Below, piece after piece: positions 1 through 64,000 of a stretch of 64,000 nucleotides of DNA. Position 1 is the stretch's first letter; each line of letters opens with the position of its first letter. This stretch comes from Yuukianura sp. NJ FZ-2021 (lineage: Eukaryota). The position numbers were made by a program, and so were the translations under genes. The notes under the pieces were generated by a model. The model was not told where the DNA came from and ran no database searches. It saw only the letters and a program-made list of their open reading frames with translations. The DNA lies in the NCBI GenBank assembly GCA_046563655.1, contig CM102286.1, forward strand, positions 12,400,001 to 12,464,000, in the 5' to 3' direction.

Positions 1-1601
1 TTGTCCAGCGGCAATGTACATCGTTTCATCCGGAATCGGTAATTTATTATATATTTTTTCGACTTTATGGATTCATTTTTTTTCGTGTTTGATTTCAGGG
101 AGAGTAGGACTGGTTGACTACGACATTGTAGAAATAAACAATTTACATCGGCAAGTTCTTCACAACGAGAAGTCACTGAACATTCCAAAAGTAGAATCCG
201 CCAAAAACTTTCTCAATTCGTAAGTTGCCGATAAGCTGTCAATGTCAACAGTTATATGAATAATTATGTATCAACTTTATTCTGTGATCTTCCAGGCTAA
301 ATTCGTCTGTGATCGTGCATTGCTTCAACGAACCTTTCACATCTCAAAATGCCCTCGAAATCGTCCAAAACTTTGATGTAATTTTAGACTGCACTGATAA
401 TCCCGCGACACGCTATCTACTGAACGACGCCTGTGTTCTTAGCAACAAACCCTTGATTTCCGGAAGGTTAAACTCACTTAAGTATAACTTAAGTAATCGA
501 TGTCATAATTTTATGTAATCCTTTCTGCTTTCTATTAGTGCACTCCGTTTCGAAGGTCAACTGACAACATACAACTGTAATGCTGGTCCATGCTATAGAT
601 GCCTTTTTCCGAAACCACCGCCAATTGAATTTGTAACAAATTGTTCAGACGGTGGTGTATTAGGACCAAGTAAGATTTTTACTTTGAAGAAATCATGTAT
701 GTCAATCCCTAATGAAATTCCCTGTAACTAGTACCAGGAATCATCGGAACTCTACAGGCGCTGGAGTGTATCAAGCTAATCGCTGGAATTGGTCCATCCT
801 ATGTTGGCAAATTGTTGCTATTTGATGGAATGTCGGGGAAGTTCACTGAAATTAAACTGCGAGGGAAACAATCCAGCTGCGCCGTCTGTGGAACTTCACC
901 TACAATATCAGCTCTTTCAGAAGATTATGCATTTGTATGCGGAGGTGGATACGATGATAAAGTAATAAGCATGTTCAAGTTGCTTCAAGAACAATTAGCA
1001 AGCATCTTTCGGCTATAACAAAGATGTTGAATCAAGGCTTCGCAGGCAGAATAATGTGATCTTGCTTTGGTTTCAGGACAAAGGCATAACGTTGCTTGAC
1101 GAGAGTGAAAGGCTCACACCTTTAGAATACAAAATCATGTCAGAAGCGCCACATGTACTTATTGATGTACGAGATCACCAAGGTTTTGAATTCTGTTCCT
1201 TACCAACAACAACGCTCAACTTACCCTACGACGACCTTGAATCGAGTGGCATTCAGAAACTTAAGGCTCATCTTCGAAATGAAAGTTACGACAAAAGCGT
1301 TCCTGGTAAGTTTTATTTTAATAATTTTTTTGAGTTGTTTAGTGTGTGTACAAATCTTATCGTCTAAATTTTTCACTACTACGATCTACATGTATAACAA
1401 TGACAATTGACAAATGAGTTGTTTTGTAAATTATGCATTATAACAGTTATCGTCGTCTGTCGAAGAGGGAATGATTCACAGCGAGCTGTACAGTTACTCA
1501 AAGAAAAGTTTCCAGCAGAATTCAATTTAAAATTTAAGGATATCAAGGGCGGTCTCCACGGTTGGACTAAGGAAGTAGATCCTAATTTTCCAATGTACTA
1601 A
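1..1601 (+). CDS. MOCS3: Adenylyltransferase and sulfurtransferase MOCS3/UBA4 (ThiF/MoeB domain + rhodanese), 5'-truncated by window; exons <1-38, 99-219, 296-466, 539-669, 732-961, 1077-1305, 1447-1601
   Basis: GT-AG exons join in frame giving [56 protein letters not shown], a second CxxC, rhodanese loop CRRGNDSQ and C-terminal VDPNFPMY. Confidence 0.95.
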
Positions 1602-1873
1602 TAACTGAAATTACGCCACTAATTAAACGCAGTGCGGTGAGTTTATGGCTGTCGAGATAACCTGTTTTAATTATAGACGAATCTGGAAATTTTACGCGCA
1701 GTCATCATTCGTAACCAATTCACATTAAGTCAGACGAAAATAACAGAAAGGCTAAATTATGTCCATGACCTCTCTCAAATTTTGACAGTATTTAACTCTC
1801 CCTCTGTCTTATCACACACTCCCAAGTGACCACCTCATTTGCTCATTCCTAAGTCATGTTTAAGGGTCCAAGT

Positions 1874-3017
<1,144 letters not shown>

Positions 3018-3470
3018 TTCTCGTAGAAGGGCGTTCTATCCGTTCGACTTCAAAAGCGTTGACTATTCTGACTTTAGCTGTTCTAAACAAGAGATAAGCA
3101 ATATACGATTAGTAAGAGCTCACGTCAATACTTTTGTCTTATTCAGAAACTGGTTCGGCAAGATTCCCGTTATTTTCTTTCTAAGACTTAAACGCGTATA
3201 AAGAAACCATAAAAGAAAACCACCTACCTTTTAGTACACAAAAGACCTCAGCCACTGAAAACGGAATAAGTCTCAAATGACTGAGGTTTGCATGTGCGAC
3301 TGAAGTGGTTTTGGAATGACTCAAACTTTGAACTAAAGTTAATACGAATGCGTAATGTGGTTGGACGGAGGAACAGGGATTTATTAGAAACAGAAAGATG
3401 ACTAACCTCTGAGTCCGTCGTTCACCAGGGTCGCCCCAAACAAAAATCTTTTGTTAAGCCTTTGGTTAGT
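3018..3470 (-). promoter_or_regulatory. Rab7 5'UTR (non-coding exon ~3340-3228, intron 3227-3083) and proximal promoter, head-to-head with the NKRF-like gene
   Basis: Donor AAAAG|GTAGGT at 3228/3227 and acceptor TTTAG|AACAG at 3083/3082 upstream of the ATG; both are preserved in the inverted copy at 7200-7718. TSS position is inferred. Confidence 0.7.
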
Positions 3471-4530
3471 TCAGTCCAGCTGAGAGGGGTTTAGTATAAA
3501 GACTGGCTTTAAACAAGGACTTCTGGATGATGATGGGACGATGGGAGTTTGATGGGTGTATGTATAACTTTGGATGGATGGAAGATGGATGACGAAGATG
3601 AAGCCACAGAAGAATTTAGCACGTAAATAAATGCTAAACAACAAGTAACAGATATTGAAAGTTATACAAATGTAGAGGAGACTATTCGTATTCAGCCATA
3701 TGCAAAAACAGCCGTTCCAATTCTATTCTGCAGCAGCAAAAGAAAGGAACTGTAGGTATGGTTTTCCGTTTGATTCCGAAAATACCAAATAGAAAATTGC
3801 AAAACCCGAATTTTACTACGGGATAGCTTATTGATTGAATGCGCAAATTAAAAAAAGAGAAACGTACTAGGTAAATACAAAATTTCCAACCTTGATATTT
3901 TTAATTCTAAACCATATGAAGTGATAGGCTTTGTCTAATTACTGATTCCTAAAATGGCTGACGAAAATGGGGAATTTAAATCGTCCCTCGCAACTGATTG
4001 GTCAATTTTGTATTTTTCATGTCACGTGATCCGTTTTTGGAGCCAAAACATATCGCGCATTAGTACAGTTTCACCAATTGCCAAATTCTAAAATGCGAAA
4101 TACCAAAAATTCAAAAAATACAAATGTGAAATACCTGGTTAATTTCGAATTTTAACATACCCTTTTCATGCACCTACATTAGTTAAATTATAGTTAAAAA
4201 TAATTGAAGCAATTAATTCTCTAATTAGTAATGTACAAATTACACAATTATTATTCAAGAGGTTTAGTTCGGTTTGGTAGATGCACTGGTGGCAAAAGAA
4301 TGACAATACAATTCTGGAAACGAATTGCCATTTTGGAATGTCAATCCGTCAAAGGAATTTGTATTTTGTTGTTTATCTGCTGCTGCTGTTCTTCAACACG
4401 GTTAAAATTTGTCAAGATTAAATTCTAAATTCCTCCAATTTTAGGAAAATAGTTAACGACATTAACGTTAACTTAACGCGATATTGAATTAAGTTTGTAA
4501 TTCGGGTGTGAACCAAACCAGAAGAGCAAT

Positions 4531-4911
4531 ATGACGGAAGACGAGGAAGACTGGTCAGTGGATGATCTCCGGACGACCCATGAGTGTGACGAGCACTGGA
4601 TGCTCCGCAAAGCATTTATTCTTCGGAACAAAGGAAAGTTTTCTAAACTCCGATTGTTATCTCTTTCCCAAGTTTTCTGCAACACGGAATTCTTGGGTTG
4701 CAAGTAAGCAAACGTTATTAAACTTTCGCTCAAGGCATTCCTCGGATTCTAATTGTCAATCATACATAGGTACCCTGATGAGACGATGGCACTGGTCGCT
4801 GAGATGGCCGAAGGAATAGTTGAAGAATATCGGAAGAAGCAGAGTGGGCGTTTGCAGAGAACGTTTATCAAAGCTTCCGCTGCTGCTGAAGCTAAGAGCA
4901 AAGGCAAATAA
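4531..4911 (+). CDS. Predicted short XTBD-only isoform (104 aa), PAXT-1/CDKN2AIPNL-like
   Basis: Exon 2 read-through ends ...RLQRTFIKASAAAEAKSKGK-TAA (4909-4911); AATAAA at 5151-5156 followed by a T-rich tract. Confidence 0.65.
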
Positions 4912-6538
4912 TATTTGCAAATCTAATATCACAAACGTAATGATTTTTCCTGCGCTGGTTGTCTATTTTACTTGCAAGATTCGAGATTGTGTTATAAAGT
5001 CTCAGCTCCCCTAGAATCTTGTTTCGATTTTCATTTCATTAGTTTCTCGGGCTGTGTCATGTTCAACTACATCGAGGAGCCATTTATCCTGAAATAGGCA
5101 TAATGTCGTTAATTCTCAACTTAGCAAGTAAATCGTATATCAGCACAGTAAATAAATTTCGTACTTTTCTTTACCTCCAATGGAATTTCTGTTTGAAACA
5201 TTTTCTTACTTCTTTTGTTTCTTATGCAGGGACAAGCTCAGGAAATAACTCTTACTCTATGTCTAAACAGCACGTACCTTCGAGATTTTCCAAGGATTTG
5301 GGGAAACGATATAGTCGAACTGTACCTGAACCTGAGTCTTCTGCGTCTTCACCTTTCCCCTCGCTTCGATATTCATTTAGTCCAACGGATCTCAACGGAC
5401 TGGTTCTGGTCGATCAGCTTTTTTTAACTAGTGATACTTCCGCTCAGTTGATTCATCGCTCTTGTCAAATGTCCGGAAAACAATGTACCTATTCGTTTCA
5501 ACACCAACACACCACAAACCCACCTCAGTAAGTTTGTATCTATTCAAAAATCTTATGTTAAATCGTAATCAAGATGGGTTTACATTGTTTTCCTTATCGC
5601 TATTTGTAGATGTACCTGCACCTTCAAGCTAGGAGAGTTTACAGCTATTGGAACAGGATCTTCCACTGATGCGGCGAAACACGCGGCAGCAGATGCTGCC
5701 CTTACTGAATTACGGAAAGTTTGTCATACAATCCAGGTATTGCAGAAAATTTCTTCATTGAAGAGGGAAATGAAGTTTAATTGATTAATCTACTTAGATC
5801 AAATCTCACGTAACAACATCGGCTGGTGTCAGTTTGCAAGAATTGAAAAGCACCAATGCCCCTATTGCTCTTGATGACAGTAACGTTGGAAACAAGCTCC
5901 TGCGGTTGATGGGCTGGAGTGGCGGAGGTCTTGGAAAATCTGGAACCGGAATTCAGGAACCAATTGAGTAAGTGTTCTTCAAATGTCACATCCAACGCGA
6001 GATTCTAGGGGAATTATGATTTCAGCACGTCTAACTCCATCAATATTGGGCGAAGTCGGCTTGGAATTGGCAGTTCCAAAATCAATGACAAAGAGACATT
6101 TACTGCAAAAGAAGTGGAAGGTTTCCTCACAAAAGAATTTCAGAATCAATCGACTCGTGGCAAGGAGGTAGTATTCTCATCCGACTTTTCCAAGGAAGAA
6201 CGAGAAATCATCCACCGGTATGAATTGAACCGGGCTTATCGTTTACATTTTTCATGTTACACGTGAATGTTAATCTTGAATCTTACTTTGGTTTACATTT
6301 TTGTCTCTTCAGAATCGCTCATCGCCTCCATCTCAAGAGCAAAAGTTACGGGAAAGGAGAAAATCGCTGTCTCGTGATTTCACAAAAAGTTACTCTACCG
6401 GCTTTGCTGCAACAAATTATAAACGATGAGAGTGGATCGGACAAGTATAATGTGCTGTATCCGGAAAACTACGCAAAAAGCATGACTCGAGTGGACGATG
6501 ACGGTGTTTCTGAGGAAAAGACTGCTTTCAGCGTTTGA
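4531..6538 (+). CDS. NKRF: NF-kappa-B-repressing factor-like protein (XTBD + dsRBD-like + G-patch + R3H), ~439 aa; exons 4531-4703, 4770-4903, 5230-5527, 5610-5736, 5798-5967, 6026-6217, 6313-6538
   Basis: XTBD: WSVDDLRTTHECDEHWMLRKAF..NTEFLGCKYP; dsRBD-like GTGSSTDAAKHAAADAALTEL; G-patch SNVGNKLLRLMGWSGGGLGKSGTGIQEPI; R3H FSKEEREIIHRIAHRLHLKSKSYGKG. The exon 2-3 join most plausibly uses a GC donor at 4904. Confidence 0.85.
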
Positions 6539-7199
6539 ATATCACGTTGGACCGGATCTAGTGGGGGAGGGGAAGCAAATGGCCGAGGAGATGTGAATTA
6601 AGTCAGTGTATATTTTTTGGAAGTTGTAAGTCCCACCTCAACAGTATTATTTCATCCCTTCCCGTCATTTTTCTGGTCATAGTGTTAAATAGAATTTGAT
6701 TAATTTCTGAATGTAGGTAGTAGGTAGTACATTCATCAGTGTTTCACCGAAGAGGTGTTATTTACTTTTCCATGTAAATTCTTTCGTTTCGATTGTCGAC
6801 GTGATCCACGTGATATTAAAGCCCCGGACTGCGGTACCGGGCATTGACAATTTTTTGCAGAAATACCGAGTCGATTGACGAATTTTCTTGGAGTTTTAGC
6901 ACTACTGGTATTGGTTTACGTTTAAAAGCGTGAAGTGTACTAGCGCTTAGCGATTTTTTTTTCTCGTTACATATGTCCGGCCGTCCGGGAAGCACAGCAC
7001 TTGACATTTGTTGTGTGTAGAAACATGTGAGAGTGTGCCTGCTCTCATTGTCTCATTCGCATAATACATAAATTTTATTCTAGATTTTAGCGGTTTAGCC
7101 CCAAATTCAGCCGATTTGCGGATTCAGCAGACTAGTCAGACCTCTTGTTTAGGTGCTGTACATGTAGTTAGACTAAAATCAGTCTTTACCCTTCTCAGA

Positions 7200-7718
7200 C
7201 CAAACGCAACCCTACGTTTAACAAAAGCTTTTTTTAGGTGCGAGTGCGACCCTGTCGTGAACGACCCACAGACTCAGAGGTTAGTCGTCTTTCTGTTTCA
7301 AACAAATCCATGCTCCCTGTTCCGTCCAACCACATTACGCATTCGTATTAACTTTAGTTCACTTTCACAGTTCAAAGTTTGAGTCATCTCAAAACCACTT
7401 CAGTCGCACATGCAAGCCTCAGTCATTTGAGACTTATTCCGTTTTCAGTGGCTTAGGTCTTTTGTGTACTAAAAGGTAAGGTGGTTTTCTGTTATGGTTT
7501 CTTTATACGCGTTTAATAAGTTTTTTTTAGAAAGAGAATAACAGGAATCTTTCAGAACCAGTTTCCGAATACTAATAAGACAAGGCGATTGATGTGTGCT
7601 CTTACTAATCGTATATTGCTTTATCTTTTGTTTAGAACAGCTAAAGTCAGAATAATCAACGCTTTTGAAGTCGAACGGATACAACCCCCTGCAAACGTTT
7701 TACTCCTACGACATGGCT
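7200..7718 (+). repeat. Inverted duplicate of the Rab7 promoter, 5'UTR exon 1, intron 1, exon-2 leader and ATGGCT (source ~3470-3012)
   Basis: For example 7391-7475 aaaaccacttcagtcgcacatgcaagcctcagtcatttgagacttattccgttttcagtggcttaggtcttttgtgtactaaaag matches the reverse complement of 3228-3312 with 2 mismatches; donor 7475/7476 and acceptor 7635/7636 retained. Confidence 0.92.
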
Positions 7719-8481
7719 GAAGCACAAGCAGTACCAGAACAGGAACCGGAACCAGCCCCGGAAAGAGACACCATCTCGGTAGAAAGTTTCGAAATTAGAA
7801 AGGAAGTGAGACAGGAAGACGGAGAAGTGACGACAGAGACTTATGACGGACTGGTTGCGAATGTGACTTTCCTGGAATTGGCCAGAGTTCCCGGCCGTCG
7901 GGCATCTGGATTTGTGATTATTACTGAAGAGGGTACGCAAATCTAAGTAACGTTAACCTAACTAACTTAACGTTAAAGGTGGAAGGGAATTGTGTCAGTG
8001 TTACACGTCATCCCAAGCTGATTATGTTTATTTTATATTCATTTGTAATTTAGCTCAACAGATGTTCCCAACATACAGAAATATACGGGTTAAACAACCA
8101 AATTCCATTGTGTATGACGACGAAGATCGTGTCGTTACAGTGAATACCGAGAAACAGAAGATATTTTTAAATCTACCCGCTCAAGGAGACGACGACGATG
8201 ACGATGGTATGAACGCTTACAATTCGCTACGTTAGTTTAATAACGCTGCGGACAACTTACCAAACGTAATTTCTTTGATCCTTATTTATGTTTAGGAGAT
8301 ATCATCACGGAAATCATAGAGTCGTGGAAGACGAAGAAGATCATTTTTGATTCCAAGGTAAGAATCGTTAACATTCGCATTCCAAACGGGCAGGGTGTCA
8401 AATCAGCATGTTGCTAAACTCAAGCTCTCTGATTTTCATCAATATTTTCTTTCTCAGGAGTGGGACACCAGAGCCCTTTAA
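7713..8481 (+). CDS. Orphan protein, 152 aa, acidic and beta-rich (possibly PH-like fold); exons 7713-7932, 8054-8206, 8296-8357, 8458-8481
   Basis: Four GT-AG exons join in frame (phases 1,1,0): MAEAQAVPEQEPEPAPERDTISVESFEIRKEV...YDDEDRVVTVNTEKQKIFLNLP...DIITEIIESWKTKKIIFDSKEWDTRAL*; AATAAA near 8742. Confidence 0.75.
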
Positions 8482-8947
8482 CGTACTATTAATCTACCCT
8501 GAAACAACGCGATGATATTACGGATACCATTGAATTTGAAATGGCTAACTTGAAATCTGATGCGTTTATACTACTCTTTCCTTCTCATCCTGATGTCTTT
8601 GACCTGCAAACGACGTCTCTGCTACTATCTACTGCCTGCTTCTTTGATATTCTTTTAGTTTAATGCTTGAAATCTATTTATTAATAGTATGGGCGATCAA
8701 TATAATTTAATAGAAAAGACTTAGCTAGATAGTTATTTATAAATAAATTAAAACGCTCCTTTCATTGATGATTTATTTTTAGCACCCTCGCAGACACAAC
8801 AGAGAGAATCGTAACCCAGTGTTGTCGACTGAGAGTGGTAGTGCTAGTAGTAGCACTTCTAGCGATGAAAATACTAGCGGGGGAGCTGCCACGGGCGTCA
8901 TAGAATGACTTCGAACCTTAACTTCAAGAATAACAATGAGAATTCAG

Positions 8948-9111
8948 AAATGGGTTATTTTGTAAATTAAGCATTATAACAGTTATCGTCGTCTGTCGAA
9001 AGGCAATGATTCGCAGCGAGCTGTACACGTACAGTTATTACTCAAAGACAAGTTTCCAGCAGAACTGAATCTAAAATTAAAGGATATCAAGGGACGGTCT
9101 ACAGCACTAAG
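8948..9111 (+). pseudogene. Frameshifted copy of the MOCS3 last intron end and rhodanese exon (source ~1412-1571)
   Basis: ttttgtaaattaagcattataacagttatcgtcgtctgtcgaa...aagtttccagcagaa...aaggatatcaaggg matches 1422-1549, with a 1-nt deletion in the CRRGN codons and small insertions. Confidence 0.9.
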
Positions 9112-9250
9112 GTAAGTGTGGTTCAAATGTCATGTCCAGCGCGCGATTCGACGGGAATAACTTAATTGTGCTTATGTTTTCTATGTTGTTTTTTTAGCAC
9201 TTCAAATTCCATTAATATTGGTCGAGGCCGGCTTGGAATTGGAAGTTCAA
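9112..9250 (+). pseudogene. Copy of NKRF-like intron 5 and start of exon 6 (source ~5968-6080)
   Basis: gtaagtgtggttcaaatgtcatgtccagcgcgcgattc vs 5968 gtaagtgttcttcaaatgtcacatccaacgcgagattc; ag|cacttcaaattccattaatattggtcgaggccggcttggaattggaagttc vs 6026 onward. Confidence 0.85.
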
Positions 9251-9254
9251 GATT

Positions 9255-9625
9255 AACAGTATTATTTTGTCCCGTCAGTTGTCTGTTGATAGTGTTAATA
9301 GCATTTAATTAATATCTGAATGTATTCATCAGTGTTTTCCCGAAGCCGTGTTCCTTATTTATTTTTCCTTATGTAATTTTTTATTTCGTTTCGATTCACG
9401 TTATATTAAAGCCGCCGGACTGCAGTTCGGGGCATTGATAAGTTCTTGCAGAAATATGGAGTCGATTGAACTATTTTCTTGGAATTTTAGCACCACTGTT
9501 ATTCCCTTTGAAAGCGCAGCGATTTTTTTCTCGTTGTAGGTATGTCCGTGACGTCGCGGGAAACATATAATAACATTTGTTGTTTTGTAGAAGAAACACG
9601 TGAGAGACTGCTTTCATTCTCACAA
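9255..9625 (+). repeat. Direct duplicate of the NKRF-like 3'UTR/downstream region (source ~6640-7055)
   Basis: Collinear matches: aacagtattattt, atagtgttaa, attcatcagtgttt, tttcgtttcgatt, tattaaagcc..cggactgc, gcagaaata..gagtcgattga, agcgattttttt..ctcgtt, agaaaca.gtgagag. Confidence 0.88.
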
Positions 9626-9890
9626 TTAATTTCACAATGAAAATGATTTGCGTGATAATCATGAATTTAGTAAGTAAACAATTTCCTCATATGACGATTT
9701 AGGCAATAGGTTCAGAGTTGTCGTCCCCGTCGCCGTCCTTGTTCTGGAATTCAATTAAGGTTGGTACTAGGTAAGAAACCATTTCTTCTATTTGGTGTTT
9801 TTCACGTGAACGTTAGAACGTTTGTTCTTGTTGCTAACTTTATCGTTTGTTCGTTTGTTAGTCATTTTCGTTGGAGTTGTCACCAACGAC

Positions 9891-12251
9891 ATGAGCTTAA
9901 GTAGGAAATTGTTCACGGCAGGATTGGCAGGAGCTACGGGACTTACACTTGCCACTGCTCTGCTCTCTCCTGACGACAACATTTTTAATTCCAGCGGTCC
10001 AGTACGCTTTGGCCGAGCGGCCATAACAGTGAGTGACAAATACGTTTGAAATTACGAAGCTCATCATTGGCTACCTTTCAATCTTGTTATGATTTCCAAA
10101 TTGTTATTGGGTTTCAGATGGCCAGTATAGCAGCTGATTACAAATTCAGTGTTTACGTGAACAAGCTTCCGGATGATCCTAAGAAAGCGGAGCGTATTTG
10201 GTCGGATGTAAACTTACAAATATCACCATTTCATAATCTTTAAACTGATATTGTTGTTTCGGTTTACTTGAACAGGTCCATCACCGTTCTGCCGTTAGAC
10301 TTTTAGATCTCTGTAAACGGAATAAAGGCGTGTTTGTAAAGGTTGGACAGCACATTGGTGCTTTGGATTATTTACTGCCTCAAGAGTATACTCGAACCCT
10401 TCGAATCTTACACAATCAAGCCCCTTCATCTCCAATTGAAGATGTTTTCAAAGTTTTAGAAACTGATCTTGGACGCAAGGTACTACTATAATCGTTTAAT
10501 TTGAAAGTTAGTTTAAGTTTTCGGACAATCACATTTTCACATTACCACTTTTCATTTTCTCATGTTTCATAGGTGGAAGATGTATTTACTGAATTTGGGG
10601 ATACTCCTCTTGGTGCTGCTTCTCTGGCACAAGTCTACAAAGCCAAATTGACGTCCGGGGAGGTTGTCGCCGTCAAAGTTCAACATTTGAATGTCCGTGC
10701 CCACTCTTACGTTGACATCAAGACAATGGAGGTGCTTGTTCATGTCGCTGCCTGGATGTTTCCAGACTTCAAACTTTTGTGGCTTGCAGAAGAAATGAAG
10801 AAAAATTTGCCACAAGAATTAGATTTTTTACAAGAAGGTCGTAATGCTGAGCACATGGCAAAATTGATGAAGCGCTACAAATGGCTGAAGGTTCGTTTTC
10901 AGTTCCGTAACTTACGTATTTCATTGTCGCAAAGTTTGACCTTGGCTTTTTTAGATTCCAAAAATTTATTGGGATTTGAGCTCTCACCGAATATTAGTTA
11001 TGGAGTACTGTGATGGTGGCCTTGTAAACGACTTAGATTATATCCTTCGCAACAAAATTTCACCACGAGAAATTGCAACAAAACTCGGCAACTTATTCTC
11101 CGAAATGATATTTATTCACGGCAATTTACACTGTGATCCTCATCCCGGAAACATTCTTGTTCGGAAAGATGAAAACGGAAATCTCGAGGTCACCCTGTTA
11201 GACCATGGCCTTTACACTGTAAGTTTCCCTAGTCCAGTGTCTAATTTTTTGAAAACTGCGGCCTCATACCAAAGATTTTTTTTATTCAAACAGATAATTT
11301 CGAACGACGTCCGGTACAACTACTCCAACTTATGGTTAAGTATTCTGAGCTCAAATGTCAACGGAATCAAGCAGTACAGTAAAGCCTTGGGAGTGGAAGA
11401 GCTTTACGGTATTTTCACAGCCATGATCACAGCTAGGTCCTGGGAGGCCATTTCCAGCCCAGAAGGAATCGCGAAGAAAAAATTAACGGATACAGAGGTA
11501 CGTAGTTCGAGATAGTACTTCGTAAAGTTTTCAAAAATTCCTCAAAAACTTATAAAATGTCATACATAATACAGAAAGGAGAAATACAACGAAAAGTTGC
11601 CGAGTATGCTGTGCAGATATCCGTAGTCCTTGACCGCGTTCCACGAGCCATGATCATGCTGTTGAAAACGAATGACTTACTTCGTGGCGTCGAGCACACA
11701 CTCCGAACTCAGAAAACGTAATGTTTCCGTATTCGTGTACAGTCAAAACCCTCATTGCGCAACGCTTAGCATCGCCTCCCCTGACGGCGGGATACCGTAA
11801 AACTTTTCTAGAATGATTTCACTTGTAATCCAAAAAAAAAAAAAAACACTTCGGACAGTCGAACATCTCGGATGTACAATTTGAAGCCTTACAGTTAGGC
11901 GCGATAGTTTTTTAAATGCAAACCGACCAATCAGAGAGTGTTGCGAAATGAGGGGTTTGACTGTATACCGTAATATACGCCTACAAATATGCATGACTTT
12001 TTTAACGAAATTTAATGTAATGCTATTCTACTTTTTGTTTCAGAATGTCCTCCTTCACTACAATGTCCAAATTTTGCGTTCGTGCCGTGTACGACGAACA
12101 TATTCGCCTGTGTAGTACCGGTTTCTGTCGTTTCAAGTTTAAGCTTATCAAACATTGGACAATATTTAAAATCCGTTTATATGAACTTTATTTATGGGCC
12201 AATCATGTTGTTAGCTCAACTCTAGGAAATGTAGACGATGATTACTGGTGA
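9891..12251 (+). CDS. ADCK1: AarF domain-containing kinase 1 (ABC1/UbiB family), ~522 aa; exons 9891-10028, 10118-10207, 10276-10479, 10573-10890, 10955-11218, 11294-11497, 11575-11717, 12044-12251
   Basis: NKGVFVKVGQHIGALDYLLPQEY (KxGQ), PLGAASLAQVYKA, VAVKVQH, ELDFLQEGRN, LHCDPHPGN, LLDHGLY, LLKTNDLLRG. Confidence 0.95.
11740..11963. mobile_element. MITE, same family as 2175-2356 (opposite orientation), in last ADCK1 intron
   Basis: TA|CAGTCAAAACCCTCATTGCGCAAC ... GTTGCGAAATGAGGGGTTTGACTG|TA; shared subterminal ccaatcagag motif. Confidence 0.8.
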
Positions 12252-14008
12252 TTATTCTCAAAGATTAAAGGTGTGGTGGTGGTGCTATCAAGTGAAAGTT
12301 AGCCCTCAGAAACCATTCCTTTTGTTATTCTTTCTCACACTCAAACTCGTTCCTTTTTATTCCACCGTAAGAAAAGGAAGGTGTTTGAAAGAGAAAGTGC
12401 GTTTCACTTTGAAGGAGAAGAGAGACAAAGGAATGCGTTTCTGGGGAAAGTAGAGACCTTTGCCATGTAATAATTTGCTGTACTGCCAGCATTCTTTCCT
12501 TGTTACATGGCATCCAGGGGATTAGTTACATGTCCCTTGACTGATCAAATGTGCAATTTTATCCTATTACCTCCTTCTAACCTACCGTCATCTCCTTACT
12601 TCAAACGTCGTCATCGTCTCCAGAAAACGTTGGTGCGAAAATTGCTTCAAACGGATATCCACCATTCATTGGCACTTACACGGTGGTAGCTATAACGAAA
12701 ATGTAAATTTTAGAACATGACGCGTGAAGTATACTCCTCATGAACTTCTTTGTATTGTTTCAGAAGTGTATCTTTCCGGATGAAGAGGCCAAGAGTGGTT
12801 GCTATACTGGAAGGAGGAGTGAAATGTGCTGGATGCTGCTGAATCCTTGTTCTTCGTGGTTGAGATTAGGAGGGATGATAATTAATCCGGGGAGTTGAGC
12901 TTTCTCTTTAGGATTCTCTGGATGAAAAGCTTTTTGGGTATATGCTGGAATGAGTGATTCAACGGAGAAGTGGATTTCCGGTGAAAGGAGGGAAGATACC
13001 TTTGGTGCGATACCCGCCTCACTATATTTTCCTGGAAGATTCCGGAAGAGATTTGGTTTGAAGCTAATAAGTAAGTCATGCTCCTTTCACTGCCCGTCCA
13101 GGTTCCACTACCTAAACATAGTACCATGTTTTCTCGCAAAAAATACGCATATTATTTGTGACATTCTTGAAAAGGAATGAAGAAAAAAATTTCTTGAAAT
13201 TGAAACAAGAATTGTACCAGGAGTGCTGAAATGCTGAAATTGTAATTTTCACAATAGGTAGTCCAAGAATTAAAAATTTAAAAAACTTTGTCTGATAATG
13301 TACAACGATATGAGAATGTGAAATATATGAGAGGAAATACGGTACTGACATTCACCTTTTGGTTAGGTTGTGCCATGCTTTAATCCAAATCTCAACTAAC
13401 CCTCTTGACTTTCTCTTTTTTCTTTTTGTGGTTTTAGGTGCTTTTTCCAGGACTTCTTGTGGAAATCGTATCTAAGAGATTTTCTTTCTGGACGGAGATC
13501 CTTGACTTCGTGGTGGTTGGAAAGTTGCAATTAGAGCAGAACAGGATAGGAATTAATCTCATTCCACTTCGACATTAATGAGGGTGGGTGGAAGTCCAAT
13601 TTCATTTTAACTCTGAACCAGGAGTACCGACTATTAAATCCTTCAGTTATATGAGCCATAGTAAGCCAACTAATCGTTACTTTCTTCGCAAAATGATCTC
13701 TAAACTTTCTCCTCTTGGAATTCAGAAGATACGTGCTGCCAGTCTCCACAGGGCGACATCATTGGAATCAAGCGGCCCATTTAAGCCTAAAACGTCCTCT
13801 TGCTGCTGCTGCTGTGTTGACAATTCCAAGCAAGGATTCTAATTACAAAATGGTAATTTGCGAAATCAAGAGGAATTCTTTATGAAATTCTCAACAACTA
13901 ATGTACTGGATAATCTAAATAAGTCCAACCCACACCAAAGTCTTAATTTGTTTTGTCATGAGCAATTATCTTTTAATTATTTTTTTAATCTGCAGATTAA
14001 TATGGAGT

Positions 14009-14161
14009 TACCGTAAAACTTCAGTTTGAGGAGGTTTCATTTGTAAACAAAACAAAACGTTTTTGGTGGTCCAGTACCTCAAATGTGTTGAATTTACAAT
14101 AGTTACTGTAACTTTTCCAACCAGCCAATCAGAGCGTGTTGCGTAATGAGAGGTTCTACTG
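14009..14161. mobile_element. Left-truncated copy of the same MITE family
   Basis: Internal taccgtaaaactt (also at ~11793) and right end ccaatcagagcgtgttgcgtaatgagaggttctactg|TA; left TIR not found. Confidence 0.7.
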
Positions 14162-14476
14162 TACTTCTGTATGGAAGAAACTTGACGCTTCTGCGGCATC
14201 ATACCTTGGTTTTATTGTAAGGAAATAAAGTTTACAGAACATTGTTTTAAATAACAAAGGCATTGTAACATACAGTTAAGTTATAAATTATCCTGTTTTC
14301 CAAAATGGTTTTATAACCTAAAGACTAAATTTGTTTTTGACTATTTGTGTTTAGTGTCCTACAGGAATTCAATCTCCCCCTGCTCGTATTCTCTCCAGAA
14401 CTTTTACACTTGTGAAGATTGAAGATTCCCTTTGGAATGTGTGAGAAGATCTTCCTAGGAAGGCTTAAGTTGTACC

Positions 14477-14521
14477 AAAATTTTCCAGAAAGTTACAACT
14501 TGTAAGTTTCTGGAAAATTTT
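14477..14521. repeat. Near-perfect 22-bp-arm palindrome
   Basis: aaaattttccagaaagttacaa-c-ttgtaagtttctggaaaatttt (1 mismatch). Confidence 0.85.
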
Positions 14522-15546
14522 CGTTCTCGATTCTTGAACTAGTAAGTAGGTTTATAATTTGCACAGTTTTCCCATATCCTTTTGCTTAATCCATTCACTG
14601 CATTTGCGCATTCCTGGTTGATCCATTCACTGCCTTTGTGTATTTAGCTCAACCATGTCAATATAACCTTTCTTGTGTAGAATGTGAAATGGTCAAAGTA
14701 ATTTTATCAAAAAGTAAGATGGTAAAAATTGAAAATGTCAACTCTTACAAATAGTAGAACAGGTTTCGCTTGGTTAGCTTTTCTTATGTTTGATCTTCTC
14801 ACTTTTTGACCTTTTCACTTTCGACCAAATTGTTTTTGGCCAAATTACATGGAACCCTTTTCTTGTTTCTTTAACGGCAACTCATTTAATCTTAGGTTTA
14901 ATGAAATTTGACTCAACTTAAATGACAACTCAGTGAAAGTGGAGAAAGTGACAGTAGTTGAAAACGGTGAAATGGGTGCCAAGTTAACCGTGGAACCAAT
15001 TTCTATGTTAATCCTTAAGGTGGATTATGATATTACGATCACATCTTTGTGTGGGTTTATGACCCTTGCAATAAAACGGCCTCCATTGTACGGTTGTAAA
15101 CATTGACAAGGGAGGGGGTGGATAGAAGTTTTGCCTGTGGTGAAAGCGTGTCAGAGAAAGTGAAGCGATTTGAAAGTCGTCTCGTGCCATTTCAGCGTCC
15201 GCAGGAGTAAGGATGACGCTGGAAGGCTGGAACTGAAGCGAAATGGAGCATCGGATTATAAAGTTCATCGTCGGCTAGGAAGAGCCTGCTTTCCATAATC
15301 TAATGATGCAGTGTAGTAGTAGTAGTGCATAACCATTATTACTAAGTTTGCTAATCTCTTCCGCAAGTCAAACTATCACTAGAATATGATGATGCTTCAA
15401 CTTAATTATCTTTGTAATAGGTTTCCAAAATCATTTCAGCCAAGTAGTTACACTCGTGGCTATACCAAATTAAATCCTAAAATCTTATTTTTAGTTACAT
15501 TTTCATTAATAATACTTAAGCTTAACTTTTTTTTCTGTTTTTTTTT

Positions 15547-18500
15547 TCAGAACAATTTAGAAAAAGAATTTGACTGGAACGAAAGAACGACTGTCACTGC
15601 TGCTGTCGAGATGATGAAAACGGATTGGCAATAATCTCTTCGAACTGACATGGAACTGGAGGCTTCTGGTAAAAAAATGGAACAAACCACAAAGAAAGTT
15701 AGCAAAATAGCAACAATTTGTTTTTTCAAATTCTTTTGTATTCCTTTTCAGAGATCAAGATCAAAGTGAAAAGAAAAAGTTTCAGGGAAGATGCGTTTGA
15801 TGACATACGAGATAGACATGTCCCTGTTCCTTTGGGAATCTAGGTCCTTCCAGCCTATTGACTCCTCTTCCTATTTCCGTTAAAGGTAAAGTTTAAATAA
15901 AATTATGGAAATGGTGAACAACTTCCTTCTGCTTTTTCTTTTTCTAGAAAACTAGCTTTTGTTGGATTCGAACTGGGGACTATGCAGTACGAAGGTCTAA
16001 CGAAGTTCCATTGTCATCACTTTTTTGGCAAAACCTTTTTCTGGAAGATGCACTTTGAGTAAAGAATGCAAAAGGAAATCTAATGGCGTGTGACAATTGA
16101 TCGCTCCAATGAGCCTTGGCACATTCCATTTCCCATAACAATAAATCAAATTGAAAGGAAAATCATAAAATGGCCTCTTATCCCTCCGATTCTCATCTTT
16201 CAACACAGTCATAGACTATAATGTTAAGGCTGTTTTGATTTTCCAGGATAATGTTTTGTTCAAACACGCATTGCTTTCCCGCCCAACACAGTCATAAACA
16301 CAACCATCATTTAGCTTTTCTCTTTGAATTTGTTCTTTACAAAAGGAAATAATGGAGACTTTTTGTCTATTTCAATTGGTTTCAAATTTTCAAACGATTT
16401 TTTTTTGTTTTGAAAAGTTGCTTGTACCACAGATCACAATATCAGTTTCATTTTTAAGGGCCTCCAGGAAGTTAGGTTGGTTGCAGAATATAACCTTGCG
16501 TTTTCAACTTTTTTGTGCTTTTGCGGTAACGAAAAACCTAACTTGCTTTCTAAAAGTAGTCAGGAAGAGGAGCAAGTCTTGAAAAAGTTTTTTTTTCGTC
16601 CAGAAGACGCTAGGTTCCCAGAAAACTTGTTATAAAACTAACCTCGTTTTCCTGGATTGAAAATGGATTTCCCTTCCTGTACACTTCGTTCGTAATGATT
16701 TTCTAATACGTTCTCTTCATTGGTTCTATGAAGAAGAAAAAAAAACATGATTTTATTAGTTTTATGCTCTCTTATATTTTCTGAACTTCCTTATTTGAAT
16801 AGAATTGAAAAAGAAGTTTAAAAATACCGCCAGTAAAAGTCTTCAATGGTTGCTACGCACTTGATCTTGAGCATCCGATTGATAAAGTGATGTTTCCGTA
16901 TCTGCTTGAAAGGAGACAGAAATTAGTGTTTAATTTTTTTTTTTCAAAAGAACAAATTAAGTGAATTTTCTTGTTTAAAAGTCGTTTTGAAAAGGGGCTT
17001 TTTTGAACCTTATTCCCTTGGAATTCTACATTTAGTGAAAGTGACAGGAGATTTGGAAGGATAATTTATCTTTGCTGAGAGGGGAGAAGAGAGAAAGTTT
17101 TTTTTTCCAAAATGAACAACTCTTTTTGGATGAATGTGCATTCTGCAGGAAAAGTCAAAAAAATGTTTGAAATTTCCCGCTGGACTTGTAACAATGTCAA
17201 AATGATTACTTTTGGTCTGTCTACACTGGCCAAACGGGGTTTCTAGTGGTCATGTCGTAAATGTAATTAGGGACTGTAGATTGACTTGGAAAAGTCAGAG
17301 GATGACACTAGTATTGCCAGTATTTCGTCAGTCAGAGAGATGCTGAGAAAATGTTGTCCAGGAAGTGGGATTTTGCTGGAGAAACTTTTCCCAGTTTCCA
17401 ATTGACTTTCACTCTGTGCCTCTGGAGGCTTTAATTCTAAAGTGCTCTCTGACTCTTGAGGCATGTCATTTTTCCTGGATCTAACTTTTTTTTTGAAACT
17501 TGAAACTCAATTGAATTTGTAAACATTGAACCATAGCCCCAGATTTCTGATTTTTTTTCATCAAAACATCACGAATCGGATATTTTCTTTTCCGTTTTGC
17601 TTTTTTCCAACATTTAAAATTCAGAATTCTAACTTCAACACAGCAAAATTTTGCCTTTTTTTAAAAACAAAACGTCAAGTTCTTTACTCTCATCTAAAAA
17701 AAAAGTTGGTGAGGCACATAAATCTTCTGGAGTTAAAAATTCCACATCTTTGGCTTTCTTTTTTGCAAGTTTCAAAATTTCAACAATTTTGATTTTTTTT
17801 GGCGAGTTTCAAATTCCAACATTTTTTATTCTATATTTTCGAGTTTCAAAATTGTACTAAAAATTTTTGTTTACCTTAAAATGAAGTCCCAAAATGGACG
17901 TTTCCAGTTGGTCTTCATGACGAATGCTTGGATACCTCCTTAACGCTTCTTCAGGTGCCTTAAAATAAGTTATTTTATTCGTCAAATTATATATGTATAT
18001 ATTACATTTTAGTCTTCTGGAGACGCACGTCTACGACGTGCTGAAGAAGACTATTGATACGACTTTGTCCGTCCGTCTGTCTGTCACCTTTTTTAGAATA
18101 CTTTCCACTGAAACATAAGCCCCATCGCAGTCGGGGGGTTATGTGTGGCTCAAGTGTTTTCATTACCTCTACATTGCACTCAAAGTCTTACATTAACACC
18201 GCACAAAGTTTGCCTCTGCATCGCGTTGCTGTTTCTTAAGTCCTCAAAATTTTTGTGTTAGGTCTGCATTATACTCAAAATATTTATTAACAACGAAGCT
18301 TTGATCTGGTCATTTTCTGGCAGTTAGTTTAATTACGTTGTTAAATTAAGCCAAATTAGAGGGTAGAAATTCCGGCTTAAATTCGTAATACGTAAACAGT
18401 GCCTTGCAGGGTTCAAATTTCCTTTCTCAACAATTTTGATTGTAAACAAGGGACATTCGAGTTTATAACTTATGCACTTAATTTAACACTTGGTGCACTT

Positions 18501-21500
18501 ATTTGAACCGATTTTGATTTTATAGAAGCTATATTCGATCCCTACTCCGCAACGTTCAATTTTGTGCATGTTCCACACTTATTGCACATGAATTTAGAAT
18601 TGTACAGATATTTTTACGCTGGGTAAAGGACGTTCTTACGTCAAAACCTGTGCATATTTCAGAACAATTGTGCACCAAATTATTTGAACGGAGTCAAAAC
18701 AGTGCAGAGCTTAATTTTCACATTTTAATGCAAACGGTTTTTTAATCTTTTTTGTTATTGGGCAATTTGGTGCAACTTATGCACAAAGTAGGACTTAATA
18801 TCCGCACTGAAAATTTTGTGCGAAGTTTTGTAGCATGAAGTGCATCAAAACGGTTTCTCATCTTTTCGCTCCACGTTTTCGCGGCCGGCCGATCTCAGTC
18901 GTATCAATTTTCAACTACCTCCAGAAGACCTATGCTCAACCCTTGAGCATTGCCCTACCTTGTTTCAAAATGTTCTGAAATTTTGACTTTCTTGATTGTT
19001 TTTCTTAATTACCTGATTACCGTTAACTTGCCACGTTAACTTAGCTCCAGGTCGAGCTCTTGTTGACGAACAATTCACAGACATTATATCCCCAATGGCA
19101 TAGCGTGGCCTTCCACCCTCAATATGCGGACCATCATCCGGTAAATCTGGTTCCAAATAATTCCAAAAATCAAATCCATTTTCAAAACACCGAAAGGCGC
19201 TAAAATCCAAAAATTTAACAGCGTCCAGTTGTAGATTTTTTAAACATTTGGCGCTCTTCTTTTGTTTAAAATTTTAAGTACCCACAAGTTGTGGCCCGCA
19301 ACAGAGATTTGTTTGATAAAAAGAGCATTTTTTTTTCTTCTAAAATTGAATTCTGGTGTATCTAGTGTATCTTTTTAAGTGGTTTATAACAAAGAAAACC
19401 AGGTGTGAAAATGCTGAAGTGAGAAATCAATCATTGAAGGGCTCTCAATTCTGTGCAAACGGGGTACTTCGGGCGTACTTTGAGAGGGTACCCAAAGGAA
19501 ACATTGGGTGCAGCAGCTGAATCCTTTTATAGAGCAGTCATAAAAAATCAGAAACGTATCCAAGACCATCTGAGGTCAACTTATTTATCCCCGTCTTGGA
19601 ATAGAATGCCACCACTTCCTATGGCTTCCAAATACATTTTACTTTTGTAAGTACTATAGTCTAGGAATCCTCTTGAGAGACGATGGGACTGTGCTTCAAC
19701 TGAGGTCTCAAGGGACTTTGAGTCAAGGGAACGTGACTTCCATTCCTAAGAATTCGCCAAAGAAGAAAAAAAAATGTGCCAACGAGGAGAAAGCCAGAGA
19801 AAGTCGAAGTTTTGCCAGGCAGAGACCCAATTTCTTCTAAGAATTTGTGGCAGAGGGACCTTAAACCCACCAGATTTTATTTTTGGCAGGCAGAATAGAG
19901 AAAAATTGATTGGAATTGAAGTTTCTATATCATTTCTTTTTAGGACTAGCATCCACATCCACATTCGCGTAACAACTTCTTGCAGCCACCGTGACTAGAG
20001 TAGGTGGAAGGCAGCCGGAAAGTGTCAAAGTGTAGGACCCACTTAAGCCACTTTGACTTTCCTTCAAAAGCACATTGTTTCCTTTTGTCTTTTTGAGACT
20101 TTCCAAGAACTGTTTTCTCTTTCATGATTTTAACATAAAGTACATGACCTTATTCTCACTTTCTCCGTTGACATCTTATTTCAATCACAAAGTCCATTAA
20201 TTTAGGAGACAGATTAGTGTTAATAAAATATGCATAAAACAAGGACGCTCTTTTGCCTAAACTTGTCCAATCCAATTCCTTCGCTTCACCGAACTTTTGT
20301 CTTTTAGGACTTTCACTTTCTATTTTGTTAGAATCTGAAATGATGTTGAAATTTTGAGAATTAAAATCCAAACTAAAGCAGAAAGGAAGGCGGAGTAGGG
20401 ATCCTCCCTCTAAAGACTTTGAAAAACTAAGGAAAAGTGAAGCCGTTTCTTTAGATTTTGTGTATGTTCATGAATAATTTGAAAAGGAGCTGGGATAATC
20501 TGTTCTTGAAAAGGAGTGAAATCCTTAAACTTTTACTTTCTCCGCTAAAAGTGGTTAGAGCTAGAGCTAAAAGGGGTTTAAAAATATGACTTGGGTGGAG
20601 GAGAGAGACAGCAGTGAGGCATTGAAGCGGAACGAAGGGAATGAATGGGGCCTTCCAGGAACCTTCTCTGGAGCCTTCTTCATCCAGAAACAACCGCCAA
20701 GGAATTGTAGTCTGTCGTTTAAGTTGGACTTGGAAGGAGAGAAGGCGAGACAAGGGAACTAATTGCAGTAAAGTGTCTCTCCTTGTCTCTCATCGACTCA
20801 ATTTCTCCCAAGGGCCCTTCTGGAACAATGTCTTAGGGAGCTTCGTTTTCGGAGAAAGGAGGACTTGGAAAACCGCGACTAGGTTTAGGCATAGCCTAAC
20901 ATTTTTCCTTGCAAGAAACAGAACCATTTTGACCTAAACCAAAGTTTCTATGTTGGTTCCACTTTTTTTAAGAGCGGAGACACTGGAAGAGGAACAAACG
21001 GCGGAAGCAAGAGGCTGGCAAAGATAAAGAAAGCGACTTTCTCCAAGTGGAACTTGGCAGAAGGGCTCCTCTTGGCTCTGGCTTGCAGAAGACAAGCGTC
21101 AAAGTCACTTCAGAAACCAAAGGAAAGGATATGACAGGCACAAGAGCTTCCGGTTTGGCTACAAAACCTCCTCCGGCCTATTTTTACCTTCGGTAAACTT
21201 AAGTTTCTCTCAAGGAAGTATCAAAAGTTGCGATTCAAATATCACAACTCACAAATTTTACTAGCACAAAAGCATCTTATGTACTAAACTTTGATTTTAA
21301 TTTTGAATTTACAGGTTAATTTTTAAAGCAAACTTAGCTTTAATAAGCCTAACCAGTTCAACCTACTGAGAGAAAGTGTAGTCGTGTAAGCCCTGTGTTC
21401 GAATTCAACATTTTTATTATTTACACAATTACACAAATGAATTTTTTTTGAAAAAAAAAATTCGAAATAAGAACTTGGCTGCCGTACACTTTTACATGTT

Positions 21501-24500
21501 TAACCGCGCTCTTTTTCTTTAATTTATTTTTTTAATTTTTTAAGTTTGCGTAAATAGGCATACGAAAAATTCCGTTGCGTAGCTTAAAGGTTAACAAAAA
21601 TAGATTTCTAATGCTTACGCATTACGCAGCTTTGACCTTATTGAGCTTCTTAAGCTCAACGTTAATTAAGCTTATTATGCTTTTGAGACGACCTCCTTTG
21701 GTTTCATCATCCTCTTAGGATTATTGTCTTATTGGAATTTGATCTCCATCTTGTCGTTTTTACTTAGAAAAGGAAAAGGAAACCCGGAGTGAAAGTGATC
21801 TTCTCCACTTTCTGTCTCTAATGAATCTGATCTCTTGTGCTACCATCTGAGAGCTGTCACTGGAGTAAAATTCTAAGAAACTAATGAAATGATATTAGCC
21901 ATCATCTTTTGGCCAACTTTCACCAGTTTCCTTCAACGCTGGACTCCAAAAGGCCGCCGCCCCCTCCTAATCATTTCATTATAGCTTTGGCTCCTTCTGG
22001 AACAGGACCTCCAGCCACTTTCTTATTAGACCGTTGAGCTAAAATAAATGGGCCAATTTAATTAAGGAAAGTTTGGACTGCCTTGTTGCCAAGAACGAAG
22101 AAAAAGCCTCAAGTCACAAATCAATTAGAACTTTTCTTAAGGTTCCTAAGCTCAACTGCCGGGTAAGGCGGGCTCCAGAAAAATGCTTTAGCTTTATGTC
22201 CATTTCATTATGGGACGACGGACGGCGACAAACGGCATATGGTCAACCGCAACCACCGTTGATCTTTTTCATCTCAAGATCTTTAGCACTTTCACTGCCT
22301 TCTGGATCCGCTTAGGATAGCTTTCTCTTACCACACAATTCAGATTTGGTCCTAATGAGATATCTCTTGACTAAGATTCTAAGCTGAGCCTAACTTGAAG
22401 TGAAAGTTAGGCTAGGTCCTTGGAATCCGTCTTTTCATCGTCAGCCATTTTGGAGTTGTAGACGGTGCTAATAAAGCAAGATGTCTTGTCTCGAAGAAGA
22501 AATAAATCCTATCATCATCATCCGTAAATCAAGGGACCCTGGGCCCTTATACTTACTAGTCCCAGAGGAACCCAAACGCTGCTGTGCGGTGACTGGTGAG
22601 ACTCGCAGCTCCCACATAAAATAAAACTTTCACTCTAACATTTCCAAAACCTAAATGCTTTTGCGACGCTTTCTTCTTCTCTTTCCCTTCCAAGCTTTTT
22701 TCGAAAGTCCTTACGGTCTGTCGATACGGAAAAAAGAGCGGGAAGAAGGTGACCAAAGGTTGTCGTCGTAAATCGCTAAATTACTCGACGTCAGATGACC
22801 CCATCACTGTAACTCATCTTCAACCTAACCGAAAACCTAACGCAACGTAGCCTAATCGAAGAAATTGGATGCTCAGACAACCATGGAGAGCAACTTTCAC
22901 CGAAGCACCGCCCCTAAAAAAGCCACCCCACCATTTGTCCCGGGCGTTTTGAAAGTTTAATGGAACTTGTGCTTTGGTGTGTCGTAATTTTTGAATGTTT
23001 CGAGGTGCCTTTTGATTTATTCTGCTTGTTTTGAAAGTGTTACGCAAGTAGAGCTTTCTATTTCCCAAAGTGAAATTGAGGGGTCCGTCGGAAATGTTGT
23101 TCAACATGGGACTGATGGTAGAATTGGAGTTGAAAGTAACAGAATCAGAGGGTTTTATTGATCAAAAGCTCTTTTAAACTCAAAGTCTTTTGCCTAAATT
23201 TCCCAAAATCTGTTGACGGTCTAGTTTTCTATTCAGTTTCAAAATTCATTTGAAAATGAAAAGACCACAACGTGGCATTTTGAAAGAGAGAGAAAGAGTC
23301 TAGTTCTCTGCGTTTTTGAATCTGTTCTCTGTTACATTTACACAGTCCTTGATTGTGTAAATAAATAAAGTCAAGGGACCCCAGCAGTCGACAATTTTGA
23401 GTCTGGAATAATGAATATGGCTGCGGGTAAACCGTAATTCATACTCTCCCGCCTACACACGCTCGTATTTGAATTTTCAACTTTGAAAAAAGAGAAAGTT
23501 GAACTTGAGCGCCAGTTTTTAAATGGAAAGGCGCCTACTGGGGAAAGTGACTTTTCTGGCCCTTGCGGTCACGAGAAACTTAAAAACGATTTTTTTTTGT
23601 TCATTTAAAAATTTTGTGTATAACTTTTAAAATTTCTAAAATTTGGACTACACTTAAACCTATTTCAAATGCAGATACATTTGGCTCAAATTCAGTTTTT
23701 CAAAAACTTTGTATTTACTAACTTACAAGCCATTGTATATTCATGAAAATTTTTAAAATTGGCACAAGGATTTTGCGTAGGTCCCGCGGTCATATTGGCG
23801 CATTTGTGGTATTTTTTGGTGAAGTATTTTTTGCAATTATTTTTGTTTTCTGCATTTACAAAATATGTTTACTTACCTACAATTATCATTTGACTACTTT
23901 CGACCACAGTTCGAAACGCTGGAGCTTCACCTAAAAAGCAAAATTCAGAATATGTAATTAGTTTATACCGCTGGAGTGTGGGAAATACAAATTTGAAAAT
24001 GGGGAAAGGTGGCATATGGGTTTCGGATGTTGCTGGGAAATCAGATTAGAGTAATTTTCGTGCCGTTTTTGTTACAGAATTTATTTGACAACTGAAATTA
24101 GCCGCTATATTATTTATGTTTGTAAAGTATAATTAAAATAAACAATAGTAGGATGCAGGAAATGCTCAAAACTCACCTGAAATTTCACATCTATAGATTC
24201 CAGAGCTATTAAAATCTACTTTACTCAGCACAACAACCGTGTCTGTTGAGTTCACAAGCTGCAAAGTGAAAATTGTAAATGTAAAACCACAAATAGAAAA
24301 ACAAAATTCATTTCATAATTGAACAAAATTTTTGAATTTTGAAAAATTGTACCTCTACAGGTAATCCAGGTAAGTTGAAAGTGTGGGCCGGCGGATCTTC
24401 TCCAGGAAGAAAGCGGTAAAACTCTCTATCATCTTTGTACCATTTTACAGAGTAGAGAGCTTCTCCTTCAAGGTCGAACTGAAATTATATATTATAAAGT

Positions 24501-27500
24501 ACAAATTAATACTATAATAAAAATATATTATATTATAAAATATATTTGTTTAACAACAAACTCAACCTTACCTTACATTCCAGCCTCACCGAATGAGCTC
24601 GAATTGCGTATTTGGGGATTTTGAGACTCGCGAGTTTGACTGTCTCCACTTCTGTTTCCCGTTGCAGAATTAGAGTGAAACACATGAAAAAAAATGGAAA
24701 AAAGATCAGTATCACATTTGCCATGGATTTGTGCATGGATCAATGGCTTTTGAAACCGTGAGGACTTTCTCTTTCGTTGTCGTCGTGGAGAAACGCGTGC
24801 TTTCACTCTCGGATCCCGGGATATTCTTGTTTATAACAAAGAGCATGGAAGTTACTATAGAACGAACCTAAACCCTGCTCAACAATAGGTGCATTGTGTC
24901 TCGCTGTCTCCATTTCGTCTATTGCTTCCTTTCCAGAATAAGTTGCAAAATGGGAGAGGAGTTGCTAGAACCTTTAGTATTTGATATTCTATTGTAATAT
25001 TTTCCCTCCAATATCCAGATCCCTCCAGATTTGTATCAAATTCAAATCGAAACGAGAAATCATAAAATGAAAACAACACCACGGAGTTAGTAACGCTCCG
25101 CTTGAGGTAGTTGGATGATGACAGAAAGTGAGAAAAGCGACACGTTGTATACTAAAGTTCTATAGCAGAATATTTCAGAAAAGGTGTAATTTTGTGCTTC
25201 TAAAATTTTGAACATTAGAAAATCATATTGCGTAGTTCCCGCTTTGGGAAACCTAGGTTACGTTATGTTAGTCGTGTTCTGTGTATGAGAGGAATATGGT
25301 TATTAACTTTATGATATTGTTATGACTGCGTAGAGTGTATGAGACTTTCTCAATTTATTTGTGTACTAACTTCTTGTTTAGTTTTCCATTAAGAAGGCTA
25401 CACACAAAGTTTATTGGAAAATTGGAAACCCTCTGGTAACACACTTTCGGTGTGTTTCAAAATTTTGAACATTTTCCATTCTCAAAGTACTGAAACAAAT
25501 TCGCGGAAAATAACCCCACCGAATTTCAGCTCTTATTAAAATTTCACAAATTCGTTTCTCAAAATTATGTCAACACCAAGTTTTCAAAAATTAATCGAAG
25601 TAACGCGAGTCGTTTAAGAAATTTTCAGGTCAGTTTAAAGGTTGAGTCTAATTTTTCCGAAAACTGAGGTTTGTAAATTTGTAATTTCACTGAAAATTTT
25701 TATGAGAAAATGTTCTTGATATCTAAAAAGTACAAAACTTCATTAGAGAAAAATGTGGCGCTGCATGCCATAGTGCCAATTAGTTTAAAAAAAAGTTATT
25801 TAAAAAACTCTAACCGTTAAAGGCAGTTGAATATTGGTTTGTTAATGGCGTTGTTGTTTGTTGAAAATTGCTAATTTTTGACTCAGCTTTTTTGGTAAAT
25901 AAAACCTTTGCTGTAAACCGTTTGCTTGAAGAAAATGATCTTTTGAAAAGACAAATTGTTCTCAAGTGGTTAAAAAATTTGTAAGAGCTTTTACTCAGAA
26001 CACTTTAAGTTGTACTGCCTTCACAGTACACAAAACACAACTTTACGATGTTAAGGTACTCTCACAAAATGGAAAAGTAACGAGAAAGCATATATTTTAC
26101 TCGGAGCTTCCAGACACTCCTCGAGAGAGAGAGAAAGTAGAAAAACCACAGTTTTGTGGTAATAGTGATTAGTATGCAACTTTTCTTGAAATTTGTATCT
26201 CTGTTCTTCCTGGTGTAAGCCAAAAGGTTCCGTTTCAAAAACTAAAGGGGTTCTCGTGGTCTTCCTTCCACTTCTAGATTCAAATCTTATACATTTATGT
26301 ATCTTACATCTACATTAGTACAACTTGTATATGTATATTTATCCATTTTACTTTCTCCCGCCAAAACCACCGTTACCACTTGCCTTCTAACGTCCCAAAA
26401 TTCCCTTCCCGCCATAACTTAAACAGAATTTACTGGAAGACATTTGCTCTGCGCCCAAATTTGTTTCACTTTAGGTTTCTGAAAAACCTACAGCTCAATT
26501 TCGAAAGAAAAAATTTGCATGAAGACATTCATCTTGTACGGGTTCTTTACTTTAAGTGCAACATTTTAAAAAAGTATGTACATTTTTTTACTTTTTGAAA
26601 AAAGTTACTTTGAATTTCCATGTCCATTTGATTTGAACTGCACTTTATCTTCCTGTCTCAACTCTCACTTTCTCCACTTTCTTTCAAGCAAAAAGTAAAA
26701 GTTTCAGAAAGTGTGAGAAGACTTTGAGAATTTCAGCAGACGGAAAAGCAGCAGCAGCGGCAGCGGCGGGAAAAAAGAAGTTTATTAAATAGCCATTTTA
26801 TTAATTCAAAAGCTACCCGCCTTTTCCAATTCTTTTTTTTCCCGCCCTCCCTTCTTCCAATGCCTCCCTCAACTGCAGATTTTTAGATCCCACTTCAAGT
26901 AAAGTGTTGTGACCTCTTTTGTTTTTCTACACTTTTACTGCCACCACCGCGGTCAAATTTCGACTTTCACCGCTCACTAAACCCTAAAATGTACATTTGA
27001 AAAAATCATTGTCACCTTTTCCTAAACCAATTGACATTTTTAAGCAATTCTACAGCTAAATGTGTATTAAGGTGTCGTTTTTAGGCTTAATACGACTTTT
27101 TTAGTCTCAAGACTAAAGCAATCGAGCCTAAAAAGACATCTTCAGTGTCATCGTCATGCTCTTCACTCCTTTTCTATAGGAAACGGGATCAGATAGGAAT
27201 CGATTCTTTCAAACCCACTTGCCGACTTTTTCCATTCAATTCAAACAGAAAAAAAGGAAATTTAAAAAAGTAAACGCTTTCTCTTGCAAGTTAGAAGCAC
27301 AAGGAATGGATCGCTGGCTGGAGTGACAATATAGTACACCAAGTCCCAGACGTGCCGTTTTAAAGCCAAATGACTCTCATTCCTCGTTCAACTTCATAAT
27401 GGGTTTCTTTTCTCTAGTTTTTTATTTAGAAAAAGACAGAAATTGCCTAAAAACGAAAAAAAAACCTAGAGGCTAAAAAATAGAAGCGTTTTGGAATGGA

Positions 27501-30500
27501 GAAAGTCTCTCTCACTCATTAAGACGAAGAAGCAAGAAGCATCAATAATTAAAATTCAGTATAAACGCTTTCTCTTTCTCCAGAACTTTAGGTTTTACAT
27601 TAGGTTTAAGGTTAGGTTGGACTTGAAAAGACGTCTTCACCCTATGTTAATACTAAAATTTTCATTAAGTCTTTTCCTTCACAGGGAATAAAGGATCTCT
27701 CACCACCACCAACCTTCTTCGTACTTTGCACCACCGTCGACGTGAATTAGTACATTACCCTACCCAATTTGTAATGCAACGACAAGAAGACGCTTGAAGA
27801 GCTCTGGGCAAAAAAGAGAGTAGGAGCGGGAAGTTTAAATTTACAGCGTTAGTGTTTTAGGTTAAGTGAGGACTGTGGGACTTTTGAAAAGCAGGCAGAG
27901 GTTTTCCTTTTGCAACTTAACAAGTAACGCACATCACCTCGAGGCTCATCTTCGCCTATGTTGAATTTGAGCACAGGCTGGTTCCTTATTCAGTGAAATG
28001 TTAAATAAATAATTAGTGTTTTATGTACTTTCTGTTCTTCCGCTGTGTGGGAACAGAGCGCTTCTCCAAAAAACTTTTTTGAACTGAAACACTTTTAACT
28101 AAAGTGGAAAAACATGGAACTTTAGAAACCCAGCTTCCAAAATGCTTCTGTTAGTGTATACTGTGTATGGTGTAACGTAATTTATCTTCGTTAAGTATTG
28201 GCGGCTTCCATATACATACATTCAGGAACTGGAACATTCAGGAGCGCTCAAAATGCGTCTTTTGAGTCCACTTTCAGAAAGTGGTACAAACAAGGAAGCG
28301 AAGGGAACGAAAGCGTATTTTGAACAGAACGTTTCCCGCTAGTAAGTTTGAAGTTTTGGCGCGTCTAATGTTGTTATGGCTCAAAAAGGACTTTGTTCCC
28401 ACGTAAAGCAATGGTAGCCGTAGGTGGTGGTGACGCTCTGGGAGAAGCTCAAGCGCAAAATATTTTTTCAAATTATTCTACAAACCTAGTTTATTGAAGC
28501 GATAGCAAGCGCTAGAAGCTAGCACTGAAAGCGCTAAAGCTGGAGCTGCTGGAGCTTCTGCTTCAAATGGTGTCATTGATGTGAAACGATCGCTAATTTT
28601 TCTCTTCCTGGAAAATGTCTTCATTAAAACGCCTGTGGTTGCTAAATTTTGTTTTTTGATCAAAAGTACAAAGTGGAGAAAAAGGAAATTTTTTTTTGAA
28701 GAGAAAGCGGATTAGCATCAAAATGGACACTGATGCTGACTAAGGAGTTTTTCAAAATCAAGTTTTAAACTTTGGCGGGGGACGATATGTCATGCTCTGG
28801 ACATGGACATGTGGACATAAGGATTAGAAATGTTGATGATGATGTGTTTCTTTTGTCATACAGATTTTCAATTTTTGATTACAAGTGCGTCCTTTCATGA
28901 TTTCAAAATTCTGTGCCAGTTTAGTTTCCTGAAAATTTGTATACCAGAGAAAATAGAGCGGGAAAAGTTAATTTAAATCTCTGATTTTGACGTTGTTGGT
29001 CCCTCAGGGTCAACTTTCGTCGCTTCCTATGTCATCATCATGATGAAACCGGAAAAGCCTAAAAGTTGGTGCAGTAGTGCCAGCAGTAGTGTTAATGGCA
29101 TGATCACTGGAATGTACCAAAACGAATAAATTACTCAGCATTAAGCCTAACCTAACTTTGTATACAGATGGAAATGGATGATAGTTTGATTGAGTACTGG
29201 ACTCATGGCTTAAGTAATTCCCAACAGGATATGTTCTACACACCTCTCCAGTGTACTTGTGCGTTCAATTCCTCGCTCCCTTGGATTTGCAATTAAATGG
29301 AGACAAAAGCCGAACTTTTCTTTATGCTTGGACGTGGTGGTAGCACGGAATAGAGCATTAGTAGAGTGTCTAGAATTCTAGAAAATGGTGAAATGGAGCG
29401 CCAGCCTCCCTTTCAACTTTTAGAATTAGAATACTACATGGTTCTTTTTCAGAAAAAGGAGTCTAACCTAGCACAAGAGCTCCAGCGGAACGAAGGCCTT
29501 GCCGCCGCGGTGTTCCTGGAGAAGAAACTAATGACTCCCGAAACCAAGTGATACCTTTCCCCAGGATTTTCATGGATATAGTTACTCCCTCCTGCTTCGC
29601 CTAACTATGCTTTTACCTCAGAAGTAATTGATTTGGGTGAGTGCTCAACAGATGCTAAAAAGGAGTCTAGAAGATGGAGGAGGCTCCATATCATTTTCAA
29701 AATCCAACTTAAAAGTTCCTTCCAGCGCATCCAACTAAACCAACGCACAAAATTGAAAGAAAAAGTATGGGAAAGCTGATACGAAAGGAGCGATTAAGTT
29801 AAAACAAAGAAAAAAAATCCAAACCGTGCCGTGAAAAACAATTGGCGATGAGAAAATTCAATGCAAAGAAATTCGACCTAAAAATTTTGGGGTTGAAAAA
29901 CGTTTTTCTGGAAAAAGTTTGTTTTCTTTTTTCAATGTTCGTTTTAGGGAGCTTGAAAAATAAAATGATGTTAGGATTGCACTACAAATTGATAAAAATT
30001 TAAAATATTTAGCAAAGATTAACATAAAATTGCGTGTATGAGGGTTTCGTTTTTTTTTTTTGCGTTTTTCGCATGATGCGTTTGGTTTATCAAATTAGTA
30101 CCGCCATTGACTCTCAGTTTCAATTAGAGGTTAATTTTAGCTGTAAGCTTATTTTTCATTTTTTTGAAAATTCTTTTTTCATAAAAAAAAATTGGGTATC
30201 GTAGCTAATTTTGTTAATTTGAAACTTTTCTCCCTTCATAAATATCAATAAATCTAGGCGTGGATCTTCTCCTTAATTTTCCATTGTTTTTGAACATAAA
30301 AGCTCCCCCAGTTTTTTTTTCAAAAAAGTTTTACAGTTCAGACGTTGCATGCAATTTAATAACTTGTAGTTATAGCACCACCGGCTTGCCCACCGTTTCT
30401 ATCAGCAAGTTTGATCTAAGGATCAAGTCGCAGGGTCTGACTTTAAAGCCCTTATTGATCACCTCGATGGAAACAATGAAGGGGAAAGTTCAGCTTTTTG

Positions 30501-33500
30501 ATAAATATCAATATACGCATAGGCCCTTACCTAACCTTAAGCCCTAACCTAAAACTACCCTAACTTCAACCCAAAGCTAACCTAACTTTGTGGTGTACAT
30601 CGAAGCAGGAGGCAGCGGAAGCATAATTCAGCAGGACTTGGAGCTCTACTGGAATAAGGTTGTTGAAAATAACGAAAAAACTGTTGCCGCAGCGTCGTCG
30701 TTAGTTTGGAGAGCGTCAGCACTCTTCACTAAATTTTTACAACTTGAGATTATGTAAACCGTGACGAAGTTTCCGTGAGAAGTGATACTGTTATGATTAC
30801 ACATTACACAAAAAGTGGATCTGTGATCCTAACTTTCCATCTCTTATACACTTTTTTTCATAATGTTCATTCAAAAAACAAAATGGATTCAGACGAAAGC
30901 CACTGTAGCTTTCAAAATGAAAAGCTTTTGGGAAGAAAGCCTACGTTACAAAACGGAAGTTCCTAGTTTTTTACGTATTCTAGGAAGTAGAAAGTAGCTT
31001 CAATTCAAACATTGTAAAGTTGCCGCTCTGTCTCCGCACTTTCTCTTTTTTTCAATTCCAAATAAATCCTTCTCCTTTTTTAATTTGAAAAAGAAGAAAG
31101 TGGTGGTAAGGCGGAAGCATCTCAGGAGCTCAGCAGGTTCCTTCTTCCGCCCTCTTCACTACTCACACTACCACTTTCACTATCATTCACACACTAAGTT
31201 TTCTAGCTCCAACATACCCTAACATAACATAACTACTACATTCTAGTTACATAAGAGACTCTAAATTTCTAGAAATTGGAACCCAACCTAACAAAAGCCT
31301 GCCAACTTATTTTCTTTTTCAAATTGTCTCGGCATGAAGTCTTCTCGCTCTCTCTTTTCTCTCATGAAGTCCTTGAAGGGCCCTTGAAGGCCTTTCTAAG
31401 TTCTAAATTTGCACAGCACTTTCTCCTTAACATACAGCATAATGGTGTTCTAGATTTATGTAATCAGGAAGTACGAGGGCTCCTCAGGATGAGTAATTTG
31501 TCCCTAAAATTTTGACAGTTGACTAAGGAGAAAGTGCCTTTGGGAGACAAAAGTGAAAGCTACGCTTCCCATAAAGCTCTTTTCGCTCCTGTCTTCTCTC
31601 CTTTGCGTCTTTTGCCCAAAGACGTCAAGGATTCGCAGAATGCCGATTTCTGGATGATTCTTATTCACGTAAGGGTAAGGGAATAGGGACTTTCTCTCTC
31701 TTTCTTCAATGTTCCCACATGAGAGAGAAGGCTACGAACGGAAGAAGTTTGCATAAGTAAGTAAGCCATTCAAATAAGATCAATACGCTAGATAGGAAGT
31801 AGGAGTAGAGAGCTCTCTGTTTCCAACTGCTCACTTTTACTTATTCTATCAACGTAGGGATGAAGGCACTGAAAACTCAAAAGCAGCTATAGTATATGGA
31901 TGATGGCGGGAAGTGGAGCTTTCCAAGAACTAACTGTAAAGGTTCTAGTGGCATACATTGCATTTCACTCATTTGGATACTCTCTGCACCTTCCAGCAGA
32001 ATCCGTTTGCCCACTTATAATTTGGCCTACGGTAGATTTAGGCAGGAAGCACACCAGAAATAGTATCACTTTCTCCATTTGACTCAAAATGCAAAATCCT
32101 ACGCTTTCTTCGCAGTACAACTTATAGCAGAGGATACAGAAATGGATATGATGGACCAATTTGGGTCTGGAATATCTGCAATGAAAATAGAGGAATCACT
32201 TTCCCTTTTAATGTCTTTTGCATATTACTCAATGCTCTACTTCTGAATTCTGAAATGGAGCTTTCTTCTCCATAACTTTATTTCCATATTATTGTTCTTG
32301 TTCAACTATTTCATGCGTACATTCCTACTGGAGCGTTTTCGTTTGAATTTTGCCTCCCCAAGTCAACGTAGCTTTCAAAGCCTAAGGTTTTGCAGAGAAA
32401 GTTGAAAGATGAGACGGAGAAAGTGCTGCTTAACTAACCAGTGCACAAATTGAAAGCAATTTCTAAACGCAAATTTTCAATCAGCAAAGCAAATCAAAAT
32501 TTTCCGAAATCAAAAGATTTGAATTTTAGCGTAAGTAGTTACCCATACCCATTACTTTGCAAAATCCAACGTGATGTTCAAATTAGAACTGAAATTTTGA
32601 AATTCTGAAAATTTTCAATTAAAAACTGAAACAAGTTAGTCGGTTACTCATTCAGATTCAAGTACAGTTACAAATTCGTGGTGCTTTGTAATTCAAATTT
32701 TGAATTCATCTTAACCTACTTTCACTTCAGTTTGATTTTCCAAGTTGATGAAAATTCGGAAATTTGAAATTCTGAAAAAACTTTCTCTTGTTTCATATTT
32801 TTTGTTTCTAAAATGTCAAATGTACGAATGCTAACTAAAAGTGGAGCTTCTATAGCTAAGTCATGGCTTCCTTCCATTTATCTCCTGAAAAGACTTTCTC
32901 CCTCCATCCGCTTTCTCCTTTATTTCCTCTCCTGTCTCATCCAACATTTTGTTTTAGCTCTCCACAGCCTTTCGAGAGATACACACACACGATTTAGATT
33001 TCCTGTGCTTTGAGCTCCTTGCTTTCTCACCCTTTCCCTGTTCTCGCTCCAGCGCCCTTAATAACAAATGTGTTGATAACATCCATCAGGGAAAGGGCCA
33101 ATGGGCTCTTCATTGAATCTTTAGTCAATTTAAACCGGAGAAAGCACTCGCTTTCACCAGCCTCCTTCCAAATCTAGGTACTTGATAAGTCCCCTTCCAG
33201 GAAGGAAGTACACACTACATATCCCTCCCTACACCATTGTTTCCAATTCCGTCACAATCTGTAGCAACTCTGTTCAGCTCAAGAGCCGTTTGGCACTCAG
33301 CGTCCAATCAGCTTCCTTTCTGCTACTCCTGCCAGTAAGTATATTTATACTGATGACATAACATAAATATACTGCCAAAATACCAACTTTTGTTTTCCTT
33401 TTCTAAACTCTCTCTCAAATCTGGAGCAAACGAGATTTAGTAGGATCGAGCACTGCACAAGAAGGCAGTAGCAGATGTTATAACTTAGAGACTAAAGAAG

Positions 33501-36500
33501 AAAAAATGGCACAAAAAATCGTCTTTTTTGCTTTCTTTTCTCCTGTTTTCTACACTTTTTTTTCTAGCTGTGAGTCCAAGACTTTTGAGAAGCAAATTGA
33601 AACGTCGTCGTATTTTTGAAATGTTTTCACAATACACCTTTCGTTACTGAAAGTTCCTATGACGTAAGATCCAGAAACTGCTGGAGTCATTGGCCCACAC
33701 GCAAAGTCTTAATGCTGTAACAAGAGCTACGACTGAACTAAATCACTTCGTAGTTGATGTTTAGAGTCTCTCTAAGGTTGTTGCAACTTTAGCCGTTAGC
33801 ATACTTGGCTAAGAAAAAAAGGAGAAAGAAGAAATTGGTTTCCTGTTTGAAACAACCCGGGTTCTAAAAAACGGGTTTTTAGGTTAGGTAAATTGGACTT
33901 TTGAGAAATTTAGACAGGCGGAGATAGGATATCCACAATTTCTCATTTGGTCTCCGTTTTCTTCCGGAATGACCCCTGTCCGAAGATAGCTCTTTTCTCC
34001 CTAGATTAAGCCTGTCATCAACCACATGATGAATTGTCCTTTCCCGCTTTTTTTTCTAATGGCATAAACTATATAATACATTTTTCATTTTTGGAAAAAG
34101 AAAGGCTAGACTCAATAATATTTTAGGCGCCTTTTGGAATTCCCATTTGAGTTAAAAAATGAAATGACCTCCTGTGTCAGCACAAAATGGCAAAAATGAC
34201 TGAAAGAGATGGACTTATCAATCAAGAAAAAAAGACAGTTATGTAGTGGGACAGAGGTGGCCAAAGAAATGGTTATGTTGGATAAGCATGGACACAATTT
34301 AATTAACGTTATTTAAGTCCAACACGAGGCTGTATAAGACCATGGCGGTGGCCACGCGCTTCGTGGTTGTCCAAGATACCTCAGAAGCCTTTGGTGGGAC
34401 ATGGGGAGATGGACAGATGGAACCAAATGTGACAGCAGGGAACGTATCAATAACCTTCTAAGTCTTCCTGATAGGATCAGCCTTCACATCCCCTGAATAT
34501 CATATCGAATAGTCAACGATGTTTCCAAGTTCTTCGGCGCATGGCTTATTCAACACATTTCTTGGTCTGATTTAAATCACCTTGAGGTAGAAATCAATAA
34601 AAATCACGTAAAAAACATCCAAAGTGAAAATGGGCTGAGAAAAATAACCTGAAAACTTTTGTAGCCCTTAAAAAAATGAGGTTAGCATTTTTCCAAAATT
34701 TCTAGAGTCGGCAAAGTCTTTCAAAAAAAAATTCAACAGCACACTCTCAACTAGAAAAAAAAATTAGCAAACTAGGCGGAGAGATTGCAAATGCGTTTTG
34801 TGTACCTGCGGACGCGTTCTGCGAATATGAAATTTTTTGTTGCAATCCAAATCATACTTATCACAAAAACAAATGCCTCAAGTTCTACGTTCCTTTGTGT
34901 TTAGTTTAACTGCAATAAAGCAAAATATAATTGATTAAAACAGACTGATTAAAATCAGTTCTTGATTAAAAAGTTGTCCTGAACTATGACAGTGACTGAA
35001 GTCGGTTGTGCTACTTGTCGTTTGAAAGAATAAAACAGAAGGATGGAAAAAACTCATAAGTGAAAGTGAGCCACACTTGATCCTCCTTCTTTCACTTTCT
35101 TGTTCCCTTATTCAATAGGAGTCAGAGGGGGCCATCAGTTGAATAAACAATACGTGACAAGGCGAGAACAAATAGGCACAAACATGCAGACAACAAATTC
35201 CACATCTTATACTTTTACTTTCAAAAAATAAAAGCATTCTTTTACTTTTTCCAGAATAATTTAAAGTCAGCAATTTCCTTCTCCCCTCCTTTCTAACTAA
35301 AACTTCCTCCCTCACAAAGTGGAAATCATAAAAATACTTTAATAATAAAAACCTCCTCTCCTCACGTTCTTCCAATGGCACTGCTTAAGTTAGGGTTACT
35401 CAGCACGAGCAGTAGTCAAGAGATGACTAGGAGTGGATTAATAGTTACTTTTTGAAAAGTAGGAAGAAAGCTAGAAAGTATCTCTTTGTCTTGTAAAAGC
35501 ACAGGAGGAAGATTGGGATGGAGATTAAAGGCGAATTTCCATTTGAAGTGCTGGGAAGGTAGGACCATTAGCCTTGTTTTACATTTTTATGAATCACAAA
35601 GGGGAAAGTGAAAGCAGGAGTTTCGAGTTTCATAATAGACACGGAGTAAGTGATAAGGATTTGCACACAGGAGTGGAGAAAGTTGTCAGGAACACGGTGG
35701 TATAAGCACAAAACCTAAGCTAGGCGGTGACAAAATGTCGCCAGTGGTCGCCTCTTGTGCCAGAGACAACTCTTGCTTTGATAATTCGCGCTGTCGACTC
35801 CAGAAAACTACCTCAACCTAACCTAAAAACCAATTTTTAGAGCCTAAAATTGTTTCAAAATGCTCAGCAGGAGTTTTGGACTTTCTCTTGTCGCGCGTTA
35901 AAGTGAAAAAAAGAGACGCGCTGAAAGACGTCGGGTGTCCCGGAGTGACACCAATTGCTCTTCCCAGTGGAGTCCCTTAAATAATCGCTGTCCTTAAGGA
36001 CATGATACTTAAGGATCCCTATGATCCTCTTCTGTTCCTTCTGCCAACATCTTCTGGCCTGTCTCTGTCACCCTCCTGTACTTTCTCTTCATCCCCTTCT
36101 CCTCTACATTTTCTGCCAATTGGCCACGGATCCACCCGAAATGACTCACACAGAAAATCCAGGGTGACAATTTACTACGCTTCCACATCACTCCACTTGA
36201 TCAATCACTTTCAGACGTCCTTTCCGACTCCCTTTTTCTCAAAATCCAAAGGCCTAATGGTATTAATTTCATAATTAATTGAAACAAGCCTTCAAGCTCT
36301 GCTTCAAAACAACTTTAGAAGGCTTCAGGTTAGGTTTCTCCCATCGCTTAGATTATGATTCATTTGATTAGGGTATGCAATAGGAAGTTAAACCAGGCTT
36401 TGCACAAATAGATTATGTTAGGCGCGGCTTAACGATTAGCGAAGGTTTCATTTGAGCTCAAAGAAATCAATGTAAACTTTGTTTCGCTCAATAGAATCAA

Positions 36501-38324
36501 AACAAGCTTGTTTCAAAATAACAAAGCAGTTCAACTTTAGAAGAAGGAAATTTTTCCGAAGTTATTTTCAAATTTAACAACTCAAAAAACGATTTTCAAA
36601 AGATTTTTTAGCAGCACCTTCAAAATAATAAGTTTGAAAAATTGAAACATTCAAAAAAAGTAGGCATTATTTGCAAAATGTAGCAAAATTTTGCACGAAG
36701 AAAGTTCCTAGGGTGAAAGTAATTTGAAAAATTTTGCAGCACCTAGCACATTGAATTCTCAAAAAATTCTATAACTAATTTTCAAAATCTACTTAAATTT
36801 CATATGAAAAATGCTTCTTTAAGAAAGTAGTACTCGAGTTAGAAGTGAAATGATGGACTATAAAGGACTGTTTTTCTTTGCATGATGGAATTTTCTGTCA
36901 AGCTGCCATCCTTTAACTAATAAATGAGGTTCGTGGGAAACCTCATTGACCCCTTCAAAAACTTATAAGGAAACCCTGAGAAAGTTGATTCAAAAAAGCA
37001 GTCGTGGTGGTGGTACCAGCAGCCCAAAGCTTCAAAACCTCAACTCCATTTCAGTTTTCTTACTCCGTTCCATCGGTTATACTCTTGTAAAATCTGTCTT
37101 TCTCCGTTACTTGTTTTTTCCTTGATAGAAAATATGATTAATGAGGATCGCTTCTGCTTAAAACTGTCATCCTCAATTGGTTTTCTCTGTAATAAATGTC
37201 TCCTTTTTGGATGTACAGGAAAGTACTACATGAGGTTTGTAACTAGTTGGAAGACGGAGTAGAACAAAATGGAAACTTTTTGAAAATCCTTTTTCCCGCT
37301 CTTTCCTCGACAAAATGAGTTGAGCAAACTGTTAGTTATACCAAGTGGTTAAATTTTGTCACAAGAGGACTTAAAAAATACTGCTGCGGTTCATTGGGAA
37401 AGTTAAGTCTCATGTCAGACTTGTATGTTAGGTTAGGTTGGAGTGTTCTGGAAGTTGTAAAGGGCTTTTTAACATAGAGAAAGTGTCCAGAACCAGATTC
37501 GAGCAAACCAGAGACTCCGATATTCACATTTATAAAACTTAGTTTTGAAGAGGAGACGCTTTTGAAACAAAACATGACCAAAACATAGCCTAGTCACTAC
37601 GTTACTCGTCGTGGCGTAAAGTTTTAAGCCGGATGGGATTCCCTTTTGGTCCTTGGGAATTAACTAGAGGAAGAGCCATAGCGTAGACAGGGAAATTATT
37701 TTAGTCAAAGTCAAATTTAAGTCACGTCCGCTCTCAACCCGGTCTCTCGGTTGTTATTAAAGGGTGAGCTTAAGAGGAGAAGCACCAAGTTTTAAATATT
37801 CTAAAAAGATATATTTGTTCAAAAATGAAACTTAAAGTGTAGAACTTTCACATTGTGCATTTGGGAGAGAGGAAGTGACCTTAACGTGCCTAACCTAACC
37901 TAAAAAGCTTAAACATTTAGGAAAGATAAATTTTCTCTCCGGATACTTTGGATTTAAAAGTTACCAGAAAGTAAACAAACATTAATGGAAAACACACAAA
38001 AGTTACAAGACTAAACAATTTTGTAAATGACTCGGCTTACAATTTTGTAGGACATGGGAGTTTGTCATGTCCGAATTCTGTGGTTTACAAATTTGTTAAA
38101 TTTAGTGAAAAGTCGAACTTTAGATTTTAGAAATTTTGGAAACTTTTACCTTGAAGTGGCAGAAGAGTAAGCATGGAGAGCACGAGAGTGGCAAGGGCCC
38201 TTAGCCTGTTTCCATTGTTCCAGAAGTGACACAGCCGAAGGGCCCTGTCACTTGGGCCGAGGCCAACAACCTTTTGCTGCTGCTGCATCTCTTCCCGCTT
38301 GATTTTTGAATTAGAACGAATCAT
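15547..38324 (-). CDS. Beaten path (Beat)-family two-Ig-domain cell-surface protein, ~336 aa; exons 38324-38150, 24651-24572, 24478-24353, 24258-24177, 23930-23877, 19146-19013, 17958-17875, 16901-16828, 16725-16643, 15665-15547
   Basis: Signal-like LRALATLVLSMLTLLPLQ; Beat signatures [107 protein letters not shown]; hydrophobic C-terminus (TM/GPI-like). All phases are compatible; the first exon and start codon are the least certain. Confidence 0.88.
18007..18965 (+). mobile_element. Non-autonomous Helentron / DINE-1-like (HINE) element in a beat intron
   Basis: 5' TTTT+AGTCTTCTGGAG with a short internal inverted repeat (gaagact ~18046-18052); GTCC/GTCT microsatellite ~18067-18085; 3' subTIR CTCCAGAAGAC 18919-18929; stem-loop ATGCTCAA-ccc-TTGAGCAT 18932-18950; ends TTGTTT. 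Confidence 0.75.
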
Positions 38325-41300
38325 GTTATCATGAATGCTAAGCTATGAATCCATTCTAAACCAAATTCTGTTTTGGAGTCCTAAAATGAGGAAGCCAAAA
38401 CCAAACGACTTGTCCAAAATGTTTGAACAAAGGAAGCTTTCTAAAGCTTTCAATTATTTTCGTGGAACTGAATCAGTACAAGTTTCTGCTAAAGTTATCT
38501 CAACCATAAGAACAATAGCGCTCACTTTCACTCGCACTGTCTCAAATCCCCTTTCTCTGTATACTACTTTTCTTTAGTTCCTCAACCTAAACCTCAAAAC
38601 TTGAGGAAAAAAATTTTGAGTTGAAGCAAAAAATTAAAAACTGGAGCATAGAATTAAACTTCAGCCTAACTTTTTTTAAATTTCAGTTTTTTTCTAAAAA
38701 TTCAAAAGTGAAAGTTGAGTTAATTGGAGAATGGCAGAAGCGTTTTCTACTGCATGGGGCACTTGAAACCCTGAATCAGCGTAGGAGTTGGGAAGTACTT
38801 GTGGTCTGGAGGCTCTTCCAGAACTGACTGCGGTTCTCTTTTGGGTGCTGAGAGGCTTTTTCCCTTAGAAATTGGTTAGGTTAGGCTAGACGCCTCTTAT
38901 GCATTGGATCTGAACTCCCACCCAGAGAGAAAGGCAGGATAAAATGTAATGCAACACTTCAAGAAAAGGCGAGATCCACATGGTTTGAAAGTAAAGTGTA
39001 TGGGCAAAAGAGGGCTTTTTCAAAAAAATAGAAAAAACGTAAAAAGTTCCACGCTCTTCTTCTGTACAAAACCATAACTAAAAGTGAAGCCTTTAGTTTT
39101 TGACTTTGAAGCTCGAAAAAAAAAGTAATACTAGAATATTACGCACTCACACACATCTCCCCCACGCACATATTTTTCAATTCAATTCCACCCATAAAAA
39201 CATTGCAACCAACACTACCAACTCACTTGGAAAAGTTAGGCATAAGGAAGTGCAGCTAGGGTTGAAACTTGAGATTTTGAGGATATCCTCAACACTCAAA
39301 ATTACGAGAAGTGAAAAGAAAATTGAAACAAAAAACTTTGCTTTAAGCTTTTGTTGTCGACATTTAGCATACCACTTTCAAAATTTCTCGACATTTTGAG
39401 AATTTGCTCTTAGAAGGTTCCTAATTTCATTTTTGTCCTCACTCAAAATTGAGAACTCGAAGCGTAAACTTTCATTTTTGCCGAAAGTTTTTAGAAATCT
39501 GCTGAAAAGAAATTGAAGAAAATTGAAGTTTTAAATTTTCCAACATAAAACATTTCTCTTGCATTTCAAAATTTTGGAATTTGAGAATATCCTCTCAAAT
39601 CGAATTCTGAGTAGCCTTATGCACAAAAGACGAATCACTCCACATAAATCCAAATCTGTCTCGGAATAAAGTTTGGTTCTTTTGAATTTTGATGATGTTC
39701 CAATTGACAGTATTGTTCTTTCGCCGCTTAAACTCAAGTTTAGACTTTAGAATTTAGAATGACGTTTTCTAAATTTGCCTAGTATTCATAACCCAACGTT
39801 GAATCCTAGCCATGACTCAGTCGTTTTTCTTTTCAACTCTCTTGCACTTGCAGTATAATCCTCTAGTAATTTCCAGTTTCATTTCTTCAGAAACTACTGG
39901 AACTCTAGAAAGAAGCCCTATGTTGTGCCCTATGTTTAAAACTTTATTTCCTTCTTCCTTAGGTTCAGTTCCTGCAGCTGGAAGATGAAAAAGTAATATG
40001 ATGCATACTAAGGGCATGAAATTGAGGTCTTTCCACTAGATTTTATTTCCCATCTACAACAAAGAATTGAACTTAAAGTCCAAATCCTGCACATCCAACA
40101 CCGTCTTTCATTACTGCCAGTCACAAAAAACATGAGGCACTTCCACTTTTTTTCTAAACTAGTAAGTAGGAAGTTCGGATATGAATTCTAAGACTAGGAT
40201 GATTGCAGAGGAGGCACAAGGGCAGAAAAAGAACAAAAGGAGCCCTTCGCCAACATATGCGGAGTCTGCCATGCTGCTGTTCTTTTCTGGTCTTGTCATT
40301 CTCAAATTCCACACGTTTTACACACGCAAATATATTAATTTTCATTCAAGCCTTCCATACACACACTTTTCATAGTCCCCCAACTGGTCTGCATAACAAT
40401 TGGTGTGTTGATGAACTACAAAATTCTAAATGAACTCCGGGAAAAGCCTCATTTCAAAGGACGCTAAAAAAGAGAGCAAAAAAGCGGGAGAGAAGCAAAG
40501 GAAAAAATTTGTTTATAAGATAATTATTCTACAAAAACCTATTTTTCTTCTGCCCTCTCAACACTTTTGTTAGTTTTGAAAAAATAAATACTTTTTAGAG
40601 TTGCTTTTATAAAACTTTTTTCAAAAAGTAGTTTTGGAGCGTTCAAATGCCAAAGTGCAATGACTGTAAACAATTAAGGGAAGCAGCGGACCCGTAGTTT
40701 TACTCAAAGCGTCCCGCTCTTGAAAATTGGTTACCAAACTACTATAACTATAAAAGTAATAGCTTTATATTTTCTAGTGCTTAAGAAAACTTTGTTTCTT
40801 AAAAAAACTAGAAAGAACTGTGTTTAAAAAGGATGAAATTCTAAGTGGAGGAGCAATTCCGTTAATTCGTACTTGATTAACAGAGATAATGGGAAAAGTT
40901 TTTCTTAAAAACTTTTTTTTTTCTAGAGCGTTTTGGGTCAAGAAGGAAAGTAAAAACGCGGAAGTTTCAAGTTAAGCGACAAGCTTTGAAACAGAAACAG
41001 CGCGGGAGTTTCGGTGACTTTTTGGAAATGATTGAATTTCGTTTTGCTTAAAAGGATAAGCATGTCATTCCAAGTGAAAGCACAGCTAGAGCTCCTTGTA
41101 TGAATTATTATCAATGTGTAAACAGGGTCTGATTGGAAGTGATGCCCAGCTGAAAAGTTGTTCATCTTCATCTACCCTTCAAAAGGCCCCTTGCTAGAGA
41201 GGAGGGGGGGGGTACATCGGGTCAGGGGGGGGGGTTCGTAACCTGACACTTTTGGACGGTTAGTTATGGACTGTAACTTCTTAATGTTACATGCTTGACA

Positions 41301-44300
41301 GTTACTCTTGGACTTTCTCTGGTCGATTTGCCAGGTTATGCTATGTTCATAACAACGCAAGTCTATACTCGGATAAGTTCTTAAGTTTCCGTCCAGAAAC
41401 GTTGCGAATCGTCACGGCGAATAATTTTGAAGACATGTCAGCCGAAGGAACAGGCGAGGGGGAGACAGCTATGCTTGAATCATGGATTTTTCAGAAAAGG
41501 AAAAAAAGCGGGAAGATTTGAGTCAAGGGATGATGATGAGTTGAGGGAGGGTTGTCAGAAGAAGAGGGACGGCGACTGTTACCCGAATTCGGGTAGGGTT
41601 TGGTTCGATTAATGTAATGTAACTCCCGGTACCCCCGAACTCCCCCGTATATAAAAAAGATAAGTTTTCCATGTTTCGATGAGTCACCAATTACTTAGTA
41701 CTCTTCAACTACTTACTACTTTTACCCGGGTAGACAAAAAGCCGGGTAGTAGTGAGGGTGGGGGCGGGTTAAGGGCAAGTGGTGGGATTGCAAGGGAACA
41801 ATGCAGACCGAAATCCATTGTTTCCAGACCCTAATAAGCTTTGGGAAGGAAGATGTCAGAAGTGTGTATCTCTCACTCCTTTTGTTCAAAAGTTGAAAGT
41901 TCATTCTCCACAAAGTGATTTGAATCCGCACTTCGTGCTCAATTGTGAATTAAAAACGCAAGAGTACACATGCTAAAGTATTGGATACACAGATTTAGTG
42001 TGGAATTTCAAAAAAATAAGTTTTTTAAAAAATAACAATGTCGGTGGCTTTCAATGCTCAGTCAAGAGAAAGCTACTCTTTCACTTGTCACGTCATCATC
42101 ATTTCAAAGTGAAAGCATTGCACTCAAAAAATTTTGATTTATGATTAATTATGTTTTTCCAGAAAGAAAAGCAACTACAAATAAAAGTTTTAGCAAAAAT
42201 AAGTAGTTTTTTTTTCAAAACAAAAAGAAGTTCATTTTGACTTTCACTTGACCATGACCTTGACCTTGTCTAGGATTTTGATCATGAAAAGTTTTAAAAA
42301 TTGACAAAAGTTTCTCTTTCATTCAAAAGTGCATACTATGCCATAGGCAGTCACTTTTTCCTTTATGTTACATTTTGTACTTTTAAAAAATTCATGTCCC
42401 TGACGACATTTCGAATATTCCGGAGGGAACAACTTTCTCAACTTTCTCCAACTGACGCCGAACCAAAGAAAAATCACACTTCTGCGCATGTACTCGACTT
42501 TTACTTTGTACATTTTCAATTTGACACAACTTTTCATCTTTTGTTTCAATCTTGTGGTCAATGCAGTTGATTTTTTGGCGTTTCAATTGAAGTGAACAAC
42601 ATTGCGGTTTGCTTAAATATTCTTGATTAATCTAGTTTACTATTTTTAGTTCCTTCGTCGTCCACTTAGCCTCAGTAAATTTTGGTAAACAAAAACAGAG
42701 TTATTAAAGACAAGCTGTTGACAAAGACTGATGCGGATAGGGTTTGGGAGTGAAAGGTTTCTCATTAGTTATTCATTGAGTCATTTTCATGCACTTCCAT
42801 CATCATCAACGGATAGAACGCACGGTACTTTTTGACATCGGTCGCTTTCAAACCGTCCCCATTCATATTTCCCCCGCGTAGGCTGTTCACTAGTAGTTAC
42901 TTTCCCTACGTCTCATGATTTTTGGTCGGTAATGTCAAATGTTAGGCTATGGATGTACGGTTGGTTGACTCTGATATTTCCACATACAGTACTGCACACA
43001 CTTTCCAGTGACATTCTAGAGATGAATGTCAGTAAATCTATTATAATTATCATCAGCACCCTCACAAGCTCACATTTCACTTATTAGCTCCCTCCATTTT
43101 CCCCACACGTACTTTGCCCACCAACTTTTCAGCTTTTGTTCAAGTTCAGAAAAACTTTGGCTTTTGTAGAACTCCAAATATTTTGGGGATGTTGAAAAAG
43201 AAGCACTTATCCGGAGCTGCTAACCGTGTTAACTCTGCTGTTCTCTGCCAATGCACTCTTGTGTAACAATAGGATGATGAGAAACCATTGTGTCATTAAA
43301 GTAGGTGTATCAGGGTTTGAGCACGGGGGAAATTTGAACGTTTAATTGTTCCTGGACATGGTGGAACCAGACCTTTTGGCTTCCCACTTCCTTCCACATG
43401 TTGTTTTCAAAAAAAAATATGTTGGGGTTATGTTCCTGCTGTGGCTATTTTTTCATGTACTTTTTCAATTCCGGTAGCAACATCAGGTCAACTCCCAAAA
43501 CACAACAATAGAACTCAAAAGTAATTTCCAGTTTTTTTAGAACTTTAATTAACATAACTGTCATATGTCAACTTGGAAAAAAAAATAATGAAACTGTTTT
43601 AGCTGTCGAAAGAAAATTTACAGCAAAAAACTTACGAATACAAAAAGCAAGAAAACAAAACAGGTAATCAAAAATTACGACAGAAGTTTGGAATCGAATC
43701 CTTGTAAGGGAAAAAGTTTCGACGTGTTTGCTCGTGCTGGAGTGAAATTATTTCCACAGAACCCCCAAAATTTTGAAAATCTTGTTTTTTTCCTCAAATT
43801 TGTCGTTTTGAAACACTGATTTTGAAAAAGAAGAAGCAGGTAAACCACGAATCCAATTGAAGTTGTATCAATTTCACTTGTTTAGAAAATGAAATCTTGA
43901 GTGTCGGATTTCTTAAAAGTCGTTGCGGGAAGAATATAGTAAAAAATCTCCAATTTTTCTGAGGAGGAGCGGAATTTTTTTTTGGTCTAAAAGACATTGT
44001 TCAAAAACTAATTTGAAGAAAAGAGGTGACTTTTTTCTCTTTCTGAGAGCCGGGAGCATTGGTCCGTATCCGATTTCCAATATAATGTTGCAACACACAC
44101 TTTCCAGTTCTATTTCTTTTTTCAAAAAACAACTTCTATTTGAACGTAACGGCAAACCGAAGTGAAAGAGAAGATTATGTGACCTGACCCAAAGAAATTC
44201 ATTCATTCTTGAAACAGAAAACGGGAAAAATTTAGAAAAAAATCAGGGAAGCGTGGGGGAGACGCCATCCGCGATCGCAGTGTTACAAGTCCTCAAAAAA

Positions 44301-47300
44301 AAACTAAAATTCTAAACCATGTTTCGGTGTGCAATTCTATGAAGTGGTATACGACTACAAGTCCACAAAACTTGAAAAAATGAAAAAAAAAAAGTATGGA
44401 ACGGTAGGACGGAACTTGTATTACACTTTTCAAAAAAAGGTGATATAAATCATAGAAACGAAAAAAAAATAAGCTAACCCGAACGTACGTGTTCAGACTT
44501 TGGAGTTTGTAATTGCAATGTAACCAACCAGCAGAAGGAGCGGGACAAAAAGAAAGCTTTCCGTTTGGAATAATACGAAATGTTACAACAGCGACAGAAA
44601 GAGCTGAAGTTCCTCGTCCCTTGTCGTCCGCACTACCAGTACTGCCAGTGACTTCAAAAAAAAAAAGTTTCAAGCGAGTGGTGCTAGCTTCAGTGCTAAA
44701 AAAGTATCGTGGGTTCGAGCGCTGGCAGCAGCAGCTTCAGCGTTCTAAGAAACCATCTTGGGAGTTGGAACTGAAAAACTTGACGCTAGAAATGCTCATA
44801 AGACGAACGGCGACATTCGAACAGCAAAGCGCGCTCTGCATTTTGAAATTTTTGGGAAATGTCATGTGATTTGGGTTTTGTGTTTTAAATAAAAGGTCGG
44901 TTGTGGTACGAGAACATAAAAAGTAGAAGGAATATAAAATACAAGAACTCAAACTAACAAAAATAAATTTTGGTGGGAATTTTTGAATTTGAGTTTTTGC
45001 CGCCGTCAGTGAAAGCTCCCCATTGAGAAGTGGGGGAAGATTAGAAGGAAAGTCTTATCAGGTTTTCGGTGCTGGAGAATGCGAGTAATAAGACATAGGT
45101 TTACATTACTGTTTTCTATGTTCCTGACGGTAGAGTCATAAAACAAGGCGATAGGCAATAAGCATGCAAACTTTGTAGTTTCTACACTAACCTATTCCAG
45201 CGTACTACCCAAATATAAGACCAAACATGAATGTATGTATGTATGGAAGCAAAAGGTTTCTACCCGCCTTCGTTCAAAAATTATACCACGGCGGGTAATA
45301 CAGAAACGAGGGAAACCATGGTTAGAAAAAAAGGAAACCTTAGGAGCTCACTTTAATCTTGAAGAAATCATCATATTTCATTCACTTTCGGTATATTGTG
45401 AAAGCAAAGGTTTCCTTCTCTACTTTCCCTTGCTTAGTTTTTTGAATAAAAAAAAGAAATGCCTCCATGCCAAAGTCATTCCCGCCAAATTTTGGCCATA
45501 TTTACATCCCAGAGGAGAAAGGAAAACGTGATTCGCCAACTTATTATTTCCTTATTTCGCTTTCACTTTTGATCCCCACTTTCTACTTTCAAATTTACTG
45601 TCTCGTTGTTTATGTATGCCGCGTTTCTTCAGATTTCTAGAAGCCTTAAGGCGTCCTTGGTACCATTGGTCATGAAACAAACGTAAACCTACTCTACATA
45701 ACGTAAATCGAATGGACATCTTTCGAACCTAATGGTCATTGCTCAATATAATCTAAATAACCAAAGCAAAGCTAGAACGCTCAAGCAAGAATGAGAAATA
45801 TTGCGTAAAACATTCTAGGGAATCCGCAAAACCTGAAATTTTCCCGCTCAACGCCGTAACATAAACATCAAATACTTAATCTCAACCCGGCTCAAACTTA
45901 ATCAGAACATAAGCTAACCAGCTTAGGAATTTTCGAAATCCGAAATTCGGAACTCTTTTTTGAGTTTTCGGAAAAACGACGCGAGACAAATTTTGTAATT
46001 TGTGCTTGGATCAATGAAAGTCATAAATGTCACCGAGATTTTGAGCGAACTTGGATTTTTATGTTAACCAAAAACATAAAAAGTTTTGGTTACTAAACAA
46101 TTAAATTTTTTGAATCAAACAGGAAACTGTGTGACCAACTCGTTAACTTTTGAAACCCTAAACCTTAATCTGATTTTCATAAAAATAGAATTATGCTTTT
46201 TCTCAAAAACCTCAACTTTTCTCTATGTTTTGTGTACACACAACAATCCGCTTTCACTCACAATTTAGCCAACAGAAAGTGCAGCACGAAGAAAGTTGAG
46301 CTATAAAGGAGTCAAATCGTTAAATTACCCCTGCAGTCAACTTTGCATCGTGTCCCCAAGTATTTGTTTCATAACTATTTCCGGTTACTTGCTCTCCATG
46401 CACTCCCTTGTATAACTTTTACTTTTCAGATTTGAATTTTACCCCCTTCCAACCTTAGGTTTTTTGCTAAGACAAAACCAAAATTTTCGTTTTCTGGAAT
46501 CGGAACTAGAAAGTTCAGGTCAAAACGAATTTTTCTTTATTTGAAGCGGAAGGAGAGGCGTTTCACGTTTTTATTTTTGAACAAACAGCCTAACGATACT
46601 CAGAAAAAAAGAGTTCTAGCAACTCATGTTAGGCTTTTCACAGTGTCACTAATTTTTTTATTCAAAATTGTATCGCACATTAGCCGTATAGGCGCTAGGC
46701 GGTAGTCGAAACTTCTAAACGCAACTATGTTTCTACTCAATTTCCGATTAGGTTTTGAAGGCTTGTCAAAAAAGTCAAAACATGGGTATTGTTAAGGTTA
46801 GGACTTTCACAAAAAATAGTTCCAGTGGCAGCCTAGTCTAATGACTCTGTGCAAATTAAAGTAATCTGAATCCTATTGTTATCGTCAAATTACATGTCCA
46901 GAAGTGGGTTGGGACTTTAAACGGAAGTGTACGTAACCAGAAATTGTGAATAAATGAAACGAAATGGATGGAAAAGGCCCAAACCACGCACTTTTGTTAT
47001 TCAAAATTTTGCAGTTGCGGCGACCAAACAGCAACGCCAAATACACCATTTCCCAGTTGACTAACTTTTAGCAACTTCCATTTTCAACTATAATTATCAT
47101 GTAATAAATAATGCCTTAATTTGACCTGGCTCCTATTCTGCCATTTTGCATTTGTTGTTGTTCCTGTATTGTAATCAACAGTTTCCAGGTTTTACGCTTT
47201 CAAGATTCTGAGAATGAATTGTACAAACAAATTTACAATGGCATGACCGCATATCCTCTAACTTACACCATCCTGTTCTATTCTGAATTTTTTTATGCCT

Positions 47301-48243
47301 TGAACATGCTATTTTTTGAACAAGCTCTTGAATTACCAAAAAAGTAGTTTTTTGGATTACTAAAAATTGAAGTGAGATGTTTTCTTTTAATGTCTCGAAT
47401 GGAATATAAACAAACTACCAATACAGCCCTCCTTTCACTGAACCTATTTTACGATAACGATGTTTTTCAAAATTTGCTTAACTAACCATCTTGTGTTGTG
47501 TGTACTTTAAAAGCAATAGGGCCAGAAGGAAAGCCGTTTCCATTTATTTTCCTGCTGCTACACTACAAAATATAAACAGAAAAGAAAGTGCATACGTGCC
47601 AAAACCTTTGAACGCTTCAAAATTATTTCCCTAGGTTCGTTTTCGTTTGGTGTAAAGAGAACAAACAATACTGGCAGTGCAAGCGTTCATTTTGAGAAGA
47701 TTTTCAAAGGGATCGGTGTTAAAATTAGGTTTAGTCGATATACTTGCTTATAACTCTAGGTTTCGGCAGACAGAAGAAGCTAAGAATAGAAATTACGAAT
47801 AGTCTTTGGGATATGAGATCCAGGAAGCTCCCCGGTGAGCTTGCTTTTCGGATCTAAAAAATCTTATTCAAAACTTGCTCAGTAAGTAACGCTAAACCCT
47901 GGCATTTCACAAAAATTTGGAAGTGCTGAAAATTTTGACAAGATCTTCCGTTCATAGCTGAGTTCATAAAATTTTGAAAAGTGAATTCCAAAGTGCATTT
48001 TTTTCAACCTTGCCACCAAAATTTGGTAAAAACCGAATACTTTCATAAAAATTTTCTCGATCGTAAACTACTCGATATTGCTGCAACTTTTTTAAAAATA
48101 ATTTCCAAGATATTATACGGTTATTCAACATTCATTCATCGATTTTTTAAGTGAAGTTTTTAAATAAGTGAATCCAGAAGGATTTTGATTTGTTCAACTT
48201 TAATTTCTTTTTCTTAAATTCATATCCATTTGAAAAACGCACA

Positions 48244-51200
48244 ATGTTCGAGTACGATTTGGCAGATCGTGTTGATGACTTAATCTGCACGTTTGAAAAC
48301 GGAAATCCAGACTCTGACATGGACACAATTACAATTCTGTTAACTGGCTGGATCACGTTCCTATTCGTTTCTGTTCTACTTCTCAAATTTATTTACCGAA
48401 AGTACAAAGGGAAGGCGAAAACGAAGGAACAAGAAGGTGGGACTGAGCCACTGCTGCAAAAACAAAAGGAGCCTTCAGGCCTAAGCCCTTCAAACAAATT
48501 CAATTCACCCGCCTCACTTTCTGTCAACGGAGCCACCGAAAAACACCGTCCCACCTTTACTGCTCAATTGACATCAGACGACCAACCAGCTCAATTGGGA
48601 CCATCGCTGCTGAAACAAGGAGTCGTCAACGACAACTTCTCCGCGTCAACTCCCTTCAAAGACTTTGCATCACGGACACAAGCTGACGTAAACGATTTTG
48701 CAGCAACGTCAATTCCTGGCGTCAAAAATTTTGGGACGACGACACAAGCTGGATTCCGAGATACGTCAAATTCTGGTGTCAAAAACGCTTCATCTAGTGT
48801 CAGCGTCGTGCCAACTTTAAAATGCAGCGGTCCATCTACCGCCATTGTTGAATTTGTGACAGCCGCTCACAAATGGTTGTACGTGGACGGAGCAAGGCGG
48901 GACAAGATTTCGAAGCATGTCAACGACCTATTTCTCAAATCGGTGAATAAGATTTTCCATGGGATTCCACACGAGGTTTGCAAAAAATAAAATTTTGAAA
49001 CTTTTTTTCAAGTATCCTGCGTTGCCAAAAGCCCTTCCACCCCCAACCTAATTTTTCATGGTTATCTCCCTAGTTCCAAATGCCCATAAATCCAACAAGG
49101 TCACGAACACCCTTTCAGGTTTTCGGTTTTAAAGCCGCAGCTGGAATCCAACTTCGTTCTCTCTCAGTTCCTAAAACTAACTTAGTTTATTCAAAATTTT
49201 GAAAAAAAAAATCAACTTGAATAGTGTTCTCATTTTTCGCATTTTGCAGGACACTTTTGTGGCAACTGTAGACGACTTGTCACTCTCCAATGATTTATCA
49301 CTCCGCAACCTCTTTGCAGAGTATGAAGGAACTGCAATAGTAAGTTTTCAAAAAAAAAATGAATTCCAGGAAAAATTTCAAAATTACAACAACAATGAAA
49401 GTGAAACAAGCTTTGAACAAAACTTTAACAAAATTGGTTGAATTTGATGTTTTTCAACAGAAAATTACTTGCGATTGCCAGGCAAAGTTTGCTGGTCACT
49501 TGTCTCTGTCACCTCAGTCGTCTGGACAAGATGAAAGGCACTACGAGTTTATCGTCAATCGATTTATCGGTCGTCTAAAATTTTTAGTTCAGCCACAAGG
49601 TAATGCCGTAACGTTCAAATTTGATGGATGGCCAGAAATATGCCTGTCAATTGCCAATACATCAAAAGAAGCCGGGCGTCTCGATCCAAAATTTTCGGAA
49701 ATAATTACAAGCAAACTCTCCTCGGCTCTAAGAAATGCAACAGTTGAAATACATTTGGACGAACTCGAAAATTTTCCAGATTTACCCAAGGCTCCATCCA
49801 AAGCGTCCAGAAAAGTATGTTTGCCTACAAAAAGTTGCGATTTGGATGCAATGCTAGCAGAGTCGAATTTAATGTTAGGTTTTGAGCATTTAAAATTTTT
49901 ATGGACACTTTTTAATTTTATGTCTCCAGGAAACGCAGTACCTCCGCATCCAATTAAATGGTGGAGTTGACATCGCTCTGCACAAAGACTGTGACAGTGC
50001 CTACTGTGTCATAGAACTTGATGACCCAGCACAAAAGTTTCAGTCACGTCCCAAAAATTTGCCAAATCCAATCTGGAACGAATCCTTCGTCCTGTAAGTT
50101 TTTTTTTCAACTTGCCAAAAGTTTATATACTGTTTTCGGTCTGAAATGGCTTGCATCTGCACTTTCACCTTTCTCTGATAAAAAAAACGTGTTTTTATTG
50201 TCATCCAGAGTTTCAAGTGTTTTTTCTTCGTATTTTCTTCCATGATAGAAATACCGGAACTGACGGAGATGCAGAACTTTTGTTTGAAGTCTACAGTTCC
50301 ATTGGAGGAACTTTTTTGGGATGTCATTTTGTATCTGTCGATGAGATCGTGGATGGTAAAACTGAAATTCTTAGACTCAAATCAAGAAGAGTCAAAGTTG
50401 CTGAAAATATAACTGGAACGATTGAAGTTGTGGTAAGAAAAATTTCGAAAAAATTTTGGAAACATTGATATTCTTTGTCACACAATTTTTAGAAAGTAAA
50501 TGAGATTTTTTGAAATGATAACTTTTTCTTTCTGACAAATTTTTCTTTGATTGAACTTTTTTGTATAATCCAGTTTACGTTCATAAACGAAAGGGAAGCA
50601 ACGAACTACATTGCACAAGAGGTCAACAAGGTCATTGGAAAACGTGAGCAAACGCAACCTGGATTCGATCCTACATCTTCAGTGAAAGTAATTCCTGTTT
50701 CCGATGGAGATTTTCTAATGTCCGAAGTCACGCCACCGGTAACTCATGCTTTTCTTTACACTTTCCTTTTTCAAATTACCGGAAACTCAAAACTTAAATT
50801 TCAAAAAAAAATTCTTCTAAAGGTCAGGCCACCAAGACATTCAAAACTAGAAGATCAGTATGGTGAAGGCAAGTTTAAAAAACCTGCCTATAATTAACAT
50901 TTTTATTTCGCGTCTCAGATTAGAATCATAAATATTTTCATGTTTCAAGTTTGAATTTTTTTAAAGAACGTGGAAGAAGAAGAACTCGACGCGGAGACGT
51001 TTTCACGTCAATTCGACGCCGATTTTCCAAAGAGCGGTCAAAGTCTGTAGCACATCCGGATCCACTTTCACCGGACATGGATGATCGCTCTACTCGGTCA
51101 TTATCAGTGGACCGACCAGCGGTTCGTGCTGCACCGCTCGGTTCAGATTCAACGAGCTCCTCAGCCTCTGAACTTTCACAACACAGTAATCAATCCACGA

Positions 51201-51933
51201 CAACATTTATGCATGAGAGTTCAACACTACTCATCCAATGTACTGAAAATGGTGTCAAAAGGTACGTGCAAATCTTTTACAAAACTGAAATTTGCAAACC
51301 CATGTTAGTTTTTCTTTTACTAAAAATTTGTTTGCACGAACGCTATAATTTATAGATACTACTTACTCCCGCCTGAAGAACTGGCTAGTGGAAAATGGAG
51401 AAATGGAAAAAAATTACACATTTTCAACGATCACACATTCGTAGCCAAACGAATTCAAAGGTAAAAATTTGCTTTGGGATTTTTATTTTTACTATACGTT
51501 TTTTCGTTTCTTTGAAATGTCGTGCCGAAAGGTAAATTGAGTCCAAAATATTTCTGGAAGGCTTACTACTTCCAGTGGGTTTGAACTATTTTCTAGGTTG
51601 TAGTAAAAGTAACGCTAATTAATAAATGACTAATTGTGAAATTTCGTGTTTCGTAGTGGCCTCTCATGCACAGTATGTTTTGGACGATTTCCCTTTAGTT
51701 TGAGGAAACAAGGCTACCAGTGTCGAGATTGTCGATTAATTTCCCACAAGGAGTGCCATATCAGAATTCCAACATTTTGTGTCAAATCCAAAATTTACGA
51801 CATTGACGTGTAAGTTTTCTCTATTTTTGGCAAAGTTTTCTCAAACTTTCCAAAACGGTGCTCTATATAATTTCTTTCATCAAAGTCAACAAAAGTTAAT
51901 TGAGTTTTACTTTTTTACAGAATTACAGTTTAA
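48244..51933 (+). CDS. C2CD2/TMEM24-type (Drosophila CG10737-like) protein: N-terminal TM, SMP-like, C2, basic region and C1 domain, ~766 aa; exons 48244-48975, 49250-49339, 49461-49814, 49930-50093, 50249-50432, 50574-50738, 50823-50868, 50967-51261, 51356-51460, 51657-51809, 51921-51933
   Basis: N-terminus DLADRVDDLICTFE..MDTITILLTGW + TM; KFDGWPEI; C2 YCVIELDDPAQKFQS..NPIWNESF; ERGRRR..RRRFSKERSKS; C1 HTF..CTVC..KQGYQCRDC..HKEC..C. The frame of the last exon is ambiguous (alternative stop 51968). Confidence 0.82.
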
Positions 51934-52368
51934 TTGATCCAGACGAAGTCAACACGACAACCAAATAGAAAGCGGCATCAAAGCTGAATTTACCCAAAAA
52001 AAAAATGACAAACTAAATTGAACCTGAATTTTGATTTTTCGATGCTTCTTGAAAATAAAAACTTTGTTTCTTTTTCATTCTTAGACATTTCATACTTAGT
52101 GACAAATCTGAACAAAGATGAATTCATTAAAAAAGATTGTCATAGTGACACGATGTGACCCACATCAAAATTGTTTGAGTTGAGCAAACATATTCAATGT
52201 CTATCGTAGTTTTTCCAAAACCGAGGCACAAAATTCAAAATTTGCAGAAGTGGGCCGTGTCTGCGCAGTCGCTCGTCAGACGTTTTCATTTTATCATCGC
52301 CATTCTTGCTGACTTTCGGATTTGAATCTATCGTTGTACAAAGTTTTTCATTTCTGTACGTTAAACCA

Positions 52369-53681
52369 ATGGAATCAAGTTCTCTCCAAAGCCCAATGTA
52401 TCCAAAGCTAGGTAATGCAATTCCAAAAATTGAAAATTTCCAATTTAATCCAAAATTTGACAAAATGCAAAGTGACAAGTTTTTACAAAACTTAGACTTT
52501 AATTTTATTTTATAAAATAGAGTCTGACGGTGATGAACCTATGAAGGAGAAGCGAAAACGTCCATTGGTTATGGAAAACAAAAAACAGTTGGAATCAGTT
52601 TGTAAATAACTCAAAAACATTTCGTCTTGAATGCTTCTACGCATGACTAAAAGTTGTGTTTTGTTGCAGGCGAAGTAGGTCTGGCATGTTACGGAGCACT
52701 GAATCGATGTCACCCGATCATCACTCCATACGAAAACGATAGTTTGAAGAAAAAGCACAAACGGAAATATGTTTGCATGTGCATTCCATTGCGTCGTCCT
52801 GTGATTCCACAGAAAGTAACATTTTCCAGTGCTTTCTTCAGTCTCACCACGACATGGCGGCAGATTGTGGAAAAAGTTGAGAAAAATATCGGAAATACGT
52901 TAACTAAGACCTCTCAAACAGAAAATATGCCTCTTGCAAAGGTTAGCGTGGATTTGGGAATTCCAAAAGTGTCAATTTTCAACACTCAACTAATTATTTT
53001 TTTTTAGATCGAAAAGGCTATTGAAGCTTTGTCTGATGTCAAGGCTGGTCCAGCCCTGATTGACAACTGGGCATGTCGTGAGGCAGTTTGCAAAAGTTTT
53101 TTTTGCGACTTGGTTGAAATGCGCAGAAGTCTGAACGTTCCGAAATCTGGGAACTTGGATTCCAAAACTGCTGCGCAAAAAATTCATTTGAGACAGGATG
53201 GAAATATGCTGGTGTTGGTCGGTACTTCCATGGGATCGATTTCCCGCGACAATACAACCGATGTGACTATCGTTAGCCGAAATACCACTAGTATTCTTGA
53301 AGCAACGCAGAAGGAGATGGACTGTGCGTTTAAAACTGCTAAAACAATTTTTACTGGATTTTTCTTGTGTGTTGACGTGTTTTCACTCCAGATTTTGAAA
53401 AACTCAAGAAGAAGCTGATGGAAGACAAAGGTTACATCGGTCGCTTCAAGCACATTGCGTCAGGGGTCAAATTGTACGGAGGAGCGAAGGTACGCAAGTC
53501 TATTGCGCGGGCTCTCAAAGGAACCAATGTCCTTTTGGTTGTTGGAAAAGACGGTGATCCTGACAGTTTTGAACTCCGCGTCCAGTACAACCTTGATCAT
53601 CTGCTTCCATCTGACGTGAACAAGAAATTACTCATGGACTTTGCATGTAGCCTTCACCAGGTCTACAACCACTTCTGCTAA
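52369..53681 (+). CDS. Uncharacterised protein, paralog A, ~333 aa; exons 52369-52411, 52521-52601, 52670-52941, 53008-53323, 53392-53681
   Basis: GT-AG exons in frame (phases 1,1,0,1); clear similarity to the neighbouring gene (QKIHL, MLV, GYIG.F.H, AK.RKS.A.A.K, DPDSFELRVQ, C-terminal LH.VY..FC). Confidence 0.75.
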
Positions 53682-54250
53682 ATTAGCAAGTTCACTTAAA
53701 ACAAAAGAATTCAAGTCAGTGAGATTATTTCGAAACGAGAGAGAAAAATAAATAATCTTTGAAATCAATATTTTTAACACGACAATAATGCTTTTGATGA
53801 ATGTGTTTATTAAACCCAATTTAACTCTTGTTTTTAAGTTCGTAGTTTTTTTTTGGTAATTTTCTAGTTAATCTTAGTTTACTCTGTTCAAAAACAATTA
53901 ATAATTAAATTATTAGCATCTTAGTAAAAACTCATAAAATAACATTTTTAAATTATGGCATTTCAATTTCATGAAATAAATTTACTTTATTCCCCTCAAA
54001 AGCGTCTCTGTTCAACGCCAATGTCGCCATAGTGACGCAAGATGATGAAATTGTTTGGACGCTAACATAAAAAAAAGTTTTACGTTCTCATCTTCTTTTG
54101 GAAAAGAACTATCAGCAGCGGTTACAACATTTTTACAAACGTCGTCTGTAAAATCGCTTTTCGTCTGCCATTTGCTGTGTCCATCATCATCACTGACTTT
54201 CAGAGATCTTTGTTCACACAAAGTAACAACCGTGACTTTACTGCAAAAAA

Positions 54251-55624
54251 ATGGAACCACAACCTAATTACCAAGCTGTGACCACTAAACTTCCCAACCT
54301 CGGTATGTGTTTAATTTTGATCAGTTATTTAGAATGTGAAGAATTCCGTTTACTCGTATTTTTTCTAACCGTACTTTTGTTGTTCAATGTGCCTGGATTT
54401 GAACTCATCAAAGGATTTGACGAAGAAAGGAAGAAACTAATGGCTGAGCTTAGGGAATCCGAAGAACGTTTAAAAGATTCCAATAAACAGCTGAAGATGC
54501 TGCGTATTGCCAATCGTATGAGAATTACAGTTAATTTTAATTTGGAATATTTCGATGCCCTGGCGTATACGCGTAACTTTTTTGTTGTTACAGGTGAAAT
54601 AAAATGCTACAATGCACTACTGAAGCGACAAGGCCAAGTGGAAGATGGGTGGAGCAGCGATTACAAATGGGGTTTTCTGCGCCGCTGGTTGAGTCCGATT
54701 CGTCATTTTCTTGTTTTGGAAAATGCTAAGTTCTGCAGTGCCTTTGTAAGTTTAACGATGACCTGGAAAGACTCTGGTGAAGACGAAACAGTGACCAGTA
54801 GCCGAACGAACCATGACGATTTTGATGAAAACATGAGCTCTGAAAAGGTAACACAATGCCGCCAGGAATTCAAAAGCGTAATTGTTTTAGATTTGAACTT
54901 TTTTTTGGGTAAATTATTCACGTTTTCACTCAAGTGTTGCTTGATTTCAGCTCGAAGTGGCGATTACATCTTCGCCTGACATAAATCCTAATGTTACAAA
55001 CCGCGCAACTCGTGAAGCGATATTCAACTATTTCGTTGAAGATTCGATTGGCTCAGATCCAAACTTTTACAAGAAAGCATTGGGATGCTCATCGAATGGC
55101 CCAAACTGGAATGGAAAGCAAAAGATTCATTTAAGCGAAACTAAAGACATGCTTGTGGTAATTGGGGCTTCTGGATTGGACGATAGCTCAACCCACGTGA
55201 CTATTCTTTGTCGAAGTTCTATTAGTGTTCTCGTTGCTGCTAGTGCTGTAAAAAATTGTAAGTACATCCAAAATCTATACAATTTCGGAACTAGTATAAT
55301 GTATTAATTGTTATTTTGTTTTACTTAGATCTTGATGAGCTCACAATGAAACTGGGTGAGAGCGGCGGATACATTGGTCACTTCGATCACATGGAATTGC
55401 AGGTCAAAATGCGTGGAGACGCAAAAATGCGCAAGTCAGTTGCCAAGGCTGTCAAGAACAAAGCATCCAACATCGCTTTCTCGGATGACAACTACCGCGA
55501 TCCAGACAGTTTTGAGCTAAGAGTCCAACATGATCTTCGGGATTGGAGTCCGGAGAAAGTGGAGAGGAAAATAATCGGTGAATTTGCTGGTGACCTTCAC
55601 AAGGTGTACAAACGCTTCTGTTAA
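54251..55624 (+). CDS. Uncharacterised protein, paralog B, ~336 aa; exons 54251-54302, 54414-54515, 54594-54847, 54951-55257, 55329-55624
   Basis: Same intron phases (1,1,0,1) and motifs as paralog A; coiled-coil-like exon 2; exon 2 boundaries less certain. Confidence 0.72.
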
Positions 55625-56578
55625 GTCTCGAAAAAAAAGAGAACTCAAATCCAACAACAATTCACCAAAATCTCCGACGTGATTCAAAACAGCGACAATT
55701 TAAAAAATTTCAAAATAAGTTCAAAAACAAAACGGTACTGTCCGTAAAAACACCAAAGTGTAAGAAATAGTTTTGACCTGTGATTTTATCTACCTGAAAA
55801 TAAAAAAGTTTTAAATTAATTTGATTTTGCAATAATTTATTAATATTTTAATAATAATAATGCTTTAATTATTGTTCTATTGTCAACATATTAAGTTTTT
55901 CTGACACTTTTTCTTCTGCTAAAATTCTATTCATAGTTCTAATTTTTATTTTTCCAGCTATAACTTTCCCTCTAAAGCTTTCTCTGTTCAACGACCAATC
56001 AAAGTTCAGCAATAAAACTGAAATTTGAAACTTTCCAAAGAAAATAAAATAGGCAATTCAAAATTGCTTTTTCCTCAATTCATGATTGCCTTTTGCAATT
56101 CTCTCTTTCGAAGAAGTCCCTAACATAACATAACCTACAGTCAATAACTTAATAGTCAACAATAACATGACTAATTACTATTAACCTTACAAATACAAAC
56201 TTTCTACAACATTTCTAAATTCTACATACGTGACTGCAAATCTGAAGGTCAAACAGCGCAATGTTAGGTTATGTAAGCATAACTTAACATGAGAATGCGT
56301 ATTCTCCGCGTTGTTACTTTTGCCATTTCAAGGACAACCTAAAATGATATTTTGCAGGATAAATCTCAATTATGAGCTTAGTGGCTAAAAATTTAGAATT
56401 CTAAAATTCAAAATTTTACTAGCAGGAGAGACTAAGAAATTATGGATGAGGAATTGGTTAATTACTTTGAACAAAAGTATTATTGAGAATGTACAAGTTT
56501 TATGTACATTCGTTACTACAACTGACCAACTTTGGCTGTATTTTTTTTTCGAACTTTCGTTATTCAAAATTTTGAAAT

Positions 56579-59500
56579 TTAGTCATCTGAGAAGTCAGAG
56601 TCAGACTGTGCCTTGCCCTCCATGGGTTCCTCCGGAGGAGGTTTGACCTCTTCCTTGACGACTGTAGCTGCCAAATTGTAAGTGGCTGGTGTGACCCCTT
56701 GAGTGTGCTCTACTTCAACTACGTACTCGTGTCTCGAGAGGTACTTCACAAATTTCTCTGGGGGTTCATCACACATCGGCACTGAAACTGATCTACAAAC
56801 TGTATGAGATATGGTAGTATGTGGCATGGTGAATTCCACGTAGCAGTACTTTGTCAAATTAGCCGGGATTTCTTCATGTGGCTGAAGTGTAATGTGGCAA
56901 AAGAACGAATGAGTCGTGTATGCTCCTAGAATTTCAACCAAAAATTTTCAATTTGACTTATTTTTTACAAAAGGAAAATCCAACAAAAGGGAAATAAAAA
57001 AAAAGTAATGTTAACAATTTTTTTGACTTTATAACCTAAAGTCGCCACAGATTTTTAAATTCATTTTCTGCATAATTCCAGTGTGGGAGTTTTTTTTTCA
57101 AAATTGAAATTTATTTTCGTTTTTCGAAAGTGAAATTTTTGAAAAAACGGGTAGTGGCTACCTTGTCCTTCCTTAGGGAGTCGTGCGACTCGCCAAACAA
57201 TTGCTTTGTGCTGATGTTCGTACTTGGCTTGTCCAGAAGTGACTTCCATGAGGCTGTTTTCTACAGCTTCAACGGCGCCAAGAAATCGTTCAATCCCCTT
57301 AACTTTCCCACTCCTAGGAAAATGGACAGTTTAGATCAGGGTGCTTGAAGCATTTGAGGGTGCTTAGCGTGAATGTTATGGGAATGCGTAAGGTTAGGTT
57401 GACTTTGACTAAGGAAACCAAGACGTACCTGCGATGAGCTGATTTGACAGATCCGTATCTAAAGTGCTTCTCCACTCGGAACATATAAATCCAACACTCC
57501 GGAATAGGAATTCGAATCATTACGTCTTCACAAGGGATCTGTCCAAGCTTCCGACTTGTAAAGCCAGGAACTAAAATATCGCACCGAATCTCTATCCGGT
57601 GTCCCGTCGTTGTAAAAACTGTTTTGACCTGCAATGGCAACTCTCTGTGTCGTGGCGGTCGCACACGAAAGCGAAGCAGTTCGATGTAACATGCGTCCAA
57701 CGGTTTGAACCTATAAGTAGCCAAAATTTAAACAAAATCTTGTTACATCAAGCTAATAAAAATCGTAAAATTTGCGTAAAAAAGTGTCATAAAAGTTGAT
57801 TCTTTTTTAATGCATCGGCGTTGAAAAAACAATAAAGAAATCATTCGAGTTAAAAATTCATTTCTTCACCGACGAATGGCGTCCAAAACTGTACAAAAAA
57901 AACTGAAACCATAAACCAATTTCTTTAAAAGTTTTCAGTCGTCGCAAAAAAACGGCCGGAGAAAAAATATTTCCTACATTTTTTTTTAAAAAAAGAAAGA
58001 AGAAAAAACAGTTTTATAGCGTGATTTATAATCTCTTACAAGAATGACATTCAAATGGATTTTTAAAAATTTTGTTTGTTGTTTTTTTTTAACTTTTTCT
58101 TAGACTGTATTATCTGAGTGGTATATTTTAGAATGAACTTACTTGACCATTTTCGTTTCGTTAAAGACGTCGAGTTGAACGCAACTGCTAAATTCAATGT
58201 CTTCAGTTCGGATCCACTCTTCGGTGGCAATCGGAATGATGTCGTGTCTCCCTACTACTTCCTTGCCCTGTCTCCGAATGTCGTTGATGCCCAACTCCAC
58301 TTCTGCTTGACCCGACAGAAACGACAGAAAGTAGAGTCTAACCCGTGCTATTTGTTTCGTCACTACACCATGAGCATCTTGTTCTGCATAAAACTCGTCC
58401 ACTAAGGTCACTTGGACCTCCTCTGACTTGTAGGTCAAAGCTCGGTCACGGTGAACAGGAAGGCGAAACAGAGCTTCTTCAATTACCATACTGAATTGCT
58501 TCATTTCTTCGTAGTTCTGAGTTCCTAGTTTCACTAGTTGAGAAACCTAAAAACCATTTTATATTAGATTTAGCCCAAAATTGGGGCACTGTGAAACTTA
58601 CGCGCCTAAAGTTCTTTTTTCTATACAAAAAATTTTACCTGTGGCGCATGCTCGAGCGGGAGTCCCAACTTTTTCAAATCGCTTCCAAATTCCTTCACGC
58701 CTTGATAATCTCCCTGAATGGCATACGCTGCAAACTGACTCAGTTTGGTCGTAATTCTCTCCGCTTTTGTAATTTGCCCGGGGCGTACTCCTGGTCGCTC
58801 TTTATAAAAGACGTACTGCAGCTTTGCAGTGAATATTTTTCCAAACTGATCAAATTGTTGAGCCGCTAAAATAAAAAAAAAGTTTTGAATATAAGTGTCA
58901 AAATTTCAAATTTTAACGTGAATGAAAAAATGAAAACGTTCTTACCAATGTCTGAAACGGAGTAGCATGGTTGCAGCGGTATTTCTTGAATAGGGTCCTT
59001 GTCCTTGGCTGTATTGAAAATCTGGACAGTCGGAATGTCATTTACTGGAACCAGTCTAACGTAGACTTTCTTCCAGAACCTTTGTCCAGTAATTTTCTTT
59101 TTGTTAGGGTGTCTCATCTGCATTTCCCAGCCATCTCCAGAGAACTTAATCCTGGGAAAGTCTTCCAGCGGCTGAGACTGATCTTCTTCAAACAACGGAG
59201 TCTGCGGACTGTCTTGTGAGTCTGACCTTGGAACGGCCCCACCGCCCCCTTCACCTGGAGCAACTTTCACCGAAGACAGAAATGGAACAAACGAACTGTT
59301 ATTGTCTTCACTGTATGCAGATCCGGTAGATATTGCTGGACTTTTTGGGGGAGGAGCCAAAGAGGGAACCAAGTCCAAGTTGAAATCGTTTTTCTCCTTT
59401 TGCCTTCAAAAAATAAAGAAATTAAAAAAAAATGGTTAAAGTTAGATGAATTTTTAGAAATTTTGACATTCAGTTTCAGACTTAGGTTTACCTTATGGTA

Positions 59501-61432
59501 ATGGATAAGCTAGGTTCAGGTTTATCAAAATCGTCACTGCCGCTGTTCATTCTGGATTTTGCGGGAGTACTTTGTGGAACTGGCGGTGGTTCTCTGAGAG
59601 ACAAAAATTCGTCAAACTTGTCTTCTCCGAAACCTCCCGAAGAGTCTCCGAAACCACCAGAAGAGTCACCAAAACCTCCTGAACTGTCACCAAACCCGTC
59701 ACTTTTTGTTACTTCGTCACCCCAAGCTGGAATTTTAAATTAAAAAAAAAATCAATTTTAAATTGAACAAAATCTAAACTTTTTTTTTCAAATTTAGCCT
59801 ACCCGAAGCAACAGTGGGTGCCGATCCGTCGAATGCTCCGAAAGCATCTTGACCTCCAGCAGAGCCGTCCGCTTCCGTTACACTGTTGAACCGGTCTTCA
59901 AACGAGTCAAAATCAACTTTCTGTTGCGGAGGTTGAATTGTCGCCTGCTGAAATGCCGCCGGCGGCGGCGGAGGTTGTGGTGACGGTGTTGGTGGGTACA
60001 CGCGCGGTGCTGGTGGGACAGGCGGCGGTCCACGACCTTTTGGCATCTCAACGGCTGCTGTAAGAGCGTCGACTGAAAACGGTGAGCTCGTTTGATTTTG
60101 GGCAAATGGAGACGGGGAGGGGCAGGGAGCCGGTGGGACGTGGGGCGGAGTCGGAGCTGAAAATGGCGACGACGGGTCAAATGTCGTCTGCGGTGCAAAA
60201 AACGGTGATGAATCGTAATTTGTCGTCATCGGAGCAATTTGTTCAGCTTGTGCTTCAGGTTTCGGTGGTTCAAAAATTGACATAGAATCGGCTGCCGGTG
60301 GGGTTTGTTGTTTAGGTGAGGCAGCAGGAACTGGTGTTGGTGGGTCTCGTCTGGGAGATGGTGGGACTGGTGGGGGTGGGCGTGAGGGGGAAGGTTTTGG
60401 CGGTTGAGTTGGCCTTGATGGTGGCAACTTTTCAGGCATTTTGACTTCGGCAGGTTTTGGAGGCTCAACTTCAATTGGCTTGCTGACTGGCACTATTTCT
60501 GGTTTCATTTCAAATTGTATTGGTGGCTCTGGAGTCGGTTTTGGTGGGGATGAAATATGTTTTGGTGGTTCCGCAGTTGGTTTTGGTGGTGATGTAATGG
60601 GTTTTGGTGGCTCCGTAGTGGGTTTTGGTGGCTCATAAGTTGGTTGTGGTGGAGCAGCGTCTATGTTGAGATCAAAGATGTCTCCCAGTGCGTCAGTTTT
60701 TGTTGGTGGCTGTGCTTGTTGTTGTTGAATTTGTTGAAAGAATGGCGACTGTTGCGGTTGGAAATCCGAAACGAGCGGAACGTCTCCAAACGGCTGAGAA
60801 TGAGTTTTTGGCTGTTCTGGCGGTTTGCCGTAGAGCCCCATCAGATCAATCGTCGTCGTACTTTCAATTGTTTTCGGCGGAAAATTTGAATTGACAAAGG
60901 GATGATGATGGCTCGAAGTCAAATCTTCGTCGCCCATAAGAAGATCAGGAGATGGCGACCTTGGAGAGGGCGTGGGCGACGGTGGCTGTGGAACTGGACT
61001 TGGCTGAGCATACCTCAAGCGATCCAGAAGCGAATCGCTTGTGGCTTCCAGCGCTCCAGTGACTGTCGATAACAGATCTTGTGTGGCTGTTGACATTGGC
61101 TGAAGCTGTTCCAGTTCTGAAACGCTTCCATAACTAGTTTGCATCTCATTCCAGCTATTAACTCCAGTTTCTGTAGCTCCAATGAATCCAACACCAACAG
61201 ACGTTTGTGGTGCAACAAAATCTGCAAATGGATTTCCTGCTCCATACGCCGCTGAAACTGACGTCATTGACGCTAAAAACGGATTTTCGTTTTGTGTCGG
61301 TTGTGGCTGCTGTTGAAACGAAAAAACTTCGCCGCTAAGGAACGGATTTGAAGCAACAGCGGCATCTCCAGCTCCGTTTCCATATTGTGGCACAGTGTGC
61401 TGCTCCACTTCACTTAAAAATGGATTAAACAT
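56579..61432 (-). CDS. stnB: Stoned B / stonin (NPF motifs, Pro-rich region, stonin-homology and mu-homology domains), ~1244 aa; exons 61432-59803, 59726-59492, 59403-58946, 58865-58639, 58546-58143, 57710-57429, 57313-57162, 56925-56579
   Basis: Four NPF motifs; GWEMQMRHPNKKKITGQRFWKKVYVRL; mu-homology KFKPLDACYIELLRFRV, YGSVKSAHRR, AKYEHQHKAIVWR, VEFTMPHT..VRS-like segment. Confidence 0.95.
59626..59697 (-). repeat. Coding tandem repeat (GFGDSSG)x3 + GFG in stoned B exon 2
   Basis: 21-nt units with synonymous variation: GGGTTTGGTGACAGTTCAGGA / GGTTTTGGTGACTCTTCTGGT / GGTTTCGGAGACTCTTCGGGA. Confidence 0.85.
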
Positions 61433-61523
61433 TTTGAATTTTAAAAACTTTTGTTTTAATGAAAGAAAAACTTTTAGTTTTAAAAGTTCTAAAACCAAAG
61501 TTTTAAGTTTTTTCTTTCACAAA
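61433..61523 (-). other. Putative intercistronic spacer (91 nt, AT-rich, no ATG) between the stoned A stop and stoned B start
   Basis: stnA TGA at 61526-61524; stnB caaaATG at 61432; the two ORFs are in different frames. Confidence 0.8.
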
Positions 61524-63917
61524 TCACGCGAATGACGTATCAAACGGATCGATTTCCTCTTCAAAATCAGGAATCGGCGTGGGTGGAGCTGCCGCGGGAA
61601 TATTTGGCGGCAACGAAAACGTATTTTGAGTTCTCTCCAAAGTTGCTTGACGAACTACCGGTTGAAAATGGGCTGATGCCAACTCTTCTTCTAGCAATTT
61701 GGCTTCAACTTTTCCTGGAAGAATTCCAGTTACTGCTGAAGTGTCAAATGGATCTTCAAAAGAACTGTTTCCAGCAGCCTGAGGTGACAACGGTCGATGA
61801 TGTTCAACTTCCGCCAAATCTCCGTCGATAGAGTCAAACGGATGCAAACTCTGCTGACGTGGTGGCTCACTTGACACAATTGAAGTAATACTCGTGGATT
61901 GTAAAACTTTGAAATTTTTAAGCGGGCAAATTCGGGGAGGAACGAAATCTTGAGTGGAATTTAAAAGTTCGGATTCGAGTTCCTTCAATTCGTTTTTTCC
62001 TGGAGCAAAAGTGTCCACGACGTCAGAAGTGTCAAATGGATCTTCAAATTCTTTTTCAAATTGTTTTGCCGCTGAATACGGTAATGTTGGTTGCGATTTT
62101 AGAGGTGGATGTCGTAGTTCTAAAATTTCGTTGATGCAGTCGTCAGGAGCGTCCAAAGGATGATATTCCTGTTGCGCAGGCGCGGCAACGGTAGAATTTA
62201 GTATTGAACCGGCAAAATCCAAATTTTGAAACGATTTGTCTGATTCTCCGGGAGTGATAAGTTCGTCTTCGAGAAGTCGGAGTTCTGACTTTCCCGGAAT
62301 CGCAATATGCGATACTGCGGAAGTATCGAATGGGTCGATTTCTTCTTCGTCTTTTGTTTGTGGCGTGAGTGCTGCTGTTTCAAAATTTGAATCGGGATGA
62401 ATTATATCCAGAGGATGAAATGACTCTTGTGGTGGTTCGTCTTTTCTTGGATCAAAGTCAAAATCGTCAAGAGATTCAGCTTTTTGAGATACTCCTGGCG
62501 GTTCTGGTGGTGCTGACAAAGATACCGCCTCTGGCGGGGTCAAAGGTTGGCAAACCGCAGGTAAAACTGATTGGTCACTTTCACTATTTAGCAATTCGTC
62601 TTCAAGTTGTCTCAATTCTGATTTGCCAAACCCGAGTTTCTCAACCACTGAAGTATCAAATGGATCAACTTCAACTTCTGCAGCACTTTCACTTAAAACT
62701 TCAACTTTTGTTGGAACAAGATCATCTTCCGTACGAAACCAAGCATCATCATCATCATTCACGCCGATTTCTGCTTCTTCTACTTCCGGTTGTGTGAGAA
62801 GGTCAAGGTTTGACACTTGAGATTTTCCTCCGACTGGTTTGATTGGTTCGTCACTTTCAAATTCACGAACTAAATCTGAAAAATCTAATTCCGCTGGTTC
62901 AGTTTTTGTTTTCGCTGCGGCTGGAACTGGTTGCGGTTGCGCAGATTCAGACGAATCGTCACCTCCATCAAATCCAAGAAGGTCAACATGCACAGGACGA
63001 CCTCTTTTGGTCTTTTTGATTTCTTCTGTTTTGTCTTCGTATGGAACAGTTTTTGAAACTGGAGCAGCGTCTCCCTTTTTAGTTAAAACTTCAACTGCAC
63101 AGCCCAAGTTAATTTTCCGTTTTTCTTTTACTTCTTCTTCCTGGATTTTCTTAACAACGTCGGCTACTGCTGAAGTGTCGAATGGATCGTCTCCGTCGTC
63201 AGCCTCTACTGGACTGTCTGGAATGTAGGCCAATTGGATTTGGCCAGTTTCGATAGCATCGAGATAAGAAGTATCAAATAATCCATCGTCCAAAACAACA
63301 ATTTCTTTCTCAACTTCTTCGAATTTTAGTACTTCTGGTTTCGGTTCAGCAGGAGTTGGCTGTAATTAATAATTAAATATTTAGATTCCTATTTTTAACC
63401 TTGAACACGCGCAGCTCTCGTCACAAGTTGCTCAAAAATTTATAATTTTGAGGAGTTTCGAAAAAAAATTTACCAGAGGAGGTCCCCAGGAACCATCAGT
63501 TTCGTCAGTTGTGGGAGAAAACGGTTGATCAGAGTGAAAGTCTTGTGATTTCTCAACGTCTTCCCACTGAACTTTCTTTTCTTCAACAACAGCAGCAGAA
63601 ACTTTCTTTTGGTAGTAACTTGTAGTTTTGATTCGATCAAGGTCACCCGAAGTTTTTTTCAAAGTCACGTCAATCCCAGCAGTCAGTTGCTTAAATCGAG
63701 CCCATTCGTCATCTTGTTCAGAATCAGGAGCAGTGGCGGATTTTTTTGAATCAGGATTTTCAGATTCTGTAGCAGTAGAAGTCCCTTCACCACTTTCAGC
63801 CTTCCTTTCCTCAAGTTCTTTTTTGAATTTGGCTAAATTCTCGGGGTCAAATAAGTCCTCTTCCTTGTCCTTCTTCCCTTTGATTTTCTTCTTAATCCCT
63901 TTCTTGATTTTTAGCAT
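61524..63917 (-). CDS. stnA: Stoned A, 759 aa, acidic, with DPF motifs; exons 63917-63474, 63359-61524
   Basis: MLKIKKGIKKKIKGKKDKEEDLFDPE, EWARFKQLTAGIDVTLKKTSGDLDRIKTTSYYQ, LAYIPDSP, six DPFDTS motifs, four GKxE(L/A)xxLExEL motifs; upstream acceptor at 63952/63951 implies a 5'UTR exon outside the window. Confidence 0.93.
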
Positions 63918-64000
63918 ATTCCAATAACACACTACTGCGGCTTTGGACTCGCTAAAAAATATTTTTAACAATCATTGTAAATTTAGTTTAATTACACAAG

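Follow-up and report, generated by a model that had tools for sequence, protein, structure and literature searches.

Introduction

In Drosophila, chimeric genes arise by partial or tandem duplication in the cases described by Rogers, Shao & Thornton (2017, PMC5460883), and the account of Stewart & Rogers (2019, PMC6776367) describes new genes made when a rearrangement fuses other DNA to an existing gene's 5' end. Of the 29 inversions in the account of Ranz et al. (2007, PMC1885836), 17 had non-repetitive sequence duplicated in inverted orientation at their breakpoints.

The chimeric genes catalogued so far are mostly young, still segregating, and of uncertain fate. Here we describe a locus at which the history of such a gene can be read. 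It was analysed within a stretch of 64 kb of Yuukianura DNA, referred to below as the window. At this locus a small gene carries homology to the 5' end of Rab7 at its front, Rab7 itself is intact, and the frame continues into unrelated sequence; it is a real chimeric gene, made by the known route of 5'-end capture and partial duplication. Our preferred explanation, to which a probability of roughly 0.6 is assigned, is a chimeric protein-coding gene with an inverted Rab7 front and an unrelated body, its frame kept by purifying selection, with putative transcription from the copied promoter.

Results

The inverted copy of the Rab7 front

The repeat search of the window returned eight pairs of inverted repeats (3028-3467 versus 7208-7690), self-blastn gave one alignment (3028-3457 versus 7690-7218; 84% over 473 columns, E 1.4e-144), and in a MAFFT alignment the Rab7 homology was recognizable from about 7172/3513 to 7718/3012. 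All three confirmed the inverted copy of the Rab7 5' end that a sequence-only reading of this DNA had placed upstream of the frame. The coordinates of all features are given in table 1.

Within the copy (7172-7718, plus strand) the donor and acceptor of the leader intron are present, as is ATG GCT. With a slash marking the junction, the donor reads AAAAG/GTAGGT in Rab7 and AAAAG/GTAAGG in the copy, and the acceptor TTGTTTAG/AAC is the same in both; the earlier statement that both sites were kept is correct. ATGGCT is likewise the same in Rab7 and the copy, and over the 42 alignment columns that follow, 32 bases are aligned and only 9 of these are identical, which bears out the proposed switch to unrelated sequence after these two codons, the only ones that the small gene shares with Rab7. 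The proximal part of the copy (7321-7475) contains a perfect block of 41 nt (7321-7361, 100% in the repeat search) and an insertion of 13 nt; TCAGTC occurs in it twice, and it has an upstream frame of 6 codons common to Rab7 and the copy. Owing to an in-frame stop at 7653-7655, the first ATG of the coding frame is that at 7713.

The parent is unbroken: the spliced Rab7 frame is open and intact (207 aa), and Pfam Ras matched its exons with E values of 1e-25 and 5e-8. In the 5' region of Rab7, exon, intron and start site were assigned from the sequence only.

Table 1. Features of the locus and of the parental sequences. Score, positional composition score in frame versus the two other frames; K, divergence from the parent.
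Feature	Position	Strand	Remarks
Rab7 coding region (parent gene)	1874-3017	-	Exons 2988-3017, 2723-2872, 2389-2607, 1874-2098
Rab7 5' region (parent of the copy)	3018-3513	-	From alignment and splice sites
Rab7 leader	3018-3082	-	
Rab7 leader intron	3083-3227	-	
Rab7 non-coding exon and proximal promoter	3228-3369	-	
Rab7 distal upstream part	3370-3513	-	
Parent of duplicated flank	6617-7055	+	Self-blastn
Copy, distal upstream part	7172-7320	+	32/134 mismatches, K 0.287, neutral level
Copy, proximal promoter and putative non-coding first exon	7321-7475	+	4/142 mismatches
Copy of Rab7 leader intron	7476-7635	+	160 nt versus 145 nt in Rab7; GT..AG kept
Leader exon through ATG GCT	7636-7718	+	Rab7 homology ends at 7718
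Predicted coding exon 1	7713-7932	+	73 codons plus 1 nt; score +0.274 versus -0.70/-0.53
Predicted coding exon 2	8054-8206	+	Score +0.238 versus -0.42/-0.55
Predicted coding exon 3	8296-8357	+	Score +0.248 versus -0.80/-0.40
Predicted coding exon 4	8458-8481	+	7 codons plus stop
Putative 3' UTR	8482-8765	+	AATAAA at 8742-8747; end approximate; read from sequence
41-codon open frame	8783-8908	+	Good acceptor, AG 8781-8782; phase fits exon 3; score +0.119
Decayed direct copy, MOCS3 last intron and last exon	8922-9110	+	Parent 1386-1577; 84% over 183 columns
Decayed direct copy, NKRF-like intron and exon piece	9112-9248	+	Parent 5968-6076
Direct copy, 3' flank of NKRF-like gene	9233-9624	+	Parent 6617-7055; K 0.290, 9 gap events

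Predicted frame, product and searches for relatives

From the ATG at 7713 the frame runs intact for 152 codons (459 nt) over four exons, all introns being GT..AG, and it has an AATAAA of its own, in agreement with the earlier description. The splice sites and intron lengths of the small gene (89-160 nt) resemble those of neighbouring genes; its first exon, its start site and all four of its splice junctions are predictions. The predicted product has 152 residues (17.4 kDa, pI 4.3), is acidic, lacks cysteine and histidine, and shows by eye no signal peptide or membrane segment. The 41-codon open frame behind the putative 3' UTR, for which a Pfam search found no family, may, with some uncertainty, represent an alternative or former last exon of the small gene.

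Pfam, homology, PDB and representative searches were run exon by exon on contiguous translations, and are weaker for that reason; in these searches no homologue, Pfam family or solved relative was found for any coding exon. There was no homologue of exon 1 among 89 word candidates, and the homologue search with exon 2 found none. Pfam, applied to the exon translations and the open frames of exons 1-2 for a Rab/Ras GTPase domain, returned no family. Two sets of hits were discarded: the three matches of exon 1 among 1.84 billion representatives were long repeat proteins that aligned with a short stretch rich in Glu (spurious), and Pfam Chordopox_G3 on exon 2 reached E 0.15 and 13 bits against a cut-off of 22. 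A fast-evolving control exon (5232-5528) of the real NKRF-like neighbour was also without a homologue. The databases thus lack close relatives, the blank obtained with the small gene says little, and the label 'orphan' that it had been given is not supported.

Fragments downstream and age of the duplication

Behind the small gene, at 8922-9624, stands a cluster of partial duplicates of the same age, which was absent from the earlier account. These direct copies are colinear with 1386-7055. The frame of the MOCS3 fragment is broken (K 0.14-0.17; gaps of 1, 9 and 1), and the NKRF-like fragment has a K of 0.266 in its intron part and 0.176 in its exon part. Two of the internal joints of the direct copies show microhomology of 1-2 nt and 9 nt, the latter (TTGGnAGTT, one mismatch) lying where the copy of the 3' flank joins the preceding NKRF-like piece. 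The sequence directly after the parent flank (7056-7171) had no match elsewhere in the window.

Unconstrained pieces share their divergence, with K values of 0.290 for the flank, 0.266 for the NKRF-like intron and 0.287 for the Rab7 distal upstream part, and pieces with one constrained copy lie at about half of this (0.139-0.176). The equal K of the unconstrained pieces (about 0.27-0.29) favours one complex local duplication.

Low-divergence tracts

The UTR exon had been described as little diverged and the intron as strongly diverged. The low divergence is real, but the simple contrast between exon and intron is wrong, as two near-identical tracts (K 0.03-0.04) straddle the two splice junctions of the leader intron. 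Of 182 aligned bases in the tract at 7321-7516, which takes in 41 nt of intron, 5 are mismatched (K 0.028); in the tract at 7597-7681, which takes in 39 nt of intron, 3 of 84 are mismatched (K 0.037). The middle of the leader intron is at the neutral level (12/67 mismatches, K 0.205), and the 31 nt upstream of the ATG are poorly conserved (8 of 19 mismatched, plus a 12-nt gap). An Rfam search of 1-12000 for a non-coding RNA gene in the tracts gave 0 matches at E up to 1 and no tRNA.

The uneven divergence had been taken as a sign of selection on the UTR and hence of expression. This conclusion does not hold, since tracts that cross exon-intron borders and lie tenfold below neutral are explained equally well by gene conversion. 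That gene conversion, rather than selection, keeps the Rab7-type copies alike in the tracts is a serious possibility, rated somewhat short of an even chance and compatible with the main explanation; the tracts would then be uninformative on the use of the copied promoter. Inverted repeats a few kilobases apart are classic substrates for gene conversion, and those described here stand 3.7 kb apart. The two tracts lie within a background of K 0.2-0.29 and are less diverged even than pieces with one constrained coding-exon copy (K 0.14-0.18); both extend into the intron, and one has the 41-nt perfect block. Against gene conversion, each tract is centred where constraint is expected, at a splice junction or in the promoter-proximal region, an indel of 13 nt has survived midway along the tract at 7321-7516, and the sequence just before the ATG, together with the ATG context, has diverged freely.

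The 13-nt insertion of the copy breaks a promoter-proximal block that otherwise matches Rab7 perfectly, and ahead of the ATG the copy has gained 12 nt relative to Rab7. Among contigs of four public runs (X1-X4, presumed to be DNA), indel variants at 7349 and 7366, inside the same block, were found in X1, X3 and X4. Such indels, in the copy and in the variants, are not what would be expected if the copied promoter were tightly constrained. It is a distinctly doubtful proposition that both tracts (promoter-proximal region, first exon and donor flank; acceptor flank and leader start) are under selection at both loci, and that the cassette was reused whole, putting a lineage-specific acidic protein under Rab7-type transcriptional and 5'-leader control. 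If this were true, the new protein would be tied to the late-endosome programme, and the inverted pair would make the NKRF-like block between its members invertible.

Coding potential and survival of the frame

The positional composition score of the whole frame was +0.253 bits per codon versus -0.57/-0.47 off frame, a score that reflects amino-acid and positional make-up only, for which reason an acidic frame scores well. It was above zero in each of exons 1-3, and five real genes, scored by leave-one-out, gave +0.05 to +0.175. The exon-1 frame ranked first by this score among 124 control frames of at least 75 codons, frame and splice sites having been picked by a reader seeking an open frame. 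GC content by codon position (0.57/0.36/0.45) is similar to that of real genes. Synonymous codon choice is uninformative in this genome: the scores of real genes lie near 0, and that of the small gene was equalled or exceeded by 45 of 120 control frames.

In simulated neutral decay (K 0.14 per lineage) the ATG, the frame and 12 splice bases stayed intact with P 4e-5 to 1.4e-4, and at half the age with P about 0.006-0.01, where the indel rate was that measured on the duplicated flank and the coding body was assumed to be as old as the flanking duplicates. Because the frame has outlived neutral decay and its composition is gene-like, the small acidic-protein gene is probably a working gene. Purifying selection would have kept the coding frame since the join, and transcription would most likely start from the Rab7-derived promoter, with the leader spliced as in Rab7. 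The output of the small gene would follow the broad expression of Rab7 and share its mRNA start.

It appears unlikely that the rearrangement is real and the fused frame nevertheless a silent relic, unexpressed or non-functional, a recent or lucky survivor amid duplication debris. Such an outcome would suit the adjoining copies (8922-9624), which are plainly dead fragments, the searches that found no homologues or domains for the coding exons, the frequency of frames of at least 75 codons (167 in the window), the uninformative synonymous codon score, and the indels of the promoter-proximal block in the copy and in variant haplotypes. It is opposed by the frame-specific composition of three consecutive exons, with the exon-1 frame at the head of its controls, by the survival of the ATG, the frame and six coding splice sites next to neighbouring decay (P about 1e-4), and by the dead fragments alongside, which have frameshifting gaps over a much shorter length.

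Origin of the chimera

The architecture proposed from the sequence, in which promoter, non-coding exon, intron, leader and ATG-GCT, all derived from Rab7, are fused to an unrelated four-exon frame, was upheld, as was an origin at the DNA level rather than by retroposition, since introns are retained. We infer that about 550 bp of the Rab7 5' end (upstream region, first exon, leader intron, leader and two codons) was copied in inverted orientation and joined in frame to an unrelated body of four exons, complete with a stop and a poly(A) signal of its own. The join would have been made in one complex local duplication, via template switching or end joining with microhomology, and the same event would have left the broken MOCS3 and NKRF-like pieces directly behind the new gene. 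The coding body has no paralogue within the 64-kb window. Its three introns in phase, its poly(A) signal and its gene-like composition make it the more likely alternative that it was already coding before the fusion.

A different origin, which we consider possible but improbable, is that the inverted copy came from staggered breaks when the NKRF-like block (3514-7171, 3.7 kb) underwent a micro-inversion, in the manner of Drosophila-type inversions. Filled-in staggered ends duplicate the sequence between the nicks, inverted, at both ends of the block; the body would then belong to a gene already resident there, which lost its own 5' end and received the copy in its place. This alternative concerns the origin only and would allow the gene to be functional. 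The inverted copies at 3012-3513 and 7172-7718 flank the NKRF-like block as the staggered-break model lays out, and an X4 contig joins both copies on opposite strands, which could reflect exchange between them. The model leaves unexplained, however, why equally diverged fragments in direct orientation lie at 8922-9624; the former 5' end of the body was not found on the minus strand of 3514-4530 (best local alignment 20, reached by 60 of 300 shuffles), and none of the open stretches that border on the predicted old junction has an in-frame ATG. The 9-mer ATGGCTGAA at 3691-3699 (minus strand) is identical to the start of the small gene, but the identity goes no further than these nine letters and was treated as chance.

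Very improbable is the reverse direction, in which the cassette was native to the small gene and Rab7 took the copy. With two copies and without an outgroup the alignment alone gives no direction, but the small gene lies amid derived, broken neighbour copies of the same age and Rab7 within the intact parental series; a Met-Ala start, moreover, presumably fits Rab7 proteins, and was counted against this direction. Capture by a transposon (Helitron, Pack-type) was also considered: the repeat lists contain no terminal inverted repeats or element ends around 7056-9624, every piece that could be identified stems from within 8 kb, and capture was rejected, a local rearrangement being preferred.

Arrangement in contigs of public runs

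Contigs of public runs from two studies show the same arrangement, with copy-specific flanks on both sides. The records of X2 cover 3340-7350 and 7424-9183, that of X1 covers 4756-7312, and those of X4 cover 7203-7478, 7645-8516 and 8487-10000. That the inverted copy is a misjoin of the assembly is hardly credible: among the contigs listed none spans 7351-7423, the core common to Rab7 and the copy, but about 16% of the alignment columns differ between the copy and Rab7, which are also set apart by several indels, and this marks the copy as a separate locus; contigs, too, run from unique DNA into the copy (the X1 contig and the first of X2) and from the copy into the coding body (the second of X2 and 7645-8516 of X4).

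Among the differences listed, the sole exonic one is 8151 G>A in exon 2, which is synonymous and present in all four runs, and the sole indel between 7713 and 8481 is intronic (8273). One X4 contig joins 3198 (opposite strand) to 7645; if this joint is real, that organism lacks the acceptor and the greater part of the leader intron.

Discussion

At this locus a housekeeping control cassette was captured entire, through the second codon. The dead fragments that probably arose in the same event adjoin the gene and provide an internal neutral clock, which the coding frame has outlasted. If transcripts confirm the preferred explanation, the locus would be a natural experiment on how much promoter and leader a re-headed gene needs and keeps, and it could tell whether paired regulatory copies are kept alike by selection or by gene conversion.

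Like the Drosophila duplication chimeras described in PMC5460883, the small gene has the 5' regulatory part and start of a parent joined locally to other sequence, with the parent left intact and regulatory elements shuffled. Unlike the chimeras of that account, the captured piece is inverted and ends after codon 2, so that it holds almost no parent protein; unlike the segregating variants treated there, the event is old (K about 0.28), and it is known from sequence alone. With the cases given in PMC6776367 the small gene shares start signals and a frame start inherited from an existing 5' end in one mutational step; those cases, as described, extend into untranscribed DNA, whereas the body joined here has in-phase introns and a poly(A) signal.

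As in the staggered-break inversions covered by the account in PMC1885836, a block of genes lies between two inverted copies of a sequence that was ancestrally unique and is partly genic; the present locus differs from them in the same-age direct fragments that adjoin it and in the inverted copy having become the front of a gene, and inversion of the block itself is only hypothetical. In its DNA-level, non-homologous joining near the parent, the small gene resembles Hun Hunaphu, which is described in PMC1463047 as an X-linked testis chimera formed by illegitimate recombination.

Structure of the chimeric gene

The small gene of 152 codons at 7713–8481 is a chimera fronted by an inverted copy of the Rab7 control region. 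A repeat search of the window returned eight inverted repeat pairs tiling 3028–3467 against 7208–7690; self-blastn aligned the Rab7 5' region with the copy in a single alignment (473 columns, 84% identity, E 1.4e-144) and MAFFT traced the homology from about 7172/3513 to 7718/3012. The donor of the leader intron follows AAAAG in both copies and the acceptor, TTGTTTAG, precedes an AAC common to both; ATGGCT is the same in both, and beyond it 9 of 32 aligned bases match. Both alignments, the conserved splice sites and the identical ATGGCT bear out the sequence-only reading, which had recognized an inverted copy of the Rab7 promoter, UTR, intron and start codon. Its description of an intact four-exon ORF after ATG GCT was likewise correct as to exons, GT..AG borders and an AATAAA of its own, located downstream of the frame at 8742–8747. 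The ATG at 7713 is the first of the frame because an in-frame stop lies at 7653–7655. The opposite direction of transfer, with Rab7 as recipient, is unlikely because the small gene sits amid derived fragments.

The first nine bases of the frame, ATGGCTGAA, recur at 3691–3699 (minus strand) between Rab7 and the NKRF-like gene, probably by chance since the match is not extended. Just before the MOCS3 fragment, a strong acceptor opens onto a serine-rich frame of 41 codons (8783–8908) that is in phase with coding exon 3 and may represent an alternative last exon or one formerly used.

Features of the window and contigs aligned to its first 10 kb
Feature	Position	Strand or orientation	Remarks
MOCS3/ThiF-type gene	to 1601	+	open spliced frame, ThiF matches
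Rab7	coding exons 2988–3017, 2723–2872, 2389–2607, 1874–2098	−	207 aa, Ras matches
NKRF-like gene or gene pair	4531–6535	+	XTBD, dsrm, G-patch and weak R3H matches
Small gene with Rab7-type front	coding exons 7713–7932, 8054–8206, 8296–8357, 8458–8481	+	459-nt open frame, GT..AG at every intron; in first 12 kb, between NKRF-like and ABC1/ADCK genes
Copy of MOCS3 last intron and exon	1386–1558 to 8922–9103	direct	84%
Copy of NKRF-like intron and exon piece	5968–6076 to 9112–9248	direct	83–84%
Copy of NKRF-like 3' flank	6617–7055 to 9233–9624	direct
ABC1/ADCK kinase gene	matches at 10573–11512
Contigs, run X1	4756–7312
Contigs, run X2	3340–7350, 7424–9183
Contigs, run X4	7203–7478, 7645–8516, 8487–10000

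Gene neighbourhood

The window (38% G+C) has short GT..AG introns and AATAAA signals and is eukaryotic in character. The XTBD-coding frame of the NKRF-like region (4531–4911) meets a stop at 4909–4911, ahead of the dsrm, G-patch and R3H exons, so that the region may comprise two genes or a donor 5' of the stop may be used. Rab7 intron 3 contains a palindromic MITE-like element (2173–2358; terminal inverted repeats of 25 nt, separated by about 136 nt) with related copies at 11735–11968 and 14119–14163; contig depth was raised two- to three-fold across 2005–2672 and many contigs ended at 2327 and 2358–2360, so the element looks like a multi-copy genomic repeat. Four minus-strand frames at 56582–58546 matched the adaptor-complex medium subunit family, and an AP mu-type gene is therefore present. 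Two very long open frames lie back to back on the minus strand (59777–61516 and 61527–63365; 580 and 613 codons). Their composition scores, +0.15 and +0.21, are gene-like; Pfam gave no family for either at E up to 0.001.

Contig support

Contigs from four public DNA runs, three of one sample and one from a different study with a different organism label, were compared with window 1–10000. The contig records in independent data therefore join the copy to unique DNA on its left and to the coding body on its right; the independent support is that of X4, because the best-covering run may be the window's own source sample. Among the contigs listed, none crosses 7351–7423, the segment most like Rab7's copy. 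In the block otherwise identical to Rab7, a variant haplotype (+A at 7349, −2 nt at 7366) was minor in X1 and X3 and the sole form in X4. One X4 contig runs from 3198 on the opposite strand, within the Rab7 leader intron, directly into 7645, in the small gene's leader exon; it skips the equivalent of 7507–7644, and its shorter arm measures 55 letters. If real, this joint could mark an allele in which the copy of the X4 organism is without most of the leader intron and the acceptor, or an exchange of sequence between the copies; as its depth is 7 and it lies in a repeat, a graph artefact is also possible.

Origin of the chimera

Self-comparison revealed three direct-orientation copies, colinear with the intact genes, immediately 3' of the small gene; these are absent from the sequence-only reading. 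Their frames are broken, and microhomology was present at two joints (1–2 nt at 9110; TTGGnAGTT at 9248). For the body of the small gene (7719–8921) and for 116 nt at 7056–7171, blastn, tblastn and tblastx gave no other match in the window. After pairwise realignment, K of the pieces without obvious constraint was 0.290 for the flank (93 mismatches in 387), 0.266 for the NKRF-like intron piece and 0.287 for the Rab7 distal upstream region; where one member of the pair functions as a coding exon, K was 0.139 and 0.176, about half the unconstrained values. These values fit one age for all pieces.

One complex event is favoured, by replication template switching or by breakage and end joining with microhomology, in which the block would have been duplicated and, at the junction, the Rab7 5' piece inserted in inverted orientation together with the body. 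A tandem duplication later trimmed by microhomology-mediated deletions would give the same picture. As the Rab7-type copies flank the NKRF-like block, a 3.7-kb micro-inversion of that block could also be proposed, in which staggered breaks would have produced the copy and given a new front to a gene already resident there; Ranz et al. (2007; PMC1885836) found inverted duplications at the breakpoints of 17 of 29 Drosophila inversions and proposed staggered breaks. We consider this unlikely: the body should formerly have abutted the minus strand from 3514 onwards, but the two had no extended similarity (best local score 20, a value that 60 of 300 shuffles also attained), the open stretches at the predicted junction contain no in-frame ATG, and the direct fragments of the same age at 8922–9624 are left unaccounted for.

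Uneven divergence of the Rab7-type copy

Two tracts of the copy diverged far less than the neutral rate: 7321–7516 (5 mismatches in 182, K 0.028, P 1e-15) and 7597–7681 (3 in 84, K 0.037, P 3e-7). Outside them divergence was near-neutral (distal upstream 0.287, mid-intron 0.205), and the 31 nt 5' of the ATG were the most changed (8/19 mismatched plus a 12-nt gap). The contrast between UTR exon and intron pointed out earlier is real (4/142 versus 15/145 mismatches, Fisher P 0.016) but is not the best description, since the tracts cross exon borders, reaching 41 nt into the intron past the donor and 39 nt before the acceptor. The first tract contains, in order, a 41-nt perfect block, a 13-nt insertion in the copy, and two TCAGTC motifs (resembling an initiator motif) and a six-codon upstream frame common to both leaders. 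The position of the tracts at splice junctions leans towards constraint on promoter-proximal and splice-proximal sequence at both loci, in which case the copy would be in use. Their divergence, lower than that of half-constrained coding exons, leans towards gene conversion, the repeats being inverted and 3.7 kb apart; with two sequences, either reading fits.

Coding status

Five window genes (1,303 codons in total) served to train a codon-position score. The frame of the small gene scored +0.253 bits per codon, whereas the two other frames gave −0.57 and −0.47; exons 1–3 each repeated the in-frame-positive pattern; the five real genes scored +0.05 to +0.175 (leave-one-out). Ranked against 124 control frames (at least 75 codons, outside the training genes), the exon-1 frame was first and the exon-2 frame tenth. 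Limited to synonymous choice the score was about zero, real genes included, so the signal reflects amino-acid and positional composition alone. At the three codon positions, GC was 0.57/0.36/0.45. Neutral decay was simulated with substitution and indel rates from the neighbouring dead copies, survival being defined by ATG, open frame, absence of frameshift and 12 splice bases; its probability was 4e-5 to 1.4e-4 at full age and 0.006–0.01 at half age. The dead MOCS3 piece alongside has frameshifting gaps inside 130 nt. Of the differences listed for the four runs, the exonic one is a synonymous G>A change at 8151, and the single indel within 7713–8481 falls in an intron. Composition, retention and variation together are best read as a selected coding gene, with a model picked for openness and an assumed age of the body; judged from sequence, the small gene is probably functional.

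The predicted product (152 residues, 17.4 kDa, pI 4.34) has 34 acidic and 18 basic residues and an Asp run; Cys and His are absent. Neither the single exons nor the open frames containing exons 1–2 matched a Pfam family, and an exon-wise search of the PDB gave no relative of exon 1 or exon 2. A word-indexed homology search with exon 1 and a homology search with exon 2 gave no match; an exhaustive search with exon 1 gave three matches only, all repeat proteins, which were rejected as relatives. A fast-evolving exon of the genuine NKRF-like gene (5232–5528), used as control, was equally blank, and the libraries are therefore without close relatives of the organism. Thus, of the earlier interpretation as an orphan gene under an inverted Rab7 control region, the chimera stands and the term orphan cannot be claimed.

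Comparison with known chimeric genes

The small gene adds a further case to the known chimeric genes with a captured parental 5' end. What is particular here is that the captured piece is inverted, stops after codon 2 and brings along a complete leader intron, and that the event is old, with a neutral clock inside the locus.
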